In this document: piece by piece, positions 1 to 64,000 of the stretch
How the letters are laid out: each line of letters opens with the position of its first letter
Numbering within the stretch: position 1 is the first letter of the stretch
Program-made: the position numbers and the translations under genes
The notes under the pieces: model-generated
Databases searched by the model: none
What the model was told of the DNA's origin: nothing
Seen by the model: only the letters and a program-made list of their open reading frames with translations
NCBI GenBank assembly: GCA_045837725.1
Contig: JBEWZL010000232.1
Coordinates: forward strand, 434,001-498,000
DNA: 64,000 nt
Origin: Vermamoeba vermiformis
Taxonomy: Eukaryota
Direction of reading: 5' to 3'

Positions 1-3000
1 TAGAAAAAGTAGTAAGACTCATTGCCATCATAATAACGTTATTACCTTCGAGCAGCTTTGTTCAAAGGGCACTTCGATCCAATCCACAAGCAGTGGAAAA
101 TGTAAGCCCATTGACGGTAGTTATGAGCTCTCAATGTGATTTCCGATGCAGCCGTTAAATTGTTGATGATCAAGAGTGTTGAAAGAGGGAAACTCAGTTC
201 TTTGTTGCGTTCTTTGACTCTAATATCCTTAATGCACTCAGTACCTATCAATGATTATTAATATAAATTATTTAATGGCAAAAAATAATTATAGATCCCA
301 AAAGCATTACCTGCAACTTTGCTAATTGCATACAACGCGCCACCAAAGGATGATTCGGCCAGATCGAAGTTTTGTTTTGCCAAGTAAATGTTTCCTTGAA
401 TGAACAAAAGCTTGGCGGCTAGCTCTGCAGGCACCACTTGATAAATCGATAACACCTCTCTGGCCTCTTGCAGTATGCCGTGTGCTTCGTCATATTGCTT
501 GCCGTTGAAACTCAACATTGCCTCGTTAACCAAGTGCCTTGCCTTGTCCAAAGACTGGCGGACCTCGGGATTTCCAACTTCTACAGTCGTTGCAATTGTA
601 GCTCGAGGTTCGATGGACGCGATCATTTCTTCACTGAACGGGAAGTCCGAATCAAAGAAGTGCGGGTCATTTTGAATAGCCATCAATAGAGCCAGCTTGT
701 ACTTGATGCCAATAGCATTGCAGATCGAATGGAACAGCAAGTACTTTGAAATATCCTGTCGCAGGTTGGTGGTAGTGAACAGTTCGTCGCCCTTTAACGA
801 AGGTCCGTACTGTCCGAACTTGGCTTCAATTTGAACTTTGATGATATGAGTCCAGTAAAACTCCGAAGCCTTTGAATTTCCGAGCAAGATGTTAAGGTAC
901 TTCGTAATTGCTGATTCGTGTCTGTCGTGGAACTTTCTCAACTTGCGCGCCAAGAAATTTTTCACGCAGCGACAGATCATTTCGAACAGCATCAACCTGC
1001 GATAAAATCAATAAATGCAATCATAAATAAGGCTGATTTTCTTACGTTTGCAATCTTGGACTCGTAGTGAGTGAGCGTAACAAGCCCAAATATCGAATGT
1101 TGACACCGTACTTGTGCATGACTTCTTTCAACATCTTCGTCGAATCAACGTACGGCGAATTGTGAGTAAGGTCATGAGCGAGTCTTTAAACACGTTAGAT
1201 TTACTTATGATGAACGTTAAGACGTACTTGTTAATGACAACTTGGCGCAAGTGATTGGTGGCCTCGAGCACTGCAACGTTGTGTGCTTTGTAGTTGTCAT
1301 CGAACCGCGTGAAATTCGTGAACTGCGATTCTTTGGATTAGTCAACAATAACGAGGTGTTGTTACTGAACTGCGACTTACGGCATCAGGATTAAGTGCCT
1401 TCTTATATTGCATGACGAGCTCAGGACGAAGTTGGTAGAACAAGAACCGAGCGTCTAATCCATAAATCAAGTAGGCCTTGCCGTAGATTCGTTTGCCCGC
1501 CAGGCCCGATGCCAACAAGTTCACGACACTGTTCTCTGCCTCGTCATAAAACAACGTGCCTTCGCTCAATGACTCCGAAGTCATGTTTGTTCCCAAAATC
1601 TCTTGTAGATCGGTTTGCTCGACATCAATCTTCGTAGCAACTTGTTGATATTGAGCACAATCAGAGGGGTCAAGTTTGATTGCCGTGACTTCGCGGTAAG
1701 GGCACTGCAAGCTGTTAGAATCATCGTCTTAAAGACTACAATATCGTACCTCGGGTGGAAAGACTCGTGCTGTGTCCAACACCTACATCGTGATGTTATT
1801 TTTAACTACCCAAAATGAATCCAGTAAAGCCCTTACGTAATATCGCCCGTCATTGCCCCGATGAACTTCTACATCTGCAGCTGCCCACACGGTTTTCTAA
1901 CAGGAGTTAGGACGTATTCATAATACAATTAGTTTGTAAAGATACCTTTTCGGGGCTGACTTTGTGCGGTTGAAGGTTCAGCAAACGACCAGCTTTCTCC
2001 ATCATTTTGTTAACGACGGGATCGACAGTGTTGACAGTTCGGCCACCGTCATCAGATCCATATACAAGTGTATTAGATCCAATAGGAAGCACGCACATAG
2101 CGAGTAGACGATAGCCCCTAGCGTTAAATTAGCTACCGTACGAGTAGAAAATAGCATGCTTACATGAAGTCTACACGAGCCAAGAGTGGAGTTCGCAGGT
2201 TAGGGACTTGTTTTTGACAATTAATGTAGCCTTTCAAGCCCAATAGTTCAATGTTAGCTGCGTGATAATGTCAGCTAATGCACTTTTAAGCAGCATAGTT
2301 ATCCAACTACGTACCAACTTTTCTTGAGAATTCATCGGCGCCGTAAAGTCCTCTGTAATCATTCGTATATTAGTGATGATGTTGGATATTACAATAATAA
2401 TGACGCTACCTGTTGTCAATACTAAGTTTGAAGAACAAATTCTCCACGATGTATTTCTGACCACCTACAAATTCCGTCAGATTTAACTATGAAATATGCC
2501 TTATAACATACCAGCAATGCCTTTTGAAGCTAAAGGCTTGTAGGTCTTGGCTTCGGGGATTTTGTCACTTTCAGCGATGATGATTTTGCCGATGCGTTCT
2601 ACTGCTTGCTTGAACTCGCTAACAATATTAATCAATCTCATTTGCTTCTCTATTCTGCCGCGTTCAGTATCCTCTGGCAACGATAAAATTTCCTGGTACT
2701 CGGTATTCCAATCTCTGTAATTTGGATCAATGTTGGATCTGGCCGGTTGAATGGCTTCAGCAGAATCTACGAAACATGTTAGTTAATGCTTGTTTATATT
2801 ATAATAATATACGTACTTCTCAAGCTTTCAAAACTGCCTGACTCTTCCTCGTCTGAACTATCACTGAACATTTCTACATAGGTTTCAATTTTGGATCTTG
2901 TAATATCTCTATTCTTACCGCCTTCCGATTCATCGGAAGTCTTACTATAATCATAATTAGCTTTAGTATCTGTATATCCCAATTTGATCTTCGGAACACT

Positions 3001-3921
3001 TCGTTGGCGCAGCACATCCGGTGACGAGCCAAGTCCTAACATGTCGTCCATTGGCTGCTGCATGTACGATCCTTGGTCTAAAGAGACCTCTTTCTCGTCA
3101 CCGTCATCGTCGTGGTCGCTGTCATTTTGATATCCACTCGATTTGCTCGGCTTTGAGGGCTCGAGTGTCTTCTGAGTATCTTCGTCATCGCTGTGCACGT
3201 CATTATGATACCCGTTGTTTGATGTTGGTTTTGGTGTGGAGCTATCGTGTCCGCCAATATACCCCGCTACAGCATCATTGTCGTATTGGTGATTTGGCTG
3301 CGTATCGTCGTCTTCAAAGTCGTAGTTTAACGCATCTTTGTACATGCCCAATTTTCCATAAGGCTTCTTTAGAGCGTCTTTTTTCTCCTCTTTTTTGTCC
3401 TCCTTATCGTCGTTTGCGTCATTTACATAGCCGCTGGTGCTGTTAGAATACTCGCCCTCATCTACCTTTAAGGTGTCGCTGTATTCACCTAAACCGTCGG
3501 TTGATGTATATTGTATTTCGGGTGGTGCGTCGGCGCTCTCGTCAAACTCTTGGTCCGTGAATGCAGTAATAACGTCGTCTTGATTGCTCACTTCCCTAAA
3601 CGGAAGTATAAAAGGTAAAGATTTGAAAATTAAATTAAAATTAAATAATATTAATTAGACCTGACTCGATATCTATATTGTCGATGTTTAATTATTTATG
3701 CAAATTCATATTATTCTAATTTTTTTAAGCCAACAAACTGATCAGAATTTAGAATTTAGTTTAAGTTCTATTTCGCGGGTCGTGAAACTAACTTACTTGG
3801 TAAGACATAAAATGTGAATAGCTCCACGACTAATATTGTACACTAACTGCTCTCTTGGTGGAATCTTTTCGCAGATGACACAGGGACTTTCTGCTATCAG
3901 ATCTGAAACTTGTGCTGCCAT
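1..3921 (-). CDS. Clu (clustered mitochondria) domain + TPR protein, multi-exon; runs off the left end of the window
   Basis: Exons encode LVYGSDDGGRTV, VWAAADVEVHRGNDGRYY, FYQLRPELV, MHKYGVNIRYLGLV, MLFEMICRCVKNFL and C-terminal TPR-like helices, typical of Clu-family proteins. Probable first exon 3921-3797 joins in frame to the acidic exon starting at 3595. Confidence 0.8.
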
Positions 3922-4088
3922 CAGTCGATATATATTGTGCTATTACATTAGTCTTGGTCGTTGGTTTGCTTTTCAACTCCAATTTTAGCTGGGAATCTTT
4001 TCAGTGAACGGATGTCGTTCGAAGAAGCGAATAATTATAAAGAAATTTGTGATATATACTCTTAAGGGGTAATTACAGTTTAATATTT

Positions 4089-7000
4089 TTACACTTTCAT
4101 ACTCTGCAGTTCGATAGACCGATCATTTTGCCTTAGCTGCCTTAGCCGTATTAATTGTCGTTCGCTCTCGCTGTTCTGCATATATGATACGATGAACATG
4201 TATTCCAATACATATACGATGCCAAAATTGACCGCCGCTGCAGCTAAGATGACGAACCGAAAACCCAACTTGATCTCGGCAATGCTAAATAACCATGCAG
4301 ACCAATAATCCGGCCATATCAGCAAGTATATACACAACAGAGTCAAGATCAAGATGGAGATAAAGAACGGGACTGAAAAATGACCATGTTAGAGAATCCG
4401 GTTAAAATTTAAATTTAAACTTTCAGAGAAACTGAATAAAAGATACTTACAGTTCGTGTGCAAGCCTCTTCGGAATGGCTTGTTGATACTATATGCAACT
4501 ACGGTCGAGATGTACTGGAAATTGGCGAACAAAAAGATTACCGTGATCTTGATCTTTTCCGCATCTGAAAAGGAAATTCCAGGATGATACTCGGGAATAT
4601 AGTACCTGTATATTGTATAAGATGATGGCTATGATACCGATTAACCGATGCAGTGAACTTACAAGTTTGTGGCGATGAACATAACAACTTGGAAGGCACA
4701 GTGGATCAAGATCTGTAGCACGATTGACACGAGAATGGTCGACGATAACAAACTTGAACTTGGGCGATGCTTACTCAAACTGCGCCTGGGTTCAGTACGG
4801 CCCACTGTTCAATGCTTAGACATGCTAACTAACAGAATATGAATGCGTGGAACTTACTCAAAAACGAGAGTGGGAAAATCAAGCCCATATCAATCCATAA
4901 GAACTACAGAATAAATATATTAGAATAATGTCTTAATCTATACATATTTATTACGTACCTGAGAATCTCTAAGACGACTATCGTAGTTGACTGAATACAA
5001 GATCCAGATCGAAATACTTTGCAAAAGCGAGTAACAAGCCATGTACTTGTAGACTTGAATCGATGAAATCAACGCGCAACGTCCCTCCCTTGACGACCGT
5101 TAATCATCTCCACTATCTATATTAATAAAAGACTTACTTCAACAAAGTAAACAGCGAGCGAATAGTGGGTTGCTTGCTGGTAAACGGTGCGGCCACAGAG
5201 GCTTCAGCATCAGACAAACTCAATCCGACGTCTGCTGCCTTTAAAGCACCACAGTCCTATACAATCTATTAAGCATCGCTCTTATAGGTCAACTATGCTC
5301 GTGCTTACGTTAGCGCCATCACCGCACATGCCAACTGTCAAACCCAGGTCTTGAAGTCCCATGACAAGCTCGGTCTTATGCAACGGTGACATTCGTGAGT
5401 AGACTACAGCCTTATGCAGCACTGTTTTAAGCAAGCCAGCGTCGTTCTGTTGCAAGTACTGGAAGGCTTTGCCGTTGATGGCCAGCGCTACTCCCGGATC
5501 ACTCCACGAGAACGGTGCATCCTTCAATCTATGTTAGCTCCTTGTTATAGGCATAAGCTAAGCACTTACTCGATAAGCTTCGCCGTACTTGGGCACGAAC
5601 TCGAATTTCAAAGCAGATCTGTCATACAACTCAACGAGTCCCTGGCTGCGGTTGTCGTTGCTTTGCTCGTCGTCCTTGTCCTTTAGCGAGATCAAAAACA
5701 CGCTCTCGTCGGGCTTGATAATATGACACTGTCGAGCGACACTAATGGCCGTGAATTCATTGTCACCGGTCACCATAATGTTGCTCACGGCTCCCGCCTG
5801 TAACAAACGGATCACATCCGCAGTATCTTCTTTCAGCTGGTTCTGTAAGATCAATAGGCCTTGGAACGTCAAATCTGCCTCTGCCTATAATAACAATATG
5901 CACCGTTTAGACTTCAGAAATAAGTGCGTGTCTCAGACTTGCCTCTTGACGCGAGATCTTGGCTGCGTCGCTCTCCGTGAAGCCATCAAGCTTTTTCATT
6001 GCCAAGCCTAATACTCGCTTGCCTTGGTGAGTGTGACTTACTAGAACGTCATCAAAGTTTCGAGGCACTAAAAGACGAAGAGTTAGACAAACGGATTTGA
6101 TCGCGCGTGCTTCTTACAGGTCTTCTTGATTGAAAGCGTCTTCATCATCTCTGGCGAGCCTTTCGCAAATAAATAAAATTCCTCGTTGATTTTAACGATG
6201 ACGCTCATGCGTTGAAGCAAAGAGGAAAACTCAAAAGCCCGCGCAATCTGAATCTCTTGTCCAAGGCCCGACCTTACAACTACGCGATTGTCTGGCTCAA
6301 AAATGCTCTAAAAATATTTTAAGCACGTGCCATAATTATGGAGAAGCCTCTCCCTCAGTTTCAAGCTTACCCAGTGAGTCGCCTCGAACATCTTTACATC
6401 CAAGGGATCTCCGATCAATTGCCCGTTCAATACTGATAATGAGTGGCATGACGCTAATATATGCAGTAGTGGTACAGGAGCTTTTTGCAATTCAGGAATG
6501 AGCTCTCCGAACCTGCGAAAAGATTTGCAACGGTTACTTTCCATTTTTGGGTTGTAACGAGAAAAAGCTTCAGAAATTTAAAAAAATAACTACTCACGTG
6601 TTCTCTTCCACTGGCTGAGCTCCAAACACCGACAAACCTTCTTCAGTGAGTGTACCTGTCTTATCAAAGCACATTGTGTCGATTCTGCCGCTGACATTCA
6701 CTCGTGACGGGCTGATGCAATAAATATCTTGCGTCTTCAGACGTGAAATGGCAAATGCAGTGCCAATAGTCATTGCTACTGGCAACGCTGGAGGTACCGT
6801 GATAGTGACCAAGTCCAGGGCACGTACTACAATGACTTCCAAGGAAGCCTAAGGACATTAAATGAGCACGCGGAACATGCACCAAAAACTCGTCCTGGAC
6901 TTACCCCAAAGTAACTGAACATTGCCACTGTGTATACGAAACCACATACAGCTACATATAGTTAGTAAAGGCCGTTGATACGCATCTATGTGAGTTTACC

Positions 7001-8793
7001 AAATAGAGCTAAAAAGCCAACGAAGCGCATCGAGTCACGGTAAAATTTGAACTTGGTGGGCTTCGGGAACATGATTGAACGAATCAATTCTCCTTTAAGT
7101 GTCGAAAATCCCGTCGAATAAGCCACCGCAACAGCCTGGAGTAAGCGATAAGTAGCGAATAGAGTACGTGTTACATCCCACTTACGGATTGGTCTGGTAA
7201 AGTTCTTGTTTGCAAGACAGTAGTGCCGTTGAAGAGCACGTACTTCGTGTTGTGTTCAGCATTGAATGTTTCCTCTGTAATCAGCATTAGTAACAATTAG
7301 TTACGGATAGTGAACCACTACTTACGATCATCGTTTGGCAGTGGTGATTTGAGCACGGGAATAGACTCTCCAGTCAGTGAACTTTCATTCACGACTACAC
7401 TCCCCGAGAGCACGATCATGTCGCATGGTACATGTGTGTTGGGCTCGACTACAACGAGATCTCCTGGCACAATGTCGGAGGATCGCAGCCTCGCTGTTGA
7501 CATATTAGGACGTGCAATTCTTGTATATCTCCGTGTCATAATGTGTGGTAGTGCTACTTACTTGGTTGCCCGTCGCGTATGATTGTCACGTCAGAAATTG
7601 TTCGCACCATATCACGCAGTTTTTGCCTGTTCTTTCGTGCTTGATACACGCTGATTATTGACGATACTGTTGCCATAATAAATATACACACGGCATATGC
7701 TATGATTCAAAGATAAGTGAGGGTTAATTGTGGATCCTGAGTGTGGTTGTAACACGTACCGTAGTATTCGTCCCATAACCAAACAGCAATACTGAATATT
7801 TGGAATAAATAAAACGGATGCAGTACCTGCAAATATCGATTAATAAATAAATTTGATAAATTTCAAGCGAAACTTTACGCACTTCTGAGACGAACAACTT
7901 GATGTATGAGTCCATCGGCACTTCGATAACATTCGATCGATATAATGCCAGACTTTCAGCTGCTGTCACGTGGTCGTGGCCTTGACTATTTTCCGCGTGA
8001 ATTGCGGAGAATTTCTTCTCAATTTCGTATCTGTCGGATCGCGAATGAGCACGTGTACACGGGATCGAAAACTCATTTCTGTATGGAGTTATACTTACTT
8101 GACTTTCTGAAACTCTCCCGTATCATCTTCGTATATAAATCTCACGCACATATAATCGAAAAATCGATTCTAGTAAATAATTAGAACAAGATCTAGATCC
8201 GAGTAACCAAAATTTGTTTCGCTACATACCCTCTTCGAATCAGAGTACATTTTAGAAATGGAGTACATCCATGTGCCTTCTTCCTGTCGCTAATTATAGT
8301 GTTAGAAAAGTGCAGCCGGATGTAGGGTCGATCCGCAACGGATTTAGTCTTTTTTGAATTTCTATCACAACGCGTTGCCAAAAAAAAATAAAATACAGCA
8401 ACTCACCTTAATCAATACATAATCAGCTGTTTCTAATGGTTCCTCGGTATATTTGACTTTAGCTGTAATTAGTGGCTTGAATCTGCTGAAGGCATAAAAC
8501 AATCCTCCGGTAATGAACACCAAAAAATAATATAATACACTGAGCTTTGTATTTGAAGCTAATCCGCGAATGTAGATCTCCTATAACGCAAAAAAATAAA
8601 TATTAAATTTAATTTTAAATGTGAGAGCCTTTATATATTGCTATTACACTTAAAAAGTATTCATTAACGATATTATTAAAATAAAATAATTGTTAGTGAA
8701 TTTAATACAAAGGTCGGAAAATTAACATACATCTGACGCTACGTATTGTTCGTTCGTCCGTTCGATGAGCAACGATTTCGCAGGCTTCTCCAT
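4089..8793 (-). CDS. P5B-type cation/polyamine-transporting P-type ATPase (ATP13A/Ypk9 family), multi-exon
   Basis: LTGES, PPALP, DKTGTLT, GDPLD, MVTGDN and GDGAN|DCGALK motifs; C-terminal TM helices. Confidence 0.93.
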
Positions 8794-9010
8794 TGGTGAA
8801 TGAAGACCAGGAGAGACGAGTGGACTTCTTGATCTGAGCCTGATAAAAACTACAACGGTAAAAGCTGCCCTAAAAATAGAAAAAATCACGTGCTTGCCAT
8901 CCGAAGGCAGCAACAAGATTTTGCTTTTTACTATTATTTTTCATTGTATATTCGAACATTGTACATAGTCTTGAATTTAATGTGGAGGTAGTCTTCTTGA
9001 CTAGTCTGGA

Positions 9011-12000
9011 ATGAATCGAACGGTGATTATTTTGAATTGCAAGCCCGAGAAGCTGAGCCCAATTAAAATCACGCTAAGTAAGGTTTTAATAATTAGTAAA
9101 TTAAATAATTATTGTGGCTAGTATTTACTTGTAATAGCAAGCAAACTGCGAATTTTTTTCTGTAAATTATTGAAATAAGCTTGACGTATTTTAGTAGGCT
9201 TATTTTGCAATAGTGCAAGCTTATATAAATATTTACATAATTATTTGAAACAGATCCGTCGAGAAAGAAAACATTGGATGTAGAAAAACCGGCATTGAGC
9301 TCGTGTATCGAAGGATTATCAGAATATTGTCGAGTTTCATTTGATTTACTCGATAAAAAGGCGCAAGTAAGTTATTAATAGTATTATCACCAAGCTGGAG
9401 CGTATTCTAATATTGTTTTCAGACATCTGTATTTTTAGTTCAGTCCACTGTAAATAGATTAAATAATTGGACACCTAAAGAACAAACTACTGATAAGGTA
9501 CGTATTAATTTGCATTTAGCCAATATTTATTTGATAATAATGGAGATTTTGCGGCAGATCTTGAATAATATAAAAATTCAACCTACAGTGGATAAATATG
9601 AGACCTTCAAATCGGGCATAAAAGAAGCTATTAAAAGTCTATACGAGAAACCTCCAAAAAGTACGTAAATGTTAATAATGGCGCAAGTGGCAGATCTGAC
9701 GCTTATTTTTTCCTACAGCCAAAGTTGTTAATACTGCTCGTATCATATGTATATATCAATCCCAAGGTAGTGAAGGGGCTTATATCGACTCTGATGGCGC
9801 TGAATTGAATTTTGCGGAGTTTGTGCAAGCCTCGCTAACTGATGCTCAAAACGAGATCCAAAACAAGTACGTAAAGCTTTTATTATAATATAGATAATAT
9901 GTTTATATAGTAGGCGACAAGTTAGTTATAATTTATGATTATTAATAGGCGAGTGTTAAGCAAAGTGGAGTTGTTGTTGATGAAAGTAGTGGATGCGCAA
10001 GGCAAAGAAAATATTTCAGAACAGAAGAGAATAGACGAACGATTAATATTAGAGACATCTACAGTTAAAACAGATATATTGCCTGAGGTTTTTTGGGACC
10101 TGGCAGTATCTCATTACAATTTGAAGGGGATCAAAATATTAGGCATTCCTTTCAAAGAAAAAGAAGAGACTAATTCCGATAAGCCCGCTGATTTTAACGT
10201 AATATTACTTATGAAGTCCAATGAAGAGCCTACTGCAAGTAAGTATAATCAACAAATCTAGATCTAATCCGGTACACGATGCTTCATTTTGATCGAATAT
10301 TTGTAATTAAATATATCTAATAACGTTATTGCAGCGCCTATGCATATTGGCAAGCAATTAGGGCATAATATTTGGCATCAATCGCGACTATTGCCCGTGT
10401 ACTGGAGCTCATCTAGACCAGCGCTCAAATTAGAATGCTTGCCTTCCAAATTTGTCGCTAGAATTACTCCTTGCTACGTAAGTACATATAATTCTTAGAA
10501 TAGCTGATATCAATAGCGACTCTATTTTTCGACCGCGGAATCTGATCTTAAAAATTTTCGGAATTATACCTAACTTGAACTTCAATAATGCTGATATGAT
10601 GAAGGTTGGTCTAACAGTAATAATATTCAGTCGACGTCAGCGCCGGTAGTAGGATTGATTAGGCACATTATTGCGCACGGTAAACCAGTGTTACTTTCGT
10701 TAAACGAGGATACTGGTAATTCATCAATTAGTTAGTGCTTTTATTATCATTATACAATACTAACAATTCTATAGATAACTTGAGTCATTTCTTGGTGCAG
10801 CACGGTGAAGGCGGACCAATTTACTTGCACCAACTTGACGACACTGCTGCATCGTTATTTGACACGCCTGAGGCCGTGGAATATTACAAAACTACTGTAG
10901 AAAACGTTAGAATGAAGGTAAGATCTGATTCGAGTATCGCGTGATATTGCCTAATTAGGAAGTGTGCCTCAAACAGTGATGGTCTCGCACTTTAGAAAAT
11001 CAATATTTTTCTTTTATTTCAATTATAATATAATATTTTATGATATAATATTATAGTATATATTACCAGTGTATACATAATGAGTTATATGTGTTTTAAC
11101 GTATTGTTAGGATCTGACGGATCTGGCTCGACAAAACATTTTGAATGCTGTGGCTAAAGAGCCTCATTGGACGTCTGAATCGGTTAATGGCACATCAATT
11201 ATTACAAATAAGAATATTGAATACACCACGCGATTTTTCCCGCTGTCGGATCGCGACACGATCTTGTTTGCCGCAAAACAGTCTGACACTCTCCGTGCAC
11301 ATCTACAGCCGTTAAAAGCGTATTTATTGAAAGAGAATTTATCTAATGAGGATATTATTGCTGCTCTAGACGTAAGTGCACCAAAACTGAAGAAGCGAAT
11401 CCGGATCGATCGGAATTTTTTTTTATTTCCAGCCGGTTGCTAGGAAATATTTTGGAATATATTACTAATATTTTATTATTTAATAGGTTGTAGACAAATT
11501 TACAGCATTAATGCAAAGCAATGAAGTCAAAATGTTTCCGAGCACTAAAGGCGTGGCTCCAAAACGACGAGAATTATTCGCAGAGCTGTGGAAAGAATTG
11601 AAACAATTAGCGACATTATGCAAAGATCAATCAGCCAATCACATGCTCATATTAAAACAATTAGAGAATTTTGAAAATCCCGGTGGCGTTCAGCCAAACG
11701 TAGAAAACACACCAACGAAGAGCAACGCGAAAAGATCGAGATCTAATTCGAATTTAAGTGCTACACCTATGATAGTCGAGGAGGATAAGCCATCTGTAGC
11801 TCAAGCGCCGAAATCAGATCCGATCCAGCCTTCAAGCCAACTTGATGTGTTTTCTTCAGAGAAAAGTAAGTTCTTTCCATACTTTTTAAATAAGTATATT
11901 ATTAACAATATAATTTATAGAGGTGCGAGAGGACCTGAGGTTCAAAGAAGAGCGCTACGGTCCCAAAAGAAAATGGACGATCGACGAACCCGGTACAAAT

Positions 12001-12126
12001 CCGCTTGACAACTGCGACAAAGAGACGTTGTTTTACAAGTATTGGAATGCACAATCGAATAAGAGGCGAGCCGTAGAGTTTGAAGGACGAAAAGTGGCTG
12101 TACCTATCCAAGAAGCTCATTCATGA
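9011..12126 (+). CDS. INTS13: Integrator complex subunit 13 (Asunder) homolog, multi-exon
   Basis: SCIEGLSEYCRVSFD, TRFFPLSDRDTILF...LLKENLSNEDI, PKRRELFAELWKEL and C-terminal EFEGR resemble my recollection of ASUN/INTS13 blocks, in the same order. Confidence 0.75.
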
Positions 12127-12205
12127 ATAGAAATAAATAGTAAAGCGTACTGGTGCAAAACGATACAGAATATTTATTATGGGACTTGAATCGTTTTCAT
12201 CGATT

Positions 12206-12896
12206 TCAAGCCACAACCGTGCTACAACATGGCTTGCTCGTGCGTTCAAAGACAACAAAAATAAACTCCTGCGTAGTGCCTGAAGGTGTGTGATGCTGAT
12301 GGATAAGTGACGATTTCGTAGTGAAATAACCTTTCGATTCAAACACCGATGATAGGCTCCTCAAATCATACCTAGCAAAATCAAGATAAATTTCTAATCA
12401 TTCACTCGAGATCTTTTTACCTTTGTACTGGTAAATTGCTGCATTGCTGAGGACCATGCATTGAAAAGGTTCCTATAATCAACATTCCACCTTGTTTAAC
12501 CGCTTTGGCTGCTTGACTTACGTAGATCTGTTTTTCGGCATCGGAGTTTAGAAAGTGAAAAACTGCTCGATCGTGCCAAATATTATAGTAAGACTTGGGA
12601 AATTCATGCTGGAGGACATCATCAACTATCCATTCGACATCCTTTGCTTTCGTCGATTCTTGGGATCTTGCCAATTCAAGAGCGGAGTCTGAAATATCCA
12701 ATACTGAAATATGTGAATACCCTGCTTGTAGCAAGTGAAGCCATAAACTTGATGCGCCTCCTCCGACATCTATCACGTGAACTGTTTCTTTTGTTGCTTC
12801 AGAGATCAGATCGAGAGAAGGAGTTGGTACCGTTTGGAACCAGCTTACTTTCTTCGGATCTTTTGTTTTATAAATATTTTCCCAGTGGTTGTGCAT
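12206..12896 (-). CDS. Class I SAM-dependent methyltransferase of a mainly bacterial family; two exons
   Basis: HWENIY..VSWFQ, IDVGGGAS, WHDRAVFHFL, GPQQCSNLPV; exon 2 has HHTPSGTTQEF; intron at about 12373-12420. Confidence 0.85.
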
Positions 12897-13161
12897 TGCT
12901 TTAGAGTGAATAAAAAATAAGTTCGCTTGTTACGCCAAAAAAAAGTCGTTTGCCGATAATTTGTACTTAAAACGGCCAAATGTCGATTTTCAATTTTTAA
13001 CTCCGGCCCACATTCACGCAGCAAAGTAAAAAAATGTTTCCGAACTTCATGAATAAATATTTGTTTTAGTATTTGATTTTAATTGGTATTGATTCTTTGT
13101 TATTTACCATAAAATGGCGGAGTTCTCCGATAATTTTGACAGGAGGTCAAGTGTCAAAGTG

Positions 13162-16100
13162 TCACTCTGCTCGGAGTTCTGCGTTAGACTCGGAGTTAAC
13201 CATTTCCATTGGTGCCGAAATGACGCTGTCACGATTGACATCGCTTGTTCGTTGCGACATGCCTGTCGTGGACTTGGATCTGTTCTTCACAAACTCCGAG
13301 GCCTTCTTGAACATGATTACAAAAATGACAGCTGGTGGCATTTCTGTCAAGTACAAGAATGTCAAGATGCCGTAGAATCTGTCATCGCTTTGTGTCGATG
13401 AAGTTGCTGAGCTCCATAGCAAAAATACGGCTTGAGCGAGAAGTGCAACGGTACAAACAGCCGACACGGCCATCAATCTTCTGAACGCATCTTCTCGTGC
13501 TTGTTTTCTGTCTTTTGTCGTATTGGCATTTTGCGTCGCTTTGCGCATCAAAATAAGAACTCTAGAAAATTAATTAGAACGATTTCTGAAACAATTTTAG
13601 ACCGTACCTTGCTCCGTAGACCACAAACATTGCTGAAAGTACAGCTGAAACAGCTGCAAAGAACGCTTTGTAAACAATGGACACGATGTCGCCGACGGAC
13701 AAAGTTTCAAGGACGTTTTCAGGCGTGGCGCAGCTGTAGATGACAGGTGTCAACTCTTGTAGCGAGAAGTAGAGAATAATCAACAGTGCAAATGCAACGA
13801 AGAGAACGACGTTCATGGCAATGATTGCTGGACGAAGTTTTGAAATGCCTTGTTTCGCTCCAGCAGTCATTGTGAAGTGATAAATTTCGGCCCTAATAAT
13901 ATCATTGTTAATCTTTCCAATGTTAATTAAATGAAGACGGGACCTACCATCGAGTGACAATGATTGAATATATGACGTAAAATAGCAATGCAGGGAACGA
14001 TGAGAAAACTACATCGACTTCAGGGTTTTGGTCCATCACACCAGATAGAATCAAAATCATGTAGATGAATCGGTCTAATGTGGCATCATTAGTATATGTT
14101 AGAATATAGGTTATGACTTACTCAGCAAGAAGATTAATGAGATAAACAGCGCGGTCGTTGAAAGAGTGAAAAATCGAGTGTCAGGCACGTGCAGCATGAT
14201 GTGCAAGACAAAGTGATAGCCAGTGAAGACAAAGATCGTAAAGTACCACACGATGCCGATCACTAAGTATACAATTTGACCGGGCAATAAAGTCGAGACG
14301 AACGTTGCTGATTGCCAGTTCGATTGAAGTCCGACGGGGAAATAAGTCTGACTGGCGTTTGATACTGCAAAGCACGAAATTTCACCAAGTTGAGCTGATT
14401 GGTCGAGTAGCGTGAAACTCGTAAACTGGTCGTTGGGAATGGCCCAGCGGAAATCAGATAAACTATCCAACTGTGCTTCGTAATTCTAAGCAAACGTTAG
14501 TATTGATCATATATTATAGTGCTTCTTACAGTTGGGAATGTTATGCAAGCTTGTAATGTTCCCGTGAAATTTTGTGGATCTCGATCTATTTTGACACCAT
14601 CGCCGATGATTTGACCGATGACTACACCTTGCTCATTGCGTATGAATAAGACCTACGATTTGTTATTATAGTGCATATGATAGGTAATATTGACTTACTG
14701 ATCGATGCAATTGAGTTTTTGCTGCAGTGACCGAGGCGGCACTAATCGATGCAACTTCTTTAGTGGCAAACTGTGACATCGGCACGGCGTTTGTTCGAAT
14801 ATTAATGCAGTCATTGCCTTGGACTAAAAAGTCACTGCCAACAATGACTGTAGCAATGGCGGTCGAAAAGTTTGATGCAATGTTCGAGCATGCGAGACCC
14901 ACTCCTACGACCGATGAGGACACGCCCGAGAAACAATCTTGACCTCCGCTTGTGCAATCACAGACTAAGCTCGACACCTGTGAAGTAAATTGGCCGTATC
15001 TAACGAGATATTAGCATTGCATATCATTGAAATTAAGGTCAAAGACGTACCTGCACCACATGTCCGACTCCATAATTTTGGCGTATCTTCGTGCTACTGA
15101 GGCTGAAATGAGAGTGAAGAGATGAGTATAGCTAGGCTCATTGACCAATCGGTTGCTTTGAATCATTTCTCGTTTGTGCCATTCAAAGGGCGTGAAAGTT
15201 TTGGGACGCCATAAACCACCGGACCAAGAATAGTACGAAAACGGTGTTCCGCCACAAGCAGTGCACTCGGCAGGAGATTTCAGCGAGTATGCAGCTGGCA
15301 TGACGGATCGTTCTGTGGGGAACAAATAAAGAATGACCGAGAGTTTTGGTTCGCTACAAATAACTGATTTAGCCTCACACTGGGCACGTGTTTTCGCCTT
15401 TGTGAACCATTTCCTAAATAAGGGAATTAGTTGATATTGATAAATATGATAGAAGGTCTTACCCTCCTTGTGATATACAAGTATTGTTGTCGTTAATAAT
15501 TCTGCTAAGGCATCCCAAGGGCGTCCAATCAAAGCTGGCATTGCAATTAAGATCTTGATCCCAGTCAAACACACAGCCGTCAAAGTCATTGCACGTGCCA
15601 TTCGATTCACACGTGTCTTGATCGCCTGAAAGACCGTCGGTGCACGTGTATTGTGAATCACATAACACTTTGAGAGTGGGAGTGTTGTCGCACAATCCAA
15701 CCACTTCACATTCGGCTTGAGTGTTCACTTGATCTGCTATCCATTTCGTACCCGACCTATAAATTCAATTTAAGATGTCTTTTTAGCTAGGCTTGCAGAG
15801 AAAACTTACCACCAACGAAGTTGCGGATCCGCTGCCACACAACTTTGGTAATCTGAGAATCCACTTGCAGTTGCACATATACCATATGTTTGATTGTCGA
15901 TAGTCCAAGATTGCCTTAGAATAGACATTAGATACCATATACATACATTCGATAGTACCATTGTAACGGAAGGCCAGCATCGGTCTGAGTACAACTTGAC
16001 TCGTTAATTGCAGGCACATAGCACCGCTTTGATGCACACGAATTAGGCTATCATTTAAATACGTTAGCTCGCAATATAATGATTTATCGTTGGCTCAACG

Positions 16101-19100
16101 AATCTTACGCTGCTGGAGCAAAACTCTGGCGGGAAACATTGTGCCTGTGTCACATTCGGGCGAATGCACTTCGTTGTAACGTAGTTGAAAGCAAGGCCGT
16201 TGAATGAACCACCAACAGCTTGGCATTCTTCGTTCGTTTGGGCATTATATTCGCAACGGGCAAACAATGACGTCTGTCAAAAGTGTCAAAAATATTCACC
16301 GCGAAAATTATGCCGTTGTTACCTCCACACAAAAGCCTGACTGACACACGCCACAGAAGTAATCTGAGCCGAGATTTGGATCCGTACAATTTGCTAAAGT
16401 CTTGTGTTAATAATGTTTCGATTATGAATTAAGCAAAGTACCTTCGTTGCAGAAAGGATTTGTCAGTGAATTGCAGACGGCCCAGTTGCATGTTTGAACT
16501 GAATTGCAAACGTCTAAAGGAACGTGAGAAATGGCTCCTTCGCAAGCCAATTCAGTGGAATTTGCCAGGAGAGTGGTAATCACTTCGTCTCGTGTTGATG
16601 TAGCTAAGTAGTATAAATTATTTGGATCTATCTAACGTGACTTTTGTTAAACTTACCATTCAATCCCAAATCTTGCTTGACGAATAGCAATGTGAAAGGT
16701 TCTACATTGAGCTCAACACACTAATCACGTGATTAACATCGTTATTGAGAAGTGATGGAAAGACTTACTCGCCACGAAACATTCATGAGCTGGTACTCGT
16801 CGATCTCTTGAATATTTCGAAAATCATAGTACGTGCAGCTTTTTAAACCGTTAGTGCCAGCAATTTCTTCACAGATACCCGTGGCACAATCACTGTCAAC
16901 TTGACATGGCGAAGCGCATCTACCTTCTGGTCTGCAAAACGATGACGCCGAGATGGCTTTGCACGGAGCACTAATGAAGTTAAGGATAATGCAAACTCAG
17001 CAGTGATTACTTACTCGGATGTGCATGCAGTTTTGTTGAGAGACAGAACACACGTGGTAATGCCACCAAGGATATTGACACCACTACCCAAAGACTAACA
17101 ACATGTTATTATGGCCCTCAGACTTGCGTAAAGCAAAACTTACTTGAGTCGTTCTTACTGCACAGCCAGTGCTACGGTCAGTGCTCGAGTTAGAAAGCAC
17201 AATGTAGTCCGACAACACATTCTATACAATTTCATCAATATATATATGGAATAATACTGGTACACTTACAGAGGCACATCGTGGTGTTTGACATTGATTT
17301 AGTCCATTTTGGTCGATTTCAAAACTGTCCACGACTGCTGAAACATCGCGTGCAGAGCAACATTCCAACCGTTGCCGCCTTATACAATTGTGTCAGAATT
17401 ATATAATATTGTACTATATTTGCGTACGTGGGATTGCAACAAGGGTCGATGAGATAAGAATCGGATCGGTTGGTTTCTAAGCACACACTAGTGTTGTAAA
17501 AAGTGGCCTCCGAAGAAACAGTATCGAGCAATCCTCTGTTAACTAACTCAGTGCACGAAGTCCACGCATCTGAAGTTGCCCAAGCCAATGTCTATGATAG
17601 GATTAATAGTTATTGTTGATAGGGATGTGCGGAATTACCTGAAACAGATACGTGTTCGTTTCTTGATAAACTTGAGGATTAGAATTGCCCAAAAAACTTG
17701 CACGACGCCGAAATTCTGGAAAAAATGTCAAAAAGGTGAGCATTATAATATAAACCTGAGCTTAGAACGTACCGGCCAGGGTCTCGTTGTAAAGGATCGG
17801 ATCACATATAATATTATTTTCGGTGGGAACTCCAACAGAGTTACCTAGTACTTCCGATCGATTGTTTGCTAGTGTTGGAAAAGTGAAGATGCAACTAGGG
17901 TCTGAAAATCGTGCTTGCGGGAACGGAAATGTAACTCCAGCAGCGGTCTAGGAATTATTAGTTTGACAATGTGATTCATTGGGAACTTATTTTGAGTACG
18001 ACTAGTTACCTTAACATTGGCGAATTGATCTTTACGAATAATAATGCCTGTTGAGAATTGCTTTGTATTCGCTGACACTTTCTCGATGCCGCTGCAAAAT
18101 TATTTTGATTAAAATAGGAAATATAATCGATTGATGGGTTTATATCATTATTAGCAAAGTAATCTCTTACCCTATCATTTTAATCAACGAGAATAATGGG
18201 TCATTAGTGGCTGGCATTGGCAGACAGCCAGATCGTTCGCGACAATCATCCGCGCTGAAATGTAGCCCGTCACATTGGATATCGACCGGCGCTAATAGCT
18301 TATTAGTATGTATATAACATATTTAGAGTATTTATTCGAATAAACTTACGTATCATATAAAATTGTGTAACAGGCAAAATGGGATCGGCTATCTAACGTC
18401 AGTATATGTTGACATCTATTCGTTATTTAAGCTTACTCCACAGCGAAAAATTGTACTCAGTTGTAAGGAATGGTAGCCATCCTACGTAAACTTCTCCAGT
18501 CCAAGCTGGATTTAACTCCCGGATGTGATCGCAACACAAAGAAACTCCATTCGCACCATATTCACTTCTAAGTATATCATGTGTTGTTAAAGATACTTGG
18601 GAAAATTCTTTTCGTATCGAGACCGCTAAGAAGACTTGTCCTGATTCACAGCGTTAGTTAAACTGAAATTAAGAAATTCGAGATCTCCTAAAATATTTTT
18701 AATTTTACCTGATATTACATCCGCTAATATTGATATAGAATGACATGTTTGATAGTTGCTAACTTTGAAAGAATATTTTTGAAAATTATCCGGTGCTTCA
18801 ATTCCACTAAAACTTGTTGAATTGCCATCTATACATCGTTGACCGATATCTGTGGTATTATAGCATTCAAATGTAGAATTTAAATTGCAACAGGGCACTA
18901 ATTGAGCTCGATTTGCTTCCGAGAAATCGATCGAGCATTGAACTTTGTGATACAAATCTTCGTCTGCTTTCAAAGTGATAATATTGCTTGTAATAGATTG
19001 ATCTATAATATCTAACTGCTTTGTGCGGTATGAAAAGTCAACTATTTTGAGCGAGGTTGCCAACGGCGGATCAACAAAAATAAATAAAAATAAACATGCG

Positions 19101-19123
19101 CATAATGTAGTTGACCCTCGCAT
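13162..19123 (-). CDS. Very large membrane protein: signal peptide, Cys-rich ectodomain, C-terminal ~7TM region (GPCR/TOM1-THH1-like)
   Basis: Signal-like MRGSTTLCACLFLFIFV; many short Cys-rich exons; consecutive hydrophobic helices at 14300-13300; Ser/Thr-rich tail. Single-gene model assumed from contiguous exons. Confidence 0.65.
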
Positions 19124-19357
19124 TGTAAACTCTTCAGTGGAATAAAAATTATAGAAAGCCGAAAAATAGTGTCCAACACCGACGTCAAATGTCATAATCG
19201 TCAATCAAGATCTTATTTCGCGGTTACTGAAGCAAAATTAAATTGAAAAAGTAATAAAAGGGCGTACCTATACAACTGTGGTCATGATTTCATCTTACGT
19301 CTTCAGCTTCATAATCAGGTTGCAGCAATGCGTAAGTGTGCACAATTAACTTTCGAT

Positions 19358-22300
19358 TTATTGCACTGATTTCTTCGGTCTGCCTCTCTTTGGCTTTTCA
19401 ATCACATTTTGTTCTTCAACCTGTTCCTTCGTATTATTTACTTCTTCGACTGCTTTCTTTCGTCCTCGTTTGGGTTTTTGTTCTTCAACGGCGGTTTGTT
19501 CTGCTTGATCCGGCTCGGTCTTCTTGGCTCTAGTGCGTTTTGGCTTAGTTTCTTCAGTAACTTCAGGAGTTTCGGACTTAGTTTTTGATTTTGATTTCTT
19601 TGCTGGCAGAGCTTCAGCCTCTTCGACTTCATTTTCCACGGCCTCTTTTGTCGCTACTTTTCTTCGTTTGGGCTTCGGTTCATCTTCTTGACCTTCATCT
19701 GCAGCCTTTCGTTTTGTTGCCTTAGCAGCTTTTACAGGCTCATCTTCTAGCTCAATATCGACTGGAACAATTTCTTCCTTGAACTCGACATCGGGTTGAT
19801 CGCTCAAATTGGCTGGTTTGCCTTCAGGCACGCCTTTCATTGACAACGTGAGCTTTGGATTGGCAGATTTCGCGTCCCTATCTTTGACGACCAGTGTCAG
19901 GACTTGTCCTAATTCGACGCACTGGAGCGGATCCGAGACACGTGTATTGCCATCTTTAGCAATCATGTCTGTTCTGTGCAATAGCATTTGATTTCCAACA
20001 CCAATATCAATAAACGCGCCAAAATCGAGCACGTTACTGACGACGCCGCAAACGACCATTCCTGGCTTAAGATCACTTTCCTGTAATTACCATCATTAAT
20101 ACACTGGCGGTTATTTATAAATTGTGTGACGTACCTTAGCAATATCTTTACGGAACAACGGTTTTTGTAGGTTGTCGCGCGGATCCAGACCTGGCTTTGA
20201 CAAGTCTGAAATGATATCCAATAGAGTTGGCTGACCAATAGACAGCTCTTGTGATAATTTTGCGACGTCTAATTTAGATAACTTGTCTTTAAGTTCGTTG
20301 TGTTGCTCAGGGTCCGCAACGTGTTTCAGATCAAAACCAATTTTCTTCAATAACTTTTCCGTGTGGCTGTAGCTTTCAGGATGAATCTAAAGGTCTTATT
20401 AAAATTGCACGGGCGATATTTTTCTTAATGGATACGTACGAAGGTATTATCAAGCGGGTTCTTGCCCTTGGGAATTTTCAAAAATCCAGCGGCTTGCGTG
20501 AAAGTTTTCTGAGCAATACCACCGACTTGGAACAACTCTTCTCGTGATTTAAATGCTTGATGTTGGTCTCTGTACTCTACAATCTTTGCAGCTTGGCTTT
20601 GACTAATGCCCGAAACATACGACAAGAGCGGCACACTCGCTGTATTCAAATTAACTCCGACAAAGTTCACGCAGTCCTCGACAGTTGCGTCCACTAAAGT
20701 AACGTTAGAAAATCAAATTAAATGAAAATGCGTGTTGTACATACGAGCTTTAGTCAGGGACGATTGATTAATGTCGTGCTGATACATGCCAATGCCCATA
20801 GATTTCGTTGGGACCTTCACGAGTTCGCCTAACGGATCTTGCAATCTTCGTGCAATCGAGATTGCTCCTCGTAAACTTGCGTCTAATTCGGGGAATTCTT
20901 TGTTTGCTTCTTTTGACGTTGAATAAACTGACGCTCCTGCTTCACTAACAATAGTCCAATACTGCAACACGAAGTTAAATCAAGAAAATATCTATGGAAT
21001 GTTCGACGTACAATGTCATCTCTTTGCATGGATTGAACGCTTTGTGAAACAAATTGTTCCGTCTCACGTGATGCAACTCCGTTACCAATTGCTGAATGCG
21101 AATTAGCAAAACAAAACTAGATGATTATATTAAAGTGTCTCGTGCATACCAATCAGCTTGACATTAAATCTTCGAATGAGCTCGCAGAATATTTCTTGTG
21201 GTTCGCTGGAGCTACGAGTGTGCGGATAAATAATGCCAGTGTAAAGCACTCTGCCGTTACTATCAATAGCAGCCAATTTGCATCCGTTTCTGAAGCCCGG
21301 ATCTACACCGAGAATTCTTCCGTAGACTGGTCTGGTTAACAGCAAGTGTTTCAAATTACTCGTAAAAACTTCAATACTTCGTCCTTCTGCCTTTTCTTTG
21401 GAAATTCGTCTAAAGGAAATTATTAGCAGAAATTAATTGGCACCATAAATAATGAAAACTTACCTTATTTCACGCTCTAATGTATCTTTAATTCTATTAT
21501 AGGCCTCTTTTGTCGCTTCGGCGATGATTCCTTTCACGTTGCCGCCCGATTTTTCAATGACAGGGAACGACTTTTTGATAGCTTTTTCCATTTCTGCAAT
21601 CATGCTGCTATCTGCCACGTCCAATTTAACCTTCAAAAAACCTAAAATTGGAACAATGAACGAAATTTCAATAAAGTACATCGAATTTTTCTTTCGTACC
21701 TTCTTTTTCACCTCTGTTAATAGCTAGAGTTTGGTACGGTCTTAACATGCCAATCGGCTTAGAAAAGTTGTAATATGTTTCATAGACGTCCTCAGCCTTC
21801 TTATTCGAGGTCGGAATATCAATGTCCATTGACTTCGGATCATCAGTTTTCTTTTTCTTTTTTGGTGCGGCTACTACAGTCAACATAGCGCCTCTATTAA
21901 ACATGTCTCGTAATTTTTGCACATTTGCCGTATGATAGGTAAAAGTCTCGGTTAAAATATTGGTGATGTGTTCGGTGATTGATTCGGCTGTTAATTCTTT
22001 TTCTGGATTAATCTCGCTTTTAATCTTTGCGTCTAATTGGGCATCGGAAAAGGATCTATAACGATAGAAATACCAAATTAGGTAATTTAATGTTTGCAAA
22101 AGTTTTTTTTTTGAGGACTTACTCGGTTAATAAAGAATCTCCTAATGGACCTAATCCTAATTCACGTGCTACTGTTGCCTTGTTTCTCTTGCGTTGTTTA
22201 TAAGGAGCATATAAATCTTCTAATACGGCCATAGTATCTGCCTTTTGTATCTCAGCTCGAAATTCTGAAACAAAAATTGTCAGGATCGGATCTTCGTGCA

Positions 22301-23079
22301 CTTAACATGATTTTGCAATTTTAATATTTGTATAAGGTACTAAGCTTACCTGGCGTTAATTTTTCGGGCATTCTTTTTGTCATTGATTCAATTATAAATT
22401 GTTTTCGAATTTCGACTTTGACAAACTCGTTGTATTTCTTTTCAATATCGCGCACTTCGTGCTCAGACAGTCCGCCTGTCATTTCTTTACGGTATCTCGT
22501 AATAAAGTGAATAGTATTTTCTTCCTAAATAATTTGCAAAACAAAATTTAGATTCGATCTCGATTGTCTAATTGGATCTGCCTTACCTTCAATAATTGGG
22601 CCGTGTTCTTAACTTGGTTAATAGTCAAATTGAGTTCATTGGCGATCTTATTGTAATAGTAATCGCTTAATTGCGTTGAAGATAATTTGCTCGCCATCTC
22701 CTTTTCAAACTCTTCGTCCAAGTCTTCCTCGAATTTTGGCTCCGCTGTAGATGGTGCTAATATACAATATTAAATACGTGGATTACTAAATTGATTATGC
22801 CGTAATTTTACAATAATCATGAAAATTATTCTTGCTGCAAACAGATTTACCTTCAGTAGTGTAATGTCTGAAAACAATTGGTCGTACAACAAGTTGGTTT
22901 AATAACCTTATATTATTTTGTTTGCTCTGGATAGAGAAAAATCGAGGCTGCTGAATGACTGGATTTGTCAATCCGGATGTAGGAGCGACAGTCGGAGCCC
23001 GAGTGAGGACAGATCCGGGTTTCAAACGCAAAGAACAGATGCTCAACCTAGATATTTGTCGAGTGATAGCCCCGAGCAT
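19358..23079 (-). CDS. Tex/SRBD1 family protein (Tex-N, YqgF/RNase H-like, HhH, S1)
   Basis: [60 protein letters not shown]1 [10 protein letters not shown]. Confidence 0.93.
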
Positions 23080-23181
23080 CTCTATTGCGCACTTGAAAAA
23101 AGATAAATAAACTAATTTTTATTTCAACCATTTGAACTCACTCCGATACACAGATCCAAACCCGAACATATTTATTTAAAA

Positions 23182-25158
23182 ATGGAGGCTGGCACGGGTG
23201 CTTTTCAGTTTACACAATTCGAGTGGATTGGTTTTGGTAATATTTTTATTTCCTTTCTAACGATCTTCTCGCAATCTGACTAAATTTAATACAGATATGG
23301 ACCATACCCTCGTGCGATATAAAAACGATAATTTGTTGAAATTGTGCTATGATTGCTGCATCAATTATTTGATTGAAGAAAAGCATTACGACCCTTGCAT
23401 TAGAGATGAGGTTGCAATTTCATAATAATTACCAAAAATTCGTTTTTGCTAATATTTATTATCCTTTTATAGTTAAAATTCGATCCCACGTTCTTGATCA
23501 AGGGTACTATCGCCGACAAAGAAAGAGGCAATTTTTTGAAGTTGGATCATAGACGCAAAGTCATCGTAAGCAATAAGAGGTTAAATGATCGTCATAATAA
23601 CATGTTATTATATAGCGAGCAACTCACGGAATCACTCCGCTTTCACCCGAGGAGATCGCCAAAATTTATCCCGATCCGGTTGATTTTACCGGCACAACGA
23701 CCGAAAAATTCTGGCTATGCACAAGTTATTTTGAAATGTCATTTATTAATGCATATGCTATGCTCATTACTTGGATCGATGCTCGTATTGAGGCTTGTAA
23801 CGGATCCACTCAGTTGACGAAAGCTCAGTGGTACAAGAAGATTAATCGTGACATTTTCCGTGCATTGATTTTCAACTTTGGTGGTGCTTGGAATCGTGGT
23901 TGGTAAGTTTATATTATTTATAGTGAACTATGAGGACCAGATCCGTTTCGATAAACGAAAATTTCGTTTACCAAGTGATTCTAAGAGGACCCATATTTAG
24001 GTATTTCCCCGAAATATTCCGAGAGCCCAATATGTACTTGGAAGATTGCAGCGGTACTCGCAAGTGGCTGACAGAACTGAGAGCTCGTGGTGTCAAGTTG
24101 TTTATGGTCACTAATTCTGACAAGAAGTACGCTGATGCATTGATGGACCATTGCTTTGGAACCGATTGGAAATGTAAGTATAGTGTACCGTAAAGGATAT
24201 TTAACAGACGCATTAATTTGAAACACTTCTGGATGTCCCGATCGGGAATTGAGCCAATGACGTACTAACGGACTATATATTTTCAGCACTGTTCAGTTCA
24301 ATTATTGTTAGCGCACGAAAACCATATTTTTGGGTCCAAAAAGATAAACCTTTCTACGGTACGTATTCTCGAACTACGGATCCACGATAAACTAAACTAA
24401 CGCATTCTAGCTTTCGACGGCGAGGAGGTCAACACTAAGGACGTCATTACAGAGTTGAAGGCTAACACGATGTACAGCGGAGGCAATGTGTTCCAGTTAA
24501 TGCAGTCATTAATGCCCGATAAATCGAAGATCTGTTATTTCGGCGATGACTTGCTGAGTGATTTGATGGGTCAAAAAGAGCATTGCGGATGGCACACTGT
24601 AGCAGTCGTTGAAGAATTGCAACCGTTGGAGAAAGAGCAACACGACAAAATGTAGGCAGATCCACTAACCAAATCTAGGAAAACTTATAATTTCGCTATT
24701 TTCTTTAGTATTGATAGCATTGTATAGTAATATTAATATTTTCGTTTGATAGTACAAGAGCCGCTGGTATTCCTCCGACCACAGTCTCTGAACGAAATTC
24801 CATTTTCGGATCATTTTTCTTCAACAACGAAGATCCGTCAGAGCTCAGCTACTGGGGAGCAGTATTCCATCACTACAGTGACTTTTACGTGCCATTTTTA
24901 TCTGCTTTTGGCACATTTGATGTCGATACTGTTTACCGTTCGCACGAGCGTGGATCTCCTAAGAATGGCCGCAACGGAGCAAATACTATTCGTCAACACC
25001 AAATCAGCACTATTTTGGACTTTGATATGGCCAAGCAACCTGATGTAGCCATTATTGTCCCGCAAGCAGCTGATATGGCCAATGCCTCAAATTATTTGCA
25101 AACGCATCTGGCTTCAAACGAAGGAGACGTCGAAAATTTGCATTTGAGACGCTCTTAA
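23182..25158 (+). CDS. HAD-superfamily 5'-nucleotidase (NT5DC/cN-II family)
   Basis: IGF|DMDHTLVRY, LFMVTNS, ARKP, YSGGN, YFGDDLLSD, FGSFF motifs. Confidence 0.9.
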
Positions 25159-25256
25159 ATAAATGATGCATTTAAGATATAATAGTTTGAGTAGACTAAA
25201 GTAAACATGTGATTACATCTAATGAAGTTGTGCTGTCGTGAGTATTTTTGTTTAAA

Positions 25257-28200
25257 ATGAGCACGAGAGAACAGAGAAGACTATCAACTATCTTGACACA
25301 TTTAGGTGTCAATGAAAATAGTTGCATTGATAGACAGGAGACCTCTGGCAAAGAGCTCGCGTTAGACTACAAGCAGATCTTAGTTGAGGAGAGAAAGAAG
25401 GCCACGTTTGATTCCAAGCAACTTAACTATTTATTGGATGGTGGACAAGACGTGACATTATTAAAACAAAAGGCAAATAAGATTTTGGAGCAAGATCCGA
25501 TCTTGAGCCAACGATATTTTGGAAAGACAAGAGATGAAACTCTCCAATTGTACGTAAATAATTTTATAGTAACTGAGGGTTTTCTAAATTAATATTTATA
25601 TTAAATTTTGCAACGGTAACTTCGCTAATCCTCTATCAAAATTCATTAAAAATCTGGTTTATGCCTAATAATTTATTAATGACCAGAATATGCTTTATTT
25701 AATACTCGTACATTCATCTAAATTTCTATTTGCCTGCCAGGACAATGGCTAAAGTACGTCGCTTCTTGTCTCTGAAGCAATCATTACCTACAAAAGAGGC
25801 AGAAGCACTTTGGATCCAAGCAGCTTACAGCGATGAATCATTTGGTATGAGAGCAGGTGTTCAGAGCTTGCTAGTTGAAAAAACACTGGCGTTGCACGCG
25901 CATCCAGAGATCAACGGTACAGAACTGCTAGAAAAAGTCAGAAAGTGGGAGGTAAGTTTCGTGCATATGAAATATTTTAGAATTTGATTTAAATCATTTC
26001 ATTTTGAAATCGCGCCATTACGAAACGACATCTGCAGATTGAATCCATTTTTCCTGCCACCCGTTTTATTATTTTGAGTTTTGAAGGACCCAATAAGGGT
26101 TCCAAAAATTTGGTCATGTCAGTGACATCGACCTTATCTGCTTGGAAGTTCTCAACGAGCAATACTCCAAATCTGCCGAGACATCATGTTTCGGAGTGAT
26201 CGCCCCAAGCGCAAGGATGAAAATAACCTACTACGGTTACCCGCTATTTATGCTGTTCGCCGCAAATAACTATTGTGGTTCTTTTCTGTCGTGAAACAGT
26301 AAGGCGATCTCTCTGAATCTGCAGTTCGTAATCTATGATTGGTAATTTAATCAATTTGGATAGAAAGATCTTGTTTTAACCACCATCAAAGAATTTTTTT
26401 GACTTATGCGGATAACGCGAGTACCACAATAATTTAACGTCGGTTTGGAATTCCTCCACAAAACGGCAAATTGAGCCAGAGTTGTTTTGTAGGCTTGCGT
26501 TGGGCAATAATAGCCCCCTCGTCTGTCACTTCGGTGATTTCAACTCAACTTAATGAACTAACCTTCAATTCGAGTGGATGTGCGTGTAACTCGCACCCGA
26601 GCCTACTATCTTTTTTTTTTGACCGGCAAGAAATCTCTTTCCTACTGAACTTTTTACTTGTTTCGCATAATGAACTATTTCTGTACTTTCGGCCACAAAA
26701 TTTCCATTCCCATTTGGTTCTGAAATTTGTGGTTGGGGCAAAAACCGTCCGAACTTTCTTACCATAATTTTTTGGTAAACAAACATTGGCCAAAACAAAA
26801 TACGTTGTACGCCATTGCATGTTTTGAGAAGGTGCCCTGTAACCGCGCTTCATCGTTTATTTCGTTATTGATTTCCAATGATTCATAATACAACAACCAC
26901 AAAGAAAATTTCTATACTTCGGACTTAAGGCTACTGGGCCTGCAATGCAGGTCTGGTAGTCTTTGCCGCAGGATGCGCGATACGCAATCACTTTCTTTTT
27001 GCTTTTTGGGATCAGATTCAACATCTCGCAACGCATTAGTTTGTAAAGCTTTCTCATTTATTATTAGATTATTGGCTGCTATGGCATGACTGAAATGGGT
27101 CAAGGATCTAACTTGCGCTTTCTCGAAACGACAGCCACTTACCGTGAAGATCTGGAGTCGTTCGAGATCAATAGTCCAACTGTTACTTCTGGTACGTACA
27201 TCTCGTCATAAATATCATAACTATATAGCCATATTATTTGCACGAGACAAATTTGTCGGGGGTCGGGCGATCCACCAAATCGAGGATCCGTTTTGATGGA
27301 CTCAGAAATTCTTTTCACACTTAGTATCCTACTAACACTCGTAAATATTATAGCTAAGTGGTGGCCTGGACTTTCAGCGCACACTGCCACACATGCCCTT
27401 GTCTTTGCACGCCTGCTCGTGAAGGACGAAGATCATGGTCCGCACATCTTTGTCGTGCCTATTCGACGCGTAGATGACCACAGAATCATGCCACACGTGA
27501 CTATTGGTGAAATAGGCAGCAAGATGGGTCGTAATGGTGTTGATAGTAAGTAAATTCATTCATAGTAACGTTATGACAAGTCACGGATCTGACAACTAAC
27601 TATTTGCTTTTTCTAATTAGATGGATGGTTCAGATTCGAAAATGTCGTTGTGCCTCGTACCAACATGTTGATGCGATTCACTCAAGTATTGCCTGACGGC
27701 ACTGTCAAGAAGAGTGGTATCACTCAATTAGCTTACGTAAGTCAACTGAAATCTTACCCTCAAGACTAATCGATGTCTAATAAGAAACGCATTATATGAC
27801 CGTTACTAACTCCTATTGTTTTGCAGAGTGCGTTGATCGGTGGTCGTGTGACGTTTGCCAAGGCAGCAGCTGAGATCGTGAAGCGTGCCATCACCATTGC
27901 TATTCGTTACAACTGCGTGCGATTAGTGAGTCAAATTCCTAGCGATAAGAAGACAGCAAGCATTCTTGACTTCCAAGTGCAACAAGCCTCGTTATTGCCT
28001 ATTTTGGCAACGACTTACGCCATTCACTTCGGATCCGTTGCTCTCCACGAACGCTATCAGGACTTGATTGCCAAATTAAGCAATAACAACCAAAGCAATG
28101 ACAATTCTACGATTGGCTTGTTGGCAAGAATTCACGCCGAAGCTGCGGGATTGAAGAGTTGGACCACTGATTGGGCCACTGTTGCGCTCGAGACATCTCG

Positions 28201-29091
28201 TGCTAGTCTCGGTGGACATGGTTTTGCCCATTACGCCGGCATTGCCTCCCTTTTGGTAAGCACGTGAAAATATTTCCTTATTTAGTAATTGAGAAATTCG
28301 ATTCGAAATTACCTCCTTAAAAGCGATCAAACCTTTATTTACACCTTAATACAATGTATAGATATTAATGTATGCGTATTTAGGGTGATTGGGGAGTTAG
28401 TGTGAGTGGCGAAGGATCGAATCCAGTCATGTACTTGCAAACCGCGAGATTTTTAATGGGCCAGCTGTTGCAGTCGTTTAAGAAGGGCAAAGCATTAGAC
28501 AACAACAAGTTGGAGGTCGCTGAGTGGAACAAAGAGATGTTGTTGGACACCAAGCTTATTGTCAAGATCTGGCAGCACGTGGTCGACTTTTTTGTCAAAC
28601 AAACTGCTATGAGCATGCAGGGCAAGCCTCGTGCCGAAGCTATGGCCCAAAGTCAAGTGCCTCTTAACAGATGCGCAGAATTGTTCTCAATTTCATTGCT
28701 CGTCAAGGACTTTGCTGCCGCTGTTGAAAAACTGCCAGCTAGCTCGATCAAATCCAGCTTGACCAAGTTAGTTCAACTCTTTGGTTTGTACTGGTTGCAA
28801 CAACACTCTGGTGCCGTAGTTGAAAGCGAAGCCATTAAGCCCAATCAATTAGTACTGCTAAGAGAGTTGGTCTTGGAACTCTGCGCTCAAATCCGACCTG
28901 AAGCCGTGGCATTAGTTGATGCGTTTGGCATTAGTGACTTTATTTTGAATAGCACTCTTGGTGTATACGATGGTGACGTCTATAATAAGACCTTAGAGCA
29001 CGTAACGAAGTTGTATCCGCGAACAGATCTCCCACCAAAGTACTGGGAGCGCGAAATTAAGCCTTTAACTAACCCTCAACACCATAAATAA
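25257..29091 (+). CDS. Peroxisomal acyl-CoA oxidase with N-terminal PTS2
   Basis: [57 protein letters not shown]-terminal RLSTILTHL matches RLx5HL. Confidence 0.93.
26017..26963 (+). ncRNA. Candidate large structured intronic RNA (unassigned)
   Basis: Multiple nested and long-range helices, several with G-U pairs favouring the + strand, inside 1116-nt intron 25952-27067. Confidence 0.5.
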
Positions 29092-29183
29092 GCTAATAAA
29101 GAATCATTTCCAAAATTAGAAATCGTGCCACGTAACAGACGAACAAGTCTAAAATTCCTTCATTGTTTATTTACTTGTAAAGG

Positions 29184-32100
29184 ATGGCAACAAATGGAGT
29201 ATCGTATAAGCAACTATGGTATTTTAATACTTACTATAACATACAATTATTAATATGCTCTAATATTCTCATTAAATACGTAGTTTGGCTGCTCACGCGT
29301 ACTTGCAACAAAATAATTTTGCAGAGGCGAAGAAAATATTAATTATAGCTGCCCACCATTTCCCTAACGAGCCACATGGTAAATAAGTGCACCATTTAAT
29401 TATTATAATTATTTGGAATTTTTTTGAGTTTGACATTTAATCGGATCCAGGTTTCTACGCCCCTGTTTACTAACTAAAATTAACAATAGCGTGGGCAACA
29501 TTAGCTGATATGCATTTAAGAGAAAGAGACGTTGAAAATGCCCTTGTGTATTTAAAACGAGTCACAGAGCTAATGCCAAACGAACTGACCATTCTAAATT
29601 CATACGCAGCGAATTGTTTAACAGCTGGAAAATTCGAAGAAGGAATAGAGGCATTTAAAAAGTACGTTATTAATAATTTATTCAACGTAATTGAAATTTA
29701 ATCGGATCTTTCTGTAGGATTGAAAAGTTGACCAAGAATAATCATTTGAGTATGCGATGTATTGCATATGGATATAGAAATTTAGGAGATTTGCATAACA
29801 GTATCGAATATTTCAAAAAGAGTTTGAATGCCGCCAAAGAAGAATTTTTTTCGACACATCCAAAAACAAAAGAAAATAATCAAAAATTCGCTATTGAATT
29901 CCACGGATACTACTATGATTTAATAGCAACACTAGCATTGACTTCACAACCGCACGATATTGTAAAATATTGTGAAGAAGGATTACAGCTGATAGATCCG
30001 GATCAAAACGCAATAGCCTTATTTAGTCTTTCATTTGCATCTACGCTGCAATCGTTAGACTTGCTATCAATGTCATCAAATCAAAGCAATAATACCAAAC
30101 CTAAAGCAGTATCAGTGGCACAGTCCTCCGAAGTGCTTGAAAAAGTCGTGTACTTCAAACAAAACATTGGCCACGCCTATAATATTACTGGAAGAGCTCA
30201 ATTAGCTGCTCAAATATTAACCGTAAGTAATGCATTGCATGTTGATATGAATTGACGTTTGACACGTGTCATTCATCATTCGTTCAGTGAACAGAGATGA
30301 TTTCTTTACGCTGAAACTGACACGTGTCATTAAATATTAAATGTTTTTCACGTGTCAAAATGTCAAATTCTCAAGCTCACGGTTGATTGCTTAAATAGGA
30401 AATTTTGCCGTTCAAGAGCGACGACGCAGATATTCATTTTGAACTTGGAAAATCATACGCGGCACTTGGCAACACGACTGACGCGGAATATCATTTGATT
30501 CGTGCGAATGAATTGCAAGGAATTTCAGAGACTTATTACGCGTTAGCAATTTTACATAGAAAAATGCACAAGTTCAAAAACGCATCCGAAGAATTTTTTA
30601 AAGCATGTGAATTGAATCCCAAAAATGGAAAGTGGTTCGGAGATTACATGTATTCACTGAAAAGCATATGTTTGTGGGAAAAATTCGAAGAATTGAAGTC
30701 GCAATTGTTGTCGCGAATGGACGAAGAATTAAACAAAAACAACGGCGAGGTGATTGTGCATCCGTTCAGCGCGATAATGTACAATTTTGATACCGACATT
30801 ATATTCAAATTATCAAAAGCTATGGTATCAATACTGGAAGAAAAAGTTGTGCCGTTCAAGCACGAAAGACCAACGGATCCAGAAAATAGCCTAAAAAGGA
30901 AACTCAGAATTGGATACGTCTCATCGAATTTCTTGAACCACGCACAAGGCAATCAATTAGCAAATTATTTCATGAACCATAATCGAGATCATTTCGAGAT
31001 TTATGCGTACAACTTGCAAATCGCCGGATCCATCGGTGCCAAAATTCAGGTACAATTTTAATTTGATTTGCTCTCGTCAAAGTTTAACAAATATTTCCTT
31101 TTATAGCAAGAGACGATTAAGAATCAAGTCGATCATTTCATCTCGTTAGTGGAACTTAATGACCAAAAAGCCGCACAAACAATACTCGAGGACCGAATTG
31201 ACATTCTGATCGATTGTTGTGGTCACGTGGATGAAAACAGAATAGCAATATTTGCATATAAACCTGCTCCTATTCAAATCGAGTGGCTCGGTAAGAGTCC
31301 ATTATTTGACACTTCATTTTGACACGTGTCAATTCAATAGTTCAATCAGCAATTCGAATCTAACGACTATTTTAGGCTACCCGTCGACTTCAGCGGCTAA
31401 ATTTATGGATTATTACGTCGGTGATAAAATTTCAACGCCAAAGGAGCTGTGGCCGTATTTCAGTGAAAAAATCATCACGATGCCGCACACGTACCAAGTC
31501 ACAGAGCATAAAAAACAATATCCCGATATATACTCTGGTACGGTATTAATTCTTCGGTCGATAATAAGGATTTTTAAACTGACCGAGCTCTGCTTAGAAA
31601 AACAACTCGCTGAATTTATGGAACTTTTGAAGCACAAAGAGAAAGAATTTCTCGGCGAAGGTTACGAAGTTCTGTTATCTAAAAAAGGCAAGTTAATAAC
31701 GCATTGCGTCATAATACGAGTATGCAAAATTTTGCTAACTTTTTGGCAGACAAAGGAACATTCGTGTTTTGCAATTTTAATCAGGCAGTGAAGATCGATT
31801 CAACGACATTCGATGTGTGGATGAAGATTTTAAAGCGCGTTCCAAACAGCGTAATGTGGCTGATCAATCTCGCTGACGATGCGATACCTGTACTTAAAGC
31901 ACATGCACATAACAGAGGAATCAATCCAGACAGGTACTAAATCGATATTATACATATGCTAGGGACTTAATAATCATATTATAAGGCTTTTGTTCGCGCC
32001 GAGCACATCTAAGTTAATGCACGTGTTGCGAATGCGAGTGTTCGCGGACCTCTTGTTGGACACGCCAGTGTATAATGCTCATACTTCAGCGGGTAAGAAC

Positions 32101-32459
32101 AGTTTATTATTATATCACTAGGGTCCTGTTATACTATTATAGGTGACGCGTTATGGGCCGGTGTTCCTATAATCACATTACAAGGTCACAACATGGCCTC
32201 TCGCGTGTGTGCCTCAATGCTTCACGCAGCGAACTGTACCGACACAATTGTAAATAATTATCAAGAATACGAAGATTTGGCCGTAGAACTCGCAACAAAC
32301 AAAACTAAGTTCGATCAGCTAAAACAACGGACGATTGAAAATATCAAAAAATCTCCTTTGTTCGATACGCAACAGTACGTCAAAGATTTTGAAACAGCAT
32401 TGAAGAGGACATGGCAAATATATTGTGAGGGTCGAAGCGCGGAGCATTTCGAAGTTTAG
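29184..32459 (+). CDS. TPR + GT41 O-GlcNAc transferase-like (OGT/SEC-like)
   Basis: TPRs, then LRIGYVSSNFLNH, PAPIQIEWLGYP, FCNFNQAVKID, LDTPVYNAHT, DALWAGVP, MASRV. Confidence 0.9.
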
Positions 32460-32572
32460 CAAAGTTATCCTTTTACCGCAAAAAATAAATCGATTTTCCA
32501 AACAACACTATTTTTCTTAAGAATAATTGTTAAAGGGTGGTTGTATAATTATTTACTTACGAGATTTTTCAG

Positions 32573-33200
32573 CTTTGAGAGCCGAAATTACTTTGGCAGA
32601 TAAATCAGTTGCGGCTGAAATATTGGATGCGGGTGATCTCGAGGGCCAAGAGATGCAGGACCTTTTTGTACGTATTATACTAAAATATAGGAGTTTAACT
32701 AAGCTTTTTATTATTAAAAACAGATGAGAAAGGGCGATGGCTTTTTGCTTGTGTACAGCGTAACAGATCGAACTTCGTTTACCTATTGCACCGCTTTGTT
32801 CGAAAAAATACAAAAGTAGGTACCGCCATGATTATTCAAATATCAGAATTTCCTTATTTCAAGCTGATTGCTCCAAAGACCTTTACGCGGCAGATCTGCT
32901 CAAACTTTTTTTTTCTTATTTTACGTTTGTTGCGAGCATTTAATTGACGAAATTTCTTCATTAATTAGCATGAGGGCTGGAGAACCCCCGCTCGTTGTTC
33001 TCGTCGGAAATAAGTCGGATGCAGGAGATCGCGTAGTTTCAACCGCTGAAGGCGAAGAACTTGCTAAACAACATGGCTGGCTGTTCTTTGAAACATCGGC
33101 CAAGAACAATATGAATGTTGATGCAGTGTTTCACGAGATTGCGCAGATAATAGATGATCATGTAGTCATAACTGTTAGAAAGAAAAAAGCCCAATTTTAA
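32573..33200 (+). pseudogene. 5'-truncated Ras-like GTPase copy
   Basis: Three exons with VGNKSD and ETSAK; no ATG or P-loop exon between the OGT stop (32459) and the first acceptor; G3 degenerate (LDAGD). Confidence 0.6.
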
Positions 33201-33397
33201 AAAAAATTTCAAAGCGAATCCACTTCCGTTCTTATTTAATGCATTTTCTGCTTGCGTTATCTCTTCCATATATATGCTATTCTCATTTGTTGGACTGCCA
33301 TATTCATCACTACGAAAGTTAATTGTACGGCAAAGTCAACGAAGTAAATTTCGATAGCAGTTGAACCCGAAAAACTTATTTATTTAATTAAATTGCA

Positions 33398-34427
33398 ATG
33401 GGTAACATTAGTGACAAACCTATTCCAGTAAGATTATCGTTCTAATTATTTTATTGCTAACCGTGGCTTTTCAAGGCGGAAAGCAAATCTGCGCAAACAA
33501 CCGCAGTTGCTAGCGATGAATCCTACAAAATTGTATTTTTAGGAGCAGCTGCCTCGGGAAAATCTGCTCTAATTAATCAATATGTATCACAAGGTATGGC
33601 TCGTGAGAAAATTGATTTAAATTTGAATAATTAATAATAATTCAATTTATTAGTCTTTATCCGCGAATACGAACCTACGATAGAAGAGAGTACGTAAAAA
33701 TCTAGAAAATGCAAAATCGAATCGGATGTAACAAGAGGATCCTTTTTTAAATAAGATTAAGCCTTTGCGTTAAATCATACGAATTATTCGATCGAAATAT
33801 TACAATATTGTAATATTTTTATAGGCTACAGCAAGCAAGCAGAATTTTCCGGCAGATCTGTTACGTTGTCGATTTTAGACAGCAGCGGACATGAATCGTA
33901 TACAGCAATGCTTGACTCCTGGGTACGCCTATTCATATGAATAAGGACATATCAATACTGGTCATCAAAGCTAATATTTAACAGTTGCGCGTTGGACAAG
34001 GTTTTGTTGTAGTTTACAGCGTTAATAACAGACAATCCTTCTATAAGTGCCCTGAAATTTACAATCAAATAGTAAAGTATGCAAATATAGTTACAATAAA
34101 TACTATTACCTCTGCTGGGATCGAATTTCATTTCCGCATCCCCGCATCCGAAATTGAATTCTGTTTAGAATGCAACAAATAAACTAATTAAATATTATTT
34201 TCACTAGATGTAAAGATACGGAGCATGTTCCTATCGTATTTGTCGGAAATAAGTCCGATATGGCGGATCGCGAAGTTTCAACCGCTGAAGGCGAAGAACT
34301 CGCAAAAAAGTATGGCTTGCCGTTCGTTGAAACATCAGCCATGCACAGCTTGAATGTCGATCTAGTGTTTCAAGAGGTCGTAAGGCTTATTGAAAAAACT
34401 ACGCGAAGTGTAACAGTAAAAAAATAA
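33398..34427 (+). CDS. Ras-family small GTPase, six exons, no CAAX
   Basis: GAAASGKS, EYEPTIEES, LDSSGHE, VGNKSD, ETSAM; ends ...SVTVKK*. Confidence 0.88.
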
Positions 34428-34641
34428 TTGAACGGATCGATTTCGCGGTCACCAAACAACTTATAGCATAATATATTATTTTAATCCATTGGTCATGTGC
34501 GACTAATAATTATAAGAAATATGAATAATTGCAATGTAATCGGCAAACAATAGTTTTTGACGAATCCAGCCAAAGACCTGCTTCTCTTTGCCCGACGTAA
34601 TTGCTATTTAGCAATAGTGAATATATATATTGGTGTAGAAT

Positions 34642-36352
34642 GGGAGGCGTAAAACTCCTGTCGGTTTTCAATTTAAACCGACAGTTTTTTTGAAGACCTA
34701 CAATCCGTCTGTCTGCCGGTTTTCTTCCGTCGGTTTTAATTCCGTCGGTTGGTGTCGGTTTTGTTCGCTTATCGAAGCTCTGGGGCCACGGAATTGAACC
34801 ACAAAGTAGTAGCGGGGTGAAATAAAATAAATTTATTGTTACAACAACGAATCTACCAAGAATCGCTGCAGATCAGCGTCAGGTATTTCAAACGAATTCT
34901 ACTCCTTGCGTATCTCTGCCAGTTTATTATTATCACAGGCTAATTAACTTACGTTTGGTCATTCCCAAGGCTCGTTTTTCCTGGCCGCGATCGAATCCAG
35001 ATCAAGATTGTTGCACCACGGTACTATTTTGTTTCGTCGCCCAGTACCAATCATTTTTGTGATTAATTCCTCCTCAGTGTAGCTAATTGATTCCAACAAG
35101 AGCTGATGTCATCTTCAATAAGGTGGGAATGCTTTTCGGATCGTTGTGTACCGACGGATCGGGCAAAATTATCTTATTTAAGGGGTGACCAAATCGATTC
35201 TCGGATGAATAGCTATGCGTTGATTTTCTGATGGCTGATAGCATAATAATGCTCTCTTTGGAAGCTTTGCCATGAACGATCTTGATCTCGCGTTGTTGAA
35301 ATTTATCAACAAGCACTTCTGGAACCTCGAAATATCATTAGATATCGCTTCAGTATAAACCAGCATTATATAAATTTTTTTTGTACCTTTATTTTCTGTC
35401 CGGGTCGCAAACAGATTGCGAGATATTGTTTGTACTTCGTCATCATGTGGCACGGGGTATTCTTTGGCAGTAGTTCGCCCAGGAGCATCATAAAGACTGT
35501 AATCAGTTTCGCTTTGATACACAAAATTAGTACAGTCTTATTCGGCTGATATTGTCTCTTCTTGTGCTGTATTTTCCAAAAGTGCGCACGTGTTAAGATC
35601 TGATTTCGATAAAAGTAGAGCGATATCTTTGAGCTCAAAACCAGTCTGCAAAATTTACTTACTTATCGTTGATGCTCTTGGTGATGATATGAGGCTCTAT
35701 ACGACATAGTAAGTCAAATGAAGTGAATACGGTTTTCGAACTTACTGAACCTCTTTGCTAGCAATATCGAAGCACTAATAATTAATAAGAGGAAGAAGCA
35801 CCACAGCACTAATGTCTTGCGTTCTTGTGAGCTCCGTAATGAGACGTATATCGTCGATCCCTTGCTTTGGCGATCCGGCCGAGCCATCTTCGAGGGTGTT
35901 GTCTTTCTCAGCAATTGTCCGTAATTTTTTCTCAAGCAAAGTAAAACAGCTTGGCGAAATCAGGAACTTTTGGTTCGCTGTTAAACGGAACGAGATCAGA
36001 TCAAAAGTTGGGAAAAGCGATCACGAAATTAACACTAATAAACAGTAATAAAATTCGGGTAATAATTTTAAAATTAATGACGTACCATAGCATCACCAGA
36101 TTCGTTTACAGTAGGACAGATCATGACGCTGACGGTGTTTAATCCAACAAAAGGGTGAGAAATAAGGCGGAATATGCCTATGACCCGCACAATAACGTTA
36201 TTCTGCATGCCTTCTGTGGTATATAAGCGGCGGTTCATGTCGGTTTGAGGTCCGCGCCGGCGTATTTTCTGAAAACCGCCAGACAGACGGATTGTAGGTC
36301 TTTAAAAAACTGTAGGTTTAAATTGAAAACCGACAGGAGTTTTACGCCTCCC
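34642..36352. mobile_element. Non-autonomous TIR DNA transposon (MULE- or hAT-like), 8-bp TSD
   Basis: Inverted repeats 34642-34724 and 36271-36352 (3 substitutions, 1 indel); TGTAGAAT directly repeated at 34634-34641 and 36353-36360. Confidence 0.92.
34835..36125 (-). pseudogene. Decayed intron-containing gene fragment inside the TIR element
   Basis: GT..AG-bounded coding-like segments with in-frame stops and frame changes; AATAAA near 34830; no recognisable DDE transposase. Confidence 0.5.
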
Positions 36353-36412
36353 TGTAGAATGATATGATAGGCGGTAGTGTTCGTTGCGCGTTCAATTTTA
36401 AAACAAATTTTT

Positions 36413-37893
36413 ATGGAGAACAACACTACGTGGTCCCCCGAGCAATTATCGCTCTCATTTCTCCCAGATGAGCTACTCGTACTTATTTTAAGTTATATAA
36501 CGCGGACAATTGATAAGCAGAGGTAAGTCACCGGATTTGAAACTGATCGATCTCAAATTTTCACTTGAAAAAAGCTTTATTAATCGCAATTAATTTTTAA
36601 AAATATAGTACGAGCTTAGTATCACGAAAATGGTGGAAATTATCGTGGGATCTGACAACAAAATTAGATATTTATTTTGGACAAGCAGTATTAAACAAAA
36701 TGGAGCTTACTGATTTTCAACGAGTCTCGCAGCACTGTAATAATGTTACAGCACTATATTTGACACGCATTACGCTATATTCAGTACCTATCTCGTGGCT
36801 AGAATTATTTTTCAATTTGCCGCGAGTCACGCATCTGACTTTAACAGCATTAACAATGTACGATATTATTTGGCTTACCAATATGATGCAACTTAAATCA
36901 CTAGCTGCTTGGAAATTTGCTGAACGACGATATGAAGAGCTAGATCAGCTTACAAATTTAACGCATCTCGATCTGTCAAACAACGAGGAAGAAATTAGCG
37001 CTTTGTTGCTAGGAAAATTGACAAATTTAGTGAGCCTGTCATTTATAGACTTATTAGATGCAGAATATATTTTCCTAGCGCTCACAAACCTCACCAAATT
37101 ACGGATTCGATCGCTAACTTCAAACATCAATCTAGCGAATATAACCAACTTAAACAACTTGAAGTGTCTCATTATGAACGGACCAACATATGATGCAAAT
37201 TTGGATCATATAGTCAAACTTTCAAGCCTCGAAGCGATCAAATTAAGTTACTCTTACACGCATTCAGTTTTCGCGGAAAAAGGATTGATGAAATTACTTC
37301 AAATGACCTCATTAACGAAGATATCATTCGCTGGTGCCCATGTTAGTGGAGCTAGTTGGTCCTTATTGACGCACATGACCAATTTGAAAAGTTTGGATCT
37401 TAAAGGCGCTCATGCCAGTGTTTCAGTGAACGGCTGCAGAACGATTGGATTTATTCAGCAATTGCAAAAATTCGAATTTCCATTTAATACAGCAATGGAT
37501 GCGATGTTAGAGACAATAATTAATACTGGCATCGAGTTGAAGTCACTGATTATTCATAATTGTCAACAAATGACCAGATCCACCTTAAAATTAATCGTTC
37601 AGTTAACAAGCCTGCAAAAATTAGAATTAGACGAGCTCAGTATGATACCTGCAAACGATTTATACGAAGTGACAGTACTGTCTAATCTCCGAGCACTTTC
37701 GCTGTCAAAAACTTGGCGCAGTTCAGATCAGCTCTTAGTTAGACCATTTTTGGCATTAACCAAATTAAGAAAACTCGTTCTTGGCTGTCACGTGCTCAAA
37801 GAAGAAGCGGATCTGATGCAGCCATCAACGATGATATTTTTGGAGAAATTTCATTGTAGGAAGATTATAACCCGTCCAACTCATACATTATAG
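36413..37893 (+). CDS. F-box/LRR protein
   Basis: Exon 1 LSFLPDELLVLILSYI; exon 2 LTNLxxLxL repeats. Confidence 0.85.
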
Positions 37894-37976
37894 GCAGAAC
37901 AATATTCAATTAGGTCCTATAATACTATAAATGGCAAAACCACGTGACTTCAAACCAATTTTTTTTGGATCGTCGT

Positions 37977-40900
37977 TTATTTTAGCTTTTGTATCGGTTT
38001 AATGGGCTCTAAATAAACATAGATACCAAAAGCTAAAATTATTGCAGCTATAACAGCGTACAATAAGTACTCGTACGGAAACGGTTTCTTTTGGAGTTTT
38101 GCGATCTTTGTAACGACTTGTTTTTGTTTCTTTTGGGCCTCTTCTCTTTCTTCTTTCTCGTTGACTTTGTTTTTCTTTTCTTTTTTCTTTTTCTTGCTTT
38201 CATCCTCCTTAACTGATATTTCTTTCTTTGGCTTTTCCTCCTAAATTTTTTTGTTAGCGGATCTCGATCAAAGCCGTACTTTTGGGCCATTAGTATAATC
38301 TTACCTGAACTGGTGGAGCAATTGGCTCTTTAGGACAGTTTTCATCGCATTCTAATAACGAATCAACTCTTGCGGCAAGTTTTCTGTTCTTCCTCTCCGC
38401 TTGAGCTTTGGCACATTCCCACTTGTCTTTCTTTGTGCCGCATTTGCACGTGATTTTCACAAGTTTAGGACAAGAGAACCTCGCACACGAACCTATGAAT
38501 GTGGTGTAAATACGATGCTTGGTGACTTGCAGATCTAGATCCAAACTTACCGAAGTGACACACTTGAGAGCAGCGATGACTGCAAGACAATAAGGGCTTC
38601 ATGCAAATTTCTTTGCAAACAGTACTGAAGCCGTCGGCTATAGCCACGTGACACGGTACTTTCAACGGACTGAGCACAGGGATTAAAAATTACGTCGTGG
38701 CAACTGACCCTTCGAGGTACTTACTTTCGATGAGAGTGGCACTGGAAGGTTAATGTAATTTGACATGGCGGGCATGCATTCAAGTGACAGCCGAGAGGGC
38801 AAATATGACTGCAGGTGCGCGGGTTGTCACAGGATGCTTTGCATTCGTCACATGGCTCGGGCTTCTCGTTGGCTAAAGTAGGAGCCCAAATACTTTTCTT
38901 TTGCTTCTTAGTCTTGAATACTATCGGCTTAAACTCTATTCTCTCTTCTTTAACTAGTTTCAGATGTGTTTTCGTGTCTTCAACAACATCTCGTCGTACT
39001 TCAACGATGTGACATTTCTTTTGACACGTGTGTTTGCCGCACTTAAGCAGCACACCACACTTATCAGGGCAACTTAAATAGGGCTCGCTCTTACAAGGCA
39101 TTTGAGTAGTCTAAAATAACTATGTTAATCAACGGAGCAAAAGTTGGTGGATCAAGATTCGGCGGATCGAACTCACCTTGTGACCTCCTCGACAACTCTT
39201 GGTGACAGTATGATCGAGGTCGTAGCCAACTTGACAACTAACTTCTTTAGACTCGCCACCGCAAAAGCACGTCAAAACTATCGTCTTGGGACAGTCCTGA
39301 CATTTGCCCGTGTGACACAACGCTTCGCACGTGTGATTTTTACAATTCAGCGTCTTGCCACAAATTTTCTTGCAAGGAGGGCAATTAACTCCTACAAAAA
39401 CAAAAAGGTGAGGAGACTGCAATAAGGCAAAGAAAGAGAGCCAAAAAAAAAAATCAATGTGCCAACCCCTGGAATTGAACCAGGATTTTTGGAGCCACAA
39501 TCCAATGTTCTTCCGTTGAACTAGGTCGGCTTGTTAATTTTGGTTGGCCGAAAAAAATTGGACCTGACGGGTACAGCAACAACCAACTCCGTCTTTCGCC
39601 ATCTTCGTGGATTTGCGTCCTTAATTGTTCTTTAATCGCCTGTAAAGACTTACCATCGCAACACCTCGTATTGCACGGATGTTTGCCGCACTCCCGCATG
39701 TTCTGACAACGTTTCTGACAATAGAACTCTTCAGAGCAGAGCACTTCGCCTTTAGTCTTGCCACAATGGCACGTTTTTTTCTGCACGTTCGAGTGGTCAG
39801 TAACGAGTACTATACATCTACACTAAGATAATCATACGTACGACTATATCTCGACAGTTCTCTTCGCAAGGACCAGCGTGACATCTCATCGTGCACCGAT
39901 GTGCTCCACAACTCAGCTTCTTGTCGCACGTGTCACCGCACGACGTCACTTCTTTCGTGCACGCCAAGACCATCTTTTTCTTGCCGCAGAAACATGTCCT
40001 ACACGGGGTTAGCCAACAAAAATATTGGATAAATAACACGCACCTCGGTAACGTCCTCGGGCAAGGTCCGCAATCACCAGCATGACAAATCTATATCATA
40101 TCAATTAGAGTTACGTCCATGGTATGCATATGTGCACGTACCTGTTCGCACTTGTGATGACCACATCCGTAGGACTTGCCACAAATATTCTTACATTGGA
40201 ACACGTCTTCGTTGCACGGACGTACTTCTCGGACTTTTTTACATTGACAGTATTTAGCGCTCGTCATACTGCACGGAGGGCAATCGCCTGGCAAGTAAAC
40301 CGTTGGATCAGATCAAAGTTTAGGGTGGCAATAATAAGGGAGCTATGAGACGTACCTGCGTGACACACTTGTTCGCAGTGATGTTGGCCACATGCTAGTA
40401 ACTTGTGACATACTTTGTTGCACGTGTAATTCTTCTCAGAACACCGACGGACCTGCGTGGCAGATCCACAATAGCACGAGTACCTCGCTTGAGTAGGGCA
40501 CGGTGGACACCTGCCCGAGTGACAGGGCTGCACGCACGAGTGTCCACAATCAGGTTTTAATTGTTTACCGCACAACTCTCCGCACTACAATGTCGTTTTT
40601 AGTGCGTGTCACATCAATCATAAAAACGCTTATATGAATAGCAATAGCCTTCTATAGTAAAAATTATTCGTGTCACGTACTGTGTGAGGAGGATTCCACG
40701 GGTTAGGCTCGGGATTTAATGTTTTGCCGCAGTAACAGTAATAGTTCTTAGGTGCTTCTCGGACCAAATGTGCTCCTCGACAATTCGGACTAAACACATT
40801 ATAATTAGTATTTTCCTAGTGTATCCAGCAATCACATACCAGTTCCACTCTTCTTTTAATTTAGCAGCGGGAAATAACTCTTCAGACAAGCCCTAAAGTA

Positions 40901-41641
40901 GGCAGATCGCGTGAGTCCAGTAACTCATTTGCGCGTTATATGTAGACTTACCTGCTTCTTAACTCCGTCTTGAATCCATTTTTGAATGCAGTACAAATGA
41001 AATTGATGGCAGTAACAATGTGTGCATTGCCAGACTGCGTGTTCATGACGAATCTAGTCAACAATTAGAAAATATTCGTGAGCAAAGATATGTATAGTTG
41101 TCATTATGATAAGCAAAGTAAATTCAAATTTCTACTCAATGGATTTTTTCTGAATAATTTAGAAAAATTTTGTGTCATCTAACGGTTAGCGTACCTTCTC
41201 CATGCAGATCAAGCAGTTTTCCATTCTATATGCAGGTCGTTCGATGCCATTATCACTGTTGGTAAGCTCAACGTCCTCGTCATCGTCTTGATCCATCAGC
41301 TTCAATTTCTCCAATAATTGCTTATTTAATTCCTGCTGGCGCTTTATCGGATCTTCTTTCTCGACATATACTTTATCATTATTTCTATTATTTTTGCGCG
41401 AGTTATTATTGTTATTTGACGATCCTGAACCCCAATCTGAAATATTCAAATTTTTCCGTCTTGAATCTGGCGCACTGACTGCAGAAAGATTTTGGGCTTT
41501 TGGCGTTCGAACAGTATTAGCCCAGTCCATTTGCGAGAGATTAGCAGCTTTCGGTTTCTTGTTAGCAGATCCGCCACGCACCTCTCCATCTCGATCGACG
41601 TACTTGCTGTTTTTATATTCTGTAGCTGAATTACGCTGCAT
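37977..41641 (-). CDS. NFXL1: NF-X1-type zinc finger protein with C-terminal TM (NFXL1-like)
   Basis: RING ([23 protein letters not shown]), PHSCGELC, many C-x-H-x-C...CH-x-G-x-C fingers, Lys-rich coil, C-terminal hydrophobic helix, no R3H seen. Confidence 0.85.
39460..39530 (-). tRNA. tRNA-His(GTG), canonical, nested in NFXL1 intron 39392-39653
   Basis: GCCGACC/GGTTGGC acceptor, TTGGA-TTGTGGC-TCCAA anticodon arm, GGTTCAATTCC B box, A73, downstream T run. Confidence 0.93.
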
Positions 41642-41831
41642 GGTGGTCGTTCAGTTTAATATATACATTAATATGCTTAGTCATTCCGAAGAAACAATTT
41701 GACCGTTTTTTTGAACACGTGGTTAGATGTGTCAAAAATGTCTCAGGTTTGACGTTCCTGTCTTGTGCAATGATTTTGTGTGTTTTATTAATTGATTTGG
41801 TTATGACCTGGAGTATGTATAACGCCATATT

Positions 41832-44800
41832 ATGGATACTCGAATTTTAGCCAATTGGTCGAAGAGATTTTTCGATCTGCCAGTTTGCAAAGATCTTCCT
41901 CGATTAATTAAAGGAGTGACCGTATATGATCCTGATGGAAAATTAGTAAGCATTTTAACGATATGGATATCAACTTAAATTAATATGATTCAAATTAAGC
42001 CTGAATTATGGCCATGCTTTCCAATTCAAAATTAAATCCGCGAGATTAATCAATATATCTGTAAAATCTAACAATTCGTCACTATTAATAATTTTCTTGC
42101 GCGTTTAACTTATTTAATTAAATAACTGTAGATATTTTTCTGTCATTTGTTTTACAAATTTGATTGATAGGCGTCATAATACGCTGACATACAATACCTA
42201 TACTTGCAATTTTTAATCTATGCATTTATACTCATTATTACAAAACAGCTCTTCAGTGAAAATGGCTCAAGCTCACGAGTTGAAGCGATCTACAGATTTT
42301 TGTGCATATTATCCAAACAGCTCGAAGAAAATGATAGCTATAATTACATTATTAACAACTATCATTTGCACGTGACGCAAGAAGCTTCTGATATGCAGAC
42401 TCAGGTATTTCAAATTTTTGTTTCTGTTACTTAATTCTATTTAGCGTACAAGCCTCAAAAATGCGATCTCATTTGTATAATTATGGCATATACTTATTAT
42501 TTTAAATTTGCAATTTTTTGAGTCTCCCAAACGACGAAATGTGATCCAATTCAAAAAGTTGATCCACAATCTATCTATTGCGAGATTATGTCATTCAAGT
42601 CTACTAATATTAATATTATGTAGTTGATATCATTCTTTGCCGAGTTTCCTGAGCACACACGCACAATTCGTTTGTTGAAGTGCATCCAGCAAGAAATTAT
42701 CGTAGCACCCGTAAGTTCTCATTAAACAACATATTTATGCATAGAATTGTCTATTTAGGACATATATTATTGAATTCTACTCAAATGTCAACGAAATGCT
42801 CGTGTAACCTACTGACTTTAAATTTCAAAAGGTTATGGAGCTTAGAAAGCGAATTTACGATCTATATCGTTATAAAGATGAACCTCAATCATGGTAAGTC
42901 TATTTTGAATATTTCCATACGTCGATTATTGCTGATCCAGTTGCTTCTTTAGGCGCGTACAAATCGAGTTTGGCGAGAAAGATATAAAAGTCATTCATAA
43001 AAAGAAAGAACGGTCACATATCGACGAACCATCACAATATTTTGGCTTTGAGTGGTCAATGGGCTTTAATTTCTCCAAGAAATTGAGCGTCTTAAATATT
43101 CAAGTTCAGATCTTGGATTGGTACTTCAAGCCTGAAATTAGACCTGAAATCAAATACACATTGGGTAAGCGTAGATAATATTAACGCATCGTTATAATAT
43201 TTTTGTTTAGAGAAGGCATTCAAATGGTTCACTTCGCCGACCACGCCTTTCAGGAGGATCTGGATCAAGCCGATGCACACTGCGACTTTCTGGGAAGAGT
43301 TTCCAAGAATAGCCGAGAATATTCAAGTCGTTTTGCACAATAACCTACAAGTAAGTCATGCAGCGGAATTTTTTTAAGATCAGATCTGAAATATCATTTT
43401 GTAGCCTGGTGGTGGCAAGTCTATTTATCAATACGACGCAGCCAATAGAACTACGTCTATTGTACGCTTATTGCTCTCATTGACGCGACTTTTCGAGCCC
43501 GAGAACGAAGATTTTGTACGCAAAATTGAGTCCGTGTTCAAAGCCCCTTCGGAGCAGTTGACCGATAGATTGATGGCACTATTTAGCGGCGTCGAGCCTG
43601 GCGTTGAAGAGTCGCCGACAATCAGAGTCTTGAAATGTTTGCAAAGTTCATTACGAAATGAAGTGACCAATATTGTCAATGCGGCTTTTGGCGACAAATA
43701 CGGACTCAGCGAAGTACGTGCAATTTTTTTTCAACTTTGATTTCTAACGTTTTTTTTGCCTTATTTAGGCACCTGGATTGCCTAAAATCACCATGTCAAT
43801 TACAGTCAGCAAGAATGAAGTTACAAAACAGTTGAACCGAGCGATCAATGTCACGCACAAAATGAGGCTGCAGACGAGAGAAGGAGCGCCTGAAGCTGAC
43901 TTCGTACTTGATTTACAACTGAGCCTGAATCTCACTTATAATTACAACCGATTAGATGGATGTAAGTAACATGCTTTCGACGAAAAGTCTTCGTGAACTA
44001 ACGGATCCACAGCGATTCTCGTTACTGATTGGTCGTTCAATGACAAAATGCCAGTGGAGAAAAAAGAAGGTACATATTAAATATTTAATAGTCTCGAGTC
44101 AGTTATTAACATATGTCTTTCATAGCCATCAAGGATCTGTTGAGACCTTTCGTTCCTGCGGATCTGCATTTCAAAAGAATTTGGAACAAGTCTATACTTA
44201 AGTTGCCCGTACACGCGTACTTACCTAAGGTCATTGGTAACGTTAATGTTATGATTGCCGAACAAACCGTGAGTAGATTAAGTAACTTTTAAAAGTCGGA
44301 TCTAACGTTTAATTGACTGGTTAGGTCTTTGTTGGCAATCCAAATGATCCACCTCCAAACAGTACTTATGAGCTTTTGATTACCTTGGGTCATTTATTCG
44401 ATCCAGCAGCGGTCCAGCAACTCAAAGTCAATCAAAATTTTGTCTTGAAGTCAGTTGGAGACTTTGGTGATAAGTTGCAAAAGCTGCTTACGACATTTGA
44501 TCCAAGCAGCAAGTTGATTCGATTGTTGAAGTGCTTTCCCTTGAACTGTCTCGTGCCTTCAATTTTAAGTCTGCGAGATCAAATCTACGATCGGTTCAGG
44601 TTCAAAGAAATCAAAGGCCAATGGACTATTACAGTAAAATTAACTGGTGCCCACGTTTTGGTTATTCATAAGCGAAGAGAACAAGCCCACGATGACACGC
44701 CTGGAAACTATTTTGAATTTGCTTGGGAGACCGAGTTTGCCTTCGACAGGTAAAAAATAGAAATAATAGAAAAAAATTCAAATTAACTTACTATTATATT

Positions 44801-47800
44801 ATTAGGGAGCTATCTGACTTCAAAGTTCAAACTCGAATTGTTGATTGGAGTTTTGCCCAATTGGTCCAATCAGAATTCAAGCAGAAGTTCGTGGAAACGA
44901 TCAAACCTTTCGTACCGAAGCACATTTACTACAAAAGAATTTGGCAACGACCTATTGAGATGTTCGAGATTGGTCTTAATATGGCTAGAATATACAGACG
45001 AACTCAAATTTTTGATCACGAATCGAAGCTGGTACGAAAGATTTCCTAATTTGGAACTACTTAATATTTCTTCGTTACTGCGGACTCATTGATTAATATT
45101 GTTTAGTTATATACGCATGATCCTACTAAGCCAAGCACCGAAGGCATGAAGGATTTTTTGACTACTTTGGCTCTTTACACGGAGTCGTTGGACTGCGCGG
45201 AAAAAGTTGCCGTAGAATTCGCTAATTATGTTAACGGAACAAAAGATAATCCTACAATGGTCGAAGAATTCTTCCTCAAGTAAGTAACTCGATATTTTTT
45301 TTTTAATTCGAGTCAAAATTAATTTATTGGTTTTCAGGGGCATTGCTCGATGCGGATTGAACAATAACAGCAAATTTATGAAGCTATTGAAGACTTTGAC
45401 GATGGAAATTATTGGTCCTGCGATCAACCACTTCAAATCCACTTACTACGCGGAATTTCCATTTAAGGTAAGCACAATTTTTCAAACTCTTTCTTAGTTA
45501 CAAAGTGCGTCATTTTTAATTCAACCAGAGCGATTTTATCAATTTTATTCGTTCGAAGGAAATTTCGCAATTTTTTGTCTTTTGAGGGACATTTGTAAGG
45601 TTGAAAAGGCAGTCATCAAGCAATCCGACCTAGTTCAATTGGCTAGAACAGCAGGCTGTGACCCTGACAATCCTGGTTCAAGTCCAGGGGTTGGATTCTC
45701 TTTTTGCCCTCGTGACAACCACATCCGTTTTTTTGGAGTCGGATCCTATCTGAGCTTGCGGTATTTTTTTGACTGGAATTTGGAGCGCACATAATATTAT
45801 CAATAGCTGCACATTATTTAGTGCATCGCTGAGTTACGTAACTTTGCACATCTTAAGCCCGCAGCGGCTCTTAAGTTTTTCTCAACTTTGCTGCTTGGTT
45901 ACGTCAAATGTCCCTTTCCATACAGTCGTGTCTTTTGCACGACTTCTTTAGTTTTTGTGCTTGACGGGTATCAAAAGGCGCTATAGCTTAAGTGGTAGAG
46001 CACCGGCCCCCGGAGTCGGTTGTCCTGGTTCAAGTCCTGGTGGCGCCTCATTTCTTTTTTGCCTTCAGATTATCCAATTTTAAGTACTTAGATACGAAAA
46101 TTACCGCGTTTTTTACAACATTTCATTCCATCACGTCATTTAATGCACCTTTCGTTTGATCCTGATCTAACACTTTTTTTTGTTAGGACGTGAAAGGCTC
46201 TTGGGTGACAGAATTATACTTGGAGCCGCCACAAAACGTTAAGCATTCTTTTGCTTTTACAGATGGTATTGGAACTGAGCAAGAGAATCGTTTGTACAGC
46301 AGTGGATCGACGGATGTGGAGTACGATGGCGCTAAGATTATTCATAAAAAGCGAGAAGAGACCTATCAAACTAATACTGAAGAGTCATACTTTACATTCG
46401 AGTGGCAGGTATGTTTCCAACTAATTTAGCGGATGTGACAAGTCAAACTAACCAATCATTAGCTCGTGATGATTTGCACGCGTGGGCTCGATGACTTGTC
46501 AGTAGACTTGCGTATTACGGATATTTCACTATTTGCTGCTAAAAAGTAAGTAATTTAAAACATTTCTCGAGGCATCCCTAACGCGTATTTCAGTGAACGA
46601 AAAGTCAACGTGCAACAAGCGTTCAAGAGTTTGGTACGGTTTATACTATCACAAGTGATGTCTCCAAGCTAACTTGGTAATTATACAGGTTCGTGATAAC
46701 TCCAAAGTGTTCCAAAAGGTCACGAAGATGAATGTTCAAGATGTCGTTGATGTAGCCATTGGCACCGTGAAAAAGCTCTCCGTTACTGATATGCCAAAGG
46801 TAATCGCAATGCTCTATTTACTACTCGATATTGTTATTAACGGTGTTTTGGAAGATTGATCACCCACACATTGCCGAAGGTGTCAATTTGTTGTCGTTGC
46901 TTGAAGCACTTCGCCGAGCATTAAATCACGTCGAAGTTGAGATGCCTAAAGTAATCTTGCCGACCAACAGACCCAGCTTCGAACTGGTCGAGGCAAACAT
47001 GTCTCGCAAGAACACGAGCAACAATCCTCCTCCCGTTCGTTCAGCTGTCAATTCTACGAACCTTGGTAACATTAAGAGTGGCATTGTTAACACTGGCATA
47101 GCTCCGAGGTAATATTAAACGACCTATATGCTGCAAAAAGATAGGTCTAACATTGTACCATTAGAGCTGAGCCGCTCATTGGCTCCACTCAAGCACGTCG
47201 CTCAAGTCACAAAAAGTCGAACAGTCTTGTAGACATGACACCGTTGTTGCCCACGCCAGCACCTGTAGCTCCTTCGACGCCGGGAGGAATTTCCTGGAGC
47301 AATAGAATGGCCGCAAAACCTGCTGGTGTTCCCAAGGGATTCACACTGCGAAACCCTCCAAACATGACACAAAACAGACAGTTGCCGCCAGTCCCAACAA
47401 CAGCCCCTTCTTCGCCTCCTTCTGGCACGAGTTATTTGATGCAACGTCCGAGTGCGCTGAACACGCAAGTTACGGCTAATAACAATAACACCAATCAACC
47501 AGTGGGTACCGTTGATACGGCTAAAAAAGTCAGCAACGCTGGTGTGAGCATTAATTACAGCAGTTCAATGTCAAAAAATAACAACGTGGTCAACTCGAGC
47601 TACGGCAATGAAAGCATGCTCGAGCGCAAGTCATCGGGCAGTCACATCCCGGCGCCGCCCGAGATTGTTGCTTTGAATAACACGCAAATAGTCAATAACA
47701 ACATTCAAAAGTTCAATGCAATCAGCAACAACTCGCCGAGGACAACGACGATTGCGACCTCGAGCAACATCTACCCGTCATCTTCCATGTCTTCTCCTGC

Positions 47801-48002
47801 CATGACTATACCGACTTCTCCAACGAAATCGGCGCAATCGGTTGAAGTCGAGACCAGTGGCTCCCCATGGTCTTCGTCGCACTCGCAAGGGCAATCTAAT
47901 CCGAAATTTGGTTTGGGAATGACACGTGGCACTCCAAATGGATCTACAGCAAACACGCCGAGCACTCCTAATAATAGTTATTTGCGAAACTATTTCAACT
48001 AA
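41832..48002 (+). CDS. Large protein with about 4 tandem copies of a GlfB-C-terminal-like domain and a Ser/Asn/Pro-rich tail
   Basis: Recurrent LLKC, KGxW, IHKKxE..YFxFxW, RIxDWSF blocks; family name from recall, not a search. Confidence 0.65.
45624..45696 (+). tRNA. Atypical tRNA with GTG (His) anticodon, intronic
   Basis: TCCGACC/GGTTGGA acceptor, GTTC/GAAC D stem, CTGTGAC loop, GGTTCAAGTCC, T run after. Confidence 0.8.
45977..46048 (+). tRNA. Atypical tRNA with CCG (Arg) anticodon, intronic
   Basis: GGCGCTA/TGGCGCC acceptor, CCGGC-CCCCGGA-GTCGG anticodon arm, GGTTCAAGTCC, T run after. Confidence 0.75.
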
Positions 48003-48137
48003 GCTTGTACAAACCTTCATTATTTAAACGCAAATCGATCTGCTTACGTGTCGAATCTGTTTTTTTGGTGACGTGTTGTTTCTGGCTTAAAAAATTTTGT
48101 TTTCTGCCATTATTTATCATTGATTTGTAGTTAAACA

Positions 48138-49589
<1,452 letters not shown>

Positions 49590-50004
49590 TACAATTGAAG
49601 ACGAAAGATTGCTAAAGTTGATAAAGATTAGATTAGCGTTGCAATGTTAAGGTTATCCGAAGGTTCCATCAGTTTAGAAGCTTCTATAAAAGGTAATTTT
49701 GGAAAATTCTTGATCCGTATCTTCTCGCTATTTCCATCAAATAATAAGACCGCATATGATTATTCTGACTTGATTATAGTAGTCTTATTGAATTCTAGTA
49801 GTTAGAAAGCAGTTTCAGACGTTGGTAGGTCGGAGCAGATCCGAAGCGCACATAATTTTGTTACGGCTTGCGTTCCTAAAAAAGCAAATCTAGGAAAACA
49901 GGGTATAAATACACAGCAAATGCGACAGTATTACTCAAGCAATTTAACAAACAACAACACACCTCAATTGCTCAACTCGCTCGTTCGTTACAAAAAACCC
50001 TCAA

Positions 50005-50767
50005 ATGAAATTTCTTGCCTTCGCTGTCTTTGTTTCAACTCTTTGGTGGATCCAAGCCGTCTATGCTGAAGATTGTTCGCAAGCCATCGTAGCTCCTGAT
50101 GGCAGCAAGTACGACTTGTCTGGAATTGGATGGAGGTAAAATTTAAAACGAATCCGGAAATACGAGTTAGATTAGATCTGATACTTTAATTCATTTAGAG
50201 CTCAGACGTATGAACTAGCTGCACCTGATTATACGTACTCATATAATATCAGCATTTGCAATCCTCTCCCCGATCCCTGCAGCAATCAGCAGTGCGCCAG
50301 CTCATCGACCGCTGGTAAGACAACATTATTGTAGTAATTGATTACTATTATTTAACGTTTATATAGCAATCTGCCAGTATTGGGGCAGCACAATTAATCA
50401 GGAAAAATGTTTCGGAAAAGCTGCCACGCGTACTATTGTTGGATTGAGTAAGCTTTAATATATATTAAAATGACCTAGTAGATATTATATATAATAGTAT
50501 TAACTCGTTTTCTTTAGATAAGGGCGCTGGTGTCCAGATCACATTCACTAACGGCGACATCTGCGGATCTTGCAACCCTATTCAGCCAAGAAAGTCAACA
50601 GTTACTTTGCTATGCAATTCATCACGTAAGTTAGATTATAATATCAATTTACGTTAACTTACTCGGTTTTAGTGAGAGATCGCACTCAGATCTACTGGGA
50701 CGTTGCCGATGTTCCTCAACCCAACGGACCCGCTGTCGCCAACTTCATCGGCTCTTTCGTTTGCTAA
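50005..50767 (+). CDS. Small secreted MRH (mannose-6-phosphate receptor homology)-like protein
   Basis: Signal peptide; DGSKYDLS, YNISICNPL, AICQ, GVQITFTNGDIC, RKSTVTLLC; no TM. Confidence 0.7.
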
Positions 50768-51319
50768 TTAAGCAAGCTTTGTATTGGCAGCATGCCAGTG
50801 TTAGGCATTATTATTCACCATTCATGAAAAAATTTTGACGCATCAATAAATTGCTTATTGTTTGCATCAACTCAATTCTTTTCGTTTGTAAATCATTGGT
50901 TGCAAGCCTCGTAATGGGGCTGAATATTCAATAATTGGCAGAAGAAAAAAAAAGATAATTATCTCGAACTCGGACGGTAACGCCTCCATTTGCTCCTAAA
51001 CAACATTAATTAAGTGTTTTATGCCTGTAATTAATTTTCCAAATTTTTAGGAGATAAAATAAAGATTTCAAATTTGGATGGAACGGATTTGTACCTCGCA
51101 ACCTATGTGTTACTTGTGCAGCCGTTCTGTAATACGTCAATTTTATAATTTGATATGAAGGGGTAAAGTGTGGTGTTTACGTACATTCTTGATAATTCAC
51201 GAAAGATTTTTTGTTTTCCGCATCCGCTCTTTTCCAATAACGTAATTAATTGGAAAACTACACATTATACTATCGGTGGTCTTTTATTGGACCCTATTTC
51301 TTGACGGACGTGCAATACA

Positions 51320-54300
51320 ATGCTGGCTCGACCCGAAGTCTCTGTCGTGAAAGCGATCAACTCCAAAATTGATGGACAGCACACCGTAATATTTTTAATA
51401 ATATTTATGTAATTAATATAGTATAACCAACCATAATATATGAAGGTTTTCAAGATTCGAGTCCAGAGAACTGAAGATCCCGCACTCGCTTTTCATGTCA
51501 ACCGTGGATCACGCCAATTTGACGAGCTGAGGAATGAAGTAATTATTAAATAATTATTTTCAGACGTAGTTGAGGGTAATTAATCAATTGCATCCTTTCA
51601 TAGCTCTTAAAAACATACAAACAACTTAACAACGCCCCGTACCCGAAAAAATCAATATTTGGAGTCAGTAGAGATGAAGTAAGAATATATAAGCTTCATA
51701 TTTTGCATATTAATAGTTAATACTTATTTAGAAATCTCAAAATAAGCGAAGAGAAATTTTGGATGCGTTTTTAAAAGCTTGCGTTAGCCATGATGACGTG
51801 CTGAAGAATTTATCGTTAATTAAATTTTTGCAATTATCCGATGCTAAGCCAGTTCTGCGAATATCAAGTACGTAATCAAAATTTCGCGAATAATTATCAG
51901 ACCGTATCTAATTGTTTTACGCAGTTCTCGAAGCCAGGCATTTACTCGAATACATTTCCGGTATTATAGATTATGTTTGCTATTATTTGGCAACTATTAT
52001 AATTATTTATTTAGACGGAGTTTTACAACCGTATTGGCAAATTGCGTTTTGCACCGACAAAGAATTTTCAAAGCCTTTGCCACAAACAATATTAAGCGAG
52101 ACTTTAACGGTGCCTTATCAACCGACATTAGCATGGACTAATGAAGTTTACGAAATGTAAGATTTGTTTGCATCCAAAAAATCGGATCTTGCTTTAAAAT
52201 TTGTTTCTAACGAGCAATAATTAGGGTGCTTCCAGATGTCGATGTATATGGAGTTAGATTGAATTTATACAACGCTAAAACAGACACTGTTAAAGTAAGT
52301 TTTTGGTGCATCCGTTTTAATTAACTAAAATTTCCTTATTAGGCGAGTGTACGAATACCATTTAATACTATCCCGATAAATCAGCCAACCACGCATCGAT
52401 TTCCATTAATTCCAGTCACTCCTGGTGCTCATAATATTTACGGCGATATTCAGTTGACACTGACAGTTCAAAATGTCAATTCGAGTGTCAGATCCACAAT
52501 TCCAGTATTTGAATTAAGCGAAGGACTCAAAAATATCAAATTATTGCAACAAAAACATCGCGAATATTTATTATTGGAGAAAAAAGAAACTTGCCCTGGT
52601 GGATCTCTTCACGTCACGTAGGTTACATTTTACCTTTCTATTTCCATATTAGGCTAATAATTTTTGCAAAGATTGAATTACACGCCTCCGTTGGGCACTT
52701 GGGAAAGTTCATTTTTTGTACGCGTGATTGAAGCCCGGAATTTAACTGGAAATAATATTTGTCCCTAGTAAGTCCCTAACAGTACCAGCCACTATAATAA
52801 TAAGAAATTTAAAATAATATTCGAATAACTCACATAATTGCTAAAACTAATATCAACCCCCTAACGAAGATCGGATCAACTGGATCTGGTTTTGGTTTTT
52901 GTTTTGATCGTGATGAAATTAGAATTAATTTTCTTGGAATTACCAGTATTACTGTCACGTGGCTCAACGAATCAAAATCAACGCTATTGGCAGTAGGTCA
53001 AAACCCGATCTACAACCAAACTTTTCAGTTCGCGTTGAAATCAGAAGAAGTTGTCAATTCAGTCGGCATGCTACGATTCGCTGTATGGCACTTATATGAA
53101 GGTATGCAAATATCATTTATCAAATCTTATGCATTTCTAACATTTCCTAATTAGGCAATAAGTACCTGTTGTCCACGTCAGATATTGCCCTGGAAGATGT
53201 TTTGCCGTTAATTACAGCACCGCATTTGCCCGTAGAATCGGAGATTTGGGCTCCGTTATTTTATCCGCCAGCACCCGTGGTCGATTTGCTGAGTCAAAGC
53301 AAATGCGCGAAATTGATGCGAGAGCAAGGGTTTCACCCGAAATTTCCGATCGTCTTAATACCTGGTAAGCCGGTCACGTGGTAGACTTTGTTAAGGTTGC
53401 CTAATATAGTATAAAGGTCTTGCTAGTTCCGCGCTGGAAGTTGTGGAGGGCAAAAAAGATTGGATCGGAAGTCGGGTCTGGCTTTCACTGAACAAACTAA
53501 CAAAAACACGTGTCTCTTTACTGTGGAAAAAATTCACCGGAAATCTCAACTGTAAGACTTCTAAATATAGCATTTTATTAACGATGGAAATTTCTAATTT
53601 TGGTGATAGCTTTTGGCGATACAATTTCGAACGTGTTTTTTTCTAAACAAGATCGAGAAGAAGGCGTTGATAAAACTCAAGTGGTACGTCAATAATATTA
53701 ATATCATATGTATATAACACTAATTAATTATAATAATAGAACAATTGGATCGAGCACATGTCATTGGCCGATGATTGCAAGTCAGATCCGCCAGGTAAGA
53801 TTAAACGCAAAAATAATTACAATTTGCGTCAATATTTATATTCAATTTTTCCAGGAATGAAAGTGCGCATTGTTTCTGGCACTGCGGGAGTCACGTATTT
53901 AGAAGCAGATTCAATGCTCGGCAAAAAATACACCTACGTACGTTGTCTAATTACTATAATTTATTTATACTCAGTATATTAATGTTATTTATCTATAGGT
54001 GTGTGGACCTCTAATTAAGAATTTGTTAGAGTTTGGATACGTCGAGAACGAAAATTTATTTGCGTTTCCGGTACGAATTCTATTTATCAAATGTTATTGG
54101 TAGACAAGAGCCATGCATAATAATTCGTTATTATGAGTTAGACATTATATTTTTTTTGAGTCTGGATCTAATCATTTTTGTTAGTACGATTGGCGATTGC
54201 CGTACGCGCATTTAGAAGCACGTGATGGATTTTTATCCATGCTGAAGAAAAACATCGAAGAAATTGTGCAAAGACAACGACTGCCCGTAGTGTTGTTCGG

Positions 54301-55905
54301 ACATTCCATGGGCTGTCGCGTCATTCACTACTTTTTGAACTGGATCAGGAACTCTGTTGGACAAAAATGGATCGACGATCACGTGCAAACGTTCTTGGCC
54401 GCCGGCGTAAGTTCAATTATGGATTAATTTTCTGCTTTACCAAATTAGGAAATTCTAACGGACGTCATATGTTAGGCTCCTTGGCTTGGTGCGCCGAAAA
54501 TTCTTCGAGGAACAGTACGTATTATTCATTATTAACTTTCCCTATCTTTGCAAAGATTCATAATATTTAATTAATTTCCTAATTTAGATATCTGGAGAAT
54601 TAATGGGAATGGATCCGTTTTTGACACAAGGACAAGCGATTAGATTAGGCCGTAGTTTTGGTATATTTATGACACGACATTAATATTAATATAATACTAA
54701 TAGCTTAATTATATAATAGGAAGTAGTCCAAGTTTGTTCCCGATAGATCCGCGACTGTTTTTCTACGAGGACTCTAAGAACTTTATTTATCTGCGTGGTG
54801 AAGTCGCACAAAATCAAAACGCATTATTTATTACTGACAAGGGCGCCTATAATCCAATTGACCAAATGCAAATGCTGAATTTGGCCGGTGCTGTCGTAAG
54901 TAGCTTCGAACTTCGGAGCAGATCCGATGATTTTTCTAATCGTGAAATTTCAGAACCAAGCGCAGTTATTGCAAGAATACTTAAAGGACCCTGCTTTTGG
55001 CGAGAATACTGAACTAGGTGTTAAACATATGATGCTCGAGCCACCACCCGTCAAAAACCTAGTTGCCATTTATGGTAAGTTGTCGGATCTACAGCCGCAC
55101 GCAACGTTTCTTAACCGAATTGAATGAACTAGGTGTTGATTTGCCAACTGAACTACTGTATTTTTATGTATATAACGCACGCAAAAAGAGATTCGAGCCG
55201 TGTCAAAGTTTCAACGGATTCATTCCAGATCTCAACGTCAAAATCAAAGAAGTACGTGCACTACAATACAATCTATTCTCAAATATACTAAACATATATA
55301 GGGAATTGGTTATGAAACTTGCGAAACTATTCAACGATGCACACAGTATTTAACGGGCTACATGATGACGAGATCCGGTACGTTCAATTAAAATTTAAAT
55401 TAATTTTTAATAACAAAATATTATTATAGGCGATGGAACCGTGCCTTATGCATCACTATCATATTGTTATCATTGGCGAAATAAGATTGAAAATTTGAAA
55501 GTCATTGAACTGAACCAAGCCGAACATCGAGACACGATCAGCACGACGAGATTTTTCGAGATTTTGATCGGAATTGTCGGCGAAAGACCGTTGAAAAATC
55601 TTACCGTGTCACTGTCAGGCTTGTCTGGCGCATTTGGACAGGTCGCGTTTGGATCAAACCCTAACCCTAATGAAATTCCAAAAATGAACCCGAACTCCAA
55701 TAACGAATTGAATATTAATTATGTTGATAATAGCAATAACACCAATATAATGACCAATAGTAATAGTTCAGCACTGGATCCGGGCAATATGACAGAATCG
55801 GTTGATATGGCCTCAAATAGCGAAACCTCCGACATTACAAACAATAACGCCGCTATTAATAATGAAGTTAAGAATATTAATGATGCGGTCCAAACATTGA
55901 AATAA
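51320..55905 (+). CDS. PX + C2 + LCAT/PDAT-family lipase/acyltransferase
   Basis: PX-like N-terminus (PYPKK, RREILDAFL), C2-like exons (VRVIEARNL, NPIYNQTFQF), PIVLIPGLASSAL, YDWRL, GHSMG, GDGTVP, AEH. Confidence 0.85.
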
Positions 55906-55938
55906 ATAACAGCGAGTTAAATAAAAATTGCAGAAATT

Positions 55939-57557
55939 TTATTTTCCGAGCAAAATCAGCTCATATAATCTCGGCATTTTCTTTTTTAATTCTTTTGCGT
56001 CCAATTGGACACATTTTCTGTCAATTCCTCGAAGAATAAGAACTTGTAAAGATGTCAAAAGTGTCAAATTCATGTTAACGTCTGTCATGCTCGAATCAAA
56101 GACGGACAATTGCGTCAAATGATTCAAATTAGTAAGGCGCCCTATTATACTTTCATTATGAAGCGTTGAATTGAATACCGACAGCCGCTCTAATGTCGTG
56201 ATTGTTGAAATTCGTTAATGAATTCGTTGTCGATGTGGCCAAGCTCCAAATTTTTTAGAGGTAAATTCTGAATGCCGCTGAAATCTACAAACTTGGTTGC
56301 TGTACCATTAAGAGTGAACTGTTCTAAAGCACTGAATTTTCCTAGCTGAAACAGTCTAGTTGAATTCGCTCGCCAGTGAAGCACTAGATGTAATGTTCGC
56401 AGCGTTGTCAATCGTTCAATGGCTTCAAACATATTTTCATCAGCACCAAGCATTCTTAAATGTGTCAAATTTGATAAGAGTGCTAGATCCGGCAACATTT
56501 CACAAGAATAGTTACTGACGTTGAGAACTAATGACTGCAAATTGACAAATTTGGTAATGTAAACGAACGCATATTGAGCTTTGTATTCTAGCGCCGTTAA
56601 TTTGGTTGAAGAAATATAGGCCAAACAGGCGGAATAATCTCGATCGTCGGCAATATTCAAGTTGAGACTTTCCAAATTTGTTAATGCTGTCAAGAACTGA
56701 AAATCTGTCGCTTTGCACGTTGGCCATTCAACTAACAATCTTCGTAGATTGGTCAATGCTGAAAATTCCGAGAAATCAATTGTATTGCAGTAACCTTCCA
56801 ATGACCGCAACTTTGGTAGATTTGACAAACCACGAATGTCTGCCACGTCAAAAAACATCGTTTCCAAATTAGGCAAGTACGGAATATTGAAAGAGCGTGC
56901 ACTTTGTAGAATCAAGTCGGCAAGGTTTGGAAAATGGGTCAAATCTGCTTCGTTGAAGGCTGGTCTCTCGCTAATACCAATTGCCATACTACGTATATGC
57001 TTCGTATGAGGTAATATAAGTGACATATTTTGAGTCGAGCCTTCATTTTCATCTTCTGGAACGCTCCACGTAACGGATTCAAGTTTTGAAAACCGAGCGA
57101 GATCGAGTTCCTGCGCGTCACCAATGCTTTCCAGAAAGAGGTCTCGGAGGTTTGTGAGATGCCTACGAATTCTATTGTTTCTAGTGATGCTAACATCCAT
57201 TTCTTGCAGATTTGTCAAGTTTGTTAATGGATCGAGTACCGAATCAGGATCCTGATTATAGTTTCTTATTGTGTTAAATATGATTTTTGTTAATTGCGTT
57301 AATTTTCCAATATCCTCGTAATCTTTTGCTGACAATGTACATTTTGATTTTTCAAAAACAACGCTGAGCGGGTGATTGTATTTTGCGAGTCTTTGAACGA
57401 GCTGTGGAATTCGTTCTTCCGTTGTAAAATTAAATATAAAATCGCTGTATTGTATTTTGTTGAACCAATCGGTATTTGCAAGCCTCATAATGCGACGGGA
57501 CCTGTCATCCAGAAAAGATACGATTATTCTTCTGATCTCCGTTGGTAATGTCTCCAT
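55939..57557 (-). pseudogene. F-box/LRR protein, intronless, with 1-nt frameshift near 56211
   Basis: METLPTEI F-box; the shifted frame continues ISTITTLERL...KMPRLYEL, parallel to the adjacent paralog. Confidence 0.7.
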
Positions 57558-57902
57558 AGCGCACTATAAAATATAATTCATTCAATATTATTAATAATAT
57601 TCGTTAATTATTATGGTTTAATTGAACAGAATAAGCATCCACTTACGGGTCAAAAAATCCTCTGAATGCTGTTCAACGATCAATACTCATAATGAAATGA
57701 AAATATATCGGTATGTGGTATTGAACTTAAGATAAGAGAAATACTAAATGGTCGACGTCGACAATTGATTTCGATTTGTGATTCGCCTGTCGTGTCAACG
57801 TAGCAGTTATAGCGCCGGTAAAAATTTCATATCTAGCGTTCATTAGGCCTCGAATTTACGTATCAAATCTATTCAGTCTTAAGGAACTCAATGATCATTT
57901 TA

Positions 57903-59507
57903 TTATGCAGTTAACTCGTACAATCTCGGCAATTTCTGTTTCAGCACTTGCTCGTCCAATACTTCTCCATTTTTCCTCGTAAATATAAGCCGCTGCAAAG
58001 ACGTCAACAGTGTCAAGTGTTCGCCTGTTAGATTAGTGTCTTTGAGTATTAAGTATGTCAAATTAGTCATATTTGTGAGGTACTGTATAGAATTATCATT
58101 TGATAGTGTTGATTTGTGAGAAGTGAGTGACTGTAATGTTGTAATCATTGAAATTTTTTCCAAGAATGAGTCGTCAATGCCAGCAACATTTAAAGCCTCA
58201 AGTGACAGATGCTGAATATTATTGAAATCTATCATTTCATTCACCTTCAATGTACTAGGAATTTTAAAGTATAACCTCTTTAAAGCACTTAACTTTCCAA
58301 TTTGCAAAGATATTTTTGAATTGTTGGGGACACTAGTCAGATCCAGCTCCAAACTCTTCATGTTTGTTAACTTTTCTACTGCTAATAATACTTCTGGTTC
58401 AGCACTTTCAATGCACAAATGTGTCAAATGCATTAATTGTTCTACAACTGGCTGGTCACAATTTAAACACTTCAATGACTGCAAATTACCAAATTTGGTA
58501 ATGATATCTGTCTGAACAAAAGGATATTCCAATTCAGTCAATTTCTTTGAAGAAATAAATTCCAAGCCTGTGGACCAATCATGTATCTGATCATCATCCA
58601 GCCACAGACTCAACTTGAAACTTTCCAAATTTGTCAATGCTGTCAAGAACTGCAAATTTTCGATTGCTAACTCATTTTCAGCCCAATTAATATCCAGCAT
58701 TTGTAACTTAGTCAGCGATGCAAGTTCTGTAAAATCAGTTGTGCCATAAAGTTCTAATGATGTCAACTTTTGGAGTTGCGCCAATCCACCAATCCGTTTT
58801 GTATACAAAAATAACACTTCCAAATTAGGCAAGCAAGGTAGATTGAAGGAACAATGGGAACTGTAAAGATGCAGTTGATTGAGACTGTGAAATTTCGTCA
58901 AATTAGTTTCGTCCATTGCTTGCCGTTGGGCCTCGCTGATACTTATAAATAGATAACTGATAGCTGTAGCGTGAGGAGTAATTGATAGAAAATCTTTAGT
59001 CGAAATTTCATAGCCGTCTAAGCCCCAGGTTAAAGATCGAAGTTTTGAAAACCGAGCCAGATCCAAGTTCTGCACTTCATTAATACTGTTTAGGCACACA
59101 TGCTGCAAGTTTTTTAAGTGCTTAACTATGCGTTTGGGCATGTTGTATTCGACTTGTTGCAGATTGGTCAAGTTTGTTAATGGATCGAGCACCGAATCAG
59201 GATCGGATCCGTTTCTAATTGAACCAAACACAAATTTTGTCAGGTGCGTTAATCTTCCAATATCCTCGTAATCTTTTGCTGACAATGTACATTTTGATTT
59301 TTCAAAAACAACGCTGAGCGGGTGATTGTATTTTGCGAGTCTTTGAACGAGCTGTGGAATTCGTTCTTCCGTTGTAAAATTAAAAATAAAATCGCTGTAT
59401 TGTATTTTGTTGAACCAATCGGTATTTGCAAGCCTCATAATGCGACGGGACCTATCATCCAGATAAGCCACTATAATTTTTTTGATTTCGCTAGGAAGGG
59501 TATCCAT
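57903..59507 (-). CDS. F-box/LRR protein, intronless tandem paralog
   Basis: MDTLPSEIKKIIVAYL followed by LRRs; ends KLPRLYELTA. Confidence 0.88.
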   Translation of the reverse strand: MDTLPSEIKKIIVAYLDDRSRRIMRLANTDWFNKIQYSDFIFNFTTEERIPQLVQRLAKYNHPLSVVFEKSKCTLSAKDYEDIGRLTHLTKFVFGSIRNGSDPDSVLDPLTNLTNLQQVEYNMPKRIVKHLKNLQHVCLNSINEVQNLDLARFSKLRSLTWGLDGYEISTKDFLSITPHATAISYLFISISEAQRQAMDETNLTKFHSLNQLHLYSSHCSFNLPCLPNLEVLFLYTKRIGGLAQLQKLTSLELYGTTDFTELASLTKLQMLDINWAENELAIENLQFLTALTNLESFKLSLWLDDDQIHDWSTGLEFISSKKLTELEYPFVQTDIITKFGNLQSLKCLNCDQPVVEQLMHLTHLCIESAEPEVLLAVEKLTNMKSLELDLTSVPNNSKISLQIGKLSALKRLYFKIPSTLKVNEMIDFNNIQHLSLEALNVAGIDDSFLEKISMITTLQSLTSHKSTLSNDNSIQYLTNMTNLTYLILKDTNLTGEHLTLLTSLQRLIFTRKNGEVLDEQVLKQKLPRLYELTA

Positions 59508-59866
59508 GGCTGTGAAAATACGAATAATTAATATTAATTTATTTGAAAGCACAGCAGGTTTTTTTAATTAATTTTGCTTTTGCGAAACGCAATAAGGCAA
59601 AGTCTCCATGCCGTTATTGGAAAGCAAAAATACGCTAACTTAAGTTATTAAGAAGCCCGCTTGATTGATTCACGTACCTTGCGTGTGGATCTTTGTAGTA
59701 GAGAGGTAGAGATCAAGAAAAAAAGGACTGTTCTTTAGTTTAAATGCTTTTCTTGATTACGAAAACAACAAATGCAACACCCACATTAGGCATTATTCCT
59801 ATGTAGTGTTAAAGCAAGCAAAGAATCAACTCTAAACTGGATTCATCAAGAAGGCTCGCTATCAAA

Positions 59867-61181
59867 ATGTTATCGCAGTATAATTTGCCAATAATCAATC
59901 CTATTACAGTCACCGTTGGTGCAGTAACACTATATGGATTCTACACGATTGCTTCACTCGCCATCCGACGGGCAAACAGATCTTATTACGCTAGGAAAAA
60001 TCGGTAAAAATTAATTATCCCTTGAATTAACTAAATAATGGAATAAATTTCTAATTGCGCTTAATATTTGTTATTTATCAAATTGGCTAACATTTTTTTT
60101 GACTAGCCATCCGAGTTTACCGTTAGTTCCCCAGGAGATCCAAAATATAGTGCTTACTTCAATACTAGAGTCTGAGTCACCGAGCAAATGGACAGAATTA
60201 TTACAGTTGAGTTTAGTGTGCAAGAATTGGAACGGATTCATCAATAATCATCGGATTTGGACTGTACGTCACTCCTACATGAACGAAGATTATGAACGTA
60301 ATTGCTCAGTATTACCGTCAAAAATACGCTCTTTTTGGCTTCGAGACAAAGTCCAATCCGACTTTTATTTGCCAACTATTTTACATCCAACAAAACGCGC
60401 TCAATACGAGCAATACACACCATGGATGAGCCACAATGTATTTAAATATCCAGAGATATTGTTCAACTTTTTAAGATCGATTATCATGGTTCCAGAATGG
60501 ATGTACTTTCTGATCGTTGGTCGGGTGAGAAGCCGAAGAGGATTCGTAAGAAATGAAGATAATGTTAGAAGAATATTATACATGCAAAGAGTATTATTCG
60601 TAAGTACAACTCAGCGCTTAATTTTATGGTTGAAACACGAACTTACGGATTTTTATCAGGTATTCACCACTGCATTTCCTTTTATGGCAATCCTGGTTTC
60701 GGGCTTGAAAACTATGGTTTTGTCGCATTTCATGAACAGCTCCTCGATTTGGTATGCTCCATGGATGACCCCGAGATTGGCCGTTGGATTTCAACTTCGC
60801 TTAATTGCAATTCTTTTCGCGTTTTTGCCGTTCGATTTATCGCTATACTTGCCAGAAGTATGTATTCCGAGAGCATTACTATATTTGGTCATGGCTGCTG
60901 CAAACGGAGGATTGGCACCGTTGGCTGCTACAATAGCAGGGGCGCTTGGCATCAGAAAATTGTTAAACCGAGAAAATATTATTCCATTGCCGTATTGGAT
61001 GCTAGCATTTATCGTCGCGTATCCATTTTCGGCAATAACATCATTGGCCTTGGCTGGCGTAGTCTTCTTTGACATGTCATTGAAAAACTCGATGAAGCCA
61101 CCTCTGCGATCCTACCGCAATGCTAAGTACTGGCTGATTATTGGAGTATTCATCACTGGCACTGTTTTGTTACTATCATAA
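59867..61181 (+). CDS. Membrane-anchored F-box protein with multi-pass C-terminus
   Basis: Exon 1 hydrophobic helix; VPQEIQNIVL...LSLVCKNWNGFINNHRIW; several C-terminal TM helices. Confidence 0.65.
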
Positions 61182-61872
61182 CTCGCTAAGCTTGGACATA
61201 GCTCGATCTTGCTTTGATCCGTTCGATCTCATCCGAATTACTGGTGACTGAGCGAATAGAAAAGGCACAACACTTACTTTATATGCAAAGGTAACACCTT
61301 TTATGGCGATTGGTAATATTAATTAAATTTCCCGTAGAGATGCGCTGGCACGAAGGCAAGGTGGATCCCGATTACGCGGCTGTGGTATGTTGTTTTAATG
61401 TTATTGTAGCACCCTTGGTAAAATAATTATTACCAGCTGTGACTAGTCACGTAATGCGGACTTTATAGTGGTTACTAACCAATCTCCGTGTAATTTCTGT
61501 GCTGAGCTAAAATTTCTGTAAAATCTTCCAGATTATGCCGGTTCATAAGTATTCGGTGAAATCGTCATGCGATTTAATTAGTCCGAGATAACTGCTGGAG
61601 CAAATATTGCCCCTTGCAAATTACGCCAGCACAAAAATACCTGAAATCTCAACGCAAATTCGAATCTGATCCACACAACTTGCGTTTTCGTTAAAAATCG
61701 ATCGAAAATAGCGCACAATAAGCGTACTTTGAAGGTATAAATGACATTTGAAAACGAACCATTACCTCAGCAATCAAAACAACACAAAACAACTCAAGGT
61801 ACGAAATAATTCGAAATCCTTTAGCGTCATATAACTTTCTAACTCTTTTTTCTTATTTAGAACATACTAAAT

Positions 61873-62295
61873 ATGGCTCGACACGTCGCTCTTAGAGTTT
61901 TGATGATCATCGGTAGCGTGATCCTCTTGGCTTGGGGTGCCCTCACAATTGCCTACTCAATCATTGGCAATATCATTTTGACGGACAGAAGTGCAGACTC
62001 GCAATTAAGCGTGGCTAATCCTATTGGTTTGGCGGTCGGATGCGCTGAAGTTGCATTATTTATTTTCGGAGTATGGGGAGCAGCGAGGTTAGCGAGATTC
62101 CCGCTTATTTTGTTCGCCATCCTCTCTTTGCTCTTGATTGGTCTCAATCTTGCCGCACTAATCCTCTACCTCATTGCCTACAACAACAACTACAACGCTT
62201 TGGACTTTGTCTGGTACATTTTGTCGATCGCGTTCTTGATCATTTTGTTCATCTTCTCTATCATCCTCTCAAGACGCGCCAGACATGTATGCTAA
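61873..62295 (+). CDS. Small four-TM protein (tetraspanin/MARVEL-like)
   Basis: Four hydrophobic helices, FGVWGA motif; 5'-UTR intron 61799-61860. Confidence 0.7.
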   Translation: MARHVALRVLMIIGSVILLAWGALTIAYSIIGNIILTDRSADSQLSVANPIGLAVGCAEVALFIFGVWGAARLARFPLILFAILSLLLIGLNLAALILYLIAYNNNYNALDFVWYILSIAFLIILFIFSIILSRRARHVC

Positions 62296-62441
62296 ACTAT
62301 TGGCCAAAATGCCTGCGAATTAATGTAAATAGCGAATAAAACCTTTTTTAGAAAACTCGATCTAGTTTATTAACCGTCTGTTACATAATAACGTCAAAGA
62401 TATAGACAAAAATAAATAAGTTTAGTTGCTAAATAATGTAT

Positions 62442-63113
62442 TTACAATAAGAAAAGGAAGACAACAAGAATAACGGTACACAACGCCACCGGATCTTTTA
62501 GAGCATTTCCTAATTAGTTAGTTAATATGGAATTCAGGTTATTTCTAAATAATAAACGATCTAACGACAGCAATGCAATTTTTTGCTTACCAGCCTCATT
62601 GCAGTGATGGTGATCGACGTAGATCACACCGTACATGTTGTACGGAACTCCATGACCCTCGCAATAGTAAGGGTATACTCCAGCGTCATTTAGCACGACA
62701 GACCTTGAGCCTCCTTCGGACGCAGCAGGAATTGGACTTTGCTGCGACGGATACTTTGTTTGATCCTCTAAAGATGTGTAAATAACGAAAATTAATCGAA
62801 TAATTACGTATAAGGTACGTAAACAATGTAAATAGATATACTCTGAAATATCCTACTTACTTGCGTCAATGTAACCAGGTACGAGTGGATGCACGGAGAA
62901 GTCTCCGACGAAAGAAACATTTGTGCCTGGATCTACCACCATACAAGGAGGGGTGTATCTAAATGACCAAAATCCAACTGTTACTGCTGAAACGCCAGCA
63001 TTATCAGTTGCAGTGGAGTAGGTACATCCGTTGATTACGTCATCGCACGAGTGAGCTGCTGTCAGTGTCACTAAATATAATAATGATACTCCAATTATAA
63101 TATTATTTTTCAT
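62442..63113 (-). CDS. Secreted, membrane- or GPI-anchored type-1 copper (cupredoxin) protein
   Basis: Signal peptide, YTPPCMVV, HPL, YPYYCEGHGVPYNMYG (His/Cys/His/Met ligands), hydrophobic C-terminus. Confidence 0.82.
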
Positions 63114-63553
63114 TAATTATGCTGTAGTTGTGCAAATTATCGCATTGAACAAAGGCTTTCAAAAAAATGCGATATATTTATAAAATCACGATCAATCTTT
63201 GAACAAAAAATATGAAGTCTCTTAAAAAAGGAATAATTTTCTAATCTACGTGAAATCGGACTGAAATACTGAAAGCAGGACGAAAAAATTGATCTCACAC
63301 CTTAGCATCCGGCCAAGAAAACACTTGGAGCACGAATTATGACCTAAAACAAACAAGCCCTGTTAGATATAGTACTACGGAGAATTTAAGAAGCAGCACG
63401 TCGTCGCAAAATTAGATTCAAATTGGAAGAAATTTCAGGTGAAAGTCGATTGGATCAATTTGGTTTGTCGTGACCTTTGCGAGTATTAAAACCACTGGTG
63501 AAGGCCTTTCCTTAAATTCAAGCAACTATCTAAACAGAAAACAACAAATCAAA

Positions 63554-63960
63554 ATGAATTCCAAGTGGACATACCTTCTAATTGTCGTGGGCTTGATCGC
63601 TGTGATCTTGCCTTACGTAGCAGCCGCAGACACTGCAGAAAAGACTATGCAACAAAAGATTCAAGAAAAGGTCGCTGAAAAGGTGAAAGAGCAAGTCGTC
63701 GAAGAAGTTCAAGAGCAAGTTCGTCAAGGTAAATCTGAAAACAATTGTACAAACATTATTTCAATTAATTGCAAAATAATCAAATATTCGATTTGACTAA
63801 TAAAATTGTAGAAATGCTTCAAACCATGGCCAAGGCTAACGCGGCAGCGTCTGCTGGCGGATCCCTTCCCGGCGATATGGAACGCGCTTTCCAATGGCGA
63901 ATTACTGTCTTCGGATTTATCTGGTTCACTTTTGTATTTATTGTCGGCTATTTCATCTAA
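63554..63960 (+). CDS. Small hypothetical protein: signal peptide, coiled coil, C-terminal TM
   Basis: Two in-frame exons, intron 63729-63811, AATAAA downstream. Confidence 0.7.
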
Positions 63961-64000
63961 GCAAGTGACTTGTAAATAAATAATTTTTTATCGCTAGATC

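What the first reader, a model, noticed from the sequence alone, without database searches (positions are those of the whole stretch)
25952..27067. Unidentified ~1-kb highly structured RNA hidden in an acyl-CoA oxidase intron
Seen: this intron is 1116 nt against ~55 nt typical. Domain 1 is closed by a bipartite long-range helix: ATTACGAA 26017-24 with TTCGTAAT 26325-32, and CTGCAGATT 26032-40 with AATCTGCAG 26316-24. Inside are serial hairpins (GGACCC/GGGTTC, GGTCATGTC/GACATCGACC, TGCTTG/CGAGCA, CCGAGACA/TGTTTCGG) and a multiloop closed by GATCGCC 26198-204 / GGCGATC 26303-09. An unpaired TATTGTGGT (26271-79) pairs with ACCACAATA (26423-31) outside the domain, which would be a pseudoknot. G-U pairs favour the sense strand. 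I find no convincing hallmark of snRNA, SRP, RNase P/MRP, group I/II or known ribozyme cores. Inference: a novel or very divergent ncRNA (telomerase RNA or P/MRP are architectural possibilities), or a splicing-regulatory structure.
Basis: partly seen in the sequence, partly recalled or inferred. Interest (0 to 1): 0.78.

Follow-up and report, generated by a model that had tools for sequence, protein, structure and literature searches.

The report
U4 snRNA gene nested in intron
The "mystery structured RNA" is mostly an ordinary U4 spliceosomal RNA gene lying backwards inside the intron, next to one or two small, still unidentified RNA units on the forward strand.

Summary
It is not one ~1-kb RNA.

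- **U4 gene.** Rfam places a full-length U4 spliceosomal snRNA (RF00015, 53.7 bits, threshold 46) on the MINUS strand at 26218..26089.
- **U4 promoter.** The "pseudoknot" 9-mer is a USE/DUSE-like upstream element 61 nt before U4 +1, and a TATA-like box lies at about -30.
- **Unit A.** The same 9-mer, inverted, lies 66 nt before a second unit, 26489-26608 on the + strand. Unit A is 120 nt with paired ends, is followed by T10, and gives poly(A)-tailed reads. One compensatory base-pair change separates it from a diverged strain.
- **Unit B.** A third + strand unit (~26900-26999) ends inside a T5 run. Neither A nor B matches any Rfam family. They could be new small-RNA genes or a short repeat family.
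- **Closing helix.** The long-range helix exists but is near chance level (0.5 expected per shuffled window).

snRNA genes nested in introns are well known, so the core finding is ordinary. Units A and B are the residual interest.

The parts
25952..27067 (+). Host intron of an acyl-CoA oxidase gene (GTAAGT...TTAG, phase 0), 1116 nt
   Evidence: Frames. Splice joint with net 1116 nt removed in RNA reads. Flanking exons hit Acyl-CoA_dh_M positions 1-31 and 34-87, then ACOX_C_alpha1 and ACOX.
26086..26218 (-). U4 spliceosomal snRNA gene. +1 = 26218. The Rfam match ends at 26089, and the 3' hairpin can extend to 26086.
   Evidence: RF00015, 53.7 bits (gathering score 46), E 3e-9 / 8e-11, model positions 1-138 of 138.
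26202..26218 (-). U4 5' segment AUCCUUGCGCUUGGGGC (the U6-pairing stem II side)
   Evidence: Aligned to Rfam consensus positions 1-17 at high posterior probability. The role in U6 pairing is established knowledge.
26165..26196 (-). U4 5' stem-loop with K-turn-type internal loop (..CAUGA UGU CUCG GCA GA..).
   Evidence: Rfam alignment and structure line.
26152..26164 (-). U4 UAUUGCUCGUUGA segment (the U6-pairing stem I side)
   Evidence: Matches Rfam consensus UAUUGCUAGUUGA except one base, with high posterior probability.
26112..26133 (-).
26102..26110 (-). Sm-site AAUUUUUGG
   Evidence: Aligned to consensus AAUUUUUGG with posterior probability 9-*.
26086..26103 (-).
26270..26280 (-). USE/DUSE-like upstream element AACCACAATAG. 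ACCACAA starts 61 nt before U4 +1.
   Evidence: Comparable elements lie at -58..-71 in 7 of 115 other U4 loci, including TACCACAATTG at -63 in L092. DUSE motif and ~60-63 nt distance come from PMC3188802 and PMC7919456.
26244..26252 (-). TATA-like box CATAAATAG at -34..-26 of U4
   Evidence: Read. 50 of 115 other U4 loci have TATA[AT]A at about -40..-18.
26422..26432 (+). Second copy of the element, TACCACAATAA, in divergent orientation. ACCACAA starts 66 nt before the 5' end of unit A.
   Evidence: the only two exact ACCACAATA in the 64 kb are these two.
26489..26608 (+). Unit A: 120-nt structured RNA unit of unknown family. It has a terminal stem 26489-26500/26595-26606 and a C(UUCG)G hairpin.
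   Evidence: Fold z -3.03. RNA depth up to 27+9.9 against 0-1 on the exons in X21. Poly(A) sits directly behind 26608 in 15+16 reads, and a back-joint marks 26489. One compensatory pair change, and no pair-breaking variant among 10 variable sites. No Rfam match.
26611..26620 (+). T10 run 2 nt after unit A (Pol III-terminator-like)
   Evidence: Read. The terminator role is inferred.
26900..26999 (+). Unit B: ~100-nt structured unit with a 17-bp hairpin (26927-26963) containing several G-U pairs. Its 3' end lies inside T5 26996-27000. The 5' end is not defined.
   Evidence: Fold z -4.93 on +, -0.54 on -. RNA depth about 19 in X21 and poly(A) behind 26999 in 5 reads. A diverged paralogous contig is in X3. 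Two minority variants break pairs.
26017..26040 (.). Left arm of the bipartite inverted repeat (ATTACGAA..CTGCAGATT), 46-69 nt beyond the U4 3' end
   Evidence: Marginal statistics (0.5 expected per shuffled window).
26316..26332 (.). Right arm of the inverted repeat (AATCTGCAGTTCGTAAT), at -98..-114 of U4

Best explanation
The intron is long because independent small-RNA genes are nested in it. It has its own external promoter: a USE/DUSE-like element at -61 and a TATA-like box at -30. It is presumably transcribed by RNA polymerase II, since there is no T-run after the gene. Its RNA would pair with U6 through the 5' segment and the UAUUGCU segment, bind a 15.5K/Snu13-type protein at the K-turn stem-loop, and bind Sm proteins at AAUUUUUGG. 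Those steps are inferred from family knowledge. Head-to-head with it, 271 bp from start to start, lies unit A (26489-26608, + strand). It carries the same upstream 9-mer, has paired ends and is followed by T10. I read unit A as a separate small-RNA gene, probably Pol III-type, whose transcripts are trimmed to the terminal stem and adenylated. Unit B (~26900-26999, + strand, ending in a T5 run) may be a third. What looked like one ~1-kb RNA is these units plus unremarkable spacer, read as a single strand.
For: U4:
- Full-length Rfam match above the curated threshold on the minus strand.
- The 5' segment, K-turn internal loop, stem-I segment, Sm site and 3' hairpin all align to the consensus.

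Promoter:
- The only two exact ACCACAATA in 64 kb lie at -61 of U4 and -66 of unit A, in divergent orientation.
- 3 of the 5 AACCACAA in the window fall in this intron.
- A TATA-like box lies at -34..-26.
- Of 115 unrelated U4 loci, 51 carry TCCCACAT in the -80..-38 region scanned and 50 carry a TATA box. Seven carry [AT]CC(C)A[ACT]AA at -75..-50, against 0 and 2 in control windows. L092 has nearly the same layout as here.
- DUSE ([AT]CCCA[AT]AA, two Cs in some species) lies ~60-63 nt upstream of dictyostelid snRNA and other ncRNA genes (passages of PMC3188802 and PMC7919456).
- The window's closest named protein relative is from Vermamoeba, an amoebozoan.

Units A and B:
- Structure is strand-specific.
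- RNA reads have sharp poly(A)-tailed 3' ends at 26608 and 26999, and read depth exceeds that of the host exons.
- Unit A has a compensatory U-A to C-G change. None of its 10 variable sites breaks a predicted pair.

Nested snRNA genes are common:
- 47 of 120 in C. elegans (PMC3342880 Table 1).
- Human RNU4ATAC lies antisense in CLASP1 intron 2 (PMC12703291).
Against: - The U4 score (53.7 bits) is far below the 87-108 bits of 12 comparison U4 genes, so it is divergent, or possibly a decaying copy.
- Only about one RNA read touches U4. The libraries are labelled plain cDNA RNA-Seq (I assume poly(A)-selected), and the tool drops human-like reads, so this is uninformative rather than negative.
- No U6 is in the window to test pairing, and no orthologous locus could be obtained.
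- The degenerate DUSE-like pattern occurs 107 times in the window. The promoter argument therefore rests on the exact 9-mer, its position, and the comparison loci.
- Unit A has no TATA box.
- Its reads carry long A tails and come in several sequence variants, with 5'-truncated back-joints. That also fits a retroposon-like family.
- Two minority variants in unit B break its hairpins.
- The AACCACAA near unit B lies inside the read-covered region, not 60 nt upstream of it.
Confidence: 0.82

Rival explanations
1. Units A and B are not genes. They are copies of short retroposon/SINE-like repeat families. The poly(A) in the reads would be genome-encoded tails of other copies transcribed within other RNAs. 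U4 is still a nested gene.
For: Reads show several sequence variants at 26585, 26587 and 26600, and divergent 5' parts in the loose ends. There are poly(A) runs, and back-joints of the form 3' end, then A12-18, then variable internal start points (26506, 26509, 26560). An X3 contig carries a diverged copy of unit B with different continuation.
Against: This copy of unit A is followed by TC+T10, not an A tail. There is no other copy in the 64-kb window and none in 672,861 bases of other eukaryotic contigs. Unit A shows a compensatory change and no pair-breaking variant. The same 9-mer as the U4 promoter sits at the matching distance upstream. I found no target-site duplications by eye.
Confidence: 0.3
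2. The U4-like sequence is a pseudogene (a retroposed or decaying duplicate) and is not expressed.
For: The score is low relative to other U4 genes. The stretch right after the 3' end is A-rich. Only about one read was laid on it. snRNA families turn over fast (PMC3342880).
Against: The match is full-length with every functional segment conserved. A USE/DUSE-like element and a TATA-like box sit at canonical distances, which a retrocopy would not bring along. The score is above Rfam's curated threshold.
Confidence: 0.1
3. One reading: one long sense-strand structured RNA (telomerase RNA, RNase P/MRP-like, or new) or an intron structure that regulates splicing, closed by the 26017-40/26316-32 helix.
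For: The inverted repeat exists and brackets a 316-nt segment. The + strand of 26010-26340 folds at z -2.62. The 3' part of the intron is more structured on the + strand.
Against: The hairpins are explained by U4 on the other strand. The two strands fold equally well over domain 1. No Rfam family of those kinds matches at E up to 10. RNA coverage is discontinuous. The closing helix is near chance at window scale. The spacer 26609-26879 folds at z -0.96.
Confidence: 0.03

Closest known systems
U4 spliceosomal snRNA (Rfam RF00015)
   Same: Full-length match to the model. It has the 5' U6-pairing segment, K-turn 5' stem-loop, UAUUGCU-GUUGA segment, Sm site and 3' hairpin. Its length of ~130 nt matches the 128-150 nt of the comparison genes.
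   Different: Divergent: 53.7 bits against 87-108 for 12 other U4 genes. The best identity to any of 120 fetched U4 loci is 76.5% over 81 nt. The central stem-loop and parts of the 5' stem align poorly.
snRNA genes nested in introns of protein-coding genes (C. elegans snRNA genes; human RNU4ATAC in CLASP1 intron 2)
   Same: An independently promoted snRNA gene lies wholly inside a host intron, here on the antisense strand as for RNU4ATAC/CLASP1 (PMC12703291 passages; PMC3342880 Table 1).
   Different: The host gene (acyl-CoA oxidase) and the lineage (probably an amoebozoan) differ. The same intron also carries one or two further small-RNA-like units.
DUSE-driven small-RNA genes of dictyostelid amoebae (spliceosomal snRNAs, Class I RNAs)
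   Same: An upstream element with a CC(C)A-AA core lies about 60 nt before the start. It is shared by different small-RNA genes and is associated with both Pol II and Pol III genes. Class I RNAs also have paired 5'/3' ends and T-runs downstream (PMC7919456 and PMC3188802 passages).
   Different: The motif here is ACCACAA, with C where the published DUSE has A or T. Unit A is 120 nt rather than ~42-65 nt and lacks the CTTACAG motif. The authors did not expect DUSE to be conserved outside Dictyostelia.
Upstream-element plus TATA snRNA promoters (the TCCCACAT-type element found in 51 of 115 fetched U4 loci; the name 'plant USE' is recalled, not from a call)
   Same: An upstream CCACA-containing element sits at about -60 to -70, together with a TATA box at about -30.
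   Different: The element has one C fewer and different flanks. The centre-to-centre spacing to the TATA-like box is about 27 bp here. Which polymerase that implies cannot be said from these data.

Membership tests
U4 snRNA (RF00015) | Covariance-model score at or above the curated gathering score, over the full model | tested here: met
   53.7 bits vs 46, model positions 1-138 of 138, minus strand 26218..26089.
U4 snRNA (RF00015) | Conserved 5' segment and UAUUGCU..GUUGA segment that pair with U6 | tested here: met
   Both align to the consensus at high posterior probability. Actual complementarity to this organism's U6 is not testable, because there is no U6 in the window and no genome is held.
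U4 snRNA (RF00015) | 5' stem-loop with K-turn internal loop (UGA opposite GA) | tested here: met
   CUCC G AAA CAUGA UGU CUCG GCA GA UUU GGAG fits the structure line, with one non-standard closing pair flagged.
U4 snRNA (RF00015) | Sm site followed by a 3' terminal hairpin | tested here: met
   AAUUUUUGG at 26110-26102, then GGAACCC UUAUU GGGUCC.
U4 snRNA (RF00015) | Expressed as a stable ~130-nt RNA | tested here: inconclusive
   About one read in X21 and none in X23. The libraries are cDNA RNA-Seq, and the tool drops human-like reads.
snRNA-type external promoter | Upstream element at about -60 (plus TATA at about -30) | tested here: met
   ACCACAATAG at -61 and CATAAATAG at -34..-26. Comparable layouts occur in other U4 loci. 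Function was not tested.
Dictyostelid Class I RNA (considered for unit A) | ~42-65 nt, short terminal stem, conserved ~11-nt motif with CTTACAG core, DUSE ~60 nt upstream | tested here: not met
   Unit A is 120 nt. No CTTACAG lies in the intron: of 7 window matches, the nearest is in the exon at 25824. Only the terminal stem and the upstream element resemble the family.
SINE/retroposon family (considered for units A, B) | Many dispersed copies with A tails and target-site duplications | tested here: inconclusive
   Reads show variants and A tails. This copy, however, has T10 and no A tail, and there is no second copy in 64 kb. Without the genome, copy number cannot be counted.
   No such match at gathering scores or at E up to 1 (25700-27300) or up to 10 (26400-27067).

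The most novel reading that the evidence does not exclude
Unit A (and perhaps unit B) founds an undescribed family of ~100-120-nt structured, Pol III-type small RNAs in a tubulinean-like amoeba. It would be driven by the same DUSE-like upstream element as the neighbouring U4 gene. That would mean the DUSE-type small-RNA promoter is older than Dictyostelia, and that small-RNA genes in this lineage are organised as divergent pairs nested in introns.
Probability: 0.35. Interest if true: 0.5.

Novelty: new member of a known kind. Interest (0 to 1): 0.3.

Why it matters
The main result is a correction: an apparently novel 1-kb RNA is a standard spliceosomal U4 gene read on the wrong strand. That is a reminder to scan both strands of oversized introns for nested RNA genes. 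The modest positive value has three parts.
- It annotates a divergent U4 gene and its promoter layout in a poorly studied amoeba-like lineage.
- It gives a hint that a DUSE/USE-like element about 60 nt upstream is used outside Dictyostelia.
- It flags two structured, expressed, unclassified small-RNA-like units for follow-up.

Tried and rejected
- No whole genome is held for the window, so genome-wide copy counts, the U6 partner and other snRNA promoters could not be examined.
- Earlier scan notes held nothing by place or by sequence for U4, unit A or unit B.
- A metagenome scan with an invariant 21-mer of unit A gave 0 hits. Viral-contig scans with the unit A and U4 21-mers also gave 0 hits.
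- A metagenome scan with a U4 signature gave 120 loci, none from a close relative.
- The other two AACCACAA sites in the window (21196, 34797) have no obvious small-RNA gene downstream.
- Aligning the regions downstream of six CCACAA sites showed no similarity beyond the core.
- A degenerate DUSE pattern is too frequent to be informative, with 107 hits.
- I examined units A and B by eye for U1, U2, U5, U6, U6atac, U11/U12, U3, 5S, Y/vault RNA and box C/D or H/ACA snoRNA signatures. I rejected all of them, because the defining boxes or an Sm site are missing and Rfam is silent.
- The stretch 26629-26844 has a U-rich loop-like motif and an AAUUUUUUGG, and I considered it as a U5. I rejected this: no Rfam hit, no reads, and fold z -0.96.
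- I considered the flanking inverted repeat as MITE-like terminal repeats. No target-site duplication was seen, and it is left unexplained.
- The key Dictyostelium snRNA paper (Hinas et al. 2006) is not held. I saw only its title, in a reference list.
- Supplements of the cited papers were not consulted.
Full report
**1. Observation**

Each of the eight hairpin arms occurs once in the intron.

The intron is real. The upstream exon ends ...EKVRKWE at 25951, followed by GTAAGT. The downstream exon starts [15 protein letters not shown] at 27068, after TTAG. RNA reads from two samples join the exons with a net 1116 nt removed: 8 reads in X23 and 1 in X21. The joint is shifted by one letter because the RNA strain differs.

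The host is an acyl-CoA oxidase.
- The exon after the intron matches Acyl-CoA_dh_M profile positions 1-31, and the next exon matches 34-87.
- Later exons give ACOX_C_alpha1 (2e-35) and ACOX (7e-45).
- Homologues of the last exon are acyl-CoA oxidases, at about 33% identity at best.

Neighbouring introns, read, are about 192, 162 and 70 nt. This one is therefore 6-16 times longer than its neighbours, although 55 nt is not the local norm.

**2. What domain 1 is**

Rfam finds a full-length U4 spliceosomal snRNA (RF00015) on the minus strand at 26218..26089. It scores 53.7 bits against a gathering score of 46, with E 3e-9 for the window and 8e-11 for the region, over model positions 1-138 of 138. 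The alignment covers these elements:
- the conserved 5' segment AUCCUUGCGCUUGGGGC;
- a 5' stem-loop with the UGA/GA internal loop of a K-turn;
- the UAUUGCUCGUUGA segment;
- a central stem-loop;
- an Sm site AAUUUUUGG;
- a 3' hairpin.

- GGACCC/GGGTTC is the 3' hairpin.
- GGTCATGTC/GACATCGACC is the central stem-loop.
- CCGAGACA/TGTTTCGG lies in the 5' stem-loop.
- The arm GATCGCC (26198-204) is U4 nucleotides 15-21.

A weak + strand match to a nematode snoRNA (E 0.41) is simply the complement of the U4 5' end.

Over 26010-26340 the two strands fold equally well: -88.0 kcal/mol, z -2.62 on +, and -89.7 kcal/mol, z -2.00 on -. Nothing there favours the sense strand.

**3. Is it a gene?**

On the U4 strand, ACCACAATAG begins 61 nt before +1, and CATAAATAG lies at -34..-26.

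I fetched 120 U4-bearing metagenome contigs with a U4 signature. None is a close relative. Only 3 of the 120 gave a BLAST hit at E up to 1e-3, the best being 76.5% identity over 81 nt. They still serve as a promoter comparison. Among the 115 with at least 100 nt of upstream sequence:
- 51 carry the 8-mer TCCCACAT in the upstream region scanned (about -80 to -38), and 50 carry TATA[AT]A at about -40..-18.
- 7 carry [AT]CC(C)A[ACT]AA at -75..-50, against 0 and 2 in two control windows of similar width (26 and 25 start positions).
- The two loci with the most similar U4 (L024, L036) have ACCCATAA at -58.
- L092 has TACCACAATTG at -63 plus TATAAAATA at about -35, almost the layout seen here.

In dictyostelid amoebae the DUSE element [AT]CCCA[AT]AA lies about 63 bp upstream of many ncRNA genes, including all spliceosomal RNA genes of D. 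purpureum (passages of PMC3188802). Some species have two Cs instead of three. The distance of about 60 nt is conserved, and the element serves both Pol II and Pol III genes (passages of PMC7919456).

An expanded F-box/LRR protein of the window has as its closest named relative a Vermamoeba vermiformis (Amoebozoa, Tubulinea) transcriptome protein, at 40% identity. An amoebozoan origin is therefore plausible but not established.

Against a healthy gene:
- Twelve comparison U4 genes score 87-108 bits, so this U4 is divergent.
- Only about one read touches it. The libraries are cDNA RNA-Seq, which I assume to be poly(A)-selected, and the tool silently drops human-like reads. I treat this as uninformative.

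**4. The rest of the intron**

The structure is strand-specific and local.
- 26341-27067 folds at z -3.76 on + (0 of 20 shuffles as good) and z -0.42 on - (7 of 20).
- The signal sits in two units. Unit A, 26489-26608, has z -3.03 on + and -2.38 on -. Unit B, within 26880-26999, has z -4.93 on + and -0.54 on -.
- The spacer 26609-26879 is unremarkable, at z -0.96.
- Rfam finds nothing credible there at E up to 10.

RNA reads pile up on exactly these two units.
- Depth reaches 27+9.9 in X21 and 5.1+14 in X23 at the 3' end of unit A. It is about 19 in X21 on unit B. The host exons are at 0-1 in X21 and about 5-7 in X23.
- Poly(A) sits directly behind 26608 in 15 + 16 reads, and behind 26999 in 5 reads.
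- Depth is zero over 25966-26137 and 26267-26481.

Unit A has these features.
- Its ends pair (26489-26500 with 26595-26606).
- A back-joint from 26608 to 26489 (4 reads) marks the same 5' end.
- It is followed by TC and T10.
- The only other exact ACCACAATA in the 64 kb lies 66 nt upstream of it, in the opposite orientation to the U4 copy.

**5. Variation as a structure test**

The RNA strain differs from the window at 5 places in the 72 exon bases laid upstream, so it acts as a diverged relative. I mapped the ten variable sites of unit A onto its predicted fold.
- 26526 T>C (20 of 20 reads) and 26537 A>G (17 of 17) are the two sides of one pair in a C(UUCG)G hairpin, changing U-A to C-G.
- 26600 A>G (21 of 53) keeps its pair as G-U.
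- The other seven sites are unpaired.
- None breaks a pair.

This is modest evidence of selection on the + strand structure. It rests on one compensatory event and on a fold predicted from this same sequence.

Unit B fares worse. One variant keeps a pair, four are unpaired, and two minority variants (8 of 22 and 4 of 23 reads) break pairs.

Several observations show that both units exist in more than one copy in these organisms: partial-frequency variants, divergent 5' parts among the loose ends, back-joints with A12-18 followed by internal start points, and an X3 contig carrying a diverged copy of unit B. That fits either a small gene family or a short retroposon-like family. There is no second copy in the 64-kb window and none in 672,861 bases of other contigs.

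**6. The long-range helix**

The bipartite inverted repeat (26017-40 / 26316-32) brackets U4 together with about 100 nt upstream and about 50 nt downstream. It is the only such repeat in the window, but 40 composition-matched shuffles gave 0.5 per window. I found no target-site duplication. I leave it unexplained, with chance not excluded.

By my estimate, the 7-nt GATCGCC/GGCGATC pairing is at chance frequency for a 1.1-kb sequence.

**7. Comparison with what is known, and verdict**

snRNA genes nested in introns are common. 47 of 120 C. elegans snRNA genes are nested (PMC3342880 Table 1, passages). Human RNU4ATAC lies antisense in CLASP1 intron 2 (PMC12703291, passages). In one fetched contig a U5 gene lies about 160 nt from a U4 gene (L022).

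Unit A is not a dictyostelid Class I RNA. It is 120 nt long, and no CTTACAG lies in the intron.

One search for papers holding both 'Vermamoeba' and 'snRNA' listed a single paper, whose title and abstract concern an RNA ligase rather than snRNA genes. This is not proof that nothing is in print.

Verdict: the core of the finding is an ordinary, though divergent, U4 snRNA gene nested antisense in an intron. It is a new member of a known kind. What remains of interest is two unclassified, structured, expressed small-RNA-like units, and a DUSE/USE-like promoter element in what is probably a non-dictyostelid amoeba.

Noticed in passing
L022:46-151 (-) and L022:309-438 (-): In an unrelated metagenome contig, a U5 snRNA gene (77.3 bits) lies about 160 nt from a U4 gene (88.4 bits) on the same strand. 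Tight snRNA gene clusters therefore occur elsewhere.
   Followed up: no
window 25880-25951 and 27068-27140: RNA runs carrying the same species label differ from the window at about 5 of 72 and 3-4 of 73 exon positions in all reads. They come from a clearly diverged strain or cryptic species.
   Followed up: partly
window 26629-26844: A contig from a run labelled as a different organism (X7, depth 7.6) is identical to this spacer stretch over 216 nt, yet nothing else of the 1261 nt laid is held by that run. No RNA reads map there and the fold is unremarkable. Unexplained: it could be a repeat, contamination or a shared element.
   Followed up: partly
window 56190-57563 (-) and 57903-59567 (-): Two tandem paralogous F-box/leucine-rich-repeat ORFs have nearly identical N-terminal ~100 residues. 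A third LRR ORF lies at 36601-37893. This is an expanded family whose closest named relative is from Vermamoeba.
   Followed up: partly
window 39460-39530 (-), 45624-45696 (+), 45977-46048 (+): Three tRNA genes, scoring 53-66 bits.
   Followed up: no
window 27330-27336: The next intron (about 27192-27353) contains TACTAAC 17 nt before its AG, which looks like a yeast-type branch-point motif.
   Followed up: no
window 26726-26735 / 26894-26903 and 26693-26702 / 26723-26732: Further CCACAA-containing inverted repeats lie inside the intron (a 10-nt perfect pair, and a local hairpin). 3 of the window's 5 AACCACAA sites fall in this 1.1-kb intron. The two sites beyond the U4 copy are not at promoter distance from any read-covered unit.
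   Followed up: partly
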